Assembly: GCA_029855935.1 (NCBI GenBank)
Contig: JAGSHN010000027.1
Span: 64,001-128,000 of the forward strand
Origin: Candidatus Thorarchaeota archaeon
Lineage (GTDB): Archaea; Asgardarchaeota; Thorarchaeia; Thorarchaeales; Thorarchaeaceae
Direction of reading: 5' to 3'
DNA length: 64,000 bases
Shown: piece by piece, positions 1-64,000 of the stretch
Position numbering within the stretch: position 1 is the first letter of the stretch
How the letters are laid out: each line of letters opens with the position of its first letter
Position numbers and translations under genes: made by a program
The notes under the pieces: model-generated
Told to the model about the DNA's origin: nothing
Databases searched by the model: none
What the model saw: the letters and a program-made list of their open reading frames with translations, nothing else

Positions 1-747
1 CCACCACACACGGGCCCAGCGGAGGTACCACTGGTCGGCCGTCGGATCAATCACATAGATGTTCCCCCGCCCGCCGAAGCCAGCAGAGTCGAATTTGACC
101 CCGGTGTTCAGCTCGTTGTCCCACTCCAGTCTGAAGAAGTCCTGAGTCCGGCCGGAGTCCGGATCGACTGGATGATAGTCATACCAGTGCTCAAAGGAGT
201 GGTCGGGGGAATCGAACTCGCTGAAGTTGAACACGTAGAGGACATATCCCATGGCTGGTGGCGTGACGGCTGGATTCTCCAGTAGCCAGTCCTCGACAGC
301 ATCGCCATCGATAGCCCGTCCTGCTCGGGGATAGAATATTCTCTGCGGCTCGTCAGGATGAGCCTTCTGATACTCCAGAGCTGTCTCGTTGAGAGCTGAG
401 CCGATGTCATCACCTGTGATAGAGTTGGCGAGCATCACGTCCCGGAGTCGCTCGGCGTAGCTCTGGTTGGCAAAATGGAAACGGTACTCGATATCGTAGT
501 GGATCCACGCGATGGTGGTGGTGTAGTCACGCTCGGTGGGAAGACCTACCCTGACCAGAGATGTGTCGATGACATCCGGATCGAAGTTTACGAACACTAT
601 GTCGGTCACCCAGCTGTGAGAGATAGGGCCATCTTGTAGATCATTGAACCCTCCCGCAGATGGAAACTTGGGGCAGAGCTGCGACAACCCAGGTGGGGGC
701 AACATAAGAATCAGACTGATGATGATCAACACAGACCAGCGGCGCAT
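1..747 (-). CDS. secreted hypothetical protein (partial, runs off window start)
   Basis: Translated by hand from ATG at 747 (MRRWSVLIIISLILMLPPPG...). The frame is open to position 1, with a basic plus hydrophobic signal peptide. Not in the ORF track because no stop lies in the window. Confidence 0.8.
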   Translation of the reverse strand, partial: MRRWSVLIIISLILMLPPPGLSQLCPKFPSAGGFNDLQDGPISHSWVTDIVFVNFDPDVIDTSLVRVGLPTERDYTTTIAWIHYDIEYRFHFANQSYAERLRDVMLANSITGDDIGSALNETALEYQKAHPDEPQRIFYPRAGRAIDGDAVEDWLLENPAVTPPAMGYVLYVFNFSEFDSPDHSFEHWYDYHPVDPDSGRTQDFFRLEWDNELNTGVKFDSAGFGGRGNIYVIDPTADQWYLRWARVWW

Positions 748-1198
748 ACACGCCACAGAGCAGGAAATGTATATTACTTAATCGACGCGAGCTGGACCAG
801 TATATCAGAAAAAAGTACTACATAAATAGACATATTAGGAGAGCCGTCGAGGTTGTTTCAGGCGTCGGCTCCAAAGAACCGCGACACTACAAGGGTAACC
901 AAGAAACGATAGGGACCTTGCATTGAATCCAACGAAATACCGAGTCCGCCGACGCAACCCTTCTCCTTTATTGTCTACCGAAGTCACTCTGGCTGTCGCA
1001 CGTGTAGGGCAATGATTCCGGTGGCAGGGCCTAGCAGTGCCAAGAGAGTCAGACTAAAATGTGATGGTTGCGCGCTTCAGAGGGAGCCGCAGACCGACTG
1101 TGACGTCGTGGCGCCAGCGCCAGTCTTCTGATGCGACGAAGCGGGCGCTACACAGCTCACGATTGATGAACGGACGCAGTGTGAGGTAGGTATCAGAT

Positions 1199-3925
1199 AT
1201 GGCAACTGAGAAGTATGTGTACAAGTTCGGAGCCGGACAAGCAGATGGTAATGGGGAGATGAAGGAAATTCTTGGCGGCAAGGGGGCCTCGCTTGCCAGC
1301 GCAACACTGCTGGGTCTCCCCGTGCCGCCCGGCTTCACGATCTCGACCGAAGTCTGCAACATCTACCTGCAAGAGAGCGACTTCCCCGCCGAGGTCCGAG
1401 AGCAGGTGCTAGAGGCGCTGAAGTTCGTTGAGGGTACAGTGGGCCGAGGCTTCGGTGACCCGAAGAACCCCCTGCTGGTATCATGTCGTTCCGGTGCGCG
1501 CAAGAGTATGCCTGGGATGATGGAGACGGTCCTCAACGTCGGACTCACCACCAGGACCCTCCCAGGGCTCATTGAAACGACGGGCAACGAGCGCTTCGCC
1601 TACGACACGTATCGCCGACTCATAATGATGTACAGCGATGTGGTGATGGAGAAGGCAGAGGGTATTGAGCCGAAAGAGGGCGAGGGCATCCGAGAGCAAC
1701 TCGAGTGGATAATGAAGCGGAAGAAGAAGGAGGTCGGTGCGAAGAGCGACACCGACCTGACCGTGGAAGACCTGAAGGACTTGGTGGAGAAGTTCAAGGC
1801 ACGCGTCAAGGAGGTTCTCGGGCGCGAGTTCCCCGACGACCATATGGAGCAGCTATGGGGCGCAATCACTGCTGTGTTCAAGAGCTGGAACGGCGCGAGG
1901 GCCGTGGCCTACCGCAGGATCGAGAACATCCCGGACGACTGGGGCACTGCCTGCACGGTTCAGGCGATGGTCTTCGGCAATATGGGAGAGAAATCGGCGA
2001 CGGGTGTGGCGTTCACAAGGAATCCCGCGACGGGAGACAATCACTTCTACGGAGAGTGTCTCTTCAACGCTCAGGGAGAGGACGTTGTCGCTGGAATAAG
2101 AACGCCCAATCCTCTCAATGAGGTATCCAAGAACGAACAGAACAAGCACCTGCCGACGCTCGAGGAGAAGATGCCAGAGATATACAGGGAGCTGGTGAGG
2201 ATACGCGATGTCCTCGAGGACTATGCAAAGGACATGGTCGACCTTGAGTTCACTATAGAGGAGGGCAAGCTGTATCTGGTTCAGCATCGTGTTGGCAAGA
2301 GAACAGCGACGGCCGCGCTGAACATTGCACTGGACTTGCTCGAAGAGGGTAAGATTGACGAGAAGACGTGCGTCATGAGGATAACACCCGACCAGCTCGG
2401 TCAGCTACTGTTTCCAATCCTCGACCCCGAAGAGGAGAAGAAGAGAACTCCAATTGCGCGGGGGCTGCCTGCAGGACCTGGCGGCGCCGTCGGGCAGATT
2501 GTCTTTACATCCGAGGACGCGATCAACTCGACAAGAGATGGGAAGAAAGTCATCCTGATACGAGAGGAGACAAGCCCTGAGGACATCGAGGGAATGCGCG
2601 CTGCGGTGGCGCTCCTCACTGCACGCGGCGGGATGACGAGCCACGCAGCACTCGTGACCAGAGGTTGGGGCAAGTGTTGCATCGTCGGTTGCGGCGACCT
2701 TGAGATCGACCCGTTCAAGAAGCAGGTCACCATCCACGGCAAGGTGTACAAGGAGGGCGACGTGTTCACGCTCAACGGTACCGCGGGCCTGGTCTACGAG
2801 GGAGAGATACCGATGATTGACTCCACTCACAACCCGCGGCTCCGCAAGTTCATGGAGCTGGTTGACAAGTATCGTAGACTGGGCGTGAGGGCAAACGCTG
2901 ACACGCCCGAGGACGCCAAGACAGCGCTCGACTACGGCGCCGAGGGCATAGGCCTGTTCAGGACAGAGCACATGTTCTATGGCGAGGGGAGTGAGGAGCC
3001 CCTGTTCCTGCTGCGGAAGATGATAATGAGTCAGTCGCAGACAGAGCGGCTACACGCCCTTGCCGAGCTCGCACCGTACATCAAACGCGATGTCAAGGCC
3101 ACCCTCGAAGTGATGGCCGGCAAGCCCGTGACAATCCGCCTCCTCGACCCGCCGCTCCACGAGTTCGTCCCGCAGAGCAGGATTGGGCAGGAGAGACTGG
3201 CCCACGCCTTGGGCATAGACATCAGTGAGGTCAGAAAGCGGGGAGAGGAGCTCCACGAGAACAACCCGATGATGGGGCACCGCGGCGTGAGGCTGGGCCT
3301 GACTCATCCAGAGATATACAAGACACAGGTGAAGGCCATCTTTGAGGCCGTGTGTGAGCTCAAGAGAGAGGGGAAGGAGGTCCACCTTGAGCTTATGATC
3401 CCCGTGGTCGCTGGCGAGGCCGAGCTGAAGACGATGAAGGCAATAGTCGATGATGTCTACGAGGAAGTCAAGCGCGAGCAGGGAATGGACTTTGACTATC
3501 TCTATGGTACGATGATAGAACTGCCTCGTGCTTGCATGCGCGCGGGTGACATGGCCGAGGTTGCGGAGTTCTTCTCCTTCGGCACGAATGACCTGTCGCA
3601 GATGGCCTTCGGCTTCAGTCGCGACGACGTGGACAAGTTCCTGCCGTACTACCTCGAGCACCACCTGCTGCGGAACGACCCGTTCCAGAGCATCGACAAG
3701 CGCGGTGTCGGCGGCCTGATGAGAATCGCCATCGAGCGCGGCAAGAAGACAAGATCGAACATCAAGCTTGGAGTCTGCGGGGAGCACGGAGGCGACCCAC
3801 GGTCTGTGGAGTTCTTCCACCAGATTGGACTGGACTACGTGTCTTGTTCGCCCTACAGGCTGCCAGTGGCACGACTGGCTGCCGCACAGGCCGCGATAAA
3901 AGAGGAGCGCGGAGAGCTTGAGTGA
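1199..3925 (+). CDS. ppdK: pyruvate, phosphate dikinase
   Basis: 908 aa; GGKG, SMPGMMETVLN, NAQGEDVVAG, catalytic GGMTSHAA, GLFRTEHMF, SFGTNDL, CGEHGG motifs. Confidence 0.97.
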   Translation: MATEKYVYKFGAGQADGNGEMKEILGGKGASLASATLLGLPVPPGFTISTEVCNIYLQESDFPAEVREQVLEALKFVEGTVGRGFGDPKNPLLVSCRSGARKSMPGMMETVLNVGLTTRTLPGLIETTGNERFAYDTYRRLIMMYSDVVMEKAEGIEPKEGEGIREQLEWIMKRKKKEVGAKSDTDLTVEDLKDLVEKFKARVKEVLGREFPDDHMEQLWGAITAVFKSWNGARAVAYRRIENIPDDWGTACTVQAMVFGNMGEKSATGVAFTRNPATGDNHFYGECLFNAQGEDVVAGIRTPNPLNEVSKNEQNKHLPTLEEKMPEIYRELVRIRDVLEDYAKDMVDLEFTIEEGKLYLVQHRVGKRTATAALNIALDLLEEGKIDEKTCVMRITPDQLGQLLFPILDPEEEKKRTPIARGLPAGPGGAVGQIVFTSEDAINSTRDGKKVILIREETSPEDIEGMRAAVALLTARGGMTSHAALVTRGWGKCCIVGCGDLEIDPFKKQVTIHGKVYKEGDVFTLNGTAGLVYEGEIPMIDSTHNPRLRKFMELVDKYRRLGVRANADTPEDAKTALDYGAEGIGLFRTEHMFYGEGSEEPLFLLRKMIMSQSQTERLHALAELAPYIKRDVKATLEVMAGKPVTIRLLDPPLHEFVPQSRIGQERLAHALGIDISEVRKRGEELHENNPMMGHRGVRLGLTHPEIYKTQVKAIFEAVCELKREGKEVHLELMIPVVAGEAELKTMKAIVDDVYEEVKREQGMDFDYLYGTMIELPRACMRAGDMAEVAEFFSFGTNDLSQMAFGFSRDDVDKFLPYYLEHHLLRNDPFQSIDKRGVGGLMRIAIERGKKTRSNIKLGVCGEHGGDPRSVEFFHQIGLDYVSCSPYRLPVARLAAAQAAIKEERGELE

Positions 3926-3939
3926 TTGAGGGGGTGACT

Positions 3940-3972
3940 GAGTGGGGCCCGGCCCCCACTCGTAGCCTTTTT
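3940..3972 (+). terminator. GC hairpin plus T-tract after ppdK
   Basis: GAGTGGGG-cccggc-CCCCACTC followed by gtagccTTTTT. Confidence 0.5.
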
Positions 3973-4012
3973 ATGCCGCGCCCGTCCGGCTGGGCGCAGG
4001 TGAAACGGGCAG

Positions 4013-4969
4013 ATGAGCAAGAGAATACTTGTCACCGGCAGCTATGGACAGATAGGGACAGAGCTGGTTGGAGAGCTGAGGCGACGATACGGTGGGGAGA
4101 ACGTCGTTGCCACGGGTCGCAAGAAGCCACCCGCGATCCTCAAGCGGGATGGCCCGTACTACCAGCTTGATGTGCTGAACGTGAGTCAGCTCCACCAGCT
4201 CCTTGTGGACTTGGACATCGACATAGTCATCCATAACGCATCGGTCCTCTCTGCGGTGGGTGAGAAGAACCCACAGCTGGCATACCGAACGAACGTCGAG
4301 GGGGCGTATAACGTCCTTGAGGCGGCCCGGATTCTAGAGCTCGATCAGGTGATGATTCCGAGTTCGATAGCCGCCTTTGGACCGAGCACCCCAAAGGAGA
4401 ACACTCCGAACGATGTGATAATGCGTCCCACCACGATGTATGGCGTGACAAAGGTCTTCATAGAGCTACTCGGGGAGTACTATACTCACAGGTTCGATGT
4501 CGACTTCCGGTCGCTGCGCTACCCTGGCATCATCAGCTCCGAGGCCCTGCCTGGTGGCGGCACAACGGACTATGCCGTCGAGATATTCTACGAGGCGCTG
4601 AAGAACAAGCGATACACGTGTTTCCTCGCCAAGGACACTGCTCTTCCGATGATGTACATGCCAGACTGTCTCAAGGCCACGATCGACCTGATCGAGGCCG
4701 ATGCCAGCAGACTAAAGCATCGCAGCTTCAACGTCACGGCAATGAGCTTCACTCCAGAGGAGATTGCTAACGAGATCAAGAAGTACATTCCGGAGTTCGA
4801 GATTGAGTACAAGCCTGACTACAGACAGCAGATAGCCGAGTCATGGCCGAGGTCAATTGATGACAGTGTGGCCCGCGAAGAGTGGGGATGGAAACCGGAA
4901 TACGATCTCCCAGCCATGGTAAAGGACATGCTTGACAGGCTCTCGAAGAGACTGGGAATCGAGTACTGA
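4013..4969 (+). CDS. tdh: L-threonine 3-dehydrogenase (extended SDR / NAD-dependent epimerase type)
   Basis: TGSYGQIG, LSAVGE, PSSIAAFG, YGVTK, PGGGTTDYAV, MMYMPD motifs typical of SDR-type TDH. Confidence 0.85.
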   Translation: MSKRILVTGSYGQIGTELVGELRRRYGGENVVATGRKKPPAILKRDGPYYQLDVLNVSQLHQLLVDLDIDIVIHNASVLSAVGEKNPQLAYRTNVEGAYNVLEAARILELDQVMIPSSIAAFGPSTPKENTPNDVIMRPTTMYGVTKVFIELLGEYYTHRFDVDFRSLRYPGIISSEALPGGGTTDYAVEIFYEALKNKRYTCFLAKDTALPMMYMPDCLKATIDLIEADASRLKHRSFNVTAMSFTPEEIANEIKKYIPEFEIEYKPDYRQQIAESWPRSIDDSVAREEWGWKPEYDLPAMVKDMLDRLSKRLGIEY

Positions 4970-5127
4970 GGGTCCCGACAGGGGGCTCCTTCTCTCCCTG
5001 ACCTCATCCCCTCGGCCCGTGTTGATGCGAGCAGTGCTGAGCACCGGAGTTCTCAAATACGCTGGAGGCCAGATTGCGTCACATCACCGCTCCCTGTTCT
5101 TACAGACCGACCTGTGGGTGAGCGCTC

Positions 5128-6861
5128 TTGAAACGCCAAAACTACCTCGTAATCCTGTTCATCTTTGCGACCCTTACTCTCTCCTCCTTCTATCTCGCAT
5201 GGTCTGTTCAACATGGTCTCGGAGAGATAGAGGTTGAGAGCAAACTGACACAGGGGACCGACGGAGAGAGGGCGGCATTCATTCTTATGCGGACCCGAAT
5301 GGAGGCGGACGTTCGCCAACTGGACCTCGTTCTTGCAATCCCCGCTATCGGGTCGTCTGGTGAGAACCTCAGGCTTGTCGGTATGGAACTCGCAAGACGA
5401 AACTTCACCGTCGCTATAGTCGACCTTTCCTCGCTATCACCGCAAGAGAGTCATACGGAAGAAGTGACGCAGCAAGCGGTCGGTCTGTGCGTCCGTGTAC
5501 TGACCGTCCTTGAGAACGACACTCTGGTGAACGAAGACCATCTCGGCATTCTGGCCTACGGGTCAGGGGCGAGTGTCGCGCAGGCACTCATCAGAGAAGA
5601 GATTGATACGCCGCCTCTTGGTACTGTGATCATTGGACCACTGACGGAGGTCAGCAGACTCGATACATCAACACTGAACAACACTCTCGTCGTGGGGGGC
5701 GAGTGCTATGGCCCCACAAGGACAGCATTCTACGACCTGCTGAGAGATGTCACGGGCAACCAGAGTGCTGTTCCTGGTGTGACCTACGGAGACTTCGACA
5801 ACGGAACCGCGATCATGCTTGGTATCTCTTGGGCTCCGGGAGATGCTGCACCCGAGTCGAACATCGGGCTAATTCTCAGCGTGGACTGGCTCGTCAAGTC
5901 GGTACAGGGTGAGGCGCAGTGGAATCACACACTGCGACCATGGCTCATAGTCGCACACGGAGCGGTAGTGGCCCGATGGACTGGGACGCTCGGTATTCTC
6001 GGTTCCGTCGCCTGCGTGGTGGTCATTCTCTCGAAGCCGACACAACACGGGGCAGAGAACCGGACACATCATGCCGAGGAGCCAGACGCTGGTGCCGAGG
6101 AGACACCACTGGCCCGCGTCTTCGGGATGATAATCATTCCAGCTGCCCTGTCGCAGCTGGGCCTCTACATCCCTGCGCTGCTTCTTGCCTGGCTGACAGA
6201 CAGCATATGGATACTGCCGGCACTTGCAGTCGTGGCTGCGGGGCTGTGCCTGAGCGGGGTCCTGTCGGTCACGGCACTTAGAGTAGTGAGTGGAGAGGGT
6301 CTCGCCACACACGTTGAGCCGACATTCGGTCTCGCCACTGTAAGAAGGAACATGCGTGCCATCGTCAGAGCGCTCGTGGTGGCCGCTGTCACGGCGGTTG
6401 GAATGTTGCTCCTCGCCAATGTAGACGACATACTCGGTGTCAACCCGGGAGTCACGTACTCTCTGATTGATGGCGTGGCAGCACTCTGGCCTGCTTTGAT
6501 TGTGAGCATTTTCGCGCTTGCACCTCGGGCCAGTGATGCGGCCTGGCTCCGGAGAATCGAGTCGGTGAACGAGGATGAGAGGTCATGGACATCGAGGGTC
6601 TTTGTCGGGTCTGCGGCCTTCCTGAGAGTGTTCGTCGCTGCTATCGTTGCCCTAGCGCTGTACACATCGCTCATCGACCTGATGAGCCTCTCACCCGCGG
6701 GAGCCCTTCTCAGGCCTGTGATGATTGCGGGCGTCGTTGCAGAGGCCTTCTCTATTCTGTCCTCGCCGATTGCAAGGGAGGAGAGAGTCGACGCCATTGC
6801 CGTGCTGGTGTCCACTGCGGCCGTGACAGGGATCCTACTGGCATCTGCTCTACTAGTGTGA
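5128..6861 (+). CDS. membrane protein with an external alpha/beta-hydrolase-like domain and a multi-TM C-terminal half
   Basis: N-terminal TM/signal, ELARRNFTVAIVD and LGILAYGSG segments, then about 8-9 hydrophobic helices. Confidence 0.6.
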   Translation: MKRQNYLVILFIFATLTLSSFYLAWSVQHGLGEIEVESKLTQGTDGERAAFILMRTRMEADVRQLDLVLAIPAIGSSGENLRLVGMELARRNFTVAIVDLSSLSPQESHTEEVTQQAVGLCVRVLTVLENDTLVNEDHLGILAYGSGASVAQALIREEIDTPPLGTVIIGPLTEVSRLDTSTLNNTLVVGGECYGPTRTAFYDLLRDVTGNQSAVPGVTYGDFDNGTAIMLGISWAPGDAAPESNIGLILSVDWLVKSVQGEAQWNHTLRPWLIVAHGAVVARWTGTLGILGSVACVVVILSKPTQHGAENRTHHAEEPDAGAEETPLARVFGMIIIPAALSQLGLYIPALLLAWLTDSIWILPALAVVAAGLCLSGVLSVTALRVVSGEGLATHVEPTFGLATVRRNMRAIVRALVVAAVTAVGMLLLANVDDILGVNPGVTYSLIDGVAALWPALIVSIFALAPRASDAAWLRRIESVNEDERSWTSRVFVGSAAFLRVFVAAIVALALYTSLIDLMSLSPAGALLRPVMIAGVVAEAFSILSSPIAREERVDAIAVLVSTAAVTGILLASALLV

Positions 6862-6875
6862 ATCACCCATAGAAA

Positions 6876-8099
6876 CTAGTCTTCGTATACCTCAAAGTGA
6901 AATCCGTGGTCTTCGAGACTAGACAGCAGACTGTCGAGGGCCCTCTTGTCCGGAACCTCCAGCACCATCGTGAGCTCTGCTTTGTTGGGAGCAATGTCGG
7001 GGTCCGCACGGTCGTGAGTGATCTCTATCACATTCACGCCTGAGCCAGACACCACATCGATGATCCTGTTCAGAGTGCCCACCCTGTCAAGGATGACTCC
7101 GCGCAATCGCACTGACCGACCCAAGCGGAACAGCTCCTTGTCGACGATACGCCCGAGCAGGCTCATATCGATGTTGCCGCCAGAGAGGACGGCAACGGCC
7201 TTCTTCCCCTTGACGTCAATCTTTCCGAACTGGAATGCCGCGAGGCCGACAACCCCTGCTGGTTCCACGACCGTCTTGGCCCTCTCCAGAAGCAAGAACA
7301 GGGTCCGTGTGACCTCGAACTCGCTCACTGTCACGACGTCTGTGAGAAGGTCACGAGCAATCTGGAGCGTGAGCTCCCCTGGCTGCTTCACGGCAATTCC
7401 GTCACATATCGTGTCGAGAGACTCGGCCCGAACAATCTTGCCTGCATGAAGCGAGGCCCGCATCGCAGCCGCACTCTCGGCCTCCACTCCGTATACCTCG
7501 ACCTCTGGGCGGAGATGCTTGGCCGCTATCGCGATTCCTGCTGCTAGACCACCACCGCCTACGGGAACGGCGATCACGTCCACGTCAGGGAGTGCCTCAA
7601 GTATCTCTAGCCCAATCGTGCCCTGACCAGCTATGACGTGCTCATTGTTGAACGGGTGGATAAATGTCGCTCCCGTCTCCCGAGCGATCTCGCGGGCCTT
7701 GGCCAGCGCCTCGTCGAACACAGCCCCGTGCAGGACGACATTGGCACCGTAGCCACGTGTTGCCTGGACCTTGGCGATGGGTGAGAACACAGGCATCACA
7801 ATTGTTGACTTGATGCCGAGCCTCGTTGCGGCGTAGGCAACGCCCTGAGCGTGGTTACCTGCGGATGCAGCAATGACTCCAGCCTCTCTCTCGCCCTCCG
7901 TGAGCTTGCTCATCGCGTATGTTGCTCCACGGACCTTGAACGAGCCCGTCTTCTGCAGATTCTCAAGCTTGAGGTAGATGTCACCCTCGGTCATTCGACT
8001 GAATGTGGTCGAGAGATCGAGCGGTGTGTTCTTCGCAATTCCTCTCACCGTGTCTCTCGCACGCTCAATCTCCGCAAACATCCTCTCGTAGTCTACCAT
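6876..8099 (-). CDS. ilvA: threonine ammonia-lyase with C-terminal ACT domain
   Basis: KLENLQKTGSFKVRGA (PLP Lys), ASAGNHAQG, VGGGGL, SGGN; ACT-like DRVGTL. Confidence 0.93.
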   Translation of the reverse strand: MVDYERMFAEIERARDTVRGIAKNTPLDLSTTFSRMTEGDIYLKLENLQKTGSFKVRGATYAMSKLTEGEREAGVIAASAGNHAQGVAYAATRLGIKSTIVMPVFSPIAKVQATRGYGANVVLHGAVFDEALAKAREIARETGATFIHPFNNEHVIAGQGTIGLEILEALPDVDVIAVPVGGGGLAAGIAIAAKHLRPEVEVYGVEAESAAAMRASLHAGKIVRAESLDTICDGIAVKQPGELTLQIARDLLTDVVTVSEFEVTRTLFLLLERAKTVVEPAGVVGLAAFQFGKIDVKGKKAVAVLSGGNIDMSLLGRIVDKELFRLGRSVRLRGVILDRVGTLNRIIDVVSGSGVNVIEITHDRADPDIAPNKAELTMVLEVPDKRALDSLLSSLEDHGFHFEVYED

Positions 8100-8287
8100 T
8101 GGAGCGCCTCTCCGATATCATCTGTCTGGGCAGTGTAAGTACTTTGTCCCTATAAGATACCGGGGAGACTGGGCATCAGGCTTCAGACTGAACATTTTCT
8201 GCGCTCTCAGTGCAAGACATAAAACCAGATGTCGAGTGATGAGAAGACGCTGCAACCACGACCATTCGAGGAGGTGCAATACCCACA

Positions 8288-11116
8288 ATGTCATCATATC
8301 GTTCAACAACAGTTGCTATGATGCTTCTGCTCACGCTCATGCTCACCTCGATAATGCTCCCAAGCGCGGTTGCGACGGGGACCGGGGCGTGGCCCCCGCC
8401 AGCGAGCGGCACTTGGCTGATCAACGTCCCCACAGTGGTGAGCGACGAGAATATAACTCTCCAGGGCGACATGATTGTCAACAGCACGGCATTGTTCGTG
8501 AACACGACCATCACGTTCGCCTCAACAGCGTCAACGCACTATAGGCTTGATGTCACCAAGTTTGGCACGCTGACGATGATCAACTGCACGCTTCGCGCAC
8601 AGAACGCGGCCTTTCCGTACTACGTCCGCATCTACGGGACGACCATACTGAATCAGACTGTCGTTCGGAATGCCGGCTATAGTTACGGAAGCTACGGCGA
8701 CAGAACTGGCCTGTGGATCAACACGAACGACACCGTGAGGATTGCCGACTCGGTGTTCGAGAATGTATACTATGGCGTGTTCGCCTACCATTCGATGAAT
8801 ATCTTGATGAGTAATCTCTCAATCACGGCAGACAGTACCGCCGGCACTGCTATTGTTCTCCAGTACAGCTCTGCGCAGATGACAGATCTCGACCTCTCGG
8901 GACAGCACGGTCTGAGGATACAGACGGGACAGGACATCAGTGCGGAGAGCGTAGTGTCAACAGGCGTTGTCTATGCTCTTGAGATTCGGGAGTCAGACAA
9001 CGTGACAGCCAGCGGGCAGTTCTCGTCGACGAACAGCTACTTGAGTGTAAAGGACTCCAACGACGTCACTCTGCACGACAGCGTTGTGACCTCAACGAGC
9101 AGCTACGGGATGTACGTCACAGGGACCACATCGCTGACAATCACCGGAGTGAACGTGACCGGTCACCTCGTAGGTGTGTACCTGTATGACTCCAGTTCCG
9201 TCGATATCGCGTCATCGAGAGTGGACGCAGAAGGGAACCACGGAATACAGGCCACGTTCGGCTGCAGTGACATCACCATCACAGACACCACGGTGAACAG
9301 TCCAGTGCAGGCACTCTCCCTGGACAATAGCAGTGTAATCTACGTCTCAGACGTAACTCTCACCAGCGACACCACTGCGGTCTCGGCGACGAACGTGACA
9401 CATCTGACACTGCTCGACTCTACCATCAGCGGCACCACGAGCGTGCGGCTGGAGGACACAAGCGCAGTCAACCTCACACGCGGCGAGTGGACCGCCGACG
9501 ATCTCGGCCTGCTGATGTTCTCATCGTCGGGCGTCGTGGCGTCGGGAATGAGTATCACATCCAACAGGACCGTTGCAGTCTACGATTCGTGGAACCTGAT
9601 GTTCTCTGACATCAACTTCCATTCTCAGGTTCTCGGCGTCCAGCTGACCAATGTGTCACAGAGCGCGCTCACCGGGTTGAGCGGAGGCGTCGAGGCGGGG
9701 ACCGCCCTCAACCTGATGAATGTCACTACAGTCCTCGTGAACGCATCCAACGTGTGGGGTGGCGAGGCGGGTCTAATCGTGGCCAACTCAACTCACGTCA
9801 CGACAATACAGTCCCACATCACTGGCGACGAGGTCGGCGTCCTGCTGTCCAATAGTACGGATGTCGTCCTGTCTGACCTGTCGGTCGTAGCCAACGACAA
9901 TGCGATCGTCTTCGATAGCGCAAACGACTCCTATCTTGTGGACAGTACAGTCTTCTCGTCATCCAGCTTTGGGATCCGGGTGGTCTCCTCACGGAACAAC
10001 ACTATTGTCCACAACTCGGTAGAGAACTGCACTCTCTACGGAATCGTCGTGACCGAGTCCACCGACAACCTGTTCTACCTGAACTACCTTCGGAACAACA
10101 ACAACAATGAAACTCAGGTTGCAGACGATGGGAATGACAACAGCTGGGACAACGGTACCATTGGCAACTGGTACTGTGACTATGATGGACCGGACCTTGA
10201 CCACGATGGGATTGGCGACGAGCCCTACCTCGTGGGCGAGAATGCAACTGACAGGTTCCCAATCGTAGTCGACGCCGACAACGACAGCATCAATGACTAT
10301 GGAGAGAGTCTATACTTTGGCACAGACCCGTTGATGAACGACACTGACGGCGATGGTATCACTGATGGCATTGAGGTGTTCGTTCTCGGCTCCAACCCGA
10401 ACGACAATGACACCGACAACGATGGTATGCCGGATGGCTGGGAGTACCAGTATCAGCTCAACGTGACCCGTGCCGATGCGGATGAGGATGCTGATGGCGA
10501 TGGGTTGACGAATCTCCAAGAGTATCAGCTGGGGACAGATCCTACTATCGCCGATACCGATGGTGATGGCATGCCTGACGGTTGGGAGGTCGAGAACGGA
10601 CTCAATCCGTTCGCTAACGATGCGGACACCGACAACGACTCTGATGGACTCACTGCAGCACAGGAATATGCAGCATCGACCAACCCCAACAATGCAGACA
10701 CCGATGGCGATGGGATGCCTGATGGCTGGGAGGTCGCGAACGGCCTTGACCCACTGATCAATGATGCCGACGATGATGCAGACAGCGACGGTCTGACCAA
10801 CAGGGAAGAGTTCCAACAGGGCACCTCTCCGCAGACTGCCGATACCGACGGAGATGGAATTGACGATGGACCCGAGGTTCACGCGCTGGGAACGGACCCG
10901 CTCAGCACTGACACCGACGGCGATGGTGTCGACGACAAACAGGAACTCGACAACGGCACCGACCCGCTTCTGTGGGACACGGATGGCGACGGGATGAGCG
11001 ATGCGACGGATCCGCTGCCAACAATCAACAACGTACTGCTGGCCGGAGGCGTCTCTGGAGTGGTCATCATAGTCATTGTCTTGGCCCTGTACCTCCACCG
11101 GAGGAGAGGCCGCTAG
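8288..11116 (+). CDS. cell-surface protein: right-handed beta-helix (NosD/CASH-like), Ca-binding DxDxDG repeats and C-terminal TM anchor
   Basis: Signal peptide, long beta-helix repeats with many NxS/T sequons, [10 protein letters not shown] motif, repeated [12 protein letters not shown] units, terminal TM followed by HRRRGR. Confidence 0.85.
10270..11010 (+). repeat. coding repeat array of D(T/A)D(G/N/S)DG Ca-binding units
   Basis: About a dozen degenerate units such as [19 protein letters not shown] and [12 protein letters not shown]. Confidence 0.85.
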
Positions 11117-11157
11117 ACCTCAAGCCAGACAGACAACTATCCATCTGGGTTGCCAAC

Positions 11158-11192
11158 AAGGGTGGCGTATACCACCCTTCGCGGCTCTTTTT
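11158..11192 (+). terminator. hairpin plus T-tract after the surface protein gene
   Basis: AAGGGTGG-cgtata-CCACCCTT then cgcggctcTTTTT. Confidence 0.6.
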
Positions 11193-11291
11193 CTTAGTAG
11201 CTAGGACGAGAGGAAAACCGCACTCCATGTCCACACGCGACTACAGCGTTGAGCTGGCCGTGCCCGCTCGCCGCACGAAATGGGATGTTCC

Positions 11292-12124
11292 TCAGCAAGC
11301 GACAAACCCTTGGAAATCAGGATGGTCGAAGAATCGAACGCGACTAAATCTGTCGTAGTCCTCGTCTGACATTCCGACTTTCAACGCCAGTGAAACAGCC
11401 ACACGCTCCATCGGCGTAAGGTCGCCGCTGGGAGCCTTCTCAACCATAGAAACATCGCGTCCGTAAAAGTATGCCACTCTGGCGTCACGTGCGAGCTTTT
11501 CGCGGATGCCAAACTTGGTCAGTATCAGCATCACGATTTCGTCCTCCGAGAGCGGTAGCTCGCTCTTTGAATCGGCGTTGAACCAGAAGATGGCCCACTT
11601 CAGACCACCAGTCGAGCTTCGCTCGTGAGGCGACAGTATATCGTCAACATGGTTTACCACATAGAAGACAGCCCCGATGAGCACAGTCCCAAGCAGAGCC
11701 GCGGGCGCCACGAATGGAAAAACATCCAGATTGGCAGTGAAGAACAGCGCGCCGAAGTTTCCGAGAGCGATGAGGAAGAGTATGCACCAGACACACGTGA
11801 CATCATCACCGCTCATGGCGGAGCCACCCAGACAGAGAAGCGCAAAAACGCAATCGGCGACCAAGACAATAACTGAAACAATCTCCCCGAAACCGAGGAG
11901 ATTGGCCAGCACATAGCCAGGATAGAGGACGATTCCAGCGCCATATCAAGAGCAGGAGGGCCCTCGAATCCGCCTATTATTCGCGACAACGACACATACA
12001 GAAACAGCAAGGACACGAGAGTCAAGAGAATCCCCCGACTCTTCAAGTACTCCTCTGCCTCATATGTAACCACGGAATACACCCCATAATGGTACCCTAC
12101 AGGATATCCGAGTATGCCCACCAA
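11292..12124 (-). pseudogene. probable frameshifted membrane protein (ORFs 11813-12124 and 11292-11912)
   Basis: Two overlapping hydrophobic frames; restoring one base near 11948 joins ...GFEGPPAL to YGAGIVLYPGYVLANLLG...; no ATG start for the upstream piece. Confidence 0.45.
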
Positions 12125-12541
12125 GGAATATGTTTCTATTCTGTGTTTACAGATATCTGCCCGTGCAGAGTTTCACGACACTGAAGAGGAGTTAACTGTT
12201 TGGAGAGGCGAACACCACAGTGGTCAATTCAGTGGTTCTTTCTGCAATCACTATGAGAGAAGCGACAGCACCACCAAGAACAACGGATGCTCATTAGGCA
12301 CACGTCTTGCAGAAACTCCCTCTTTCCAAGCGTTCTCGCAGAGTCTCGTACACCATCGTCACGCCGTGAGATCCTGATACTAGGCGGTAGTGGCATCGGA
12401 AGCGTTAGCGCCTGCGATGGCCGCGAACGGTGTAGGTTGAATTGCTGGCGTCAAGCCCGAACAGTAGTCGCACAAACAGCCGCCTTGACCTCAGGCAGGG
12501 TAACCACAATGAATCTACCATAGAGAGATTTTTCAGTACCG

Positions 12542-15500
12542 CTACGCACGATCCGGGTACAACAACAGTGTTTCAGCGAGAAGACCCGATAGATACACGT
12601 CTGTAGTGAATGGTCTAGACAGTATCTCAGGATGATGCATAGCAATTTTCTCGCGGTCCGAAAGCTCCTTTAGCGACGGAATGTTGTATAATCTTAGAAT
12701 CTCCGCTACCGCATTGCACCAAATCGTCGACTCGAAGAAAGGTCCTGCTTCCGCCTCAAGGCTACGGAGCTCCTGAACCCTGAAATCTTTCAGGCGCTCG
12801 AAGTTTTGAACAATCCTACGATGGAGAAACTTGGGCAACGTCAAATCTCCTTCTTTGTCGGGCCTGTACTTCCAACTCCATAGATAGATAGACACGCGTT
12901 TCTCTTCGCATTTCCTGTCGAGAAACTGCTGAATTTTCTTCAGTAGATCTTTTGTCACTCCCTTGCGAGCAAACGTGGTGGACAATTCAGAACACCTACC
13001 CCCCTCATTGGTGAGAATCTTTTCTGCCTTATCCCGTAGCTGACTCAGACACCTGGGCAACAGACTCTTCGTCCCAGCGTGCCTGAACCAGTGGTAGAAA
13101 GGATTATCGGTACTGTTCTTGTTCCGACGAAACACGGAAGAAGCTGGACATAAACCACAGGATGTTTCGGAATCCTTATCCAAGACACGGCACGGGTTGT
13201 CATCAGCGAAAGCGAACACAAGAGAAACTCTGGTCACATATTCATCAACTAGGGCATACTCGTAGAGTCGTTTGAGAAACGAGGCGACATCTTCTGCCAG
13301 CTGTTGATCTCTCTCCGTTACCTTCTCTCGTCTACTCTCTGAGAGCTGGGTAACGAGCTGGACAAGTTCAGCGATGTTTCGCAACTGGGCCTCATGAATC
13401 AGAACTCTCACGTTGCTCCTTGCAATTCTACATCGGAAGTCATCGCACGAATGGTAGAAGGTCTTGCGTCTGAGCAGGATTGCCGGACTGTCAGTCTTGA
13501 CGGAACCACGGGAGCGGCCCAGCTTGAGCTTGGACGCGGCCCTGAACAGTGTTTCCAATGCAAGAAATGTGGCACCGGGAAAGTTCTGAAGGCAAAGGCG
13601 GACTTCTGCTAGGGCACGCACCTTTCGCTCCAGCCCACGCTTCGTGCCTCTGGCCCTCGTCCGGGTCTGATACGTCGTGTTTCGCCCTATCCATTTTGCC
13701 CCTCGCGTCCACCTCGGTCTGAGGTATCCCTTGCTCCACCCCGTCCCTCTTGCCCCTCTCATCCACCTCGGTCTGAGGTATCCCTTGCTCCACCCCGTCC
13801 CTCTTGCCCCTCTCATCCACCTCGGTCCGGCGTGTTTCCGTGGAGGAAGTACATGGACAACCTCGAACTCATTCTTTCCGAGGAGAGAGAGAACTTCGTT
13901 GGCAAGAAACTCCCACAGGTCTGCGTTCCAATAGGGGATAATCATCAGTGACTCAAAGACATCTTTGGGTTCTATCGTGGGTTCTTCAGTACCATTCAGA
14001 GTCGAAGCAGAGCTAATCTCTATCTCGGATTCTTCAGTGCCATTCGAATCTGAGCGTTGCTTCGACCCTTCAGCAGGCACCATACCAGAGAGCTCCAAGT
14101 ATGAGAAGCGTCTCGGCTCGTGTCGTTCGGACGTATTGCTGCCTCGGAGAGGCGCCACATCCGGGTACGCAAGGATGTACGAGATGTCAACTGACCGTTG
14201 GAAATTTATTTCGGGCGCTGGACCACCAGTTGGGCCTTTGGATCTACCTGTTGAGGGCTTCTTCGTGGGTCTCGTTGAACTATGAGTCGCGACTCCGGAC
14301 GGGTCCGTAGCCAGACCCCCGCGCAAAGCGAGTGGACACAAAGATCGCTCCGGACAGTTGACCTCTTGAGTGCCGACTAAACGACCAATTGTGTCGATCA
14401 ACAACCCTTGCGCATGTTCGTCGGTCGAACGAACAGAAATCCGGTGGATTGGGCCACTATCATTGCAGGCAACGTTCTGCGGACGGAGGATGGCTGCAGC
14501 CGTAAGCATAAAGTGTGAATGCCTAGCATCGCGACTATGAAACTGCTTTTTCCCGGACTCCTCATCACGGACCGCCAGTCCGTGGGACCGTGGACAGTAT
14601 TGTGCCGAAACGTGGGAGAGATCGAGTTTCAGAACGTCACCCGCCCTCACCCGACCACGAGCACGTTTGTTGCGGGCTAGGCCGGTCGGGTCTCCGTAGT
14701 GACAGAGTGCATCAAGGATACTCGTCAGCACACCGGGGTAGTCATCTACACAGAGATCCATTGAGAACGAAGGGCCAAGTGACAAGTCATAGACACCTTT
14801 GTTACTGACCGGAATCCTTACGGGCTCGGGCCCGCCACGGGCTGACAGCACCGCTCCAACGATGGACCCAAAGCTATGCCTAGGAACGTACGACAATGCG
14901 ACGCTATTGAATGCCATCCCCCAATAGAACGCCAGAGTGTCGCCTCTGTTGTTGCCACTCCCACCGCCTCCGCGCAATTCCAACCAGCGTTTTGAGAACC
15001 GGCCCAGAAGAGAAACCACTTCGTCGCTTTCATAGCCTGACAGACCGACTATTATGCTAGGAACAGAAACGCCGTTCTGGGTGTTTCTCGACCTTTCGGA
15101 ATACCTTAGCAAGTCATAGAGATAGAGAAGGTTTGTTCTAGAAGATCCGGTGGATACCACGACAACATTCGGCTTGACAATGTCCAACAGTTCCCTTAGG
15201 GAATAGATGCCATCATGAGGGGTAAGATGCGCTGTACACGTGAAACTCAAAGAGTTTCCAATCTCAGAACCGAAATGTAAACTCCACTTATACTTCTCGC
15301 CCCTAGAATCCTTCTCGCCCCTAGAATCCTTCTCGCCCCTAGAAGAAGTAGACTGTCCGGTCTCGGCAGACTTGTAGAGATAAGGCCTCTGGCTTTCGTC
15401 ATCGGTAACTATGTGAACATCCAGTGGGCATGTCTGGCCCCCTTCAATACTAATTCCTTCTCTCACCAGACCAACACAAAGACTGTGAAGCATAAAGCGA

Positions 15501-17041
15501 ATTGGCTCATTGAGTCCGAGAATCATGACTTTCGCGGGCTTCTCGCTGCTCAACAAAGTCACAAGGACATGAAGTAGTAGTCTGCGACCCAGTGTAACAG
15601 TACCTGTCAGGAGTGCGGGATAGAATGCCCGAATTTGTCCTTGGCCAATCTCATTGTTGGGCAAATCGAATCCGCTTCCCGCTAGCTGCAACTGATGAGT
15701 GGAACGCAGTACCCGAATTATTCTCAATTGGTCGCGCTTGGCGTCTTCGTGTGCCCCCTCTCGTGGGTCACGAAACGGAATCTCGTCTATTTTCTGTTTC
15801 CAGAGGTGAAAGCCCTCTGGCAATGGATCGAGTACAGCAATGACTCTTGCGTCTTGCGGGTTCAGCAGGTCTATGGTTGAAAAGGTAGCCTCGCCTCTCA
15901 GTATACCGACAACGTATTCATCTGTTGAGTGCTCCATGCTGACGACGCGGATGTACAGCTGTCCCAGTAGCACAGATCTACTATCGAAGACAATTCTCTT
16001 GTGAATGAGATCTTCGGGCTTCTCAATGAGAACAACATTTGCAATTATCTTGAGATTGGCCACACCCCTTTTCCCAAGTGCACGGCCATCTATGAGAACT
16101 TCGCGTTCGCATCTTGATGACTGCCTAGAGAGAATCTCAGATTCGTAGTCGCTCTCGCTACTCGCGACGAGGATGATGTGATCACTCATAGAGAGAATCA
16201 GCCGCTCAAGGGTCTTCGTGAGATGGTCCTCAAGGAGGCGATCCATATGCCGCAGGTCGTCCAGAGCCTGAAGCACAATGCCTATCGAGGGAATGACAGA
16301 CCCTACGCCCAGAAAGAAGACGGTCCATATGTCAACAGGAACAGACCACAGGAACATCGCCTCAATGGCTATAGCTGATATTGCCGAAACCAATGTGATG
16401 GTCTGACGCGTTGCAGACTGAATGAGAATGAACGGGCGAGGAGGCAGACCTCTCACCATAGCGTAGACTAATGCCGTTCTAATGGTTGAGAAGATCACAA
16501 GGGGGAAGAGGCCCAATATCTCAGGTGTCCGGATCACCACAGAAAAAGTGCCATCGGCCATAGGGACAGTGAGGATACACTCTGCCAGCCATGCGAGAGC
16601 TAGACAACACTGCGTTCCCAGACTTGTCCTGTCAATCTCAGGCTCAGTGCGCCGAGCAAGATGAACATAGACCGCTGTGACGGTCAGCTCGACGACTACA
16701 TCGAGCCAACGGAGAGGAATGGCATGGACGAAGGGCTCAAGACAAACAGGCGAGAGGAGATAGTAAATGGGTGGCCACGCGGGCATTGACAATAGCGGAG
16801 CAGCCGCGCTTGGCAACTCTGTCGTACGCCAGACAAGTCCGGCCCTAAAGAGCAAACCTACAAATCCAAACATTACCTGAAGCGCAGCATAACAATTCCA
16901 GAATTGATTCCAGTCTTTGACCCGTGCTTCCCTGTGAATCGGCTCAAAGCCCAACTGCATCCACCCCTGCCAGCCTCTAGCCGAAGTGGAATCCGGTTTC
17001 GCAAATCCGTAATTTAAGCTTTCCAGTAGCAGGGGCCTCAA
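12542..17041 (-). CDS. large orphan membrane protein (N-terminal TM bundle, possible Rossmann/RCK-like and ACT-like domains)
   Basis: 1499-aa uninterrupted ORF; about 6 TM helices in aa 50-260; beta-alpha segments DHIILVAS and KVMILGL; ACT-like LCVDDYPGVLTSILDAL and LCLQNFPGATFLALETL. Confidence 0.7.
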   Translation of the reverse strand: MRPLLLESLNYGFAKPDSTSARGWQGWMQLGFEPIHREARVKDWNQFWNCYAALQVMFGFVGLLFRAGLVWRTTELPSAAAPLLSMPAWPPIYYLLSPVCLEPFVHAIPLRWLDVVVELTVTAVYVHLARRTEPEIDRTSLGTQCCLALAWLAECILTVPMADGTFSVVIRTPEILGLFPLVIFSTIRTALVYAMVRGLPPRPFILIQSATRQTITLVSAISAIAIEAMFLWSVPVDIWTVFFLGVGSVIPSIGIVLQALDDLRHMDRLLEDHLTKTLERLILSMSDHIILVASSESDYESEILSRQSSRCEREVLIDGRALGKRGVANLKIIANVVLIEKPEDLIHKRIVFDSRSVLLGQLYIRVVSMEHSTDEYVVGILRGEATFSTIDLLNPQDARVIAVLDPLPEGFHLWKQKIDEIPFRDPREGAHEDAKRDQLRIIRVLRSTHQLQLAGSGFDLPNNEIGQGQIRAFYPALLTGTVTLGRRLLLHVLVTLLSSEKPAKVMILGLNEPIRFMLHSLCVGLVREGISIEGGQTCPLDVHIVTDDESQRPYLYKSAETGQSTSSRGEKDSRGEKDSRGEKYKWSLHFGSEIGNSLSFTCTAHLTPHDGIYSLRELLDIVKPNVVVVSTGSSRTNLLYLYDLLRYSERSRNTQNGVSVPSIIVGLSGYESDEVVSLLGRFSKRWLELRGGGGSGNNRGDTLAFYWGMAFNSVALSYVPRHSFGSIVGAVLSARGGPEPVRIPVSNKGVYDLSLGPSFSMDLCVDDYPGVLTSILDALCHYGDPTGLARNKRARGRVRAGDVLKLDLSHVSAQYCPRSHGLAVRDEESGKKQFHSRDARHSHFMLTAAAILRPQNVACNDSGPIHRISVRSTDEHAQGLLIDTIGRLVGTQEVNCPERSLCPLALRGGLATDPSGVATHSSTRPTKKPSTGRSKGPTGGPAPEINFQRSVDISYILAYPDVAPLRGSNTSERHEPRRFSYLELSGMVPAEGSKQRSDSNGTEESEIEISSASTLNGTEEPTIEPKDVFESLMIIPYWNADLWEFLANEVLSLLGKNEFEVVHVLPPRKHAGPRWMRGARGTGWSKGYLRPRWMRGARGTGWSKGYLRPRWTRGAKWIGRNTTYQTRTRARGTKRGLERKVRALAEVRLCLQNFPGATFLALETLFRAASKLKLGRSRGSVKTDSPAILLRRKTFYHSCDDFRCRIARSNVRVLIHEAQLRNIAELVQLVTQLSESRREKVTERDQQLAEDVASFLKRLYEYALVDEYVTRVSLVFAFADDNPCRVLDKDSETSCGLCPASSVFRRNKNSTDNPFYHWFRHAGTKSLLPRCLSQLRDKAEKILTNEGGRCSELSTTFARKGVTKDLLKKIQQFLDRKCEEKRVSIYLWSWKYRPDKEGDLTLPKFLHRRIVQNFERLKDFRVQELRSLEAEAGPFFESTIWCNAVAEILRLYNIPSLKELSDREKIAMHHPEILSRPFTTDVYLSGLLAETLLLYPDRA
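13696..13827. repeat. 54-bp in-frame tandem repeat (about 2.4 copies)
   Basis: Unit tccacctcggtctgaggtatcccttgctccaccccgtccctcttgcccctctca starts at 13708, 13762 and 13816 (partial); encodes PRWMRGARGTGWSKGYLR. Confidence 0.95.
13971..14045. repeat. degenerate 48-bp-period duplication (NGTEE..IE twice)
   Basis: tctatcgtgggttcttcagtaccattc at 13971 and tctatctcggattcttcagtgccattc at 14019. Confidence 0.7.
15293..15344. repeat. 18-bp in-frame tandem repeat (about 2.9 copies)
   Basis: cttctcgcccctagaatc at 15293, 15311 and 15329 (partial); encodes SRGEKD. Confidence 0.95.
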
Positions 17042-17197
17042 ATGCAGTATTTCGTAGAGAGGATTAGAGATGTGTCTTCAGGTCATCCGTATCCCCTCAC
17101 AATGGTAGACACAAACAGTCGCAATTGCAACACGGACAAACACGGAAAGGACAAACGCCGACCGGGCATCCGCAAGGCCAGAAAACCTTGAATGGAA

Positions 17198-17344
17198 TCA
17201 CGTTGTTACTAACCCACGATTCTCGTCAATAGCGCGGTCATAGAACGATTTCTTGTACACAACATCACGAGGAAGATATGAACGACCCTTTGCCCCTCGA
17301 ACACGCGCCACGAACTTCTTCAGGCGATATACTGTTTTTAGCAC
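17198..17344 (-). CDS. putative small basic protein (48 aa)
   Basis: GAGGTG SD-like motif 6 nt before GTG; MLKTVYRLKKFVARVRGAKGRSYLPRDVVYKKSFYDRAIDENRGLVTT; AT-rich promoter-like region upstream. Confidence 0.3.
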   Translation of the reverse strand: MLKTVYRLKKFVARVRGAKGRSYLPRDVVYKKSFYDRAIDENRGLVTT

Positions 17345-17567
17345 ACATTTCACCTCGTGACCATACATCTATCATTGCAAGTCATGGCTGCCGGGGAATG
17401 AGATGCATTTTCTCGTGATATATGTAGTTCTTGGTACTTTTATTGCAATCAGTCCTCAATCATTCAGACCTTTGTTCGTAGAACGACATCTTAAACTTTC
17501 CCCTGCGCACAATATAAGGATAATTGGTATTCCTAGATGCTAGCAATGGCCGTAGACTGACACACTC

Positions 17568-18710
17568 CTAGTAAACTCGTTTCTCAACGTGGACTCCTCG
17601 CTCCGCAAGTTCTCTCAGGAATGGCTCGGGCGGAATAGAAACCTCTGGAGGCAACACTCCTCGCTGTGAGATTGTCCCATCTGCAAGCATGACAGCGGCT
17701 ATCGCAGCAGGGAATGACGTGGTCCGCATCATTGATGTCAGCCCCGTCTTCTCGTCATAGTAGTCGATCATCTCGAATTCAACCCTCCGCGACTCCGTGC
17801 CCTTCCATCCCTCCACAGTGACACGTAGTAGAGTGACGTCCTTACCGCTCGGTGGTAGGTTCCTCTCAAGGAGCCGCTCAAGCACGCGGCGCGGAGCAAT
17901 CCTGACGCCGTCAAAGTCCTGCTCCTCGCTGTCCATAAGACCGAGCTTCATCAGGCACCACATCTTGTGGCCGTGTCCAGGATAGCGAATCGTCTTGTAA
18001 TCGAGGTTCTTGACCTTGCCCTCGTAGGTCAGCGGGAGAGTCGATGTCCCACCGCTGGTGTTGAACGCCTCAAGGGTGCCAAACGGCTCCGGGAACTCAA
18101 TCTGCTCAAATCCGACGAGAGGGTCCTCGAACGTGATCTTGCCGTCGCGGAGGACCATGCACGGCTCGACGTACTCGTTGATGAGCCCCTCGACCGAGAA
18201 GACCAGCGAGTAGTTCAATGGTGGGCGGGGTTCCTGTTGCAGGCCGCCGACCCGAATCTTGACACTCTCCACCGAGGTCAGCTCGTCTATCCCCGCACGT
18301 GCAAGAACATTCGTCAACCCCGGTGCAAGACCACAGTCAGGAATGACGGTGATCCCGGCGTCTCGTGCGCGGTCGCTCATCTCGAGCTGCCGGCGCACCA
18401 CGTGAAGATTGCCTCCGAGGTCGCACATAGGGGTGCCAGTCTCGATGGCGACCTCCGTGTGCAGCTCGTTCACCGTGTAGCTGACTGCGCTGACTACGGT
18501 ATCTACCTCAGAGAACAGCCTCAGCAGTGTATCTCTATCCCTTGCGTCGACCTGCACAGGACGAGCCTTGTCGCCCATCTCGCGGGCAAGCCGCTCGGCA
18601 GCGCTCAGATCGATATCACCCACAATCACCTCATCGACCTGCCCGTGGCGTACAAGGTCGAATACTGCTCCTCGCCCCATAAGACCGGCACCAAGCACTA
18701 GAACTCTCAA
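17568..18710 (-). CDS. saccharopine dehydrogenase / lysine 6-dehydrogenase family
   Basis: VLGAGLMG, DLGGN, DCGLAPGL, FSVEGLINEY, YKTIRYPGH. Confidence 0.9.
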   Translation of the reverse strand: MRVLVLGAGLMGRGAVFDLVRHGQVDEVIVGDIDLSAAERLAREMGDKARPVQVDARDRDTLLRLFSEVDTVVSAVSYTVNELHTEVAIETGTPMCDLGGNLHVVRRQLEMSDRARDAGITVIPDCGLAPGLTNVLARAGIDELTSVESVKIRVGGLQQEPRPPLNYSLVFSVEGLINEYVEPCMVLRDGKITFEDPLVGFEQIEFPEPFGTLEAFNTSGGTSTLPLTYEGKVKNLDYKTIRYPGHGHKMWCLMKLGLMDSEEQDFDGVRIAPRRVLERLLERNLPPSGKDVTLLRVTVEGWKGTESRRVEFEMIDYYDEKTGLTSMMRTTSFPAAIAAVMLADGTISQRGVLPPEVSIPPEPFLRELAERGVHVEKRVY

Positions 18711-18976
18711 GAGCCACCACCAACCACTCTGAAGACATCAATCACTGGTATCGGCGAGTAAAAACGGTATCGAAAACAACAGCCGCATCGAAGAAGACTG
18801 TTCTTTCAATGAACACAGGAACGGAGAGGACAAGTCAATCATGCTGTTTCCGCCCCTCAGACTGCAAAGCACGGCGCCCACAACGCCTGACTCGACGCGT
18901 CAGTTGAAAGGCTTATAGGACCGTTTGTACCTCCTGCACAGGCCGGTGTGTAATCTCACTCAAGGAGGAGTGACAT

Positions 18977-19780
18977 ATGGACAAGAACGCACTAGCGGCT
19001 GTGGCCTTGATAGTTGGAATCGTCATAGGCCTTGGTGCAGGGTATGTGGTCTTTCCAGCAACGACCCCAACCCAGCAGCAGGCTGGCCTAGTGGAACAGA
19101 TCCAGCAGAGAGGCTACATAATAGTTGGGACCAGCACTCCGTGGATGCCCTTCGAGTTCTACAACGAGACAAGCGGGCAGTATGAGGGTTTCGACATAGA
19201 CCTAGTCAACCTGATCGCTCAATACCTCAACGTGACTGTCCAGTGGAGCGATATGGGCTTTGACGCGCTTGTCGGCGCCTGCAAGGCCGGTACGGTGGAC
19301 ATGCTGGCAGCAGCGATGTTCATCACGACCGAGCGGGCACAGGAGCTCGCATACTCCATCCCCTACATCCGCACCAACGAGGTCGTAGTGGTCGCAGGGA
19401 GCTCTACCCTTGCAATCAACAACCTGACCGACCTTGAGGGATACACGGTGGGCGTGCAGACTGGTACCGTGGAGGACGAGGAGCTCTCCGACCTCGTCAG
19501 TGGTGGCACGGGAATCACCCTTCAGAGGTACACAAAGGTGGACCTGATGTTCCAGGACCTGATAGCCGGAACCTTGGACGCGGTCTACGTCGATGAGCCT
19601 GTGCTCACTGTGTACCAGAAGGTCTACAGCCTGAAGAACATATTCACGGTGCCAGCGCCTCCGACAGCGTTTTATTGCCGGTACGACTCGCCCGACCTGC
19701 TTGAGGCGATAAATACCGTCCTGATAAACGCCTACGCGGATGGCACTCTGGACACACTGGTCGCAAAGTGGTTTGGGTGA
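18977..19780 (+). CDS. polar amino acid ABC transporter substrate-binding protein
   Basis: N-terminal anchor, PFEF..GFDIDL, GVQTGT; GGAGG SD upstream. Confidence 0.92.
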   Translation: MDKNALAAVALIVGIVIGLGAGYVVFPATTPTQQQAGLVEQIQQRGYIIVGTSTPWMPFEFYNETSGQYEGFDIDLVNLIAQYLNVTVQWSDMGFDALVGACKAGTVDMLAAAMFITTERAQELAYSIPYIRTNEVVVVAGSSTLAINNLTDLEGYTVGVQTGTVEDEELSDLVSGGTGITLQRYTKVDLMFQDLIAGTLDAVYVDEPVLTVYQKVYSLKNIFTVPAPPTAFYCRYDSPDLLEAINTVLINAYADGTLDTLVAKWFG

Positions 19781-19786
19781 GGTAGT

Positions 19787-20473
19787 TTGCAGGGACCGGA
19801 CATCCCGAGACTGTTTGCCGTCATAATGGAGAGGGGTGTCCCGGCTGCCCTGCAAATCACCTTTTTTGGTCTTGGCCTCGGCCTGCTGGCAGGGCTCTCA
19901 CTGGCGCTGATGAGGGTATATGGCACAGCACCAATGAGGACCTTCGCGGAACTCTACGAGAAGACGTTGAGAGGAATCCCCGTTCTGGTACTCATCTATA
20001 TCTTCACCTTTGGCGTTCCCGGACTATTCTGGTTTGTGGACCCACTCTCGCGGCCAATAGTGGGCGCTTACGTCGCGCTCGGCATCAGGAGCGCTGCATA
20101 TCAGTCACAGATATTCAGAGGTGCAATTCTCTCGGTCGGCGAGGGACAGGTGCTTGCTGCAAGGTCCCTAGGCATGACCAACTTTCAGGCGCAGGTCTAC
20201 ATCGTGCTTCCACAGGCGTTCAAAATCGCGCTGCCCGCCTGGTCGAACGAATATGCGGTGGTCATCAAGGACTCTTCGTTCGCCTCCGACGTTGGGGTCT
20301 TTGAGATTCTGAAGGTGTCCCTGAACATCACGGCCTCTGATCCGAGGCTTTGGCTACCAGCAATGCTTGTGGTTACGCTCATCTACTTCATATTCACCTA
20401 TCCCGTCACTCGGTACTTTGGAAAGAAGGGCGGCGGGATGGCACAAGTCGGAAGGGAGATAGTCTGGCAATGA
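19787..20473 (+). CDS. amino acid ABC transporter permease
   Basis: LRGIPVLV, SAAYQSQIFRG, ARSLGM loop, IKDSS. Confidence 0.92.
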   Translation: MQGPDIPRLFAVIMERGVPAALQITFFGLGLGLLAGLSLALMRVYGTAPMRTFAELYEKTLRGIPVLVLIYIFTFGVPGLFWFVDPLSRPIVGAYVALGIRSAAYQSQIFRGAILSVGEGQVLAARSLGMTNFQAQVYIVLPQAFKIALPAWSNEYAVVIKDSSFASDVGVFEILKVSLNITASDPRLWLPAMLVVTLIYFIFTYPVTRYFGKKGGGMAQVGREIVWQ

Positions 20474-21261
20474 GTGACATCGTACTGAGAGTCGAAGATG
20501 TATGGAAGTCCTTCGGGGACCTGCAGGTCCTCCGCGGAATATCGTTTGATGTCGCGGAGTCCGAAGTTAAGGTGATATTTGGTCCCAGCGGGTCAGGAAA
20601 GAGCACCCTACTCAGATGCATAAACTATCTTGATCCGCCAGACAAGGGGGAGATATACCTGAGGGGCAAACGACTAGGAGACCCTGACACCGACATCAAC
20701 AAAATTCGATCTCGAATTGGTTTCGTCTTCCAGCACTTCAACCTCTTTGCCCACTTGAAGGCGATAGACAACGTAGCAATTGGTCCTGAGAAGGTTCTGG
20801 GCCTGTCAAAGGAGGAGGCTAGGGAGAGGGCGATGCGCGCACTGAAACATGTCAAGATGGACAAGTGGGCAGACCACTACCCGGCTCAGCTGTCGGGAGG
20901 GCAGCAACAACGAGTCGGGATCGCTCGCGCGCTCGCGATGGAGACCGATGTTATTCTCTTTGATGAGCCGACATCCGCGTTGGACCCAGAACTGATAGGC
21001 GAGGTTCTACAGACAATGCTCGACATTGCCAAGGAGGGTACGACAATGGTCGTCGTCACCCACGAGATGGGCTTCGCAAGGTCGGTGGCGGATGAGATGA
21101 TCTTCATCGATGGCGGAGTGATAGTCGAGAGAGGGACACCACATCACTTCTTCACGTCGCCTGAATCAGAACGGGTCCAACAGTTTCTACACAAGCTCGA
21201 CGAGTTGTACGGGCAGACACGTGACGAACGCAGAACAATTGCGGAACGGGATCAAGAATGA
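20470..21261 (+). CDS. amino acid ABC transporter ATP-binding protein (GlnQ-like)
   Basis: GPSGSGKS, LSGGQQQR, FDEPTSALDPE, THEMGFA; ATG at 20470 overlaps the permease stop (ATGA). Confidence 0.95.
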   Translation: MSDIVLRVEDVWKSFGDLQVLRGISFDVAESEVKVIFGPSGSGKSTLLRCINYLDPPDKGEIYLRGKRLGDPDTDINKIRSRIGFVFQHFNLFAHLKAIDNVAIGPEKVLGLSKEEARERAMRALKHVKMDKWADHYPAQLSGGQQQRVGIARALAMETDVILFDEPTSALDPELIGEVLQTMLDIAKEGTTMVVVTHEMGFARSVADEMIFIDGGVIVERGTPHHFFTSPESERVQQFLHKLDELYGQTRDERRTIAERDQE

Positions 21262-22007
21262 TGTCATCACCAGCTTCTCCATCCATAGGCCCACTTGGAA
21301 TAGAGGAGTGGGTAGGAGAGCTGGCTGCAGGACTAGGAATGACGCTCTATCTATATTTCACAGCGCTCATCATAGGATTTGCCCTGGGTCTTCTTCTCGC
21401 ACTCGCACGGCAGTATGGCGGTCGCATCTCATCTCGTATTGCAACAGGATACATAGACCTCATACGGGGGACCCCCCTACTCGCACAACTGTTCCTAATC
21501 TATACGATGCCCTACTCGCTTAACGCGTGGCTGTCGCCAGACGGGCCGCCTGTGATAAACACTCGCTGGTCGTTCCAGCTCCTTGGTCTGACGTACCTGA
21601 ACTTTCCCATCCTGGCCTCCATAGTCGCACTTGGCCTGAACAGCGCTGCATATCAGGCCGAGTATATGAGAGGAGCAATGGCCTCTCTAGGGACGGGGCA
21701 GGTCCTCGCGGCGCAATCGCTTGGGATGACCAAGCACGAGATATTCAGATACGTCATCATCCCGCAGGCGTTCAGGAGGATGATCCCGTCGTGGTCTAAC
21801 GAGGCCTCGTATCTACCGAAGTACACAGTCATCGCGACCTTCGTCTCTGTCGAGGACCTCTTTGGGAAAGCCAAGCTTGTGGTCGCCCGCACATTTCTGG
21901 CGCTTGAGACATACATCCTCGTCGGAGTTGTCTATCTGATCCTCATAACAATCATCGCCAGAATTCTCGACAAGCTGTATGAAAAGACAAAGATACCGGG
22001 CCTGTGA
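21258..22007 (+). CDS. amino acid ABC transporter permease
   Basis: IRGTPLLAQL, NSAAYQAEYMRG, AQSLGM. Confidence 0.92.
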   Translation: MMSSPASPSIGPLGIEEWVGELAAGLGMTLYLYFTALIIGFALGLLLALARQYGGRISSRIATGYIDLIRGTPLLAQLFLIYTMPYSLNAWLSPDGPPVINTRWSFQLLGLTYLNFPILASIVALGLNSAAYQAEYMRGAMASLGTGQVLAAQSLGMTKHEIFRYVIIPQAFRRMIPSWSNEASYLPKYTVIATFVSVEDLFGKAKLVVARTFLALETYILVGVVYLILITIIARILDKLYEKTKIPGL

Positions 22008-22068
22008 TGGGTCCGCGTATGTTTTTCTATCGTGCTGCCAAAGAGTATCCCCACGGAGAGGCGGCTCG

Positions 22069-22938
22069 ATGTGCGAATGGTGTTACAAACACGGAGCAGG
22101 GAAAAAGTGGTATCTCAATTCCAGGAACTACCTCGTTGAGACAGCGCTTGAGGTCGGTGCTCACGAGTATATCTACGGGCTCTGGAAGAACTTCGAGAAG
22201 GTATACCTGAAGAGGGTCTTCGGAATCTCCACGAAGGGTCCGGGCTACAAGTTCCAGATACCGATAGTCGGGAGGGCCATCCACTGGTACATCAACTCGT
22301 GGTTCAGAAAGGAGAAACCACTCAAGGGGCGGAATCCGATGCGCGCTGAGGGCCACCCCGGACAGGTGGTCACTCTCGAGGACGCAAAGAAGATCCTCGA
22401 ACTGGCCCAGCCAATTCTGCGGGTCCACTGCGCCTGTCGATGGATGACCCGCGGTGTGAAGGACCAGTGCTGTCTGGCATTTGGCGCACTTGCAGAGATG
22501 GTGCCAAGGTTGCCGAGGTACATCCCCGAGACGGGTACCGAGCCGATGGACGTGGGAGAGGCCCAGCAGTTCGTAGAGAGTATGCAGGAAGCTGGCCGCG
22601 TGAGCACAGTCTGGTTCGGACCGATTCCCTACATCGCAGCCCTCTGTTCCTGTGAACTTCCAGAGTGCGCTGCAACACGAGTCAGAACAGCATACAACCT
22701 GATGTCATTGTACAAGGGCGAGTACGTGGCCAAGCTCAATCCGCAGAAGTGTGAGGGCTGCAGGACATGTGTTTCGCGATGCCAGTTCGGCGCAATCAGC
22801 TTCAATGACTCAGCGGGAATGCCCTACATCGACCAGTGGCAATGTTTTGGCTGCGGGCTGTGCGCGTACTCCTGTCCGAACGGAGCAATAGAGATGGTCG
22901 ACAGGACCAGTCTTCCCCCTCTCAGGGAGGTCTGGTGA
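22069..22938 (+). CDS. 4Fe-4S binding protein (N-terminal CxxC..H, central Cys motifs, C-terminal 2x[4Fe-4S])
   Basis: MCEWCYKHG, CACR, CSCELPEC, CEGCRTCVSRC, CFGCGLCAYSCP; start re-called to ATG 22069. Confidence 0.85.
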   Translation: MCEWCYKHGAGKKWYLNSRNYLVETALEVGAHEYIYGLWKNFEKVYLKRVFGISTKGPGYKFQIPIVGRAIHWYINSWFRKEKPLKGRNPMRAEGHPGQVVTLEDAKKILELAQPILRVHCACRWMTRGVKDQCCLAFGALAEMVPRLPRYIPETGTEPMDVGEAQQFVESMQEAGRVSTVWFGPIPYIAALCSCELPECAATRVRTAYNLMSLYKGEYVAKLNPQKCEGCRTCVSRCQFGAISFNDSAGMPYIDQWQCFGCGLCAYSCPNGAIEMVDRTSLPPLREVW

Positions 22939-22939
22939 C

Positions 22940-23161
22940 TTGAAGACAGATGTGATAGTCGATTGGGAGAAGTGCGGCGACCCGCGTGAGTGCAAGAAGT
23001 GTATGCAGGTCTGCCCGCAGGCTCTGTTCATAATGTACTCTCCTGACTGGGAGAGCGATGATCCAGACGAGTGGCGTCTCGATGTGGCCTTCACCGACCT
23101 GTGCATTAGATGCAACGACTGTGTCGAGGTCTGCCCGCACGGTGCTATAACGATCAAGTGA
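22940..23161 (+). CDS. small 2[4Fe-4S]-type ferredoxin
   Basis: CGDPRECKKCMQVCP and CIRCNDCVEVCP; GGGAGG SD upstream. Confidence 0.88.
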   Translation: MKTDVIVDWEKCGDPRECKKCMQVCPQALFIMYSPDWESDDPDEWRLDVAFTDLCIRCNDCVEVCPHGAITIK

Positions 23162-23197
23162 AGGAACAGACAGACCACATATTCAGCCCCGACCGCA

Positions 23198-24322
23198 TCA
23201 GCGGAGCGCCCGGTCAACAAGCTCGACAACATCGCGTACGTCAAGGCGGTAGCCATCTGCTGTGTCACTAAGATTGCGCCTGCAGAAGGGGCAGGCAGAG
23301 GTCAGCACCTCGGCACCAGTCTCCGAGGCCTCCTCCAGACGCCGGCGGGCAGTCCAGAGCGCGAAGTCCGGAAAGACTGACTTGACGCCACCTCCTGCAC
23401 CGCAACACCACGCGTTGGCCCGGTTCCGTGACATCTCCATCGTCTCCACTCCAATAGTTTCGAGCGCCGCGCGTGGTGCTTCGTAGATACCAGCGTGTCG
23501 TCCGAGATGACAGGGATCATGATACGTCACCGTGAGGTCCATTCGCGTCAGGTGTTCCCTGGTCAGATGTTCGGCAAGAAATTCTGTGATGTGCAGCACC
23601 TCGACACCAGTCGATAGGCCGAGCGACTCGTAGTCGTCCCTCAATGTCCTGAGACAGCCCGCGCAGGACGTGACCACCACTCTCGCGCCTGAGTTGGCAA
23701 TCTCCCTGACGTTGTGAGCAGCCACCTGTACCGCAAGGCCAGCCTGTCCGGTCCGGAGTAGGGGTGAGCCGCAACAGTACTCGTCAATGACGGTGAAGTC
23801 GACTCCAAGCCGGCTGAGAATGTGCAGCGTGGCATCACGTATCTCATTCTCGCGGTACATTGAGGTGCATCCCACGAAGTAGACGACCGGCGCTGTCCGT
23901 GGGAGATCGAGTTTGGTGGCAATGCGCCGCCCGTGATGTGCAGCACCGTACGGGTTGTGCACACTCTGTATCTTCTCGGCAAATGCCCTATGGTGAGGCA
24001 GTGCGCCCAATCGTTCCACGGCCTGTGCTCTGAGCTCCTCGATCATCTCCACTATGTGATCGCGGTGCGGTGCAAGGCACTGTACCTCACAGCTACCGCA
24101 CGTCGTGCAGGCGAATATCGGCCTAAGGAGAGTCTCGTCCCACTCCAGGTCTCCAGTCGCTATCCCTCGAGCAATCCCAATGCGCCCGGAGGCGTAGTAG
24201 GTCTCGAATCCGAAGTACTCACCGGAGGGACAAGAGGGACGATAGTCGCGAAACAGATACTTGCACGTCCCACAACGGATGCAGTTGTGGAGGTATCTCT
24301 CAATGGCGCCCACCGAGGTCAC
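23198..24322 (-). CDS. (Fe-S)-binding oxidoreductase, GlpC/HdrD-like with two CCG domains
   Basis: CIRCGTC, CTTCGSCEVQC, CCG twice, YHDPCHLGR; GTG start overlaps the upstream stop. Confidence 0.9.
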   Translation of the reverse strand: MTSVGAIERYLHNCIRCGTCKYLFRDYRPSCPSGEYFGFETYYASGRIGIARGIATGDLEWDETLLRPIFACTTCGSCEVQCLAPHRDHIVEMIEELRAQAVERLGALPHHRAFAEKIQSVHNPYGAAHHGRRIATKLDLPRTAPVVYFVGCTSMYRENEIRDATLHILSRLGVDFTVIDEYCCGSPLLRTGQAGLAVQVAAHNVREIANSGARVVVTSCAGCLRTLRDDYESLGLSTGVEVLHITEFLAEHLTREHLTRMDLTVTYHDPCHLGRHAGIYEAPRAALETIGVETMEMSRNRANAWCCGAGGGVKSVFPDFALWTARRRLEEASETGAEVLTSACPFCRRNLSDTADGYRLDVRDVVELVDRALR

Positions 24323-25713
24323 AGCGAGTACCTCCCCGGATTCAATATCCCGTTGGGGTCGAGGAATTCCCGAATTCGTCTCAGGAGCTGGACAAAGCCG
24401 CTGTCGCACCTCTCCAGCAGCCTTCTCGCCGCCCACACTGGCGTCTTGTACGGGATGGCACCGAGCGCTAGAAGGACATCGAGAAGCTCCGAGTTGCACT
24501 GACGCACACGCTCAATGGTCTCCGGGTCCTTCGGAAAACGGACTATGAACTTGAGCTCCCCATAGTGCATTCCGTTCATCGGCTTGAGAAATGCCATCAA
24601 CTCAAACCCGTATCTCTCGACGACCTCACGCCCCCTCTTGAGAGCAGTGGCCCATCTCGCAGGATGAACGTAGGTCCCGACCCAAGTGAGCCCGTCGTAC
24701 TCTGCGAGAATCTTGAACGCGTCTGAGGGAAAGTCCACCCAGCTGTTAGCGTCTCTGCCCATCAGCACAGTTATGGCATCCCAATCGATGAGGTTCACAC
24801 GTCGGTCGCGGCTGCGTTCCCGAGCAACAGCCTGCGCGACTGCTTGGTACTTCCCCTCAACCTCCAGCTCGTTCTGTCCCGACACGGTCAGCAGCGTCGC
24901 GTACTGTGGCTCATCGGGATAGATGTCCACTGGCGGCTCAGCACCAAGCAGCATCTTGACCAGTGACACAGACATGCAGTCCGCATCGTCCAAGACCTGG
25001 GTCCGTACGATCCTCCGAAGCAGACCCACTGTCTGTTCCTCATCAGTTGTGAACAGTGCGGCGTACCGGACATACGGTTGCTTGGGCCAGAGCTGGACAG
25101 CCATCTTTGTGACGATGCCCGTCATCCCCTGCCAGCCGCTGAACAGACCCACGAGATCGGGGAGAGGATAGCGACCGAACCAGTTGTCTTCCCCGAGAAT
25201 TCCGGAGCCCACACGTACAATCTCCCCGGTTGGAAGGACCACCTCGAAACCGTTGATGAAGTTCTCCATCGCACCGCGACGGGTTGAGAGATCGCACAGG
25301 CCCTGCAGGAGCGCATTGGCCACGATTGATGTGAAGGGGGGAGCGAGGGGATAGGTGTATCGGAGTCCCGGACTATGACGGCCAAGATACCTCTTCATGT
25401 GGCCGAATGTGACGCCCGGCTCGATCAATGCGTACATCGCGTCCTCGTCCACCGTCAGAATCCGATTCATCCGCCTCAGGTCCACAATGACAGCACCATC
25501 GACCTGAGGAATGGTCAGGCCACCTACGTTCTGTCCCGTGACAAACGGGACAAGGGGTGTCCTCCGCTCATTCGCCAGACGGACGATGGCCTGCACCTCC
25601 TCGACAGTCGCGGGCATCACAACAGCCACTGGACGCCTTGGCTCGTTCTCAGTCATATCATAAGAATAGATATAGCGTTCACCTTCCCCGTCGGCGACAT
25701 TGCTCTCACCCAC
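24319..25713 (-). CDS. FAD-binding oxidoreductase (VAO/GlcD/D-lactate dehydrogenase superfamily)
   Basis: PVAVVMP, VDLRRMNRI, IEPGVT, GIVTK, terminal DPNGILNPG. Confidence 0.9.
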   Translation of the reverse strand: MGESNVADGEGERYIYSYDMTENEPRRPVAVVMPATVEEVQAIVRLANERRTPLVPFVTGQNVGGLTIPQVDGAVIVDLRRMNRILTVDEDAMYALIEPGVTFGHMKRYLGRHSPGLRYTYPLAPPFTSIVANALLQGLCDLSTRRGAMENFINGFEVVLPTGEIVRVGSGILGEDNWFGRYPLPDLVGLFSGWQGMTGIVTKMAVQLWPKQPYVRYAALFTTDEEQTVGLLRRIVRTQVLDDADCMSVSLVKMLLGAEPPVDIYPDEPQYATLLTVSGQNELEVEGKYQAVAQAVARERSRDRRVNLIDWDAITVLMGRDANSWVDFPSDAFKILAEYDGLTWVGTYVHPARWATALKRGREVVERYGFELMAFLKPMNGMHYGELKFIVRFPKDPETIERVRQCNSELLDVLLALGAIPYKTPVWAARRLLERCDSGFVQLLRRIREFLDPNGILNPGRYSL

Positions 25714-25744
25714 AATCTCAGACAGCTCTCTTGTCAGACTCGTC

Positions 25745-26128
25745 TCAGGCCCCTCCTCTCTCCGTTCGTCGGCCTGTCACGGCCGAGAGTAACAGTCTCA
25801 GGAATCTGGCGGCGGCAAGCGGATGGCGATACATACCCTTGACCCGAAGCAGCCCGTGAAGGTATGCCGTCAACGGCGACAGACTTGAACGGGCAATCGC
25901 TGCGACCGTGTCGAGCGTTGTGAGCACCGTCAACGTGGGTCGCTCAGCCGCACCTCTCTCAATCGTCAGTCCCTCATCGAATCTCAGCGTCACCGGATGA
26001 TACTCTGTCTCCAGAACAACGGTCATCCGCCAATGCCGGACGGACGCGCCGAGCACCGACTCGTCCAGCCGCGAAGACAGCATCCTGTGCAGGATGATGC
26101 CGAGCAGGTCCCGAGGGGTTCCCGTCAT
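25745..26128 (-). CDS. SCP2 sterol/lipid-binding domain protein
   Basis: PTLTV...SPLTAYLHGLLRVKG matches the SCP2 C-terminal pattern. Confidence 0.65.
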   Translation of the reverse strand: MTGTPRDLLGIILHRMLSSRLDESVLGASVRHWRMTVVLETEYHPVTLRFDEGLTIERGAAERPTLTVLTTLDTVAAIARSSLSPLTAYLHGLLRVKGMYRHPLAAARFLRLLLSAVTGRRTERGGA

Positions 26129-26278
26129 CCTACGAACCTCAAAGTGGTCGTCCCGTCACGCAGTCACTCGGTTGGTGGCTGCCCCATACCGACTTCTAGC
26201 ATCATAGCGGATATACTAATCCTGCGATTCTCTGTCAGCATTGCTCAGGCCGACTTGGTTGCTCCGCGGAACGCCGCA

Positions 26279-27475
26279 CTATTTGACCTTCTCAGCGAAC
26301 TGCTGGCCATATTCATAGGCGGCCCTCAACTCGTCCTCGGATGGCACCCACTTGACGGTGAGGGGCTCCATCACGATCTCCATCTTTCCTCGTGTCATTG
26401 ACTCCTGTATTCGCCTCACCGCACCGCCGCCCCACCCATAGGATCCGAAGGCCGCTGCCTTCTTGCCGACAGGCTTCAGGACCTCAAGGTCGGACAGTAT
26501 TGGTGCAACTGTCGGCAGGATGTCGTTGTGGACGGTCGAACTCCCAACGAGGATACCTCGGGCCTCCAACAGGTCGGCCATTATGTCACTGCGATCGCTG
26601 TGCGGGATAAGACGCATCAGCGGGGTCAGGCCAGCATCTCTTACGCCCTCGGCAATGGCACGGGCAAGCTTCGTCGTGCTGCCCCACATGGTGTCCCACA
26701 CAATCAGTACTTTGTCCTGTAATCTCTCGCCCTTCGCCCAGCTGAGATAGCGCTTGACAATCTCAAGCGGGTCCTTCCTCCAGATGAGGCCGTGCGAGGG
26801 GGCAATCATCCGTATGGGGAGCCCGAGCTTCAGCACCTCCTCAATCTTTCGTTGCACCTGCCGGCTGAGAGGCCACAATATGTTGGCGTAGTACTTCTCG
26901 GCCTCGTGCCACAGCACCGTCTGGTCAACCTCGTCGGCGAATCTATGCTCCGTGGCGTAGTGTTGTCCAAAGGCATCGTTGGGAAGGAGAATCTCCTCTT
27001 CGACGTAGTACGTGAACATCGACTCTGGCCAGTGCAGCATCGGTGCCTCGTAGAACCGCAACGTCTTTCCACCGAGATCCAGCTCGTCGCCAGTGGCCAC
27101 GGTCTGAATGTCCCATCCGTCCGGATAGTGCTTCTGAAGGACATCTACCGCACGCTTGGTGCATAGCAGCTCAGCATTGCCAAGCCTGCGCATCACCTCG
27201 GGAAGAGCTCCGGAGTGATCCATCTCGGCATGGTTGGATATGACGTAGTCGATGTCGGAGGGTGGCATCACTCTGGAGATCCTTGCAAACATCTCCTCGG
27301 CAAACGGGCCATAGACCGCATCCACCAGAGCGGTCTTGTCCCCGACAATCAGGTACGCATTGTATGTTGTCCCGTGATGAGTCGAGTAGCTGAATCCGTG
27401 GAATGTCCTGATGCTGTAGTCTATTGCACCTACCCAGTACACGTCGTCTGCGATCTTGATTGGTTCCATATTCAT
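26279..27475 (-). CDS. fprA: flavodiiron protein (A-type flavoprotein)
   Basis: GTTYNAYL, HAEMDHSG, HWPES, DAFGQH, PSHG; flavodoxin domain TMWGST and FGSYGWGG. Confidence 0.95.
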   Translation of the reverse strand: MNMEPIKIADDVYWVGAIDYSIRTFHGFSYSTHHGTTYNAYLIVGDKTALVDAVYGPFAEEMFARISRVMPPSDIDYVISNHAEMDHSGALPEVMRRLGNAELLCTKRAVDVLQKHYPDGWDIQTVATGDELDLGGKTLRFYEAPMLHWPESMFTYYVEEEILLPNDAFGQHYATEHRFADEVDQTVLWHEAEKYYANILWPLSRQVQRKIEEVLKLGLPIRMIAPSHGLIWRKDPLEIVKRYLSWAKGERLQDKVLIVWDTMWGSTTKLARAIAEGVRDAGLTPLMRLIPHSDRSDIMADLLEARGILVGSSTVHNDILPTVAPILSDLEVLKPVGKKAAAFGSYGWGGGAVRRIQESMTRGKMEIVMEPLTVKWVPSEDELRAAYEYGQQFAEKVK

Positions 27476-27581
27476 ATCCTGATGCCACACTTAGAGATAA
27501 CATCTGCGTTTGGCACACAGTCATGGCGCTCAGCGTGACTGTTATAGCGGGGCAGCAGACAACATAGTCCTCGGCACGAAG

Positions 27582-30014
27582 ATGACCCGTTCTGAGCGAT
27601 ACTCGGCCTGCGCACTAAACTGTCCCGACATCTGCGCGTATATCGTCACGGTCGAGGAGGGGCGTGTGACCAGAGTGAGGGGTGACCCCAATCATCCCTA
27701 CACGCTTGGACGCTGTTGTCCAAAGGGATATTCGCACGTGCTGAGGACATATCACGAGGACAGACTGAGATATCCAATGCGTCGGGTGGGCCCGGGAGAG
27801 TTCGTCAGGATAACTTGGGAGGAGGCACTCGACGAGATAGCAGAAAGGATAGTCGACGCACGAGATAGGTTCGGCGCCCGGTCTGTCGGCATATACTCCG
27901 GCTCCGGCAACGACGGAATGCCTCCGAGGTTCGCAGCACGGTTTGCCAACGCCTTCGGCTGCCGGATGATACCGGGAATCTTTGAGATATGCTTCGAGGG
28001 GGCATACGAGGGGGCAAGGTTCAACGTTGGACCGTTTCCACCCCACGAGCTGAGTGACTGGGCGAACTCACGCTGCATAGTCATCTGGGGCACGAACAAG
28101 TTCGAGTCTAGCCTTCACACAAGGAGAGTCATCCAAGAGGCCATTGACAGGGGTGCCAAGCTGATAGTCATCGACCCACGTCGGACACCCCACGGCAAGA
28201 TGGCGGACATCTACACGACGATAAGACCCGGAACAGATGGCGCCCTCGCACTCGGCATCGCACGGGAGATCATCAGACGTGACCTATACGACCACGGCTT
28301 CGTGGAGAGATACGTCCTCGGATTCGACGAGTACCGGAAACGGGTGGAGGAGTACGACAAGAAGAGAGTCTCGGAGATCACTTGGGTGTCGCCGGACACC
28401 ATCGAAGAGATAGCCGTGACCTTTGCCACTCACGGGCCTGCACTCATCATGACGGCTCCTGCCGGGATGAATCACTATACGAACGGTACTTGGGCTGCAA
28501 GGGCGGTCCACAGTCTTCTTGCGATATGCGGCTACCTCGGAGTCTCGGGCGGCGGTTTCCAATACCTCTCCTCTGACTGTTCGCCGTTCAACAACTCGGC
28601 ACTGACGCTCGACCACCTCCTCCCGCCAGACGTGCGTCCTATTGTGCCATCAGCCACCTATCTTCCAGACCTCATCCTGTCGCAGGACGAGAGTCCCGTG
28701 AGAGTGCTGATCATTCAGGCCGCCAGCCCTGTCACGCAGTGGCCCAATACTTCAAAGACAATACAAGCCCTGTCGCGAATTCCATTCAAGGTGTGTATCG
28801 ACCTTGAGATGACGGACACGGCCCGCCTATGTGACATAGTCCTGCCGGCGACCTTCATCTTCGAGCATCACAACCTTGTTCACAGCGAGCTGCACAGAAT
28901 TGTGCAGTACGCGCCCAAGCTGATTGAGCCTGTCGGAGAAGCCAGAACAGAACTCGACATCTGGAGAGGGATAGCAGAGAGAGTGGGCCTTGGAGAGTTC
29001 TTTCAGCTGACCGAGCTCGATGCTATTCGAATCCTCCTAGACAGCGAGGAGTGCCGACACATTACACTTGAGACGCTGATTGAGCATCCCGAGGGGATTC
29101 GCACCCGTGCAGTGTCCATTCCATTCGTGGATAGGAGGTTCAACACCGCGTCTGGAATGGTGGAGCTGTACTCGCCCCAACTTGAGAGGATGGGGCTCGA
29201 CCCGCTCCCATTCTATGAGGAGCCAGCCGAGAGTCCCCTGTCTACGCCTGATGTGTACCGTGAGTTCCCGTTGATAATGATCACAGGTCGCCTCAGAGAA
29301 CGACTCCACTCTCAATACACGACTGTTGAGACTGGTGCCACTGTCACCAACTATGCACACTGCACGACTTGCCAGAAGTGTGTCAAGGAATGCCCAGACG
29401 AGGCCATCAGTCTTCGAGAGCCCACAATTGCAGACATGCTGAGACAGACAGCAGGGGGAGATGAGCAGGAGGACGAGCCAGAACGGGACCGTGACAAGAG
29501 GGATGACCGGGTACCTCTCAATCGGGCCGAACTGGTGAGAACTGTGGCAAGACTGGCTGTCACAGCCTCCAAGGAGACGGTGCGCGTTCCTGCAGAGGTC
29601 ACAAGTCTCCTGGTTCCGCAGTGGGACCCGACGAAATGTATCGGGTGTAGAGACTGCGAGCTGGACATCTGCCCCTTTGGTGTGGTCAACACACCAATCA
29701 GAATGCCCAGCAAGTATAGGTCGAGCCAGAGGGCCTTTCTCAGGATGCACCCAGACACAGCAAGATCACTCGGACTGACGGAGGGACAGCTGGTCGATAT
29801 CGAGTCGAGAAGAGGACGTGTAGAGGGGGTGGTCCTTCATCTCACAGAGGACATTGATCCGCGAGTCGTCTGGGCCTCTGACGGCTGGTGGATGAGGGAC
29901 GGCAACATGAACATGCTCACGGAGGACAGACACACTGCCTTCGGTCACACGCCGGGGTTTAACTCTGTGCTGGTGCGGGTCGTGCCATCGAGACGGAGTG
30001 GCGCTCCTGCATAG
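27582..30014 (+). CDS. molybdopterin-dependent oxidoreductase (DMSO reductase superfamily) with inserted ferredoxin domain
   Basis: N-terminal CALNCPDIC..C Fe-S motif, RLRYPM, IRPGTDGAL, DIVLPA, C-terminal MHPDTARSLGL; two extra CxxCxxC motifs; start re-called to ATG 27582. Confidence 0.9.
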   Translation: MTRSERYSACALNCPDICAYIVTVEEGRVTRVRGDPNHPYTLGRCCPKGYSHVLRTYHEDRLRYPMRRVGPGEFVRITWEEALDEIAERIVDARDRFGARSVGIYSGSGNDGMPPRFAARFANAFGCRMIPGIFEICFEGAYEGARFNVGPFPPHELSDWANSRCIVIWGTNKFESSLHTRRVIQEAIDRGAKLIVIDPRRTPHGKMADIYTTIRPGTDGALALGIAREIIRRDLYDHGFVERYVLGFDEYRKRVEEYDKKRVSEITWVSPDTIEEIAVTFATHGPALIMTAPAGMNHYTNGTWAARAVHSLLAICGYLGVSGGGFQYLSSDCSPFNNSALTLDHLLPPDVRPIVPSATYLPDLILSQDESPVRVLIIQAASPVTQWPNTSKTIQALSRIPFKVCIDLEMTDTARLCDIVLPATFIFEHHNLVHSELHRIVQYAPKLIEPVGEARTELDIWRGIAERVGLGEFFQLTELDAIRILLDSEECRHITLETLIEHPEGIRTRAVSIPFVDRRFNTASGMVELYSPQLERMGLDPLPFYEEPAESPLSTPDVYREFPLIMITGRLRERLHSQYTTVETGATVTNYAHCTTCQKCVKECPDEAISLREPTIADMLRQTAGGDEQEDEPERDRDKRDDRVPLNRAELVRTVARLAVTASKETVRVPAEVTSLLVPQWDPTKCIGCRDCELDICPFGVVNTPIRMPSKYRSSQRAFLRMHPDTARSLGLTEGQLVDIESRRGRVEGVVLHLTEDIDPRVVWASDGWWMRDGNMNMLTEDRHTAFGHTPGFNSVLVRVVPSRRSGAPA

Positions 30015-30051
30015 AGACGGGTGACTCAGCAGGGCGCCCGGACTGCTCTAC

Positions 30052-31938
30052 CTATCCTCGGCCCTCAAGGTCGAACGGAGACACGACATCGCCCATCTCT
30101 GCACGAAGCGCGTTCAGTCTGTCTCTCTGTGCCTGAATCTCCTCGAAGAGCACAGCAGGTATCCTCGGACGCACTCGGTAGAAGGCCTCAGCCCTCTCAA
30201 GCTTGGCCAAGAGCTTGGGGATGCGGATCTGGAACTGCTGCTCGTAGTCCTCTCGTGCATAGCTCCTTGAGAGGGTGGAACGAAACAGCTCGCGCAGGTC
30301 CTCATACACAGGTATGAGACCAATCGGTGTCCGTATTGCGGACAGCTCGCTGTGGGCCCGACGCTCAATCCACTTCAGCCAGACACGCTTGTCGTGCTTG
30401 GAGTTGAGATACTCCCCGTCCGGACCGCGCAGAAAGTAGTTCACACCGAAGATCTTGGGCGGGGATGTCAGTCCGTCGACAAACTCAAGGTGATTCTGGA
30501 TGTACTTGCCGAGGAAGATGGAGATGAAGTCGAGGTTCGAGAACGGCTGCATCCTGAGGACTCCCTCCGCTCCAAGTGTGGCTGCGGTCGTCTCGGACTC
30601 CAGGATGGCGCCAATAGTGATGACACCGTGCCGCCAGTGAAAGGACTCCCAGACTGGTACCGATGTGTCAGGGTCACGTCCGCCGTAGATGATACCTCCG
30701 AGCGGCACTCCCGAGGGGTCCTCAAGAGCATCGTCGACATTTCCAAGGTAAGACAGCCTGATCGTGTATCTGGCATTCCGATGTGCTGCAGGTACCTCAC
30801 GCCCATCCGGGCCAGTCAGACCCGGATGCCACTCGCCAGCATAGTTGACTCCTCGTGCGGGATGCTTCCGCCCATCCCCCAGCCAGTACGGGACCCCATC
30901 ACAGACAAGAACGTTCGAGAATATCACCTCTCCCGGGCTTGTGAGACACCTGAAGATGAGAGGGTCGTCTTGGGCGTTGACGCCACGGATGATGCCGAAT
31001 ATGCCGCGCTCGACATTTGCAGTCCTGACCTCATCGCCAAACCTCTTGATGTAGGCCAGGTCATCTCCGACAATCTTCTCCCCCTGCACCATCGCGGTAC
31101 TGGTCTTTCCACAGCCAGATGGGTACGCCCCTGTCAGGTAGGTCTTACGCCCGCCCGGGCCGTGGACACCCATTATGAACATGTGCTCGGCGAGCCAGCC
31201 CTCCTCATCGGCACGGCGAATGGCGAGCCTGAAGGCGAGCTTCTTCAGCCCCACGGTATTGCCCGCATACGTGGTGTTCACGCTATAGACGAGGTTGTCT
31301 GTATAGTCGATGTAGATCCTTCGCTTGTCGATGTCAACTGGCAGATTATTGACGACCCGTCCGGCCGAGTGGAGAACCTTGAAGCAGCGTGACGCAGTCT
31401 CTACCCGCGTGAACTTCTCGTAGGCGGGACGGTAGAGGAGGTCAAGACTGTGTGCGACGTAGTAGGAATCCGTCACCTGAATGGTGAGGATTGAGAAAGG
31501 AGAGTCAACAGGTGCCAGAGAGAAGAACCGGACAATCATGTCCTTTCCGCGCATGCTCCCTTGTAGGTACCCTCTGACTTCTGCAAGACCCTCGTCCCGG
31601 TCCATCTGATTGAGATAAGGATCGAGCTCATCATCGCTGGGCACGAGGTATTTCGTGTTTTCAATGTCACGCGCCTGGTCGAAGTAGCCATCAAAGTGGA
31701 CAGTGTGGCCCTTGATCTTGAGCGGAATCTCTTCACCACGCTCTATCGCCCGTCTTCGAACCAGATCGATATCTCCGGGATCATCTGTCACGACAAAGAC
31801 TGTGGCTGGCTCACAGAGTTCCACAGCATCAAGGAGGAAGGCGTGAACATCAGGACATCGAATTCGAGATATCCTCCGAAAGGCCTCTGGATCTACCGTA
31901 GACCGCAATTTCTCAAGGTGACCGCTCATCGCTACCAC
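30052..31938 (-). CDS. pckG: phosphoenolpyruvate carboxykinase (GTP)
   Basis: YAGNTVGLKK, WLAEHM, YPSGCGKTS, VGDDLA, GIIYGGR. Confidence 0.95.
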   Translation of the reverse strand: MVAMSGHLEKLRSTVDPEAFRRISRIRCPDVHAFLLDAVELCEPATVFVVTDDPGDIDLVRRRAIERGEEIPLKIKGHTVHFDGYFDQARDIENTKYLVPSDDELDPYLNQMDRDEGLAEVRGYLQGSMRGKDMIVRFFSLAPVDSPFSILTIQVTDSYYVAHSLDLLYRPAYEKFTRVETASRCFKVLHSAGRVVNNLPVDIDKRRIYIDYTDNLVYSVNTTYAGNTVGLKKLAFRLAIRRADEEGWLAEHMFIMGVHGPGGRKTYLTGAYPSGCGKTSTAMVQGEKIVGDDLAYIKRFGDEVRTANVERGIFGIIRGVNAQDDPLIFRCLTSPGEVIFSNVLVCDGVPYWLGDGRKHPARGVNYAGEWHPGLTGPDGREVPAAHRNARYTIRLSYLGNVDDALEDPSGVPLGGIIYGGRDPDTSVPVWESFHWRHGVITIGAILESETTAATLGAEGVLRMQPFSNLDFISIFLGKYIQNHLEFVDGLTSPPKIFGVNYFLRGPDGEYLNSKHDKRVWLKWIERRAHSELSAIRTPIGLIPVYEDLRELFRSTLSRSYAREDYEQQFQIRIPKLLAKLERAEAFYRVRPRIPAVLFEEIQAQRDRLNALRAEMGDVVSPFDLEGRG

Positions 31939-32123
31939 ATCAAGCGCGGCTGACGCGTGCCGGCGCGAGGAACATCAAATAAGACATTTTGGGTAGGGAA
32001 CCGGGGCCAAGTTCTGACCCTCCGTGTCGAGGGGAAGCGCACAAGAGTCTGCTAGGATACCCAATCGCGCAAGGCGATTCAGATATATGTGAGGTAACTG
32101 GCTGTTGAAGTCAGTGACCGATT

Positions 32124-33188
32124 ATGGACCCGCGTGTTGCCGAACATGCCAAGATAATCGTTGAGTGGAGCACGGAGATGAAGAGAGGTGACAGAGTCAT
32201 CATCAGGGCCAGTCCTGACGCAACCGAACTCGTTGTTGCCCTGAGTCGGGAGATAGCCAGGGTGGGCGCTCACCCCATCACCCTGATGGACCTTGGTGAT
32301 GCCTCGCGTGCATTCATCGATACAGCCGACAATGAAACGTTGAGCGAGATTCCGGAGCACCACAGAGTGCTCTATGAGAACTCGGATGTGATAGTCAGCA
32401 TTCGATCTCCCCTCAATACGAGAGCGATGGCTGGCGCCAGTCCAGAGAAGCTGGTCCTGCTGAGCAAGACGATGCGACCGCTCTCGGACATCGTGCTCTC
32501 GAAGCGTTGGTGTCTCACAGTGCATCCCTGTCAGGCGCTTGCGCAAGAGGCCAATATGAGCTTGGAGGAGTACAAGGACTTTGTATATGGAGCCACCCTC
32601 CTCGACTGGAAGGAGGAGAGCAAGATGATGTACCGGCTGAAGGAGCGACTTGAGAAGCACAGCGATATCAGGTTCGTTGGCCCCGAGACTGACCTGTACG
32701 CAAAGACGGAGGGGAGAATCTGGATTGCCTCCGATGGAAAGCACAACCTGCCCAGCGGTGAAGTCTTTACCGCTCCCGTCGAGGACACGGTAGAGGGCAA
32801 GATCTACTTTGACATTCCATTCCTTCAGAGGGGTCGCGTGATACAGGGAGTGCGACTGACTTTCGAGAAGGGAGAGGTCGTCGACTTCTCTGCTGAGAAG
32901 GAGGAGGCAACCCTGAAATCAATCATCGAGACCGACGAGGGGGCGAGAAGGCTGGGCGAGATGGCCATAGGGACAAACCGCGGGATAAAGAGGTACACCC
33001 TCAACATGCTCTTTGATGAGAAGATTGGTGACACCATTCACTGCGCTCTGGGCAATGCCTACAAGGAGTGCAACGGGACGAATAAGAGCGCTGTCCATGT
33101 TGACATGATCAAGTCGATGAAGGAGGGTGAGGTCATAGCTGGCGACGAGGTGATATACTCCCGAGGCAAGTTCTTCTGGGAGAGGTGA
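32124..33188 (+). CDS. aminopeptidase, M29 (AmpS/AmpT) family
   Basis: NLPSGEVFTAP, RLGEMAIG, LFDEKIG..HCALG, SAVHVDM. Confidence 0.93.
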   Translation: MDPRVAEHAKIIVEWSTEMKRGDRVIIRASPDATELVVALSREIARVGAHPITLMDLGDASRAFIDTADNETLSEIPEHHRVLYENSDVIVSIRSPLNTRAMAGASPEKLVLLSKTMRPLSDIVLSKRWCLTVHPCQALAQEANMSLEEYKDFVYGATLLDWKEESKMMYRLKERLEKHSDIRFVGPETDLYAKTEGRIWIASDGKHNLPSGEVFTAPVEDTVEGKIYFDIPFLQRGRVIQGVRLTFEKGEVVDFSAEKEEATLKSIIETDEGARRLGEMAIGTNRGIKRYTLNMLFDEKIGDTIHCALGNAYKECNGTNKSAVHVDMIKSMKEGEVIAGDEVIYSRGKFFWER

Positions 33189-33328
33189 GATCACCAGTAT
33201 AATGCCACGGCGCCCGCCGCGTAGGGGCGGTTCACTCCCTCCTCGTGCCCCTCAGTGCCAGTCAGGGCCGGGGTAGCCCGACACAATAAGATGCATAAGT
33301 CGCGCTGCTAGAATGATGTGGGGCGAGG

Positions 33329-33853
33329 ATGTTGAACTACCCGGACTTTGCTTACATTGAGAAGAGAATCAGGAAACGAACATTCGGAGTGCTTGGTACC
33401 GTTGACGGAAGGGGCCGGCCTCACTCGACAGGACTTGTCTACGGAGTCGCGCCAAAGGACCACCCGTTTGCGCTCTACGTTCTCACCGGCGCGAAGTATA
33501 AAAAGACGAGGAACGTGAAGCGCAATCCCGCAGTGTCCTTTGTCATCCCATTTCCGCACCACTGGCTGAGGTTCATCCCGGACTATGTCGTACAGTTCCA
33601 GGGCACAGCAACAATTCTGCCAGTCGATGACGAGATCGCGGTGGAGTCGTTCAGCCACAGGATGATTCTGAGAGAGAACCTGAAGGCTGCAGAGAAGATC
33701 GCAAGAGAGCGAACGGATGACGAGGCAGTGTTCATCAAGATCACGCCTGACCGCAAGATTCACGTGTTCGGTCTCGGAATCGGACCTATGACTATGTTGA
33801 GGAACGTCGAGGCTGGGGCCTATTCAGTCGAGATACCAGAAGACAGACTCTAG
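33329..33853 (+). CDS. pyridoxamine 5'-phosphate oxidase-like split-barrel protein
   Basis: GVLGTVD..GRPH, KTRNVKRNPAVSF. Confidence 0.8.
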   Translation: MLNYPDFAYIEKRIRKRTFGVLGTVDGRGRPHSTGLVYGVAPKDHPFALYVLTGAKYKKTRNVKRNPAVSFVIPFPHHWLRFIPDYVVQFQGTATILPVDDEIAVESFSHRMILRENLKAAEKIARERTDDEAVFIKITPDRKIHVFGLGIGPMTMLRNVEAGAYSVEIPEDRL

Positions 33854-33959
33854 AACGTAGGTGCCCGTCACGCCTGTCGCTGCCGTGCACTGACGGCCGC
33901 GTGCCTCGCACGCGCCCATAGGAAACGCTTCGGCCAGATAGACAAATACTTTAGATGCG

Positions 33960-33975
33960 GGGCTAGATATAGCCC
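33960..33975. promoter_or_regulatory. palindrome between a TATA-like element and the pncB start
   Basis: GGGCTA-gata-TAGCCC just downstream of aaatactttagat. Confidence 0.35.
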
Positions 33976-33979
33976 TCTA

Positions 33980-35197
33980 GTGGTCGAGATGAAACGCAGG
34001 TGGCGTATCGCAACTGAGGAGGAGATTCTGTCCGGCAAGACGACGGACGTGTACTTTGACCGTACCGTCTCGGTGATGCAGGCCGAGGGCGTGAACCCAG
34101 AGGTCTATGCCGAGGTCACCGTTTCCTCAACGCCAGAGGAGTACGACTGGGCAATCGCTGCGGGAATCGATGACGCTCTCAGACTCTTCGAGGGCAAGAG
34201 GACCAACGTCTACGGACTGGAGGAGGGGACAGTGTTTCGGTCACGGTCGCCCCGTGGTGTGAGAACGCCAGTGCTGGCAATCGAGGGGCCATATCTGGAG
34301 TTCGCTACGCTGGAAACCCCAATGCTGGGATTCATCTGCTACACCTCCGGGATGACGACCCGTACAGCACGGATTCGCCTCGCTGCAGGCGATAGACTGC
34401 TTCTATCATTTGGAGCAAGGAGGACGCACCCCGCCATCACTCCTCAGGTCGAGTACGCGGCCTACATCGGCGGGTGTGACGGAGTCTCCTGCGTGCTGGG
34501 GGCTGAACTGCTCGACATCCCACCGTCGGGGACGATGCCGCACGCGCTCATCATTGCATTCGGCGATCACGTGAGGGCCTGGCGGGCGTACGACAGACAC
34601 CTCTCTCCGGAGATACCGAGGATTGCCTTGACAGACACGTACCTCGACGAGGTGAGGGAGGCGCTTCTGGCTGCAGCAAATCTCGATAGACTTGATGGCG
34701 TCAGACTCGACACCACAGGGAGCCGGAGGGGTGACTTCAGGAGGATCATCGAGGAGGTCAGATGGGAACTGGATGCAAGAGGCTTTCACGATGTGAAGAT
34801 CTTCGCCAGCGGCGGCCTGAACGAACAGACCCTCAAGGACCTCAAAGACGCACCTGTGGACGGCTACGGTGTCGGTGGCGCAATAAGCAATGCCCCCAGC
34901 ATAGACTTTGCGATGGACATAGTCGCCATCCGTGATGGTGAGCAGTGGAGACCTTGCGCCAAGCGGGGGAAGTTCTCGGGTCGAAAGACTGTCTGGCGGT
35001 GCGAGGCTTGCCTTGCCACAGATGTGACGCTCTGGGACGAGGAACCACCGAGATGCTCGTACTGTGGTACGAAGATGGCAAGACTGACCACCACTCTTGT
35101 CTCCAACGGCAAGATTGTGCGCAAACACAGGTCTGAAAAGCAGATTCGTGAGTATGTCATTGAACAGTTAGAGAGGTTGCGTGCACACGGTGATTGA
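33980..35197 (+). CDS. pncB: nicotinate phosphoribosyltransferase (archaeal type)
   Basis: TTDVYF, SFGARR, GTMPHA, GVRLDT, SGGL, C-terminal Zn ribbon. Confidence 0.92.
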   Translation: MVEMKRRWRIATEEEILSGKTTDVYFDRTVSVMQAEGVNPEVYAEVTVSSTPEEYDWAIAAGIDDALRLFEGKRTNVYGLEEGTVFRSRSPRGVRTPVLAIEGPYLEFATLETPMLGFICYTSGMTTRTARIRLAAGDRLLLSFGARRTHPAITPQVEYAAYIGGCDGVSCVLGAELLDIPPSGTMPHALIIAFGDHVRAWRAYDRHLSPEIPRIALTDTYLDEVREALLAAANLDRLDGVRLDTTGSRRGDFRRIIEEVRWELDARGFHDVKIFASGGLNEQTLKDLKDAPVDGYGVGGAISNAPSIDFAMDIVAIRDGEQWRPCAKRGKFSGRKTVWRCEACLATDVTLWDEEPPRCSYCGTKMARLTTTLVSNGKIVRKHRSEKQIREYVIEQLERLRAHGD

Positions 35198-35756
35198 TGT
35201 CGACCCCGAGAGGACTGCGTTGATCATAGTCGACATGCTGAACGACTTTGTCGACAGCAGGGGCACACTTGTCGTGCCTGCTGCAGAGGGACTCATCCCT
35301 GTCCAGAGAAAACTACTCGATGCCGCACGAGAGAGCGGCATGGTCGTCCTCTACCTAGCCGACCATCATCGGCCTGACGACCCCGAGTTCAAGATGTGGC
35401 CGCCACATGCTGTGGAGGGGACCTGGGGTGCTCAGGTCGTTCCAGAGCTCGCCCCGCGCGACAATGGGCGGGTGATTCCCAAGCGTCGCTATTCTGGCTT
35501 CTTCGGCACCGACTTGGACCTGACGCTGAGGGAGGCCGGAGCCACTACGATCGTCCTTGTGGGCGTCCTCACTGACATCTGCGTGATGTACACTTCAGCT
35601 GACGCCTCAGCACGGGCGTATCGCGTAATCGTTGTCCGTGACGCGACTGCGAGCACATCAGAGGAGGCACATCAGTTTGCACTGAAGCACGTGGAGAGCG
35701 TTCACGGAGCAACGGTTGTGAGTTCTGATGAACTCCTCACGGCTCTCTCTACCTGA
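35181..35756 (+). CDS. pncA: isochorismatase-family cysteine hydrolase, probable nicotinamidase
   Basis: IVDMLNDF, WPPH, KRRYSGF, TDICV catalytic D/K/C; overlaps pncB. Confidence 0.75.
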   Translation: MHTVIDVDPERTALIIVDMLNDFVDSRGTLVVPAAEGLIPVQRKLLDAARESGMVVLYLADHHRPDDPEFKMWPPHAVEGTWGAQVVPELAPRDNGRVIPKRRYSGFFGTDLDLTLREAGATTIVLVGVLTDICVMYTSADASARAYRVIVVRDATASTSEEAHQFALKHVESVHGATVVSSDELLTALST

Positions 35757-35862
35757 GAAGACCGGGGGAGAGCGGTGACCTGACAACGCCAACAGCAGGT
35801 CACCGAGGCCAAATCATTCAAGTGGTGCCCTGTGCAGAACGCACTCCATCCCATAGTGCGAG

Positions 35863-36903
35863 GTGTTCGCGATGGTGACTCCCTACAGAGTGTTATTGGT
35901 CGGAATGGGAACCATTGGAAGGAAAATTGCAGAGGCGATTATCGCACGGGACAATCTTGAGCTGATCGCAGTTGTCGACACCAATCCGGATCTTGCGGGG
36001 AAGAGAGTTGACGATGTGTTGGACCATGTTCAGACTAGTGATGCGAAGGTCTACCCAAGCATCGGAAAGGCGCTCAGACCCAAGAGGAACAGTGATGTTG
36101 ATGTTGCAATCGTCGCTACCTCTTCTGCCCTCCAAGATGTTGTTCCACTCATTGAGAGATGTCTGGAGGCCGGTGCCAACGTGATATCAATCTGCGAGGA
36201 GCTATCGTTCCCCTACGCCAAGCACGCTGATCTTGCCAAGAGGCTCGACCGCGCGGCGAAACAGGCGAAGAGGACTGTCGTCGGCACGGGCATCAACCCG
36301 GGCTATCTTATGGACACGCTCCCCATCCTTCTCTCGGCCCCCGTACGTGACCTTGAGACAATCGAGGTGACAAGGGTCATCGACTCGTCAAAGCGGAGGA
36401 CATCCTTCCAGAAGAAGATTGGAACGACAATGACAGTGAAGAGGTTCAAGGAGGCGATCTCCACGGGGGAGATCACGGGACACGTGGGTCTCTTCGAGTC
36501 GATAAGCATGATAGACAGTGCTCTCAACCTTGGACTCACAGCCATCGAAGAGCTGACGCCAGAGCCTGTCGTGGCATCGACACGCATCGAGACCGCCGTC
36601 GGGACAGTCCAGAGTGGAGAGGTGATTGGTCTCCGTAGTGTCGGTGTCGGGCGCAGAGGCGAGGATGTGGTGGTGACTCTCAACTTCCTGGCCTACGCAG
36701 GGGCCAGCCCTGAGTATGACGAGATACGCATTCGGGGTATCCCGGAGATCACCCAGAGAATTGAGGGAGGTGTCCACGGCGACATCGGTACGGTGGCGAT
36801 GGCAATCAACATGATTCCCATTGTCGTCGATGCTCGACCGGGACTGAAGACAATGAAGGATCTGCCCTGCCCCCACAACACCGAGAGAGTCATGAAACGG
36901 TGA
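35863..36903 (+). CDS. dihydrodipicolinate reductase-like / 2,4-diaminopentanoate dehydrogenase-like oxidoreductase
   Basis: GMGTIG, EEL..P, GTGINPG, GHVGL, GGVHGD. Confidence 0.8.
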   Translation: MFAMVTPYRVLLVGMGTIGRKIAEAIIARDNLELIAVVDTNPDLAGKRVDDVLDHVQTSDAKVYPSIGKALRPKRNSDVDVAIVATSSALQDVVPLIERCLEAGANVISICEELSFPYAKHADLAKRLDRAAKQAKRTVVGTGINPGYLMDTLPILLSAPVRDLETIEVTRVIDSSKRRTSFQKKIGTTMTVKRFKEAISTGEITGHVGLFESISMIDSALNLGLTAIEELTPEPVVASTRIETAVGTVQSGEVIGLRSVGVGRRGEDVVVTLNFLAYAGASPEYDEIRIRGIPEITQRIEGGVHGDIGTVAMAINMIPIVVDARPGLKTMKDLPCPHNTERVMKR

Positions 36904-36909
36904 CCTGAG

Positions 36910-38217
36910 ATGCTGAATCAGTACATCTCAAAGACCCGGAGGTCTCGAGATCTCTTTGAGAGAGCCGAGAGGGTCCTCTGCGGAGGGGTGAATCACAACA
37001 TCCGAACCTTCGGCCTGACCACTCACGGAGCGTACCCGCCATTCATGGCACGGGGAGAGGGATCTCACATCTGGGATGTTGATGGCAACGAGTACATCGA
37101 CTGGTGGATGACGCACTTCGCCAAGATACTAGGTCACGCCCATCCCTCTGTGATAGCTGCAATCAGGGAGCAGCTCGAGAACGGAGTCCATCTCGGTGCG
37201 CTGAATGAGGCGCAGGTGGAACTGGCCGAGCTGTTGCGGCGAGCGATACCACTGCTGGAGAAGATGCGATTCTGTACAACGGGCGCGGAGGCCACAATGT
37301 ATGCCACGCGACTGGCACGGCTGTACACAGGTCGCCATCTTGTTGCCAAGGCCAGAGGAGGGTGGCACGGTGGCAACGACTCGCTAGTCTACCATCTGAA
37401 GTATCCCTTCACGGACGAACCCATATTCGCGGGCCTCTCATTCGACTTCAACGACAGTGACAGTGTGACCGAGCTCTTCAGAGAGCACGGGGAGGAACTT
37501 GCTGCGGTCATTGTGGAGCCCGTCCTCGGTGCTGGTGGAGGGCTGCCACCGGAGAGAGACTTCCTAAGGCATCTGAGAGAACAGTGCGACGCTCACGGCT
37601 CTGTTCTGATATTTGATGAGATCATCACCGGCTTCAGACTGTGCTACGGCTCGGCCGGTGTCGAGCTCTTTGGCGTGAGGCCAGACCTTATGACCCTCGG
37701 AAAGATTGTCGGCGGTGGGATGCCCATTGGGATCTATGGTGGTAGAGAGGAGATAATGCGACTGGCGGAGCCCGGTGCCAAGGGCGGTAGGTGGGTTGGA
37801 GGCGGAACATTCTCCAGTCATCCGCTGTCAATGGCGGCTGGCGTTGCTGTGATTCGTGAACTTGAGAGACTGAAGAACGACTACAGGAGACTGAACACAA
37901 CTGGCGACACGTTCAGACGGAACATCAACACCTACTTCTCCGACGAGGGCATCAAGGCCTTGTCAACAGGCACGGGATCAATTGCTTTCGTAAACTGGCT
38001 GAGGCACGACATCGAGCCGCCGCTGACCGCGACCAAGCTCGGCGAGGCGGCGGACCACAAGAGACTCGACCTCTTCCAGTCTCTGTTGTTCGAGCAAGGC
38101 GTCTTCGGCTTTCACGGCCTCGGAGCAATCTCCTTCGCTCACACCAAGGAGGACATCAGTCGGACACTGGATGTTGCGAGAGAGGTAGCACCGATCGTTC
38201 AGGCCTATGATCAGTAG
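36910..38217 (+). CDS. class III PLP aminotransferase (GSA aminomutase-like)
   Basis: DVDGNEYID, GAEA, FDEIITGFR, TLGKIVGGG. Confidence 0.88.
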   Translation: MLNQYISKTRRSRDLFERAERVLCGGVNHNIRTFGLTTHGAYPPFMARGEGSHIWDVDGNEYIDWWMTHFAKILGHAHPSVIAAIREQLENGVHLGALNEAQVELAELLRRAIPLLEKMRFCTTGAEATMYATRLARLYTGRHLVAKARGGWHGGNDSLVYHLKYPFTDEPIFAGLSFDFNDSDSVTELFREHGEELAAVIVEPVLGAGGGLPPERDFLRHLREQCDAHGSVLIFDEIITGFRLCYGSAGVELFGVRPDLMTLGKIVGGGMPIGIYGGREEIMRLAEPGAKGGRWVGGGTFSSHPLSMAAGVAVIRELERLKNDYRRLNTTGDTFRRNINTYFSDEGIKALSTGTGSIAFVNWLRHDIEPPLTATKLGEAADHKRLDLFQSLLFEQGVFGFHGLGAISFAHTKEDISRTLDVAREVAPIVQAYDQ

Positions 38218-38398
38218 ACGGGACGCAGACTCGTTGGCATCGGTTGTTGCAGGTCGCCGACTGCAGACGGCGGCTAGGCCGGTCTATGAGGCCGTCGAGT
38301 CTGCAGGTGAGCGGTCATCGGCCGAGGAATGGTCCGATATCCTTATTGGAGTCATCCAGACAGTGTGCGTCGGACACGCTTCGGGTTGTGAACGAACG

Positions 38399-38848
38399 AT
38401 GAGCGCCGAGGGAGAAGACACCCGTACGAGAGATCTGCTCAGGACCCTGATACTTGATGGCGACATCAGTGCCATCGAGATTCTCAGCAAGAGAACCGGC
38501 AGGGCCGAGGAGGAGGTTGTGGCCATTCTTGAGGACATGGTAGCAACTGGAGAGATTGATGGCTATCTCACGCCCGATAGACGACGCTTCTTCAGACGAG
38601 ATGTCACGCCTCCTGAAGGCACTGTTGGGAAGGACGAGTACGTACCCGAGTTTCTCGCCTACGAAACCAGGCTCTGGCGCGCAGTAGCACTCGTGGGCCT
38701 TGTGATAGTGATCGCCGGAGCATCAGCAGTCTGGGTGTTCAGTGAGGATGTCCAGGCTCAGAACGTGTCCACACTGCTGCTCACTACAGGTCTTGTCATA
38801 ATGATTGTGGGATGCTACCAGATTGGGAGGCGTCCCGCTCCACCCTGA
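38399..38848 (+). CDS. PCI/winged-helix-like domain with two C-terminal TM helices
   Basis: LSKRTG..EEEVVAILEDMVATGEIDGYL pattern then two hydrophobic segments; start re-called to ATG 38399. Confidence 0.6.
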   Translation: MSAEGEDTRTRDLLRTLILDGDISAIEILSKRTGRAEEEVVAILEDMVATGEIDGYLTPDRRRFFRRDVTPPEGTVGKDEYVPEFLAYETRLWRAVALVGLVIVIAGASAVWVFSEDVQAQNVSTLLLTTGLVIMIVGCYQIGRRPAPP

Positions 38849-38920
38849 GTCGGTGGCCAAGACAACACTCCTTTTAAGTCACAGAAAGTGCGTCCGAGTC
38901 CGCCTTCGAAGGTGTGAGTA

Positions 38921-39907
38921 GTGATTCAGGCCATCGACCCAATGACGACTACAGTGATAGCACTCGCGGTGTTCGCCGTCCTCGTCGGAACACTGTGTTC
39001 GATGCTCGGAATTGGCGGCGGAACTGTCAACACTCCCCTGCTGATCATCGTGTTCATGCTCGGGCCGCGTGAGGCCTCCGCGACCACACTGATGGCCGCA
39101 ATCTTCATCTCCACATCCAGCAGCATCTCGTATTTCCGTCAGAACCCGCGGCCCGCGGTCTATCGAGCAGGGCTGTTTCTGGCGATGACAACAATCCCAG
39201 GGTCCTTGACTGGCGTGTGGCTGAAAGGCGTCATCACCGATGACCTACTCTTGAGATACCTCTTCGCTCTCCTCCTCTTCCCCATTGCTGTGAAGATGTT
39301 GTTCGCTCGGCGACGCAGCAGGACCGATATGGCCTCCGAGATCGGATCCTTCGACTTCAACTCTATCGGCCAGTCGCGGCTCATCGCAGCGCTGGCTGCG
39401 GCATACGGCGGCGGCGTAATGGCGGGTCTGCTTGGACTCGGTGGCGGTGTCATAGTGGTTCCTGTGCTGAGTATGATTCTCGGTCTTCCAATGCATGCAG
39501 CCGTGGCCACATCAATGTTCACCATGATGTTTACCACATCATCAGGCACGATTCTCAATCTTCAGTACGGACTCGTCAATCCGACGTTCGGCGCAGCACT
39601 CGGTACGGGAATGGTCATCGGCGGCCAGATAGGCTCAAGGCTCGCCTGTCGCGTCGATGCGGTCAGGCTGAAACAGGCGTTCGGTCTGTTGCTCGTTCTA
39701 CCTCTGATCAAGATGGCCAAGCTGGGTCAGATGTGGCTCGATCCGCAGAACGTCAATCCGGCAATGGCCCTTGTCGGAGACATCATCATCTGGTTCCTTG
39801 TGATGGTTCCGGTTGCCGCCATCAGATTTGTCCTCATTCGACGAGAGAACGGAGGAGAAATAGTTCCTGACGGAGAGAGATGCGACGAGGGAGGATTCGC
39901 ATCGTAG
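38921..39907 (+). CDS. TauE/SafE (TSUP) family transporter
   Basis: MLGIGGG and LLGLGGG repeats, AVATS, multi-TM. Confidence 0.88.
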   Translation: MIQAIDPMTTTVIALAVFAVLVGTLCSMLGIGGGTVNTPLLIIVFMLGPREASATTLMAAIFISTSSSISYFRQNPRPAVYRAGLFLAMTTIPGSLTGVWLKGVITDDLLLRYLFALLLFPIAVKMLFARRRSRTDMASEIGSFDFNSIGQSRLIAALAAAYGGGVMAGLLGLGGGVIVVPVLSMILGLPMHAAVATSMFTMMFTTSSGTILNLQYGLVNPTFGAALGTGMVIGGQIGSRLACRVDAVRLKQAFGLLLVLPLIKMAKLGQMWLDPQNVNPAMALVGDIIIWFLVMVPVAAIRFVLIRRENGGEIVPDGERCDEGGFAS

Positions 39908-39943
39908 CATCGATGTCTGCCAATGGCCAGTAGAGACCTATGA

Positions 39944-39973
39944 GAGAAGAAAGTGCGGGCCCATCGGGCCCGC
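39944..39973 (-). terminator. GC hairpin plus pyrimidine tract between convergent genes
   Basis: GCGGGCCC-atc-GGGCCCGC at 39955-39973, followed by ACTTTCTTCTC on the minus strand. Confidence 0.55.
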
Positions 39974-40007
39974 TGTTGGGGGATTACAACTCTACCTGAC
40001 CGCGAGG

Positions 40008-41510
40008 TCAAAGCGTGAATCCGACGGATGTGTTTCCATCGAACTCCTGCGGCGTGTCACCACCACCGTGTGGATAGGCGGACACGGCGTAGTCGAAACA
40101 ATCCTCCATCAGAGTGTTCGGATTGCTACCGAAGTGGTCGATCAGGCCGTACTCCAAGAAGTAGTACGTCCACGCACCGTTGTGGTGCTGTGAATCGTCG
40201 TAGCCGTATCCGTTGTCAGTACAGGTCGTGGTCATGTAGACCTTGTCGGCATTGGATAGCGCCTGGATCTCAGGAATCAGGCCTCCGCTGTAACAATGGT
40301 CCACAAAGATGAAGATCTTGTCTGCGGACCACGTGCCGACTATTGCGGCCAGCTCCGTGTCATAGAGGTTGCCATCCTCTCCGTTCTCGCCACTGTTGCA
40401 GTCCCACATACAGAGGTATGAGGAACCCTGCCCGTCTCCAGACCCGTGCCCTGACGTGATGAAGGCAACCTCATCGTCGGCATCAGCGCCGGCGAGCCAG
40501 TTGAGGGCCTGCTTGACGTTGTGCTCCGTGGCGAGAGCGTAGTAGCTCGGGTAGTTTGAGGAGTGGGTGTCACCTAGGACTCGGACATAGTCGTAGTCCA
40601 TCACGTTGACTATGTAGTTGTACCAGTCCGTCGCGTCCTCATCGCAGTAGCTCAGGTCGCTGATGGCCTTGTAGTCGCTGATTCCGACTATGACCGCCCA
40701 CTTGTGAACGACGCCATCACCGCCACCACCGCCACCACCACCAGAGCTATAGGTGAGCGTGACGGTCAGGTCATATGATCCAGAGCCACTGTAGGAGCGG
40801 ACCATTATGTACCACGTACCAGCTCCGGGATTGTTATAGGTGACATCCTCGCCACCCGAGGTGTAACCCCGCCAGTCGTAGGTGCTGGTGGTGGGCTCAG
40901 CACCGAGTCGTCCGTACAGGTCGAAGTCGGCACTACCGCACGTGAGTACAGAGTGCATGCTCTCACAGTTCTCATCGACCTGGATGGTCCACATCTCACT
41001 GTCTCCAGTACCGGAGAGGGAACTGGTGACCGTCTCACCGCTGGTGAGCTCGTTCGTCCCACCGCCGCCACCGCCAGAGCCAAGTTCGTACTCGATCTGG
41101 TCAATGGCGAAACCCCAACGGGTCACGGAGTAGTCGGTCTTGAGACGGACCTTGATTGTGTCGCCATTGCTCCATGAGGTCCAACCCCCGTTGGAGTACA
41201 GCCCAGTGAGCTTGTGGAGTTGGTTCCCAGCATAGTCGTACACATACACGTAGTCGTAGTTGTTCTCTACGTCTATCTTGGTGAAGTGCACACGTATCTG
41301 GGTCGCGCCATCCTTGGTGATTGTCCACGTGTGGTCAAAGTTGTTGGAATAGGGATGATCCGATTCCAAAGCATATGACTCCACGGTCCGGGTGAGCGTC
41401 ACCGTCCTTGTTGAGTCCGGGGCAACATATGCCGCAGCTGCAGTCGCAATGGACGATGTCGCAAAAATCACCAGGAGGAAGGCAGACAGAAAGACTAGTT
41501 TCCTCTTCAT
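40008..41510 (-). CDS. secreted caspase-family (clan CD, C14/C13-like) protease with CUB-like and PPC domains
   Basis: Signal peptide; CUB-like ESDHPYSNN..W..IRVHF..E..YD..TDYSV..WGF; PPC-like ADFDLY..GTWYIMV; Gly linkers; AVIVGISDY, SGHG and DHCYSGG (His-Cys dyad). Confidence 0.85.
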   Translation of the reverse strand: MKRKLVFLSAFLLVIFATSSIATAAAAYVAPDSTRTVTLTRTVESYALESDHPYSNNFDHTWTITKDGATQIRVHFTKIDVENNYDYVYVYDYAGNQLHKLTGLYSNGGWTSWSNGDTIKVRLKTDYSVTRWGFAIDQIEYELGSGGGGGGTNELTSGETVTSSLSGTGDSEMWTIQVDENCESMHSVLTCGSADFDLYGRLGAEPTTSTYDWRGYTSGGEDVTYNNPGAGTWYIMVRSYSGSGSYDLTVTLTYSSGGGGGGGGDGVVHKWAVIVGISDYKAISDLSYCDEDATDWYNYIVNVMDYDYVRVLGDTHSSNYPSYYALATEHNVKQALNWLAGADADDEVAFITSGHGSGDGQGSSYLCMWDCNSGENGEDGNLYDTELAAIVGTWSADKIFIFVDHCYSGGLIPEIQALSNADKVYMTTTCTDNGYGYDDSQHHNGAWTYYFLEYGLIDHFGSNPNTLMEDCFDYAVSAYPHGGGDTPQEFDGNTSVGFTL

Positions 41511-41792
41511 GGAGATACCACCACGCGTTCTGGCATTTCTGCCAGGACGATGGAGTGAAACAAATGCAATGGGTCATAAATAAGTGGTGTACTTTTGTTC
41601 CAGAATTCTTTCGGTCATATGCGCTCGTCTTAGAACAAACCTGCGGTCATGGTGCACAGGCGGGTACACAAGTGTACGTGGTGTCTGGGCCGCCCAAAAG
41701 GCGAGCGGTCGAGTCGCGAGATCACTCTCTACGGCCGAATATGTCAGGGTGGGAAGGGGCCGTCGTGGCCCTCGTTCAGAAGTCCACACCCA

Positions 41793-42689
41793 TCACGTGA
41801 TCTTGCTCAGCACGACCAGTGCGACAACAACAGCGATCAGTGAGAGTATGCGGCCACCGAAGTCGAGGGCCGTGACCATGCCGCCCCCCGTCACGGTTCC
41901 GTAGGAGAGATACACTGTCAACTGGTATGTGCCTGACCCCGAGTACGCGTAGACCATTATATACCATCGCCCGCTCGGGGGAGTTGGCAGAATAAAGTCA
42001 TCATTCCCCACGTTTGTGGAACTCCAGTCGTTGGTGCCCAGAGTCGGCGCGGAGCCGAGCCGTCCATAGAGGTCGAAGTCCGCTCCCGATGGCCCTCGGA
42101 GTACCACCTCCATTCTCGCGCATCCGCTGTCAACGTCAATGTACCAAACGTCAGACTCCTCCGTCTCAAGATTGCCGGAAACAGTGTTGCCGCTGAATAG
42201 AACGTTGCCCGACACGCTAGTCGTTGTTGTTGAATTGCTGGTTTCATACTCTATCTGGTCGATGCCAAAGCCCCAGTTGGTGACAGAGCCATCAGTCTTA
42301 AGACGAACCCGAATCGATGGCCCGTCGCTCCACAGACTCCACGTGTCAGTGTAGCTGCCCACAAAGTCATTGAGTTGAGTGCCGGCATAGTCGTAGACGT
42401 AGACGTGGTCATAGGTCGACTCGACATCTATGCGGTAGAAGTGGACCCGGATTCTTACTGCACCACTCTTGGTGATGGTCCAGTTCCGATCATAGTTGTT
42501 GTCATACGGATGTGGTGACTCAAGAGAATAGCTCTCTGTCGTGGCCAAGACGGCGGTTCTCACCGACCTCTGCACTGTGTGACTGGTCGGGGGAGCCCAG
42601 ACTGGTACGGTCAGCATGATCAGAACTGCAAAGAAGAATGTCCAGCCAAACATGGCCCTGCTCTGTGCCACAGCCATCGAACCCCGCAT
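41793..42689 (-). CDS. membrane-anchored CUB-like plus PPC protein (no protease domain)
   Basis: Signal peptide, ESPHPYDNN CUB-like domain, GADFDLY PPC domain, C-terminal TM; start re-called to ATG 42689 (or 42677), about 30 nt below a TATA at 42721-42730. Confidence 0.8.
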   Translation of the reverse strand: MRGSMAVAQSRAMFGWTFFFAVLIMLTVPVWAPPTSHTVQRSVRTAVLATTESYSLESPHPYDNNYDRNWTITKSGAVRIRVHFYRIDVESTYDHVYVYDYAGTQLNDFVGSYTDTWSLWSDGPSIRVRLKTDGSVTNWGFGIDQIEYETSNSTTTTSVSGNVLFSGNTVSGNLETEESDVWYIDVDSGCARMEVVLRGPSGADFDLYGRLGSAPTLGTNDWSSTNVGNDDFILPTPPSGRWYIMVYAYSGSGTYQLTVYLSYGTVTGGGMVTALDFGGRILSLIAVVVALVVLSKIT

Positions 42690-42799
42690 CGAGTCTGGTG
42701 AGTGACTTCTCGCTTCCACGTATATAGATATTGCATACGTACGGGTCCGACCATGACAAGACAGACCGAGATTGTGTCCCGTAGGGAACAAAGGCCCAA

Positions 42800-45775
42800 T
42801 CACTTCACGGGACTCTTGTCCACCTTGGGAATCCAGATCAAGAACTCTGCACCCTGTGTGTGGTCACCAGGCACTCTGTCACGCACCGTTATCCTGCCGC
42901 CATACTTCTCGACGATCTGGCGAGAATGATGCAGGCCGAGCCCTCCGAAACGACGCGCCCGGTCGAACAGGCTCCTCTTGGCCGAGTCGGGAACGCCCGT
43001 GCCGTTGTCCGCGACACTGATGACATACCAGTCGCCATCCTCGAACACGCGCACCCAGACCTTCTTGACATCGTGCGGGTTGTGCTCCACTGCATTCATC
43101 AGGATGTTGGCAATCAGTAGCTCCAGGTACGAGTCCGCGAGGACGTCCGCCTTGTCGACCTCCCTCTCGACATAGAACTTCACGCTGGCACCACCCTGGG
43201 ACAGGCCCTTGATGCAGTTGTCGACCGCCTCAAGCAGGTCTCGTTTTTCCAGCGGGACACTGTGAAGCTGTTCCGTTGCACGGACCTCCTGAATCAGTCG
43301 GCTGACACGATTGACGGAGTCTGTCATTATCTGCAAGAAAGAGTCACGCGACGCATCATCAGTGGCATTGCGGAGCAGGTTTGCACTGCTGAGGATCACC
43401 TGCAGGTGATTGCGAATGTCATGCGAGATTATGTCAAGGTAGAGGTCTGCCTGATCACGCGCTGAGCGGACGCGCTTCTCTGCCTCCACGCGGTCGGTGA
43501 TGTCGATGAGGACGACCTGCAATGCACGGGCCCCCTCGTAGTCAACGGAACTAATGAAAGCCTCAACCCACCTGACTTTGCCGTCCGCTCCCACAAGCCT
43601 AAACTCAAGGTTACTCGGACCAGGTTCGCCCTGAAATCGCGACCGCAGTATCTCACTGACCGTTTCGCGGTCCTCGTGATAGATGAACTTTGACATCTCT
43701 TCAAGTGGAATAGAACGAAACTCATCAATCGTCACGCCGAGTAGTTCGAGCAGAGGGCGGTTCGCATACAGCAGACCCTCGGTGGACAGAACAGCCAGCC
43801 CCTGAAGACTGTTCTCTGCAAGCGACCTGTATTTCATCTCAGACCTGCGTATCGCCTGATCGCGAGCTCGCCTCTCTGTGATGTCCTGTGCGGTCCCGAG
43901 GACACCTATGATATTGCCCTCAACGTCATGCAGGGGTACCTTGTTGGTCTCAATCCACACCTCCCGTCCGTCTGCTTGGTGTTGTCTCTCAACAAGGCCA
44001 TACACACCCGCCCCGGACTCGATAACACGACGGTCTGTCGCTATGTATGACTCCGCCTCCTCAGGGAGCCAGGCAAGGTCGTGGTCAGTCTTGCCAACAA
44101 TCTCCGACGGATCTTTCACGCCTGCGACTCTTGCGAAGTTTGTGTTGCATCCCAAGTAGACGGAGTTCCGGTCCTTCCAGTAGACGTACAGTGGTATTGT
44201 CTCGAGAATGAGCTGCAACTTCTCTCGTGATTCAACTAGTTCATCCTGTGCCTCCTTCTTCTCCGTGATGTCTACGACGACCACCTGAAGAGCCTCTCTA
44301 CCTCCAAAGTCAATGTAGTTGGAGAATGCCTCCACCCATCGGACCGACCCATCCGGACGAATGAACCTGTACTGATAAGGAACGGGGAAAGGCTTGCCTG
44401 CCCTTCGCCGCTGGGCGATCTCGAGCAGGTACGGCTGGTCATCGGGATGTACCATAGACCATCCCTCCTCGCGGCTCATCGCGAGAATCTCTTCTCTGGA
44501 ACGTCCGACAATATCGCAGAACGCGGGGTTCACATAGACGTAGTGCTGATTCTGAATGATGGAGATTCCCTGTAGTGAGTGTTCGGCCAGTGCCCGGTAC
44601 TTCATCTCCGACTCCTGCAGAGCCGCCTCCATACGCTTCTTTTCCGTGATGTCATCGAACAGGCCCAGTACCTCGACCACGTTGCCGTCTTCGTCGAGCA
44701 CGGGATGCGCCTTCAGCTGACCGAACCCCCTACGACCAAACCTTGTAACATATTCGTGCTCTGTCACGACGGTCTGCTTAGACTCAACACATTTCCTCAG
44801 CGAGTCTGCTATTCCTGATTGAATCGAGTACTCGGATGTCAGGAAATTTATCTCAGCAACGTCCTCGGGCGTTCGAGCACCCAAGATCTCAAGGCCCTTC
44901 TTGTTGATGCTTATGATGTTGCCATCAGGTGTGACCACAACGATGCCAACGGGCATCTCATCAAAGAAGGTGCGGTAGCGTGCCTCCGTCGTCTGCAGCT
45001 CTCGGTGTATTCGTTTCAGGTCACTGATATCCATCACCACAGCAATTACGCCAACGAATTCTTCCTCCTGATCTGTGATGACTCGTGGCATCATTGCAGA
45101 ATGAACCCGCCTCCCGTCTGCCGTCCTGAACATGATCTCAAGCGTGACCTCTGTGCCCTCCGATGGCGGTTCGGCCATGAGCGTCTTGACCTGACCGAGC
45201 TCAGAGGGGTCTACTATCTCTAGCAAGGACTTGCCAAGCAGTTCGTCGGGGGAGTAGCCGAGCATCTCGAACAGACGGGGGTTTCCATACTTGACGCGCC
45301 AGTCAGCATCCAAGAACAACACGGCCTCATGCATGGTCTCAAGAATCGTCCTGAAACGGCGCTCGCTCCGAATCCTCTTCTCCTGCTCCAGTCGCATGCG
45401 AGTGATGTCTGTAATCACTGCGAACGAGCCGACAAATCTGTCGCCATCGAACATCGGCGTGGCGGAGACCACGGTATTGACCTTGTCACCAGTCCAGTGT
45501 ACCCAGTCGAGCGTGTACTGAGACGAGACACCCTCCTCCCTAAGATGCGAGAAACGGCGCACAACCTGAGCATTCTCCTCGTCGAGAAAGTCGAAGACAG
45601 GGCGCCCGATGATCTCACCCAGCGGATAGCCTATCAGCTCAACGAAACTATGGTTGGCGTAGGTAATCACATTCTCAGGGTCAACAACTATGAGGGCATC
45701 ATTCATCGTGTCTACAATCTCTTTGTAGGGGACAGCTGGTCTTTCATTGGCTATAGAATCGGAGTTTCGGGTCAT
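42800..45775 (-). CDS. soluble multi-PAS sensor histidine kinase
   Basis: About six PAS/PAC repeats ending DIT/DIS; H-box SHDIRNHL; N-box, DNGTG and GLGL; start re-called to ATG 45775. Confidence 0.93.
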   Translation of the reverse strand: MTRNSDSIANERPAVPYKEIVDTMNDALIVVDPENVITYANHSFVELIGYPLGEIIGRPVFDFLDEENAQVVRRFSHLREEGVSSQYTLDWVHWTGDKVNTVVSATPMFDGDRFVGSFAVITDITRMRLEQEKRIRSERRFRTILETMHEAVLFLDADWRVKYGNPRLFEMLGYSPDELLGKSLLEIVDPSELGQVKTLMAEPPSEGTEVTLEIMFRTADGRRVHSAMMPRVITDQEEEFVGVIAVVMDISDLKRIHRELQTTEARYRTFFDEMPVGIVVVTPDGNIISINKKGLEILGARTPEDVAEINFLTSEYSIQSGIADSLRKCVESKQTVVTEHEYVTRFGRRGFGQLKAHPVLDEDGNVVEVLGLFDDITEKKRMEAALQESEMKYRALAEHSLQGISIIQNQHYVYVNPAFCDIVGRSREEILAMSREEGWSMVHPDDQPYLLEIAQRRRAGKPFPVPYQYRFIRPDGSVRWVEAFSNYIDFGGREALQVVVVDITEKKEAQDELVESREKLQLILETIPLYVYWKDRNSVYLGCNTNFARVAGVKDPSEIVGKTDHDLAWLPEEAESYIATDRRVIESGAGVYGLVERQHQADGREVWIETNKVPLHDVEGNIIGVLGTAQDITERRARDQAIRRSEMKYRSLAENSLQGLAVLSTEGLLYANRPLLELLGVTIDEFRSIPLEEMSKFIYHEDRETVSEILRSRFQGEPGPSNLEFRLVGADGKVRWVEAFISSVDYEGARALQVVLIDITDRVEAEKRVRSARDQADLYLDIISHDIRNHLQVILSSANLLRNATDDASRDSFLQIMTDSVNRVSRLIQEVRATEQLHSVPLEKRDLLEAVDNCIKGLSQGGASVKFYVEREVDKADVLADSYLELLIANILMNAVEHNPHDVKKVWVRVFEDGDWYVISVADNGTGVPDSAKRSLFDRARRFGGLGLHHSRQIVEKYGGRITVRDRVPGDHTQGAEFLIWIPKVDKSPVK

Positions 45776-45960
45776 AAGAGAGTGGTCCTCCGAGGGAGGG
45801 AGTAACGCAGACAGCTCTGATATAACTGGTAATAATGCCTTTGGTCGCACTTTGATACGGCCACCAGTCTGTTGTGGACTGTGCCGATGACATTGTACGG
45901 CCAATCGTCAGAGAAATAAGTGTCAGTGCGCAGTGTATAGCCCCGGGAGGTAGCCGCGTT

Positions 45961-46878
45961 TTGGAACGAGAAAGGGGCGAAGATGTCCTTCCTGTGATTA
46001 GGGTGTCGGCCCGGATCTACAGGCCCATCGATGAGGTATGGAACCTGTTTCTCGACCCCGTCAAGATGGTACAGTGGCTTGGTAACGAGATCACGGCGGA
46101 GATAAAGAGCGATGGTGTCATCTCCTTCGATGGGCCGAATGCACCCGTCACTCCAGAGATGACGGGACAGTGGAAGATAACAACACTGAGACCTCACAGT
46201 GGCATTCTCTTCACGTGGAGCATACTGGGCACGGACACTCTTGTACTGATGAGATTCCGACGCATACCTCCCGGTACACTCCTTGAGGTCAGGCACGGTG
46301 CCATACCGCCCGCCGCCAAGATCTTGCACCTACCTGAACACTGGACTCTGATGCTGGCCAATTTCAGGTCCATAGTTGAGCTCGGCGAGCCGGCCTTGCG
46401 TTTTGACTATTCGAAGTATCACCCATTGAGAGTCACACGCTACGACCCGACCGAGGTCAGGCTCAGCGTGGTGATCAATGCGCCACCGTCATTGCCCTTT
46501 GACGTCTGGACCAATCCCGAGAAACTGAGGCACTTTCTCGGGGTAGAACGTCCGGTGGTCGACAGAAGATATGGTGGTATCTATACCTGGTGGGCAGAGG
46601 GCAAGGGTCCGGTTGTCTTTACAAAGCTCGAGCAGGACAAGGAACTAGAGTTCACGTGGGTCTACGGCGATGAGCCCGAGACCAAGGTGAACATCAGGTT
46701 TGAACCCGTGGAAGACAAGACGCTCGTCATGCTCCATCATTTTGGATTCAGGCATCCTGAGGATGTTGTCGGATATGACATTGGCTGGGCAGCAATTCTG
46801 GCCGAGCTCAAGCTCACCTGCGAGCTTGGGGAGTCGGGCATAGAGAGGGAGAGCATCTGGGAAGAAGTCCGTTTCTAG
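45961..46878 (+). CDS. tandem SRPBCC/AHSA1-domain protein
   Basis: Two START-like repeats (EVWNLFLDP..W and VWTNPE..), each ending in H..G..W; GGAGG SD before TTG 45961. Confidence 0.8.
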   Translation: MERERGEDVLPVIRVSARIYRPIDEVWNLFLDPVKMVQWLGNEITAEIKSDGVISFDGPNAPVTPEMTGQWKITTLRPHSGILFTWSILGTDTLVLMRFRRIPPGTLLEVRHGAIPPAAKILHLPEHWTLMLANFRSIVELGEPALRFDYSKYHPLRVTRYDPTEVRLSVVINAPPSLPFDVWTNPEKLRHFLGVERPVVDRRYGGIYTWWAEGKGPVVFTKLEQDKELEFTWVYGDEPETKVNIRFEPVEDKTLVMLHHFGFRHPEDVVGYDIGWAAILAELKLTCELGESGIERESIWEEVRF

Positions 46879-46935
46879 ATTTGGAGCCTAGGAGTGGACG
46901 TGGCGAAACAACCCTGCAGACAGAGGAGAGATACG

Positions 46936-47682
46936 TCACAGACCGGGGAGAAATAGCAGCTGCATATCAGGGAATAGCAGGAGCCACATGGAGAACGATG
47001 TGACAAGCGGGATGAGAAAGTTGTCCAGCCATCTAGTGCTCACAAGTTCCGTCACTGTGACTAGGCCGGCGATTGTCAACAGATGCGGAAAGACACTGAC
47101 AATCTGGATGTCGGCAAACAGATAGAGCGAAACAAGGAGGGACAACAGCGAGAAGACGAAGACCCCGACAGAGCCCTCAACGGACTTCCCACGAATCCGC
47201 CTTGACAGAACTCGCGCGCCAAACAATCGTCCAAACACCTCACCTGCTGCATCAGCCCAGGCCACAGCAAGAATGGCAGACACGAAGATTGCGGGCTGTG
47301 CGAGAAAGAGGAGAAATGACACGGCAAAGGAGATCATACCCATCAGCCCCGATACGAAGGTATTGGCACGCGACTCGTTCTCCCTGCTCCCTGCAGCGAG
47401 GAGGTCCGAGATAAGGCTGTGCTTGTGGCCCCACGCATAGATGAGAATGGCAAGAAAGACGCCCGCCGCAAATGTCGGACCACTGAGGTTTGTGTAGACC
47501 ACAACAGTCAATGCGATGGTCGTGCCCATCACTATGTGAACGAGTTTTCTTGCCTTCCAGTGGGCCACACCGTGTGATGCCATCACATACGCTGCGGCCA
47601 AGACCAGACCAGCAAGGAACCCCGTCATCAGGGCCATTGCTATATCAAGCGGTGTGAGCGTCCCGAAGAATAGCTCGACCAT
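46936..47682 (-). CDS. dolichol/phytol kinase-like CTP-dependent polyprenol kinase
   Basis: RKLVHI, ADAAG..FG, GKSVEGS, DNFLIP. Confidence 0.85.
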   Translation of the reverse strand: MVELFFGTLTPLDIAMALMTGFLAGLVLAAAYVMASHGVAHWKARKLVHIVMGTTIALTVVVYTNLSGPTFAAGVFLAILIYAWGHKHSLISDLLAAGSRENESRANTFVSGLMGMISFAVSFLLFLAQPAIFVSAILAVAWADAAGEVFGRLFGARVLSRRIRGKSVEGSVGVFVFSLLSLLVSLYLFADIQIVSVFPHLLTIAGLVTVTELVSTRWLDNFLIPLVTSFSMWLLLFPDMQLLFLPGL

Positions 47683-47843
47683 TGTGGGCCGAGCATTGGT
47701 CGTGACGCCCCCTTTTGACGTTTGTCGTGTCCAACCAACGGCAACCTTAAGTGTTCCTTCTCGTGCATGCTCACACTACGCGGGACTGACATAGCAGACA
47801 GTCGGGACCGCAACGTGTGGTCCACCGTCAGGAGTACTGTGTG

Positions 47844-48428
47844 ATGAGAGACCAGAACGATGGCAGCAAGATTCTCAAGGCCGTCCTCATTGGCGATGGT
47901 GCTGTCGGAAAGACCAGTATCAGAAGAAACTATCTTGGCGAGGACTTCATCGAGGGCCACCTGGCCACGATTGGAGTGGACCTGGCCACAAAGCGAGTCT
48001 TGTTTCGGGACGAAATCATCAAGTTCGTCATATGGGATCTGGCGGGACAGCCGACATTCGAGAAAGTCAGAGGACATTACTACCACGGTGCGAACGGTAT
48101 ACTCCTTGTCTATTCTGTGGTCGACCGCACATCCTTCGACAATGCTTCAAAGTGGCTTGTCGAGGCATATCGGAATATGGGCCGACTCCCACCGACAATC
48201 ATCATCGGCAACAAGATTGACCTGCGCGACAAGGTGCCTCCGGAACAGCAGGTCACTCCGGAGGAGGGAAAGCAGTTTGCCGAGTACTTCACACGAAAGC
48301 TTGAGGTCCCGGCAGTCTTCATCGAGACCTCGGCCAAGACTGGCGAGAACATCCAAGAGGCCTTTCACGCCATCCTCTCAATGATGTACGATGCTGTTGA
48401 TGACAAGAGCGACCACTATGTCGGATAG
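47844..48428 (+). CDS. Rab-like small GTPase
   Basis: G1 GDGAVGKT, TIGVD, WDLAGQ, YYHGA, NKID, ETSAK. Confidence 0.92.
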   Translation: MRDQNDGSKILKAVLIGDGAVGKTSIRRNYLGEDFIEGHLATIGVDLATKRVLFRDEIIKFVIWDLAGQPTFEKVRGHYYHGANGILLVYSVVDRTSFDNASKWLVEAYRNMGRLPPTIIIGNKIDLRDKVPPEQQVTPEEGKQFAEYFTRKLEVPAVFIETSAKTGENIQEAFHAILSMMYDAVDDKSDHYVG

Positions 48429-48482
48429 TCTCGGGTGTACCTGCCGCCCATCACCCCGAGAGACAGGGAACTCAAGAACACC

Positions 48483-48496
48483 AATCATTTAAGTGG
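48483..48496 (+). promoter_or_regulatory. TATA-like promoter element upstream of the second GTPase
   Basis: AATCATTTAAGTGG, nearly identical to AATCATTCAAGTGG at about 35812. Confidence 0.4.
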
Positions 48497-48561
48497 GCCG
48501 GTGAGTTCATTCCCTCAGCGTCCAGGGCGCAACCGCGAGTTCAAGCGGGGTGACACCCTCG

Positions 48562-49095
48562 ATGTCTAAGGGACCAAGTAAGCGAAAGACCTCTCAAGTC
48601 AACAAGATTGTACTTGTTGGTGCGGGAGGCGTCGGCAAGACCAGTATTGCCAAACGACTCGTGACCGGGGAATACCTGGAGACAGGGATGACCGTGGGAC
48701 TGAACGTCGAGTCGTGGATGGTGAAGGACACCGATGAAGACGTTAGCTTCAAAGTCGTTGCCTTCGACCTGGGTGGTCAGAAACAGTTCAGGTTCTTTCA
48801 ACCGGAACTGGTCAGCGGAGCGGACATAGCATTGATCGTCTTCGACCTCAGCCGGTATGAGTCATTTGCAGAGCTGGACGAATGGTTGGATATGGTCAAA
48901 GAAATGCCAGCAGAGTCGAAGCTACTGATAGCCAACAAATGCGACCTCCGACCGGTCGTTCAAGAAGATGAGGCCAATGCATTGGCCAAACAGCTGGGAG
49001 TCCGCTTGATCTACTTGAGTGCGAAGACCGGCCAAGGCTTCGACAAGCTGGAGAGCATGATCTGGAAACAACTCAAGGACAAGACTAAAACGTGA
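48562..49095 (+). CDS. small Ras-superfamily GTPase
   Basis: GAGGVGKT, FDLGGQ..FR, NKCD, SAK; GGGGTGA SD before ATG 48562. Confidence 0.9.
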   Translation: MSKGPSKRKTSQVNKIVLVGAGGVGKTSIAKRLVTGEYLETGMTVGLNVESWMVKDTDEDVSFKVVAFDLGGQKQFRFFQPELVSGADIALIVFDLSRYESFAELDEWLDMVKEMPAESKLLIANKCDLRPVVQEDEANALAKQLGVRLIYLSAKTGQGFDKLESMIWKQLKDKTKT

Positions 49096-49101
49096 GAGGC
49101 G

Positions 49102-49572
49102 GTGTTGCTGGAAACAAGGTCGTGGGCAGCAGTGGTGGAGATAAAGGTCGAATGTCCTGTTTGTTCACAGGTCATTGTTACAGACATCAGAGAGGCGCAG
49201 GTCAAGTACTCTTTGAGGAATCCGGTGCCCATCGTTCTCACTCACGGTGACCCCGAGCATGCCATAACCGCATTTGTGGATAAGGAGTTCCGAGTGCGTG
49301 CTGTGAGCGGTGTCAACATCGTGCAGCGTATTCAGGAGGCGGAGTCCAGAAGGCGTCCACTGGAAAAGAGATTCGTCCCGTTTCCGAAGGAGAATGTTGA
49401 CCTTAAGGGGATAGATTCTTTCCAGTTGAAGATTATGGCTCTGGTCGATGGCAGGAGAAGTGTCAAAGAACTTGCAGAGATTCTGAACGCGCCCGAGATG
49501 CGAGTTAAGATAGTCTGCGAGCAGCTCGTCAGAATGGGCAAGCTCGACTCGGTAAAAGTGGTGGTGGAGTGA
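49102..49572 (+). CDS. putative zinc-binding (CxxC..H..H) plus winged-helix protein
   Basis: CPVC...HGDPEH..FVDKEFRVR; C-terminal VDGRRSVKELAEIL..LVRMGKL. Confidence 0.7.
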   Translation: MLLETRSWAAVVEIKVECPVCSQVIVTDIREAQVKYSLRNPVPIVLTHGDPEHAITAFVDKEFRVRAVSGVNIVQRIQEAESRRRPLEKRFVPFPKENVDLKGIDSFQLKIMALVDGRRSVKELAEILNAPEMRVKIVCEQLVRMGKLDSVKVVVE

Positions 49573-49573
49573 C

Positions 49574-50188
49574 ATGGTCAAGAACTGGCTACTCGTACAG
49601 GCATCGAAGATCAAGAAACTGACTGGTGAGAAGGCACTAACACTAACCGTTACAAAGCTGAATGAGCTCCTCGTGGAGCAGTTGACTGAAGCACTGGGGC
49701 CAGATCAGGCATTTGAGCGAATATTCGAGGGAGGACTCCAGTTGGGACATGAGTTCATGATGGAGCTCTCAGCTCATCTTGATCCCGCATTTGAGCGCAT
49801 GCCAGCATACGGAGAGGCCGCGTGGATTCTCTTCGCCGGCAAGGCTCCGACATGGCAGCAGTTCCAGAAGACTGAGATAGGAGGCAAAGAGGCGTACATC
49901 TACCAATGGGCGGATGATGATTGCCCCTTCTGCAGAAATATCCGGTTTCCCCACAAGTTCTGCGCATTCCCGGCCGGTGCGTATCAGGGAGCTGCCCAGA
50001 CGTGGTCAGCACTGACACGGAACGGAGAGCACCATATGCTTGTTCGTGAAACAAAATGCAAGGCCATTGGTGATAATCGGTGCGAGTTTATGCTCGTATC
50101 CGTTCACAGAGATGTCTCGCTGGAGCAACTGCGGGGCGAGATGCCCGAGCTGTTCGAAGACTTTCACTACGGCTTTGTAGACTACTAG
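49574..50188 (+). CDS. V4R-domain protein
   Basis: CPFC..C..AG..G..VRETKCKAIGDNRCEF is the V4R signature. Confidence 0.85.
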   Translation: MVKNWLLVQASKIKKLTGEKALTLTVTKLNELLVEQLTEALGPDQAFERIFEGGLQLGHEFMMELSAHLDPAFERMPAYGEAAWILFAGKAPTWQQFQKTEIGGKEAYIYQWADDDCPFCRNIRFPHKFCAFPAGAYQGAAQTWSALTRNGEHHMLVRETKCKAIGDNRCEFMLVSVHRDVSLEQLRGEMPELFEDFHYGFVDY

Positions 50189-51378
50189 ACACGCAGCGAC
50201 TTTGCTGCAGCAAGAATAGCCCTCCGAAACGCTCCCTTCCGTGCCTCGCGATACGTCACAGTTCCAAGGATGGCTCGGCCCATCAACTCCCTGATTGGCC
50301 TGTCAGCTATCATCATCTTGACGATCAGCTCCATTCGACGCAGCGACGCGTAGACAAAGTCTGCCAGAGGAAGACCGTAGTTGATCATGTCATCGCCGAA
50401 GTCGGCCATCCATCGATCAGTGTAGTCCGATACAAGGTCCTTTGTGGCCTTGCCCTCCATAGCATCGCGAATCGCCTCCACTGCGTGAATCCCCGTCTTG
50501 ATACCAAACGAGATTCCCTCGCCGGTGACGGGCGACACAAAACCGCCGGCATCCCCAGCAAGGAGGACACGGCCCACACCTATTGGTTCGAATGGTCTCC
50601 TGAAGGGTATCGAGGCAGGAATCCCGGTCTTGGGGTCAAAGTCCTCAGGCAACATCTTGCGCTTCTTGAGCATCGCAACAAAGTCTGCAAAGACCTCAAA
50701 CTGTGTCTTGTCGGGGAGCCGTCGATTGCCGAAGCCAATCCCGACATTCATGAAGCCGCGCTTTGGAAAGACCCAGCCGTAGCCACGTGGAACAACGCCA
50801 AAAAAGATGTGCAGGCCACGGACCTCGCCAGTGAGCTCGTCAATCAGTGCGTCATCCATCGGGACCTCCGCGCAGACCGTCCTCGCCATATGGTCATAGG
50901 GCTGAGTGAAGCCCAGCTTCTTCCGATACGACTTCAGGCCAGTGCCGTCCGCGAGAATGACGTAGCGAGCCTCTATCGAGTCACCCGATCTCGTTCTGAC
51001 CTCGACACCATCGCCAGAAGGTGTGACGTCTGTGACCATCGTCTCCTCGCGCACGTCAGCACCAGCATCAGCCGCATCCAGCAACATCAGATGGTCCCAT
51101 TCCTTTCTCACAACAAAGTGCATATCGTGCTCAGGTACGTACTCAGCGGACCTGAGTTTCGGAGAATAGACCACCAGGCGCTTTGGGATACAGTTGATCC
51201 CTTTCTGTGCCTTGGGCCCAATCATAGGTAGGACCTTGAACGAGAGTGCACCGCCACACGACTTGTGACGCGGAAACTTCGCCTTGTCAAGGACCGTTAC
51301 GTCCAGACCGTATCTAGCAGCATAGAGAGCAGCAGCGCTTCCTGCTGGGCCTGCACCAACTACAACTATGTCCTTCAT
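50185..51378 (-). CDS. geranylgeranyl reductase family FAD oxidoreductase
   Basis: GAGPAGS, FPRHKSCGG, GYGWVFPK, GDAGGFVSPVTGEGI. Confidence 0.9.
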   Translation of the reverse strand: MKDIVVVGAGPAGSAAALYAARYGLDVTVLDKAKFPRHKSCGGALSFKVLPMIGPKAQKGINCIPKRLVVYSPKLRSAEYVPEHDMHFVVRKEWDHLMLLDAADAGADVREETMVTDVTPSGDGVEVRTRSGDSIEARYVILADGTGLKSYRKKLGFTQPYDHMARTVCAEVPMDDALIDELTGEVRGLHIFFGVVPRGYGWVFPKRGFMNVGIGFGNRRLPDKTQFEVFADFVAMLKKRKMLPEDFDPKTGIPASIPFRRPFEPIGVGRVLLAGDAGGFVSPVTGEGISFGIKTGIHAVEAIRDAMEGKATKDLVSDYTDRWMADFGDDMINYGLPLADFVYASLRRMELIVKMMIADRPIRELMGRAILGTVTYREARKGAFRRAILAAAKSLRV

Positions 51379-51490
51379 CGTGACTCAAAGGGTGAGTCGG
51401 AAATCTGCCTAAAAAAACTAGGCTGCCCAATCAGCCTGCAACTCAGAGGCCGCATCATGCAACAGGTCGACAGAGAGCCCCCTGAAAGAT

Positions 51491-52000
51491 ATGCCGACTG
51501 CGAAGCAACAAAGAAATATTATGTTCGAGCGGAGGGGAGCAGGTAGTGGTCTCTTGGCGCAGGATTTGCGCGACTGGAGATGGGTTGGCGACTGGGCTGG
51601 AAGAAGGGCATCGTTGACGCCCGACCGCATAGCCATACGAGACAATACCACCAGCACGGAATACACGTTCGGAGAGATGAACAGGCGTGCCAATCGTGTG
51701 GCTTACGTGTTGTTGGAGCACGGTGTCACAAAGGGGAGTAGGGTTGCCACTTACTCAAAGAACAGAATAGAGATAGTAGATCTCTTCCTAGCCTGCGGGA
51801 AGATAGACGCAGTCCTAGTGCCACTCAACATAAGACTCGCACCGCCAGAGATAGAGTTCCTTGTCAAGAAGACCAATCCCAAGGTGATTGCCTACGACCA
51901 GCAGATTAAGACCAGGTTTCACAGCCTTGGGAAGGGCGTGACGGGCCGGACAGTGACGAGTCTGGGCGAGCCCGCTCGGGACGACGGTCGCGATGCGTAG
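51491..52000 (+). pseudogene. N-terminal fragment of an acyl-CoA synthetase (AMP-binding)
   Basis: TPDRIA..YTFGEM..ANR..GVTKGSRVA..VPLNIRL, but it stops before the adenylation P-loop and the next gene ends only 60 nt later. Confidence 0.75.
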
Positions 52001-52060
52001 ACGCGATGAGCTGAGTGTCATCAACCACTCATGGCCCGCTGCTCTGCCACTCCTGCGACT

Positions 52061-53464
52061 CTACGTCGCTCCATCAGACTCTGAAGAGAACGATGTGCCC
52101 GCTTCTGCAGCATCTCCGGGGTCCTCGCCCTCCACCACGACAGGGGGCTCGTGCCGCTCCCTCTTGAGCCTCTCAAAGTCTGGATCGAGATCAACCCAAT
52201 GCAGGACTATCACAGACAAGAAGATGAAGATGGCGGCAACAGGGCCCCACAGCTGGTAGCCCAGAGTGACAAACTCGCCGGGGTGACTCGGAACAGGCAG
52301 GCTCTCAGGGAGGGAGAGCAGGAAGCCCATCAACGTGGACGATGCAGCCTGACAGATATTGAGCGGAATGGATGGAAGTCCCGTATACATCCCGGCACGA
52401 CCCTCACCCGTCAGGATCTCATCCTTGTGCGCAAAGTCAGCATAGACTATGTACGGGAAGAGGTAGTATCCCGAGACCGCAGCTGCCACGAGAGCAATCA
52501 CAACGAACCCGCCAACCTTCGTTGTCACAATCAGGGTCAGCGGCAACGAAAAGGACGCAAGCAGCATAGCGGCCTGCAGGGTCACGCGCTTTCCAACGTG
52601 CTTGATGTCCCAGCTCCAGACCAGAAAGAAGCTGAAGACCACTGCGAGAAGCTCTAGACCGAAGAGCAGCATGTCGGAGGTCCCGAATCGCAGGTAGTCA
52701 TTGACGTATGGGAACGCCATCTGTGTGATCATCACAAAACCAAGGGAGAGAAGCCCCTGGGCCACAAGCCATCCCACAAAGTCGCGGTTCTTCAGTGCAG
52801 TCTCCAGCTCCCTCACAAAGCTCGGCTGGGGGATGAATCTACCCTCCGCACTTAGTCTCGCCACGGGTAGCACGAACCCGATGATCTCTACGGCCACGAT
52901 GACCATCAAGATCATGAAGACCTCCTGTGGCAACCCCCAGCCCGTGGAGAGGCCTGCCAGGAGTGCAGTGGCCAGCGTTGCGATTGTGAAGGCCAGAAAG
53001 TTCGCAATGTTCTGCCATGCCGAAACGGCAGGCCGCTCGTCAGGATCCGTGAGCTCTGGCATCCACGCCTGCAGCGGCGTTGTGACCATTCCGTAGAATA
53101 CCTTGAACAACGACAGCGTCACGGTCGCGTAGATGAACAGACCCCACACATCGCCCTGAGTAACGAACCAGTGAGGAGTAAAGACTAGGACGAAGGTGAT
53201 GGCCATCAGGGGGGCGCCGACTAGGATGTATGGTTTTCTACGGCCCCATCTCGTCTTGGTCCGGTCACTTAGGTGACCGAATCCGAGTTGTGCCAGCCCG
53301 ATGACGAGATAGCTAATCCCCTGCGATACACCAGTGTATATTCCAGGCAGGTCCTGCAGGGAGAAGTAGAACAGTGTCGTTGCCAGCGATATGAAATCCA
53401 ACATCATGCTCGGCCCGAAACGAGCCATCCCGAAGTAGATCTTCTGGAGCCGTGTCAGCGCCAC
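52061..53464 (-). CDS. MFS transporter, GPH (MelB-like) family
   Basis: GHLSDRTKTRWGRRKPYI, about 12 TM, GRAGMY. Confidence 0.9.
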   Translation of the reverse strand: MALTRLQKIYFGMARFGPSMMLDFISLATTLFYFSLQDLPGIYTGVSQGISYLVIGLAQLGFGHLSDRTKTRWGRRKPYILVGAPLMAITFVLVFTPHWFVTQGDVWGLFIYATVTLSLFKVFYGMVTTPLQAWMPELTDPDERPAVSAWQNIANFLAFTIATLATALLAGLSTGWGLPQEVFMILMVIVAVEIIGFVLPVARLSAEGRFIPQPSFVRELETALKNRDFVGWLVAQGLLSLGFVMITQMAFPYVNDYLRFGTSDMLLFGLELLAVVFSFFLVWSWDIKHVGKRVTLQAAMLLASFSLPLTLIVTTKVGGFVVIALVAAAVSGYYLFPYIVYADFAHKDEILTGEGRAGMYTGLPSIPLNICQAASSTLMGFLLSLPESLPVPSHPGEFVTLGYQLWGPVAAIFIFLSVIVLHWVDLDPDFERLKRERHEPPVVVEGEDPGDAAEAGTSFSSESDGAT

Positions 53465-53504
53465 GAGGATTCCTCCTCTCGATGCTGCATCTGAGGGTGC
53501 ATCC

Positions 53505-53523
53505 GCGACTATTAAAGAGTCGC
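53505..53523. promoter_or_regulatory. inverted repeat bracketing the TATA box of the GPH transporter
   Basis: GCGACT-attaaag-AGTCGC; the minus strand reads CTTTAATA. Confidence 0.45.
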
Positions 53524-53668
53524 CCTTCAGGGTTTCACGATAGACACTGGCCCGCGGTGAGGTCCTTCGGCTAGAGCGCGGGTTCTCGGGCAGGCTTCAA
53601 CAGATCAGTCACAGGACTGCAGCTGACCAGACCGCAGGGTCGGTATGGAACGACCTCACAGTCAGAGG

Positions 53669-53708
53669 AAAAAAGAGAGAGGGCGGGACACGTCGTGAAG
53701 CGTGTCCC
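53669..53708 (-). terminator. hairpin plus T-tract after the surface glycoprotein gene
   Basis: GGGACACG-N8-CGTGTCCC at 53685-53708, then CTCTCTCTTTTTT on the minus strand. Confidence 0.6.
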
Positions 53709-53719
53709 AAGAGTCCGTC

Positions 53720-56700
53720 TCAGCCCTTCTTGCTGCGGCGGTCGACGACAATCTTCAGTACTATGAAGAGTGCCACGGCACTGCCGAAGCCTATTACTAT
53801 GCCGTATTGCGCGACTACTGATTGAAGCAGGTCGGACATTCCAGGCGGGATGTTCCTCACCGTGAATGTTGCCTCGTAGACGGCCTCATTCCCGGCGGCG
53901 TCACGTGCAACGACCCTCAGCGTGTGCTCTCCGTTCTCGAGCTGGAATGTGTCCCATGAGAAGAACACGGATGCCTCGGACCCAGAGTATACCTGCTCAC
54001 CGTCAACCAGCACTATCACAGACGCCACACCACTGCCCTCGTCTGATGCCTCAATCGAGATGTTCACAATCCCGCTGAGTACCGAACCGGGTATCACACC
54101 ACCGACGTTGAGCGTGGGATCGACAGAGTCTCCGACTGTGTAGCTCAGAGGTGAGCCCTCGGTCCCGAGGTAGCCCGTCTGACCGAACTCGTCACTGGCA
54201 GAGATGTAGTACTCCACCAGAGTGTTCCAAGGCTGTGCTGGTATGACACCTGAGTACAGTGGCCCCGAGGCGCTCATGGCGACATCAGTCCACGATCCGC
54301 CATCGACACGATACCAGAGCGTGACCGCAGCAATGTCTGACTGGTCGCTCACGCCGACGACCACTGTGACTGGTTCGCCGTACTGCGGCGAACTCGGAGT
54401 CAGGAACGGACCTGTCAGGAGTGGCGCACTCACATCGTTCTCCACAGTGACTGTGGCATTGCTGGTCGCAACATTGCCTGCGTAGTCGTAGGCGAAGGCA
54501 CCGAGGTTGTACGTGCCGTTTGGTAGCATTCTGGTGTTCCACGTGGCGTTGAAGGGCGCAGTCGTCGCATTGGCCACCAAGACGGCCCCCGCCCAGTACT
54601 CCACGTAGGCCACGCCGCTTGAGCCAGTACCTGGATCAGATACTGACACCTCAAGGCTCACGGCGCCCGAGATGACCGAGCCCGTCACCGGGTAGGTCAA
54701 TATCAAGTCTGGCGCAACGAAGTCGCCAACCGTGTACGAGTAGTATGCACCCCCGTCATCATAGGTTGCAGAGTTACCGAAGTCGTCCGTTGCAATGAGA
54801 TAGTACTCGACCAGTGTGCCAAATGACTGTGCTGGAATCACACCAGACAGACTGCCACCTGTCCACGTCATGGCGACCGACTGCCACGCGCCCCCGTCCA
54901 GCCTATAGTACAGCGTCGCACCCCACGGACTCAGGTCAGAGCCTGAGGCACTAATTGTCACATCATCCGAATAGGCCGGGTTGCTCGGAGACCTTGTCAC
55001 CTGAGTGACATCAGGTGGGGTCTAGTCTCGAACGAACCCCATGTCGTCAAAGAGAACTGAGAATGACTCACTCCCGGCTACCACGTACGTGAAGACATCC
55101 GTGACAATGGGCTTGACAGAGGGATATGCCTCTGCTATATCCTTGTTGATATCTCGAACCAAGTTGATCCATTGGCCCGTTGTTGTGTAGTTGAGGACAA
55201 AATAGGTATCGTAGGTGGTGTTGGTGAGTGTGTTGGTCGTGGCGAGAACGTAGTGGATGTCCCAATCGCGATCGATTCTCAGGATGATTGACGCATAGTA
55301 CGACGCTGGAAGCGGGTCGACAAGCTGGAACCAGAAGTCCGTGTAACTGCCGGCAGGGAACACGATTGCCATCGAGCGGTGGAGCTCGGCAAGCTCGAAT
55401 GGTGAGGGTGTCGCGTTATAGGAATATGATCCCGAGTGCGAAACCGTCGAAAGCCGATTCTCCTGCGCATTGCCGGACCATGCGTCCCACAGTGTCACCT
55501 CGCTATTCGAAGTTGACCACCAGTCCACCTCGAAGCCATAGTCCATCAACGGGTAGGTGACTAGCTCAAAGTCGTCAATGAACAACGTCGCCGTGGAGTT
55601 GCTCGCCCCGCCAGCATCAACCCTCAGCTGCACCATTGTCAACGAACTGTGCCTGAAACCAATCTCGTTCAGCACATCGTAAAAGTCGTAGTCAAAGTAG
55701 TTCCACTGATTACGTGTGCCAAACCCTGGGGCAAACAGATAGACATATGATGACGAGTTGGAGTAGCCAGATGTGGAGTTGGAGAGGCGTCCCAAGTAGA
55801 AGTAGATGTAGACGTAGTGACTATCGTTGTACCACAAGGTTGTCAAGAAGGCCCGCTGGGAGCTTCCTCCTCCGGACGTGTCATTGTACATCCAGTAGAA
55901 CCGCAATCGCATGAGACCAGGCTGATACGCCGTGAAACCGTCAGGGGTCGACCGGGAGACTTCCAGTGACGCGCGCGACGTCGACTCACTCGGAGTGGCC
56001 GCATACAGTTTGTAGCCGTAGTCTCCGTTGACATGTGTGGTCGTTCGTCCCGCATATCCGGGATCGCTCCCCGAATAGCTCCAGTCGGTCGAGCCGGACT
56101 CAAATCCACCATTCGACACACCATTCGCCATTGTCGAGTTGTAGAGAATGACATTGTCCCAGATGGCCTCATATCTTGCCCCATACTGTCCTCGTGAGTG
56201 CAAGGCGAGGACTACTTCGTCGACGTAGAGTTCGCCGCCAAATAGCTCATCGACATCAGATGCCAGATCGACATGCAGAGTGTTCCAGACACCAACAGAG
56301 GCGTTGCCCCTTATGAGGCGCTTGCCCCATGAATAGTTGGAGAAGTAGGCGCCACTGGAGTACGCCGTGACATAGTAGAGAACGTAGTTGTTGGTTGAGT
56401 TTCTGAGAGAGACTCGTACCTCGTGCCACATCGAATCATTCACAAAATCGACATTCTTCAGATAGTACGAGACGTTGAGGAACATCTCGGATCCGACTGG
56501 ATAGTCCTGCCAGGCCAGATAGTGATAGGTGAATAGATCCGAGGTGGAGCCCCGGGAGTCCATCACACCCTGTGCAGCATACGAACCCTCGGCCACAATC
56601 TCTGAGTATGTGTAGTTGAAGTGTAGACCAGAGGTCATAAAGGAATAGGAGCCAGCGGGCGGATCGTCGCCGGCCTCGAAGTCGCCCTCCGAGTAGATGT

Positions 56701-56878
56701 TGGTCATCATTGGCGGCTCGCCGCCAGCGCCTGAAGGCGTGCTATGAGAGTGTCCCTCCGGCACAACCTGAATGGCAGCAGGTTGCCCATCTCTATGATG
56801 TGCCGGAACAGCAAAGACACTGAAGATGAAAAGACAGATCAACAAGATCACGTATTTGTCACGTTCTCTGCGTTTCAA
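53720..56878 (-). CDS. large surface glycoprotein (CBM-like jelly-roll repeats, Ig-like domains, TM anchor) with one in-frame TAG at 55022-55024; read-through or nonsense allele
   Basis: GGAGG SD and TTG at 56878; signal peptide; GDFE/GGFE/YGFE...DN/DD repeats; ORFs 55022-56941 and 53720-55000 share one frame, joined by D-TAG-TPPDVTQV; C-terminal TM plus RRSKKG. Confidence 0.8.
54989..55023 (-). other. stem-loop directly 3' of the in-frame UAG
   Basis: mRNA AGACC-c-CACCUGA-ugucac-UCAGGUG-acaa-GGUCU; alternative fold UGUCAC-ucag-GUGACA. Confidence 0.55.
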
Positions 56879-57015
56879 ACGTAGACCTCCCAAGTTCTCG
56901 GCTATTAGTTCGACCGAGAGGTGGTGCATAACGGCTGTCACGAAGACACATAATACTTTCGTTCAATTGATAAGAGAGTTAATTATTATTATACTACAAT
57001 GCGATATACCATATA

Positions 57016-57042
57016 TTTTATAAGCCTATATAGTTTAGGCTT
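57016..57042 (+). promoter_or_regulatory. TATA box with adjacent palindromic operator
   Basis: TTTTATAA overlapping AAGCCTA-N7-TAGGCTT (57022-57042); the downstream operon encodes an ArsR-like regulator. Confidence 0.6.
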
Positions 57043-57053
57043 CCGTGAGAGAA

Positions 57054-58088
57054 ATGGGCGACGAGGAGATTGTGTTCTCACACATTGTCAAGACATACAG
57101 AAATCGCCGGCTTGTGGGGATACTCCCACCGCGCTTCGAGCGCAGAGAGATCCGAGCGCTCGACGGCCTCTCCTTCACGGTCCGCAATGGCGAGGTCTTT
57201 GGGCTGTTGGGCCCCAATGGAGCAGGAAAGACAACGACCGTGCAGATCCTCTCGGGGCTGCTGATTCCCGATGAGGGAGAGGCCAGAGTATGCGGAATCG
57301 ACCCTGTAGGCGAGCCAGACAGAGTCAAGCGCATAGTGGGTGTCGTTGCCGGGGGAAATCCGCGGCAACTCTACAACAAGCTGACCGCACGAGAGAACCT
57401 GCGATACTGGGGACAGCTCCACGGAATGTCCGGGTGGAGGCTCGAGAGGAGGATTGACGAACTGATAGAGCTCATCGGGCTGAAGGACCGTGCGGACGAC
57501 GTTGTGGAGAAATTCAGCATGGGCATGACTCAGAGAGTCATCCTCGCAAGAGGACTGCTGCACGACCCCGAAGTGCTGCTGCTCGACGAGCCGACAGTTG
57601 GACTCGACCCGAAGGCAAGCAGGGAGATGAGGGCCTTTATCCGCCAGAGGCTTGTGGACGAGCGAGAGAAGACCGTAATCCTCACGACTCACGAGATGCA
57701 CGTTGCCGAGGAGCTATGCGACCGCATCGCAATCATAAACCACGGTCGACTCGTCGCGCTGGGGACACCCGGGGAACTGAGAAGGCAGGTCATCGGAGGG
57801 ACACGTCTTGAGGTGGACGTAGAGAACCCCGATGACGATCTGATCGAGACGATGCGGGGGATGGGGCTTGAGGTCGTTGGCGAGGTGACGGTCCAGAATG
57901 GAACTGAGTTGACACGGTTGACCATCAGGACCGAACGTGAGGAGGAGGCGCTCCAGACCGTGGTGGAAGCAATACTGAAGAGCCCGGCGGCGCGGCTACG
58001 CAGGATGACACTGCGAGAACCAACTCTCGAAGATGCCTTTGTATCACTGACGGACGAGAGCGAAACGGAGGCGGAGGTCAATGCATAG
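57054..58088 (+). CDS. ABC-2 exporter ATP-binding protein (DrrA-like)
   Basis: GPNGAGKT, FSMGMTQR, LDEPTVGLDP, TTH, PTLEDAF. Confidence 0.93.
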   Translation: MGDEEIVFSHIVKTYRNRRLVGILPPRFERREIRALDGLSFTVRNGEVFGLLGPNGAGKTTTVQILSGLLIPDEGEARVCGIDPVGEPDRVKRIVGVVAGGNPRQLYNKLTARENLRYWGQLHGMSGWRLERRIDELIELIGLKDRADDVVEKFSMGMTQRVILARGLLHDPEVLLLDEPTVGLDPKASREMRAFIRQRLVDEREKTVILTTHEMHVAEELCDRIAIINHGRLVALGTPGELRRQVIGGTRLEVDVENPDDDLIETMRGMGLEVVGEVTVQNGTELTRLTIRTEREEEALQTVVEAILKSPAARLRRMTLREPTLEDAFVSLTDESETEAEVNA

Positions 58089-58893
58089 CGCTGTCGAATG
58101 GTTCACTGCAATGAGGGGAACTCTTGTCAAGGAGTTGAAAATACAGAAGCGCTATGTGGGCTGGATGGTCGCGAGCCTGATCCAGCCAATAATCTGGATG
58201 GTGCTCTTCAAGCTCATAGGAACCGGCTTCGGAATCGGACAGACGGCGTCAGGATACGATTTCACGAGCTACCTGATACTCGGCGTCCTGCTCCTGATGA
58301 TTCTCTCTCAGTCGCTGTGGGGTGCAGGACTGGCCCTACGCACGGAGCAGTACAGAGGGACGCTGGAGTCGCTGTTTATGACCCCTGCAAGACTGACGGC
58401 CGTGCTCGTGGGATTCGCCCTCTCGGACCTCGTCTTTGCTGGATATCTACTCGCAGTGGGATACGTGATAGGCACGTTCGTCTTCGGTCTCAGTCTTGTT
58501 GTGACCGACCCGGTCGGACTTGCTGTGGCATTCATCGTCACGATCTACGGTGTGACAGGGTTTGCGTTCCTCTTCGCTGCAGTGACTCTAGTCATCAAGC
58601 AGGCGAACGCACTGGTCAACACACTCCAGCCTGTGCTGTTTATGATCACCGGCGTCTTCTTCCCTATCACGGCCCTACCGACAGCACTGCGACAGTTCTC
58701 TCTTCTGTTGCCGCTCACCCAGGGATTCCTTGCGATACAAGAGATAACGCTAAAGGGCGCGTTGCTCATTGATGTGCTGCCGCTCCTGATTGGCACAATA
58801 GTTTCGGGAACGGTGCTCGCATTGATCGGGATAGCATCACTGCGGGCGACGATCAAGTCTGCGAGGCGAAGAGGACTGCTGGGAGCATTCTGA
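58081..58893 (+). CDS. ABC-2 type permease
   Basis: EQYRGTLE, GVFFPI..LP, about 6 TM. Confidence 0.9.
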   Translation: MHSAVEWFTAMRGTLVKELKIQKRYVGWMVASLIQPIIWMVLFKLIGTGFGIGQTASGYDFTSYLILGVLLLMILSQSLWGAGLALRTEQYRGTLESLFMTPARLTAVLVGFALSDLVFAGYLLAVGYVIGTFVFGLSLVVTDPVGLAVAFIVTIYGVTGFAFLFAAVTLVIKQANALVNTLQPVLFMITGVFFPITALPTALRQFSLLLPLTQGFLAIQEITLKGALLIDVLPLLIGTIVSGTVLALIGIASLRATIKSARRRGLLGAF

Positions 58894-58923
58894 GGGTTCC
58901 CTCGCGACAGGGGAAGAGACAGA

Positions 58924-59313
58924 ATGGCATCGGGCGAGAAGGACAAGCAGGTTCGATTCGGAGAGGCGGAGACGCTGAACGAACTTGCCGATGCTCTGAC
59001 TCTTCTCGGCAACCTCACAAGACTGAGGATAATAGCGGCGCTCAGCGAGAGGCCGATGTTCGTGCAAGAGCTGAGCACCCGGCTAAATGTCTCATATCCA
59101 CTCCTGCATCTGCACCTGAAGAACATGGAGAAGCACGGCCTGGTCAGGTCAGAGTATAGAGTTGGGACAGACAAGACGAAGAGATACGTCAAACGGTATT
59201 TCGAGCTCGTCGACTTCCGAATAGAGGTCACACCTATGAAGATCACGAGGCTTGCCAGAACAGGCGGAGAGGGGCCCAAGCCATCTGACGAAGAGGAGGT
59301 CAAGAGAGAATGA
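58924..59313 (+). CDS. ArsR-family winged-helix regulator
   Basis: LGNLTRLRII..L..ELS..HLHLKNMEKHGLV. Confidence 0.85.
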   Translation: MASGEKDKQVRFGEAETLNELADALTLLGNLTRLRIIAALSERPMFVQELSTRLNVSYPLLHLHLKNMEKHGLVRSEYRVGTDKTKRYVKRYFELVDFRIEVTPMKITRLARTGGEGPKPSDEEEVKRE

Positions 59314-59627
59314 GTGCTGACAAAGTCTTGAGTGCGCTGGCGATAGCTTTCTTGGGATTCGGATTGCCGGTCTATTTGGCATACTTGGGGGCTGTCTATC
59401 AGCTCAACATCTGGTACGTCGGGATATTCACGTTCCTGTCACTTCTCGGAGGCGTGACAATCCCATTGGCACTACACGCAATTACAGAGGCGCTTGAGCA
59501 TCCAGACGAGGACTATGAGGAGCAGCTCGACGATATGGTGAGAGCGTTCAGAGCGTTGCTGTCGAGGATGGACGATGTGTTGCTCGAACTGAGAGAGATT
59601 GATCGGATGTTGAACGTGGAGGGATAG
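59310..59627 (+). CDS. small 2-TM protein with acidic coiled-coil tail
   Basis: ATGA overlap with the ArsR gene; two hydrophobic helices then a heptad-like tail. Confidence 0.7.
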   Translation: MSADKVLSALAIAFLGFGLPVYLAYLGAVYQLNIWYVGIFTFLSLLGGVTIPLALHAITEALEHPDEDYEEQLDDMVRAFRALLSRMDDVLLELREIDRMLNVEG

Positions 59628-59632
59628 AGGAT

Positions 59633-59764
59633 ATGAGCGAAGACCAATACAAGAAGCTGGGTGCGGCAGAACTCATGCGCCTTGCAGAGGAGAAGGTGTC
59701 TGAGATGCAGCATCTGGTCAAGTCGATAATTGCGTCGCTGAAGAGGATTGGCGGGTTTGAATAG
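59633..59764 (+). CDS. small helical protein (43 aa)
   Basis: MSEDQYKKLGAAELMRLAEEKVSEMQHLVKSIIASLKRIGGFE; starts 5 nt after the previous stop; below the ORF-track cutoff. Confidence 0.6.
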   Translation: MSEDQYKKLGAAELMRLAEEKVSEMQHLVKSIIASLKRIGGFE

Positions 59765-59768
59765 TCCG

Positions 59769-60530
59769 CTACACGAGTCTCACGTTCGCCTCATTATAGA
59801 CCCATACTCTCTCAGTCCCCACCGAGCCGACGAGCGTGAGACGGCTCTCGCGGGCAATCCGGATCCCTGTGTCCGTCGCCACGGCCAAGGAGAACACGGC
59901 AGCCACTCCTGCCGTGGCGCACTGGGACACGATCTCCGAAGTGAGTCGGCCTGTGAAGAGTAGCACTGTCCTGTGAAGATTCATTCCAGCAAGCACTGCC
60001 GCACCTATCGCCTTCCTCAAGGCATTGGTCCGGCGTATGTCCTCTCTCACTATGATCTCGCCAGTGTTGAGCGACATCACGAGACAGCCGTGGGCGCAGC
60101 CCGTCCTGTTCAGTATCTCTTGAGAGACGCGGAGCTGATGGAGCAGGTCAGTTACTTTGGCCCACCGCAAGTCGGTCGGACAGGGGGAGCCAGACATCGC
60201 CGCTCGACCCTCGTATGCTCTGACACCATCACGTTGGACAGTCACTGTCGCAAGGTCCTCCGACTCCTCCACCGACACGGCACCAGAGTCGACAGTCATA
60301 CGCCGCGTCAGCAGGAGCACGCCTGCAGCGAGTTCGGTCAGGTTCGCAGGTGTTCCCGTTGTCTCCTCGATGATGTCACCGTCGGACCAGACCAGTCTCA
60401 GCCTTGCCTCAACGGCAAGTTCCTCAATGACCGCTGACCTCTGACCGTTGACTACGGATTCCACCTCAGTTCTCCTCGTGACTGGCATCCCTACTATCCT
60501 CCGTGCCCGATACGCAGGCAGTTCACCCAC
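59769..60530 (-). CDS. fdhD: FdhD/NarQ family sulfurtransferase-like protein
   Basis: TP..L.ELAAG, TGCAH, REDI.R.NAL.KAIG, TGRLTSEI, LTLVG. Confidence 0.75.
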   Translation of the reverse strand: MGELPAYRARRIVGMPVTRRTEVESVVNGQRSAVIEELAVEARLRLVWSDGDIIEETTGTPANLTELAAGVLLLTRRMTVDSGAVSVEESEDLATVTVQRDGVRAYEGRAAMSGSPCPTDLRWAKVTDLLHQLRVSQEILNRTGCAHGCLVMSLNTGEIIVREDIRRTNALRKAIGAAVLAGMNLHRTVLLFTGRLTSEIVSQCATAGVAAVFSLAVATDTGIRIARESRLTLVGSVGTERVWVYNEANVRLV

Positions 60531-60551
60531 CGATGCTGCAGCTCTGGCAAT

Positions 60552-61508
60552 TCAGTCTGGGACGAGCCTCGTTCCTGTTTCGCCATTCAGTGCCCGCGTG
60601 ATGTTCGGTGGGTCTGTGATGATTGCAAGGTCGCCACCGTGTTCGATGAACTGAACACAGGCCTCAATCTTCGGCAGCATGCTCCCTGCGGCAAAGTGAC
60701 CCTCCTTGACGTATTTGCGGGCCTCGGAGACGGTCATCGAATCAATAGCCATCTGATTGGGAGTGTTGTAGTGGAGATAGACCTGCTCAACGGCTGTTGA
60801 GATTAACAGGACATCCACATCCAGGTCGCTGGCCAGCAGGCTTGACGCAAAGTCCTTGTCGATTACAGCATAGGTCCCCTCGTACATCCCGTCGTCCCGC
60901 CGAATGACGGGAATGCCGCCACCACCGACCGCGTATACGATGATGCCGCGACTCACGAGCTCCCTGATGGCCTCGAGTTCAAGAATGCGCTTTGGACGGG
61001 GTGAGGGAACCACACGGCGCCAGCCGCGACCGGCGTCCTCGACCACATGCCATCCGAACTTCTCCCTCTTGCGCAGTGCCTCCTCGCGCGTCATAAACAA
61101 CCCTATCGGCTTGGTGGGGTTCTGAAACGCAGGGTCTGAGGGGTCGACCTCCACGCGAGTGATCACACCAGTCACAGTCCTGTCGACGCCGCGGCGGATG
61201 AACTCGTTCTTCAACGCCTGTGCAATCATGTAGCCTATCTGACCCTGGCTCTGCGCGCCACAGTAGTCCAGCGGCACAGGATGTACCTCGTGCTCAGCGA
61301 GCTCCGACCTCCGTAGTATGGCACCGACCTGGGGGCCATTGCCGGAGGTGATCACAATGTCCCAGCCCTGAAGTATCATGTCTGCAATATGTCGCGCAGT
61401 CTCCACGGCAGCCTTGTACTGATCGGGAATGGTCCGATGGCTCTTGTCGCGCATCAGTGAGTTCCCGCCGATGGCCACTACTCCCGTCTTGGTCGTCGAT
61501 GAAGCCAC
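60552..61508 (-). CDS. arcC: carbamate kinase
   Basis: AIGGN, GNGPQVG, NPTKPIG, RRVVPSP, GGGGIPV, VIDKD, GSMLPK. Confidence 0.95.
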   Translation of the reverse strand: MASSTTKTGVVAIGGNSLMRDKSHRTIPDQYKAAVETARHIADMILQGWDIVITSGNGPQVGAILRRSELAEHEVHPVPLDYCGAQSQGQIGYMIAQALKNEFIRRGVDRTVTGVITRVEVDPSDPAFQNPTKPIGLFMTREEALRKREKFGWHVVEDAGRGWRRVVPSPRPKRILELEAIRELVSRGIIVYAVGGGGIPVIRRDDGMYEGTYAVIDKDFASSLLASDLDVDVLLISTAVEQVYLHYNTPNQMAIDSMTVSEARKYVKEGHFAAGSMLPKIEACVQFIEHGGDLAIITDPPNITRALNGETGTRLVPD

Positions 61509-61772
61509 TATATCACCTCAGCAGAGAGGCTTGACCGGGCCAGACGCACCTTTTAAGGGGTTCGACAACAGCCACTGGAGTACCAGAGAACGACACACAA
61601 GGGCGGACACGACCTCTCATTGCTCTGGCCAGATGCGATACCGTGAGATTGAGGCCGTAGGGGGCCAGCACAGCAGCTCTCGAGCCGTGAGGGCACTGGA
61701 GAGAAATATCTGGGCGCTGATATCGGGTGTTAACTCTATTTAAATCGCATCTTGAAGCGAGAGAATAAAGAG

Positions 61773-61821
61773 AATTTATAAAGGGGGTTTGTAGTCATTG
61801 CAGGCGGAGATCTATCTCCGA
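61773..61821 (+). promoter_or_regulatory. TATA box and 5'-UTR palindrome of the second caspase-like gene
   Basis: aTTTATAAAg, then CGGAGAT-ct-ATCTCCG (61806-61821) just before the AGGAG SD. Confidence 0.5.
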
Positions 61822-61832
61822 GGAGAAGGACA

Positions 61833-62936
61833 TTGAAGAAGAAGACACTCATAGCAATTGGGTTGCTGTTTGTATTCGCGCTTGCCTTTGCGCTCCCGCA
61901 GGCTGCGGCCGTTGTGACTGACGATAATCAGGCAATGGCCCGCAGGGGTGGGTCCGGAGGTGGCCGACGGAACACCGCTCCGACCGTGACCATAACCTCG
62001 CCGGAGGACCTCTCGACAGTGAGCGGTACAATCACCATCACGGCCACAGCCACCGATGCACAGGACGGGACTCTCATACCGACCATATACATCGACGGCG
62101 TGGCAGTGGCGACTGCGACATCGTATGTGTGGGACACAACTACCGTGGCCGATGGCACGCACACCATAGACGCCAAGGCCACAGACAGCGGAGGCCTAGT
62201 GGGGCAGGACAGCGTGATAGTGACCGTTGACAACGTTGAGGAACCGCCCCCGCCGCCTGGACAGAACAAGTACGCTGTGATAGTCGGGATATCAGACTAC
62301 CTTGCGGTCAATGATCTGTCCTACTGCGACGAGGACGCTACTGACTGGTACAACTACCTATCAGGCCTCGGTTACACTATCAAGCTGTTCGGCGATGGCA
62401 CCAACTACTATCCCCAGTGGGATGGCTATGCCACTGAGTACAACATCAAGAACGCTCTGGCAGACTTCATCGCGCTCGCTGACGAGGACGACATCTTAGT
62501 CTACGCCAGCTCTGGTCACGGTACCACCTACAGCGGTGGAGAGACTATCTGCTGCTGGGACTATGGTGCTGGACAGGATGGTGAGGATGGGTCCTTTACC
62601 GACGTAGAGATGGCTGATGTCTTCGCCCCGGCTGTCTGTAACATCTTCATCTTCCTCGACCACTGCTATAGCGGTGGAATGAATGAGGTGATGTACAACT
62701 CGAACTCGGCAAAGATCTACCTCACAACGACCTGCACGGCCACCGGATACGGATACGATGAGCCGACCTATCAGAACGGTGCGTGGACCTACTGGTTCCT
62801 CGAGGCCGGCCTCGTGGGTCAGGGCTTCACAACGATGGAGGACTGCTTCGCGTGGGCAGTTGCTCAGTATCCGTACGGCGGCGCGGACACACCGCAAGAG
62901 TTTGACGGAAACCCCAGCGTCCCCTTCACTCTCTGA
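61833..62936 (+). CDS. secreted caspase-family (clan CD) protease with Ig-like domain
   Basis: Signal peptide, NTAPTVTITSP..WDTT..DG.HT Ig-like domain, PPPPP linker, AVIVGISDY, SGHG, DHCYSGG. Confidence 0.85.
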   Translation: MKKKTLIAIGLLFVFALAFALPQAAAVVTDDNQAMARRGGSGGGRRNTAPTVTITSPEDLSTVSGTITITATATDAQDGTLIPTIYIDGVAVATATSYVWDTTTVADGTHTIDAKATDSGGLVGQDSVIVTVDNVEEPPPPPGQNKYAVIVGISDYLAVNDLSYCDEDATDWYNYLSGLGYTIKLFGDGTNYYPQWDGYATEYNIKNALADFIALADEDDILVYASSGHGTTYSGGETICCWDYGAGQDGEDGSFTDVEMADVFAPAVCNIFIFLDHCYSGGMNEVMYNSNSAKIYLTTTCTATGYGYDEPTYQNGAWTYWFLEAGLVGQGFTTMEDCFAWAVAQYPYGGADTPQEFDGNPSVPFTL

Positions 62937-62949
62937 GATGAGACAGCTC

Positions 62950-63008
62950 TCCACCTCTACAATGTAGAGTGGACCGCCAACAGGATGGGACGCCCTCTCG
63001 TCCCATCC
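62950..63008 (+). terminator. two tandem hairpins after the caspase-like gene
   Basis: TCCAC.CTCTACA-a-TGTAGAG.TGGA and GGATGGGACG-ccctct-CGTCCCATCC, followed by a pyrimidine-rich tract. Confidence 0.55.
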
Positions 63009-63148
63009 GCCATCTCCTTCTCCTGGTTTCTGCCAGACCACAACGACTAGAGTAGATTCTTGTAGGACCCCGAAAACCAGATAACGTCCGCTGGTAGAGA
63101 CAGCTGGAAGCGCCACGCTGATTCTCAACGGGCTAGGAGAGCAGTCAG

Positions 63149-64000
63149 ATGGAGAGGTCCAGAGCGCAAGTCAATCCCTATCTCGTGGTGGCGGCGACAG
63201 GCGTGGGAGTCTTCCTCAGTGCCCTCGACTCGTCTATCGTCAACGTGTCGCTCTGGACAATGGCGAGGGACTTCGGGGTCGGGATGGCCGACATACAGTG
63301 GGTGACCGTGGCGTACCTACTGGTGCTGACCTCTCTGATGCCTCTCGGAGGAAAGATGGGAGACAGAGTGGGAAAGACCCGGATCTTTCAGATGGGTATC
63401 GCACTGTTCACTCTCGGCTCACTGTCATGTGCCCTATCGCCGACACTGGCACAGCTCGTTGCCTCTAGAGTGTTCCAAGCAATCGGCTCAAGTATGATGA
63501 CGGCCAACGGGCTGGCCCTGGTCACATACTTCACAACGCCTGAGAATCGTGGGCGGGCGATGGGACTCAACTCAATCACACTTGCTATCGCTCTTGCAGC
63601 AGGACCTGTCCTCGGCGGCATTCTCACGCAGTTCTACGGCTGGCCAAGCATATTCCTTGTCAATCTCCCGCTCGGCGTGCTGGGCTATCTGCTCGTACGC
63701 CACATCGTCCCTCGCACAGAGCCTGTACGAGAGGTCAGCTTTGACGTGGTCGGCGCCGCTCTCTTCTTCCTCTGCCTGTTCTCACTTGTATACGCTGTCT
63801 CTGTGGCGAGAGACGTCGCAGTCGAACAGACCGTACTCTTCGCCGTGGTCTCGATTGTCTCCTTCGTAGTGCTGCTGATCAGAGAGAGGAGATTCATCTC
63901 GCCAATCATCCCCACCCGAGTAATGGCCGACAGGAGAATCTGGACAAGCATCGTCTCAGCCATTCTCTCCTTCATGGCAATGATACCCATCTCCTTTCTG
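63149..64000 (+). CDS. MFS drug:H+ antiporter DHA2 (EmrB/QacA) family (partial)
   Basis: Hand translation MERSRAQVNPY..LDSSIVNVSL..QWVTVAYLL..GKMGDRVG..GPVLGG..IFLVNLP; open to the window end. Confidence 0.88.
   Translation, partial: MERSRAQVNPYLVVAATGVGVFLSALDSSIVNVSLWTMARDFGVGMADIQWVTVAYLLVLTSLMPLGGKMGDRVGKTRIFQMGIALFTLGSLSCALSPTLAQLVASRVFQAIGSSMMTANGLALVTYFTTPENRGRAMGLNSITLAIALAAGPVLGGILTQFYGWPSIFLVNLPLGVLGYLLVRHIVPRTEPVREVSFDVVGAALFFLCLFSLVYAVSVARDVAVEQTVLFAVVSIVSFVVLLIRERRFISPIIPTRVMADRRIWTSIVSAILSFMAMIPISFL

Follow-up and report, generated by a model that had tools for sequence, protein, structure and literature searches.

A predicted exported caspase-family peptidase with CUB and PPC domains and its membrane-anchored, protease-less paralog in a Thorarchaeota archaeon

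Most discussion of caspase-family proteases treats them as enzymes of death or signaling inside the cell, and Asgard archaea are the closest prokaryotic relatives of eukaryotes. In a 64,000-nucleotide stretch of a Candidatus Thorarchaeota contig (the window), two adjacent genes share a CUB-PPC module. One (gene A) continues into a protease domain of the caspase type, and the other (gene B) ends in a membrane anchor. The initial annotation read the two as an extracellular protease with its cognate surface receptor, tether, or decoy. The locus raises the question of what kind of enzyme gene A encodes and whether gene B is its dedicated partner.

Both genes are minus-strand open reading frames (Table 1), and every motif first reported for them is in the translations: ESDHPYSNN, ADFDLYGRLG, SGHG (His355), and DHC (Cys406) in gene A and ESPHPYDNN and ADFDLYGRLG in gene B. 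The shared domains, which had been claimed by eye, scored above the Pfam gathering cut-offs for CUB (21.4 bits) and PPC (25.9 bits) in gene A (CUB, residues 45-136, 33.9 bits; PPC, residues 156-239, 36.8 bits) as well as in gene B (CUB, residues 50-143, 32.2 bits; PPC, residues 179-248, 37.0 bits). The two proteins are 51% identical over 254 amino acids (E = 4e-77), far beyond chance. Secretion had also been proposed, and putative Sec-type signal peptides can be read from both translations, from which we infer that gene A is exported. The AlphaFold2 model of gene A (mean pLDDT, 81.8) begins with a helix that is followed by a disordered stretch.

Table 1. Features of the locus and of the second C14 gene in the window
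Feature	Position	Strand	Description and evidence
Gene A	40008..41510	-	Metacaspase/orthocaspase-like peptidase (CUB-PPC-C14), predicted to be exported; 500 aa in the assembly (P0001); ORF, Pfam, AlphaFold2, Foldseek
Gene A, predicted signal peptide	41430..41510	-	Residues 1-27: MKRK, hydrophobic core, Ala-rich ATAAAA; translation
Gene A, CUB domain	41082..41390	-	Residues 41-143; Pfam CUB, Foldseek
Gene A, PPC domain	40749..41045	-	Residues 156-254; Pfam PPC, PDB entry 2LUW
Gene A, caspase-fold catalytic domain	40011..40709	-	Residues 268-500; Pfam Peptidase_C14, Foldseek, conserved residues
Gene A, His355 codon	40446-40448	-	
Gene A, Cys406 codon	40293-40295	-	
Gene A, conserved 5' leader hairpin	41519..41553	-	Six-species alignment, RNAalifold
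Gene A, putative TATA-like box (TTATTTAT)	41576..41583	-	About 66 nt before ATG; conserved block in six-species alignment
Spacer between genes B and A	41511..41792	-	282 bp
Gene B	41793..42689	-	Membrane-anchored CUB-PPC paralog without protease domain, 298 aa (P0002); translation, Pfam, AlphaFold2, ortholog P0139
Gene B, parts			Signal peptide, residues 1-32; CUB, 48-150; PPC, 160-265; C-terminal helix, 280-297
Gene B, C-terminal transmembrane anchor (RILSLIAVVVALVVLSK...)	41799..41855	-	Hydrophobicity scan, helix in model, RILALVGIVIVLFVLSK in P0139
Gene B, putative TATA-like box (TATCTATATA)	42721..42730	-	About 35 nt before ATG 42689; block common to upstream regions of the L025/L051 ortholog
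Multi-PAS histidine kinase upstream of gene B	42800..45904	-	Pfam PAS (several), HisKA, HATPase_c; syntenic neighbor
Second exported C14 paralog	61833..62936	+	367 aa: signal peptide, Big_7 Ig-like, C14; own-genome search, translation, Pfam

The assignment of gene A to clan CD with an intact His/Cys dyad held up, and the family is C14. Pfam Peptidase_C14 (PF00656) matched residues 270-452 at 34.3 bits (cut-off, 21.4), while PF01650 (C13) gave 15 bits, below its cut-off of 22.8. The catalytic domain was modeled with block-mean pLDDT values of about 71 to 97 and has the caspase/hemoglobinase alpha/beta fold. Its top Foldseek matches in the PDB were MALT1 paracaspase, Arabidopsis metacaspase 9 (AtMC9), yeast Yca1, and GSU0716, with caspase-9 and legumain also among them (E = 1e-10 to 1e-8). 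His355 lies after strand 347-353 and Cys406 after strand 398-404, in the order expected of the family, and both are invariant across 39 homologs, as are Asp292 and Asp404. By profile, fold, and dyad, gene A is a C14 peptidase.

The two invariant aspartates are predicted to be the acidic S1 residues. In a HMMER alignment, C289-D-E-D292 of gene A fell on the C-I-N-D (C-x-N-D motif) of Yca1 and His355 on its SGHG, and Asp404, two residues ahead of the catalytic Cys, is equivalent by position to Asp211 of TbMCA2 and Asp462 of MALT1. The S1 residues reported for these enzymes are Cys92/Asp95/Asp211 in TbMCA2 and Asp365/Asp462 in MALT1 (PMC4357240). Gene A thus appears to carry the pocket residues of the C14B type, with the C-x-x-D aspartate on helix 1 and the second aspartate two before the Cys. 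Because these metacaspase residues are conserved, cleavage after Arg or Lys is the most likely P1 preference, as judged from alignment and residue position against distant structures.

Compared to Yca1 (4F6O), T. brucei MCA2, Arabidopsis MC9 (8A53), and MEROPS C14B/PF00656 as a whole, gene A has the same fold, the same order of His (SGHG) and then Cys (D-x-C-x-S-G-G), candidate acidic S1 residues at the same places (C-x-x-D at the start of helix 1, Asp two before Cys), and accessory domains on the N-terminal side. Unlike metacaspases and orthocaspases, it has a predicted Sec signal peptide but lacks a cytosolic prodomain, its compact domain of 235 residues lacks a long p20-p10 linker, and its nucleophile motif is D-H-C-Y as opposed to D-S/C-C-H. 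The CUB and PPC module goes unmentioned in surveys of these enzymes. MALT1 gave the best Foldseek matches (e.g., 4I1P and 3V4O; TM-score up to 0.69 on target), and its Arg-directed acidic S1 positions, Asp365 and Asp462, correspond to Asp292 and Asp404 of gene A. However, MALT1 is a signaling protease of the eukaryotic cytosol, has death and Ig domains, and becomes active on dimerization, and its sequence identity to gene A is only 13 to 17%, with nothing pointing to direct descent. Among anaerobes and sediment archaea, clan CD also includes exported Arg/Lys-specific cysteine endopeptidases, such as gingipains (C25) and clostripain (C11), that carry beta-sandwich accessory or adhesin domains and degrade external protein. 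Their prodomains and activation logic are unlike those of gene A, and the Pfam result (C14 at 34 bits, C13 below cut-off) does not indicate a C25 or C11 member.

We then considered the module that the two genes share. The CUB domain of gene A is supported by its profile match and by a CUB beta-sandwich fold modeled at pLDDT values of about 80 to 96, and Foldseek matched this N-terminal part to the CUB domains of PCPE-1, C1r/C1s, and MASP-2. There is no cysteine in the CUB domain of gene A (residues 41-143) or gene B (residues 48-150). Neither can thus form the two disulfides that are conserved in canonical animal CUB domains, and both domains are of a cysteine-free prokaryote type. The earlier use of CUB as an animal-type hallmark has to be dropped: bacterial clusters are among the nearest look-alikes, and HMMER found 3052 representative clusters with the CUB/PPC type of genes A and B, many being very large multi-repeat proteins. 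At the places expected for the Ca2+-binding triad of ligand-binding CUB domains (E of D-V-E, D of Y-D-Y/H, and D of K-T-D; placed by motif position only), acidic residues are invariant in 27 sequences, including gene B.

The PPC domain of gene A matches the PF04151 profile and also matched PDB entry 2LUW, a metalloprotease PPC (E = 6e-10), and the beta-jelly-roll of Tk-SP subtilisin, 3AFG (E = 5e-4). PPC domains are typical of secreted proteases such as these two, to which the window domain is clearly homologous in sequence, and gene A shares the tie to an exported protease. It differs in that PPC lies N-terminal to the catalytic domain, can be tandem, and is also found in protease-less membrane proteins. 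The tandem form probably applies to gene A itself. The PPC region at 40753-41064 has double depth and 9 differences, and the protein also occurs in a 607-aa form that carries two PPC domains (P0003), so one copy has probably collapsed in the assembly and the true product is probably 607 aa long with two PPC domains. In our model, poly-Gly linkers would connect the CUB at the N terminus, a single or tandem PPC, and then a compact catalytic domain (about 235 residues), and the CUB/PPC module would serve as a targeting, substrate-binding, or stabilizing part.

Gene A is not an isolated case. Its protease domain is present in 60 of the 201 Asgard genomes sampled, at 1 to 5 matches per genome and in open frames of very different length, and the N-terminal modules of Asgard C14 homologs are CUB, PPC, and Ig-like. 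It belongs to a widespread, multicopy exported Asgard family with interchangeable N-terminal modules (CUB-PPC, PPC, or Ig-like). Caspase-family proteases appear in these archaea as exported enzymes with swappable extracellular binding modules, whose specificity and substrates would illuminate how Asgard archaea feed on or remodel external proteins, as well as ancestral roles of the caspase fold. The second paralog in the window (Peptidase_C14, 46.8 bits; Big_7, 43.9 bits) has exactly the Big_7-C14 architecture of archaeal orthocaspases (PMC6426788). Exported prokaryotic caspase homologs with accessory domains are already in the literature (PMC3501461, PMC6426788), and the premise that caspases and metacaspases are mostly intracellular was overstated here. 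Our literature search returned nothing relevant on Asgard metacaspases or on CUB domains in Asgard archaea.

Amino acid fermentation genes lie on either side of gene A, both in the window and in a further genome (G003). Asgard archaea in sediments express extracellular peptidases and amino acid catabolism genes (bioRxiv 10.1101/858530). This circumstantial evidence is consistent with an extracellular nutritional role. Our best explanation for the locus, to which we assign a probability of roughly 0.6, is that gene A is a Sec-exported, catalytically competent cysteine endopeptidase (MEROPS C14B-like, metacaspase/orthocaspase type) directed at Arg or Lys and most likely active outside the cell on proteins or peptides, with gene B a dispensable, lineage-restricted surface paralog that carries the same targeting module.

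Gene A could instead cut surface proteins, either those of its own cell, in maturation or shedding, or those of neighbors or viruses, in antagonism or fratricide-type death, with gene B as a self-protection decoy. Many large Thr-stalked surface proteins in the genome are possible substrates, and extracellular prokaryotic metacaspases have been tied, speculatively, to cell surface death or fratricide (PMC3501461). Gene B also evolves much faster than gene A (62% versus 85% CUB identity between the same two organisms, this one and the only other found with gene B), as is often seen in conflict or recognition systems. However, the neighborhood of gene A contains no defense or toxin context, and the PADLOC match there reflects generic caspase-domain homology alone. 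The family is vertically widespread with several paralogs per genome, like ordinary secreted hydrolases, and most genomes that carry gene A have no gene B. We regard a non-nutritional role of this kind as quite unlikely.

Gene B itself was modeled with CUB and PPC domains at pLDDT values of about 80 to 96 and with a helix (residues 280-297) at its C-terminal hydrophobic stretch. In an exhaustive search, a single ortholog (P0139) came up, which is about 50% identical and has the same architecture and anchor tail. The helix and the retention of this tail as RILALVGIVIVLFVLSK (pattern R-I-L..L....V..L.VLSK) support the transmembrane anchor originally suggested. The anchor has about 15 to 18 hydrophobic residues and ends in SKIT, whereas the usual anchors of the genome have a Thr-rich stalk, a helix of about 20 residues, and an RRR or KRR tail. 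We propose that gene B is a separately transcribed type I membrane protein that would display CUB-PPC on the cell surface without a protease. It lacks the near-invariant PPC loop YDWRGYTSGGE, so its ligand may differ from that of gene A.

An atypical anchor and a lost loop are also what a functionless, decaying partial duplicate might have, one that gained its hydrophobic tail by chance as it lost the protease-coding part. The terminal branch of gene B is very long (1.54 to 1.76 substitutions per site; 1.54 compared to a median of 0.13), close relatives lack the gene, and there are almost no homologs of the same architecture. Against decay, the frame stays open through all 298 codons, free of frameshifts and internal stops, despite a dN of 0.44 and saturated dS relative to gene A, GC3 is host-like (0.67), and the two domains model well. 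The spacer contains no protease-domain remnant, either in three-frame translation or in tblastn with five protease-bearing homologs. In addition, the start codon of gene B aligns with that of the ortholog, which keeps the anchor, the TATA-like box, and the kinase-B-A gene order. These shared features speak against a dead duplicate, and we consider decay very unlikely.

The distribution of gene B bears on the remaining question, that of a dedicated pair. A contig from an independent assembly spans 41035-43300 without differences (the sequencing run behind it is the sole public one with the window DNA and may itself be the sample from which the window came), so the adjacency of the two genes is not an artifact of the window's assembly. 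The order kinase-B-A is also found in contigs L025 and L051, which come from two other metagenomes and represent one other organism; there, an orthologous kinase C terminus (71 to 78% identity) precedes gene B. The pairing is conserved in that organism but absent from the syntenic kinase-A locus in four of four same-genus genomes, in which gene A orthologs (74 to 88% identity) stand directly behind the kinase. In the set of 201, the other 22 genomes with CUB showed no short CUB-PPC-only gene, neither of the two complete Heimdall-type genomes has a second PPC gene, and gene B was not found in the other Asgard genomes or genome contigs searched. Gene A clearly functions without gene B in close relatives, and this distribution implies that any A-B partnership is dispensable.

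The reading of the two as a dedicated pair, with gene B the cognate receptor, tether, or decoy of a proteolytic signaling or substrate-capture module, draws on analogy and on several shared features. The genes are adjacent on one strand with closely similar modules, gene B retains the invariant CUB residues, the second organism keeps the gene order, the anchor, and the TATA-like box, and wherever gene B was found it lay beside a gene A homolog, albeit in two organisms only. Besides the genomes without gene B, the divergence of its PPC loop argues against this, as do separate TATA-like boxes and a leader conserved for gene A alone. There is no sign of a signaling output, and gene B lacks a cytoplasmic domain. 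We consider a dedicated protease-receptor pair possible but rather unlikely. Under our preferred explanation, gene B would be an accessory, lineage-restricted addition to the locus that probably binds the same class of ligand as the module of gene A and would act at the surface in capture, tethering, or competition.

Animal CUB proteins offer an analogy. In the pairs MASP-1/2 with MAp19/MAp44 and BMP-1/tolloid with PCPE-1, a truncated partner competes for or presents a common ligand, and the structural matches of the window CUB include PCPE-1, MASP-2, and MAp19. As with genes A and B, a protease and a protease-less protein have a CUB-based recognition module in common. However, in animals the partner is a soluble splice variant or a distinct secreted protein, while gene B is membrane anchored and confined to two organisms; the animal proteases are serine or metallo enzymes, while gene A is a cysteine enzyme; and animal CUB domains have two disulfides, while the archaeal domain has no cysteine. 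If the partner reading were true, the locus would be an archaeal counterpart of an animal CUB protease with a truncated CUB decoy or enhancer (MAp19/MAp44, PCPE-1). The pair would offer a simple natural test of whether a protease-less paralog modulates a secreted protease, with two organisms limiting its generality.

A parallel to the topology of gene B outside the membrane is a family of membrane proteins in which two PPC domains follow a signal peptide and a transmembrane helix leads to a cytoplasmic zinc ribbon (P0219, P0254, P0209, P0245, and G011:C23). Its membrane-proximal PPC has a gene B-like loop (D-W-S/A-S-T..G..D) and MVYA/FSGSG, followed directly by a linker and the helix. The first PPC stands where gene B has CUB, and the cytoplasmic C-x-x-C...C-x-x-C tail is missing from gene B. 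A PadR regulator gene adjoins in two of the four contexts examined and a protease gene in none of the four. In a PPC tree, gene B did not group firmly with this family.

Upstream, each of the two genes has a TATA-like box of its own, and a conserved leader precedes gene A only. In this leader, an inner stem pairs 41541-41546 with 41530-41534, and ATCG and CGCGTGG form an outer helix; directly after the outer helix come GGTGG, which resembles a ribosome-binding site, and then the ATG. The leader hairpin motif occurs once in the genome. It is conceivable, though unlikely, that gene B is an anchored protease-less partner (tether, substrate presenter, or competitor) whose rapid evolution follows a changing external ligand and, separately, that the hairpin is a dedicated cis-regulatory RNA of the exported protease family.

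Almost no cis-regulatory RNAs are known from this archaeal group, and the leader hairpin is a testable candidate for posttranscriptional control. A covarying 5' leader hairpin lies ahead of gene A homologs in many genomes. RNAalifold on six species gave 15 pairs, of which 5 show compensatory double changes, and 20 distinct regions upstream of gene A homologs have a stem-loop in that position (median z = -2.5).

Gene A and gene B are adjacent on the same strand, behind a multi-PAS histidine kinase gene, on contig 4 of a 2.97-Mb host genome (G000) that is 97% complete; their closest protein relatives carry the source label Candidatus Thorarchaeota. Each encodes a predicted signal peptide, a CUB domain, and a PPC domain. 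Gene A continues into a Peptidase_C14 (C14) domain, and gene B ends in a C-terminal anchor. The two proteins are 51% identical across 254 residues (E = 4e-77). Pfam matches above the cut-offs were CUB (33.9 bits), PPC (36.8 bits), and Peptidase_C14 (34.3 bits) for gene A, and gene B matched CUB (32.2 bits) and PPC (37.0 bits) and nothing else. The two-gene arrangement described in the initial annotation was confirmed in its open reading frames, domains, and adjacency, and every motif it had quoted was found in the translations. Only one public DNA run, from a hydrothermal vent metagenome, is listed with the window's DNA, and no RNA run is; this run probably represents the source sample. A contig assembled independently from it covers 41035-43300 with zero differences to the window, so the adjacency of gene A and gene B is no artefact of the window's assembly. 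The PPC-coding part of gene A (40753-41064) has double contig depth and 9 differences, and the run's contigs break on both sides of it. Since this protein also exists in a 607-aa form, P0003, with two near-identical PPC domains, the 500-aa gene A of the window probably contains a collapsed tandem PPC repeat with one copy missing. Gene A is flanked by a TauE-family gene (38921-39907). Just past that gene are genes for 2,4-diaminopentanoate dehydrogenase and a class III aminotransferase (35863-38217, + strand), which are ornithine-type amino-acid fermentation genes; their order beside gene A is kept in G003, a genome of the same genus.

Coordinates of the features discussed. Positions without a prefix are those of the window; L-numbers are loci or contigs from other genomes or metagenomes.
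Feature	Position	Strand	Basis or remark
Three co-oriented genes	40008-45904	-	kinase, gene B, gene A
Multi-PAS histidine kinase	42800-45904	-	Pfam
Gene B	41793-42689	-	ORF, 298 aa
Gene A	40008-41510	-	ORF, 500 aa
5' leader stem-loop of gene A	41519-41553	-	six-species alignment, RNAalifold
TATA-like box of gene A	41576-41583	-	~66 nt before ATG
Second exported C14 paralogue	61833-62936	+	signal peptide, Arg/Gly-rich stretch, Big_7 Ig-like, C14
Loci with leader stem-loop	L005-L019, L021, L024, L025, L035, L036, L038, L041		
CUB-PPC-X genes	L017:6294-7715 (G003 contig 1), P0123-P0126, L020/L022 (G004)		other Thor genomes
PPC-PPC-TM zinc-ribbon loci	L048:1563-2585, L049:8001-9065, L047:9214-10236, L026, L050		
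G000 standard-anchor ORFs, examples	C30:1711-4182, C31:55148-62413, C16:34681-39504		
G000 motif before start codons, examples	C27:120978, C28:149491, C21:234869, C20:35719		

An AlphaFold2 model of the gene A protein, built from 39 homologues, had a mean pLDDT of 81.8. Its best PDB matches in Foldseek were MALT1 paracaspase, Arabidopsis metacaspase 9, yeast Yca1, and Geobacter GSU0716, with caspase-9 and legumain lower in the ranking. His355 (in SGHG), Cys406 (in D-H-C-Y-S-G-G), Asp292, and Asp404 were invariant in the 39 sequences. The proposal of a clan CD protease domain with an intact dyad was thus borne out by the Pfam C14 profile, by the fold, and by the His355/Cys406 dyad. In a HMMER alignment of residues 270-358 with Yca1, C289-x-x-D292 fell on C-I-N-D and His355 on SGHG; Asp404 lies two residues before the catalytic Cys. 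By alignment and position, C289, D292, and D404 would correspond to Cys92, Asp95, and Asp211 of TbMCA2, and D292 and D404 to Asp365 and Asp462 of MALT1, which give those enzymes their basic P1 specificity (PMC4357240). Acidic S1 residues of the C14B type are present in gene A by sequence and position, and from this match we infer that the gene A protein would cleave after Arg or Lys. In more distant members of the family, the metacaspase motifs are even closer to the classical form (G-I-N-D-Y, C-V-N-D-A, and D-S-C-H-S-G-G).

Both proteins are predicted to be exported. The gene A N terminus opens with MKRK, followed by ~20 residues of hydrophobic core and an Ala-rich cleavage region, and the gene B N terminus is comparably hydrophobic. 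No further hydrophobic segment and no C-terminal anchor were seen in gene A. Export of gene A is also supported by its PPC domain, poly-Gly linkers, and extracellular-type partner domains. The PPC domain matched PDB 2LUW (E = 6e-10) and Tk-SP subtilisin, and PPC domains are typical of secreted proteases. The N-terminal part matched the CUB domains of PCPE-1, C1r/C1s, and MASP-2 in Foldseek, and in profile and fold the domain of both genes qualifies as a genuine CUB, without the canonical disulfides. Its treatment as an animal hallmark did not hold up, as the nearest look-alike clusters include bacterial ones. We propose that the gene A protein would be exported, cut after basic residues, and target external proteins, with CUB and PPC (and Ig in paralogues) as its putative targeting or stabilising part. 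Such a role fits the reported expression of extracellular peptidases and amino-acid catabolism by Asgard archaea in sediments (10.1101/858530). The amino-acid fermentation genes beside gene A, here and in G003, fit it as well, as weak evidence. A defence-system reading was rejected because PADLOC gave a generic caspase-domain match only.

A word-seeded search returned 667 gene A relatives with Thor-, Heimdall-, Odin-, and Hodarchaeales source labels. They occur in forms of ~500, 610, and 700 to 800 aa, with CUB, one or two PPC, and Ig-like domains. Searched by itself, the catalytic domain turned up in 60 of the 201 Asgard genomes sampled (31 of 59 genera), with 1 to 5 matches in each and in open frames that vary widely in length; CUB was patchier (23/201). 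Using HMMER, 3052 representative clusters had the gene A/B type of CUB or PPC, many of them giant multi-repeat proteins. The C14 genes found in G000 were gene A and a second exported paralogue only, the C14 domain of the latter being 55% identical to the gene A catalytic domain. Archaeal orthocaspases of Big_7-C14 architecture were already listed by Klemencic et al. (PMC6426788), and this paralogue has exactly that architecture. Prokaryotic caspase homologues that are exported or have extracellular domains were described by Asplund-Samuelsson et al. (PMC3501461). Our search of the literature on Asgard caspases, metacaspases, and CUB found nothing on the gene A family. Gene A adds a new member to a family of exported, metacaspase-like Asgard peptidases that is widespread and was already annotated. 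In other Thor genomes the CUB-PPC module is also fused to a different C-terminal domain of ~200 residues with no Pfam match (CUB-PPC-X). This domain has the motifs F-G-H-G and S-S-C-D/H-S-G and may be another clan-CD-like peptidase; no CUB-PPC-X gene was found in G000.

Gene B is far rarer. Apart from gene B itself, the word-seeded search gave only proteins with a protease domain, at ≤54% identity; no relative closer than 53% was present among 40 genomes, and a scan of genome contigs with its C-terminal half gave no relatives. The provisional view of gene B as an orphan was overturned by exhaustive HMMER, which found P0139 (304 aa), ~50% identical over residues 18-297 and likewise built of a signal peptide, CUB, PPC, and an anchor. 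The tails of the two match closely (R-I-L-A-L-V-G-I-V-I-V-L-F-V-L-S-K against R-I-L-S-L-I-A-V-V-V-A-L-V-V-L-S-K). P0139 lies on contigs of two other metagenomes, L025 (ENA) and L051 (JGI), in the same gene order: the C terminus of an orthologous kinase (71 to 78% identity), P0139, a spacer of ~280 bp, and a gene A homologue, which on L051 is 76% identical over its first 112 residues. Gene B and P0139 align at their start codons, and both keep a TATA-like box ~35 nt upstream. As the 282-bp spacer after gene B holds no protease remnant, the gene was judged not to be a simple frameshift or truncation pseudogene. The frame is intact despite a dN of 0.44 against gene A, the only value obtained with dS saturated; GC3 matches that of the neighbouring genes, and the domains model at a pLDDT of ~80 to 96 with a terminal helix at 280-297. 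Taken together, the orthologue, the kept gene order, the intact frame, the host-like GC3, and the confident model lead us to favour gene B as a functional but rare, fast-evolving gene. The two P0139 contigs carry an identical gene B orthologue, and in the stretches compared (L025:1852-2382 and L051:1936-2275) their gene A homologues differ after about residue 93: L051 goes on like gene A, and L025 departs from it and enters additional CUB-like repeats. Strain variation or a chimeric metagenome contig may account for the difference.

The divergence of gene B is marked. Its terminal branch in a CUB-PPC tree is 1.54 substitutions per site versus a median of 0.13, and the near-invariant PPC loop YDWRGYTSGGE is lost, with NDWSSTNVGNDD in its place. 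Across the two organisms that have the pair, CUB identity is 62% for gene B and 85% for gene A (over the 72 residues available). In two CUB-PPC trees and one PPC-only tree, gene B sat on a long branch, with or without P0139, and its placement did not separate the candidate origins, which are gene A, the CUB-PPC-X paralogue, and the PPC-PPC-TM family. The last is a small family of membrane proteins in which a signal peptide and two PPC domains precede a transmembrane helix and a cytoplasmic C-x-x-C...C-x-x-C zinc ribbon, and it may be a trans-membrane signalling device. Its members P0219, P0254, P0209, and P0245 and one ORF of genome G011 share the membrane-proximal PPC type of gene B, and the PPC tree does not firmly group gene B with them. 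A PadR regulator gene adjoins in 2 of 4 contexts examined, and a protease gene in none of the 4. The gene B anchor differs from the Thr-rich stalk, helix, and RRR standard in G000. Dozens of large ORFs in that genome end in a Thr/Ser-rich stalk, often P-G-G, a helix of ~20 residues, and an RRR or KRR tail, which looks like the organism's standard surface-protein anchor.

The initial annotation had read the pair as a secreted caspase-like enzyme and its cognate anchored receptor, decoy, or tether. This reading was supported in part: the protease and the anchored, protease-less paralogue stand, CUB as an animal hallmark does not, and the cognate pairing is weakly conserved. The order kinase, gene B, gene A on L025 and L051 speaks for the pair, and gene B is missing from the gene A locus in four genomes of the same genus. 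In G003 (98% complete) the syntenic locus has TauE, a gene A orthologue (82%), and a kinase with no gene B between. In G002 and G004, too, gene A follows immediately on a kinase and gene B is absent, and no separate gene B was seen at the G001 gene A locus. Gene A is thus kept in four close relatives that lack gene B there, so the enzyme can do without it. The simplest reading is that gene B would display the CUB-PPC module of gene A on the membrane without a protease, as a putative surface binder of the same ligand class acting in capture, as a tether, or as a competitor. A complex prediction with the mature gene A protein (28-500) and the gene B ectodomain (33-270), both as alignments, gave a score of 0.25 (mark, 0.32), without control runs, and is counted neither for nor against the pair. 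Animals pair CUB proteases with protease-less CUB partners, e.g., MASP with MAp19/MAp44 and BMP-1 with PCPE-1. If functional, gene A and gene B would resemble these pairs by analogy, not by homology of systems. Judged from sequence, the pairing of gene A with an anchored protease-less paralogue is new, real in two organisms, and dispensable.

Upstream of gene A, between-species alignment fails except at the TATA-like box and a 5' leader, and in the G000-G003 spacer comparison the region was unalignable beyond the leader. The leader is a hairpin with a freely varying stem, flanked by invariant ATCGT and CG(C/T)GTGGTG. RNAalifold gave 15 pairs, 5 with compensatory double changes, across 6 species. 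Since the stem sequence varies while pairing is kept, an RNA structure is favoured over a protein operator. The stem-loop is at the same position before 20 distinct homologues (median z = -2.5 versus shuffles), including the G003 CUB-PPC-X paralogue and Heimdall-type genes, and in CUB-PPC-protease genes it immediately precedes the ribosome-binding-like CGCGTGGTG motif. The leader motif occurs once in G000, and Rfam on 41400-42900 gave nothing relevant and no match to the leader. The predicted transcription start is the base of the hairpin, and therefore a 5'-terminal stabilising or translation-controlling stem-loop is likeliest. We consider the leader a candidate 5'-terminal cis-regulatory or mRNA-stabilising element. 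Motifs like CGCGTGGTG also precede several unrelated genes, and this part of the leader is probably general ribosome-binding context. In G000, several unrelated genes have the motif T-C-G-C-G-T-G-G-T-G(A-T) 4 to 10 nt ahead of their start codons, where it may serve as an extended ribosome-binding context.
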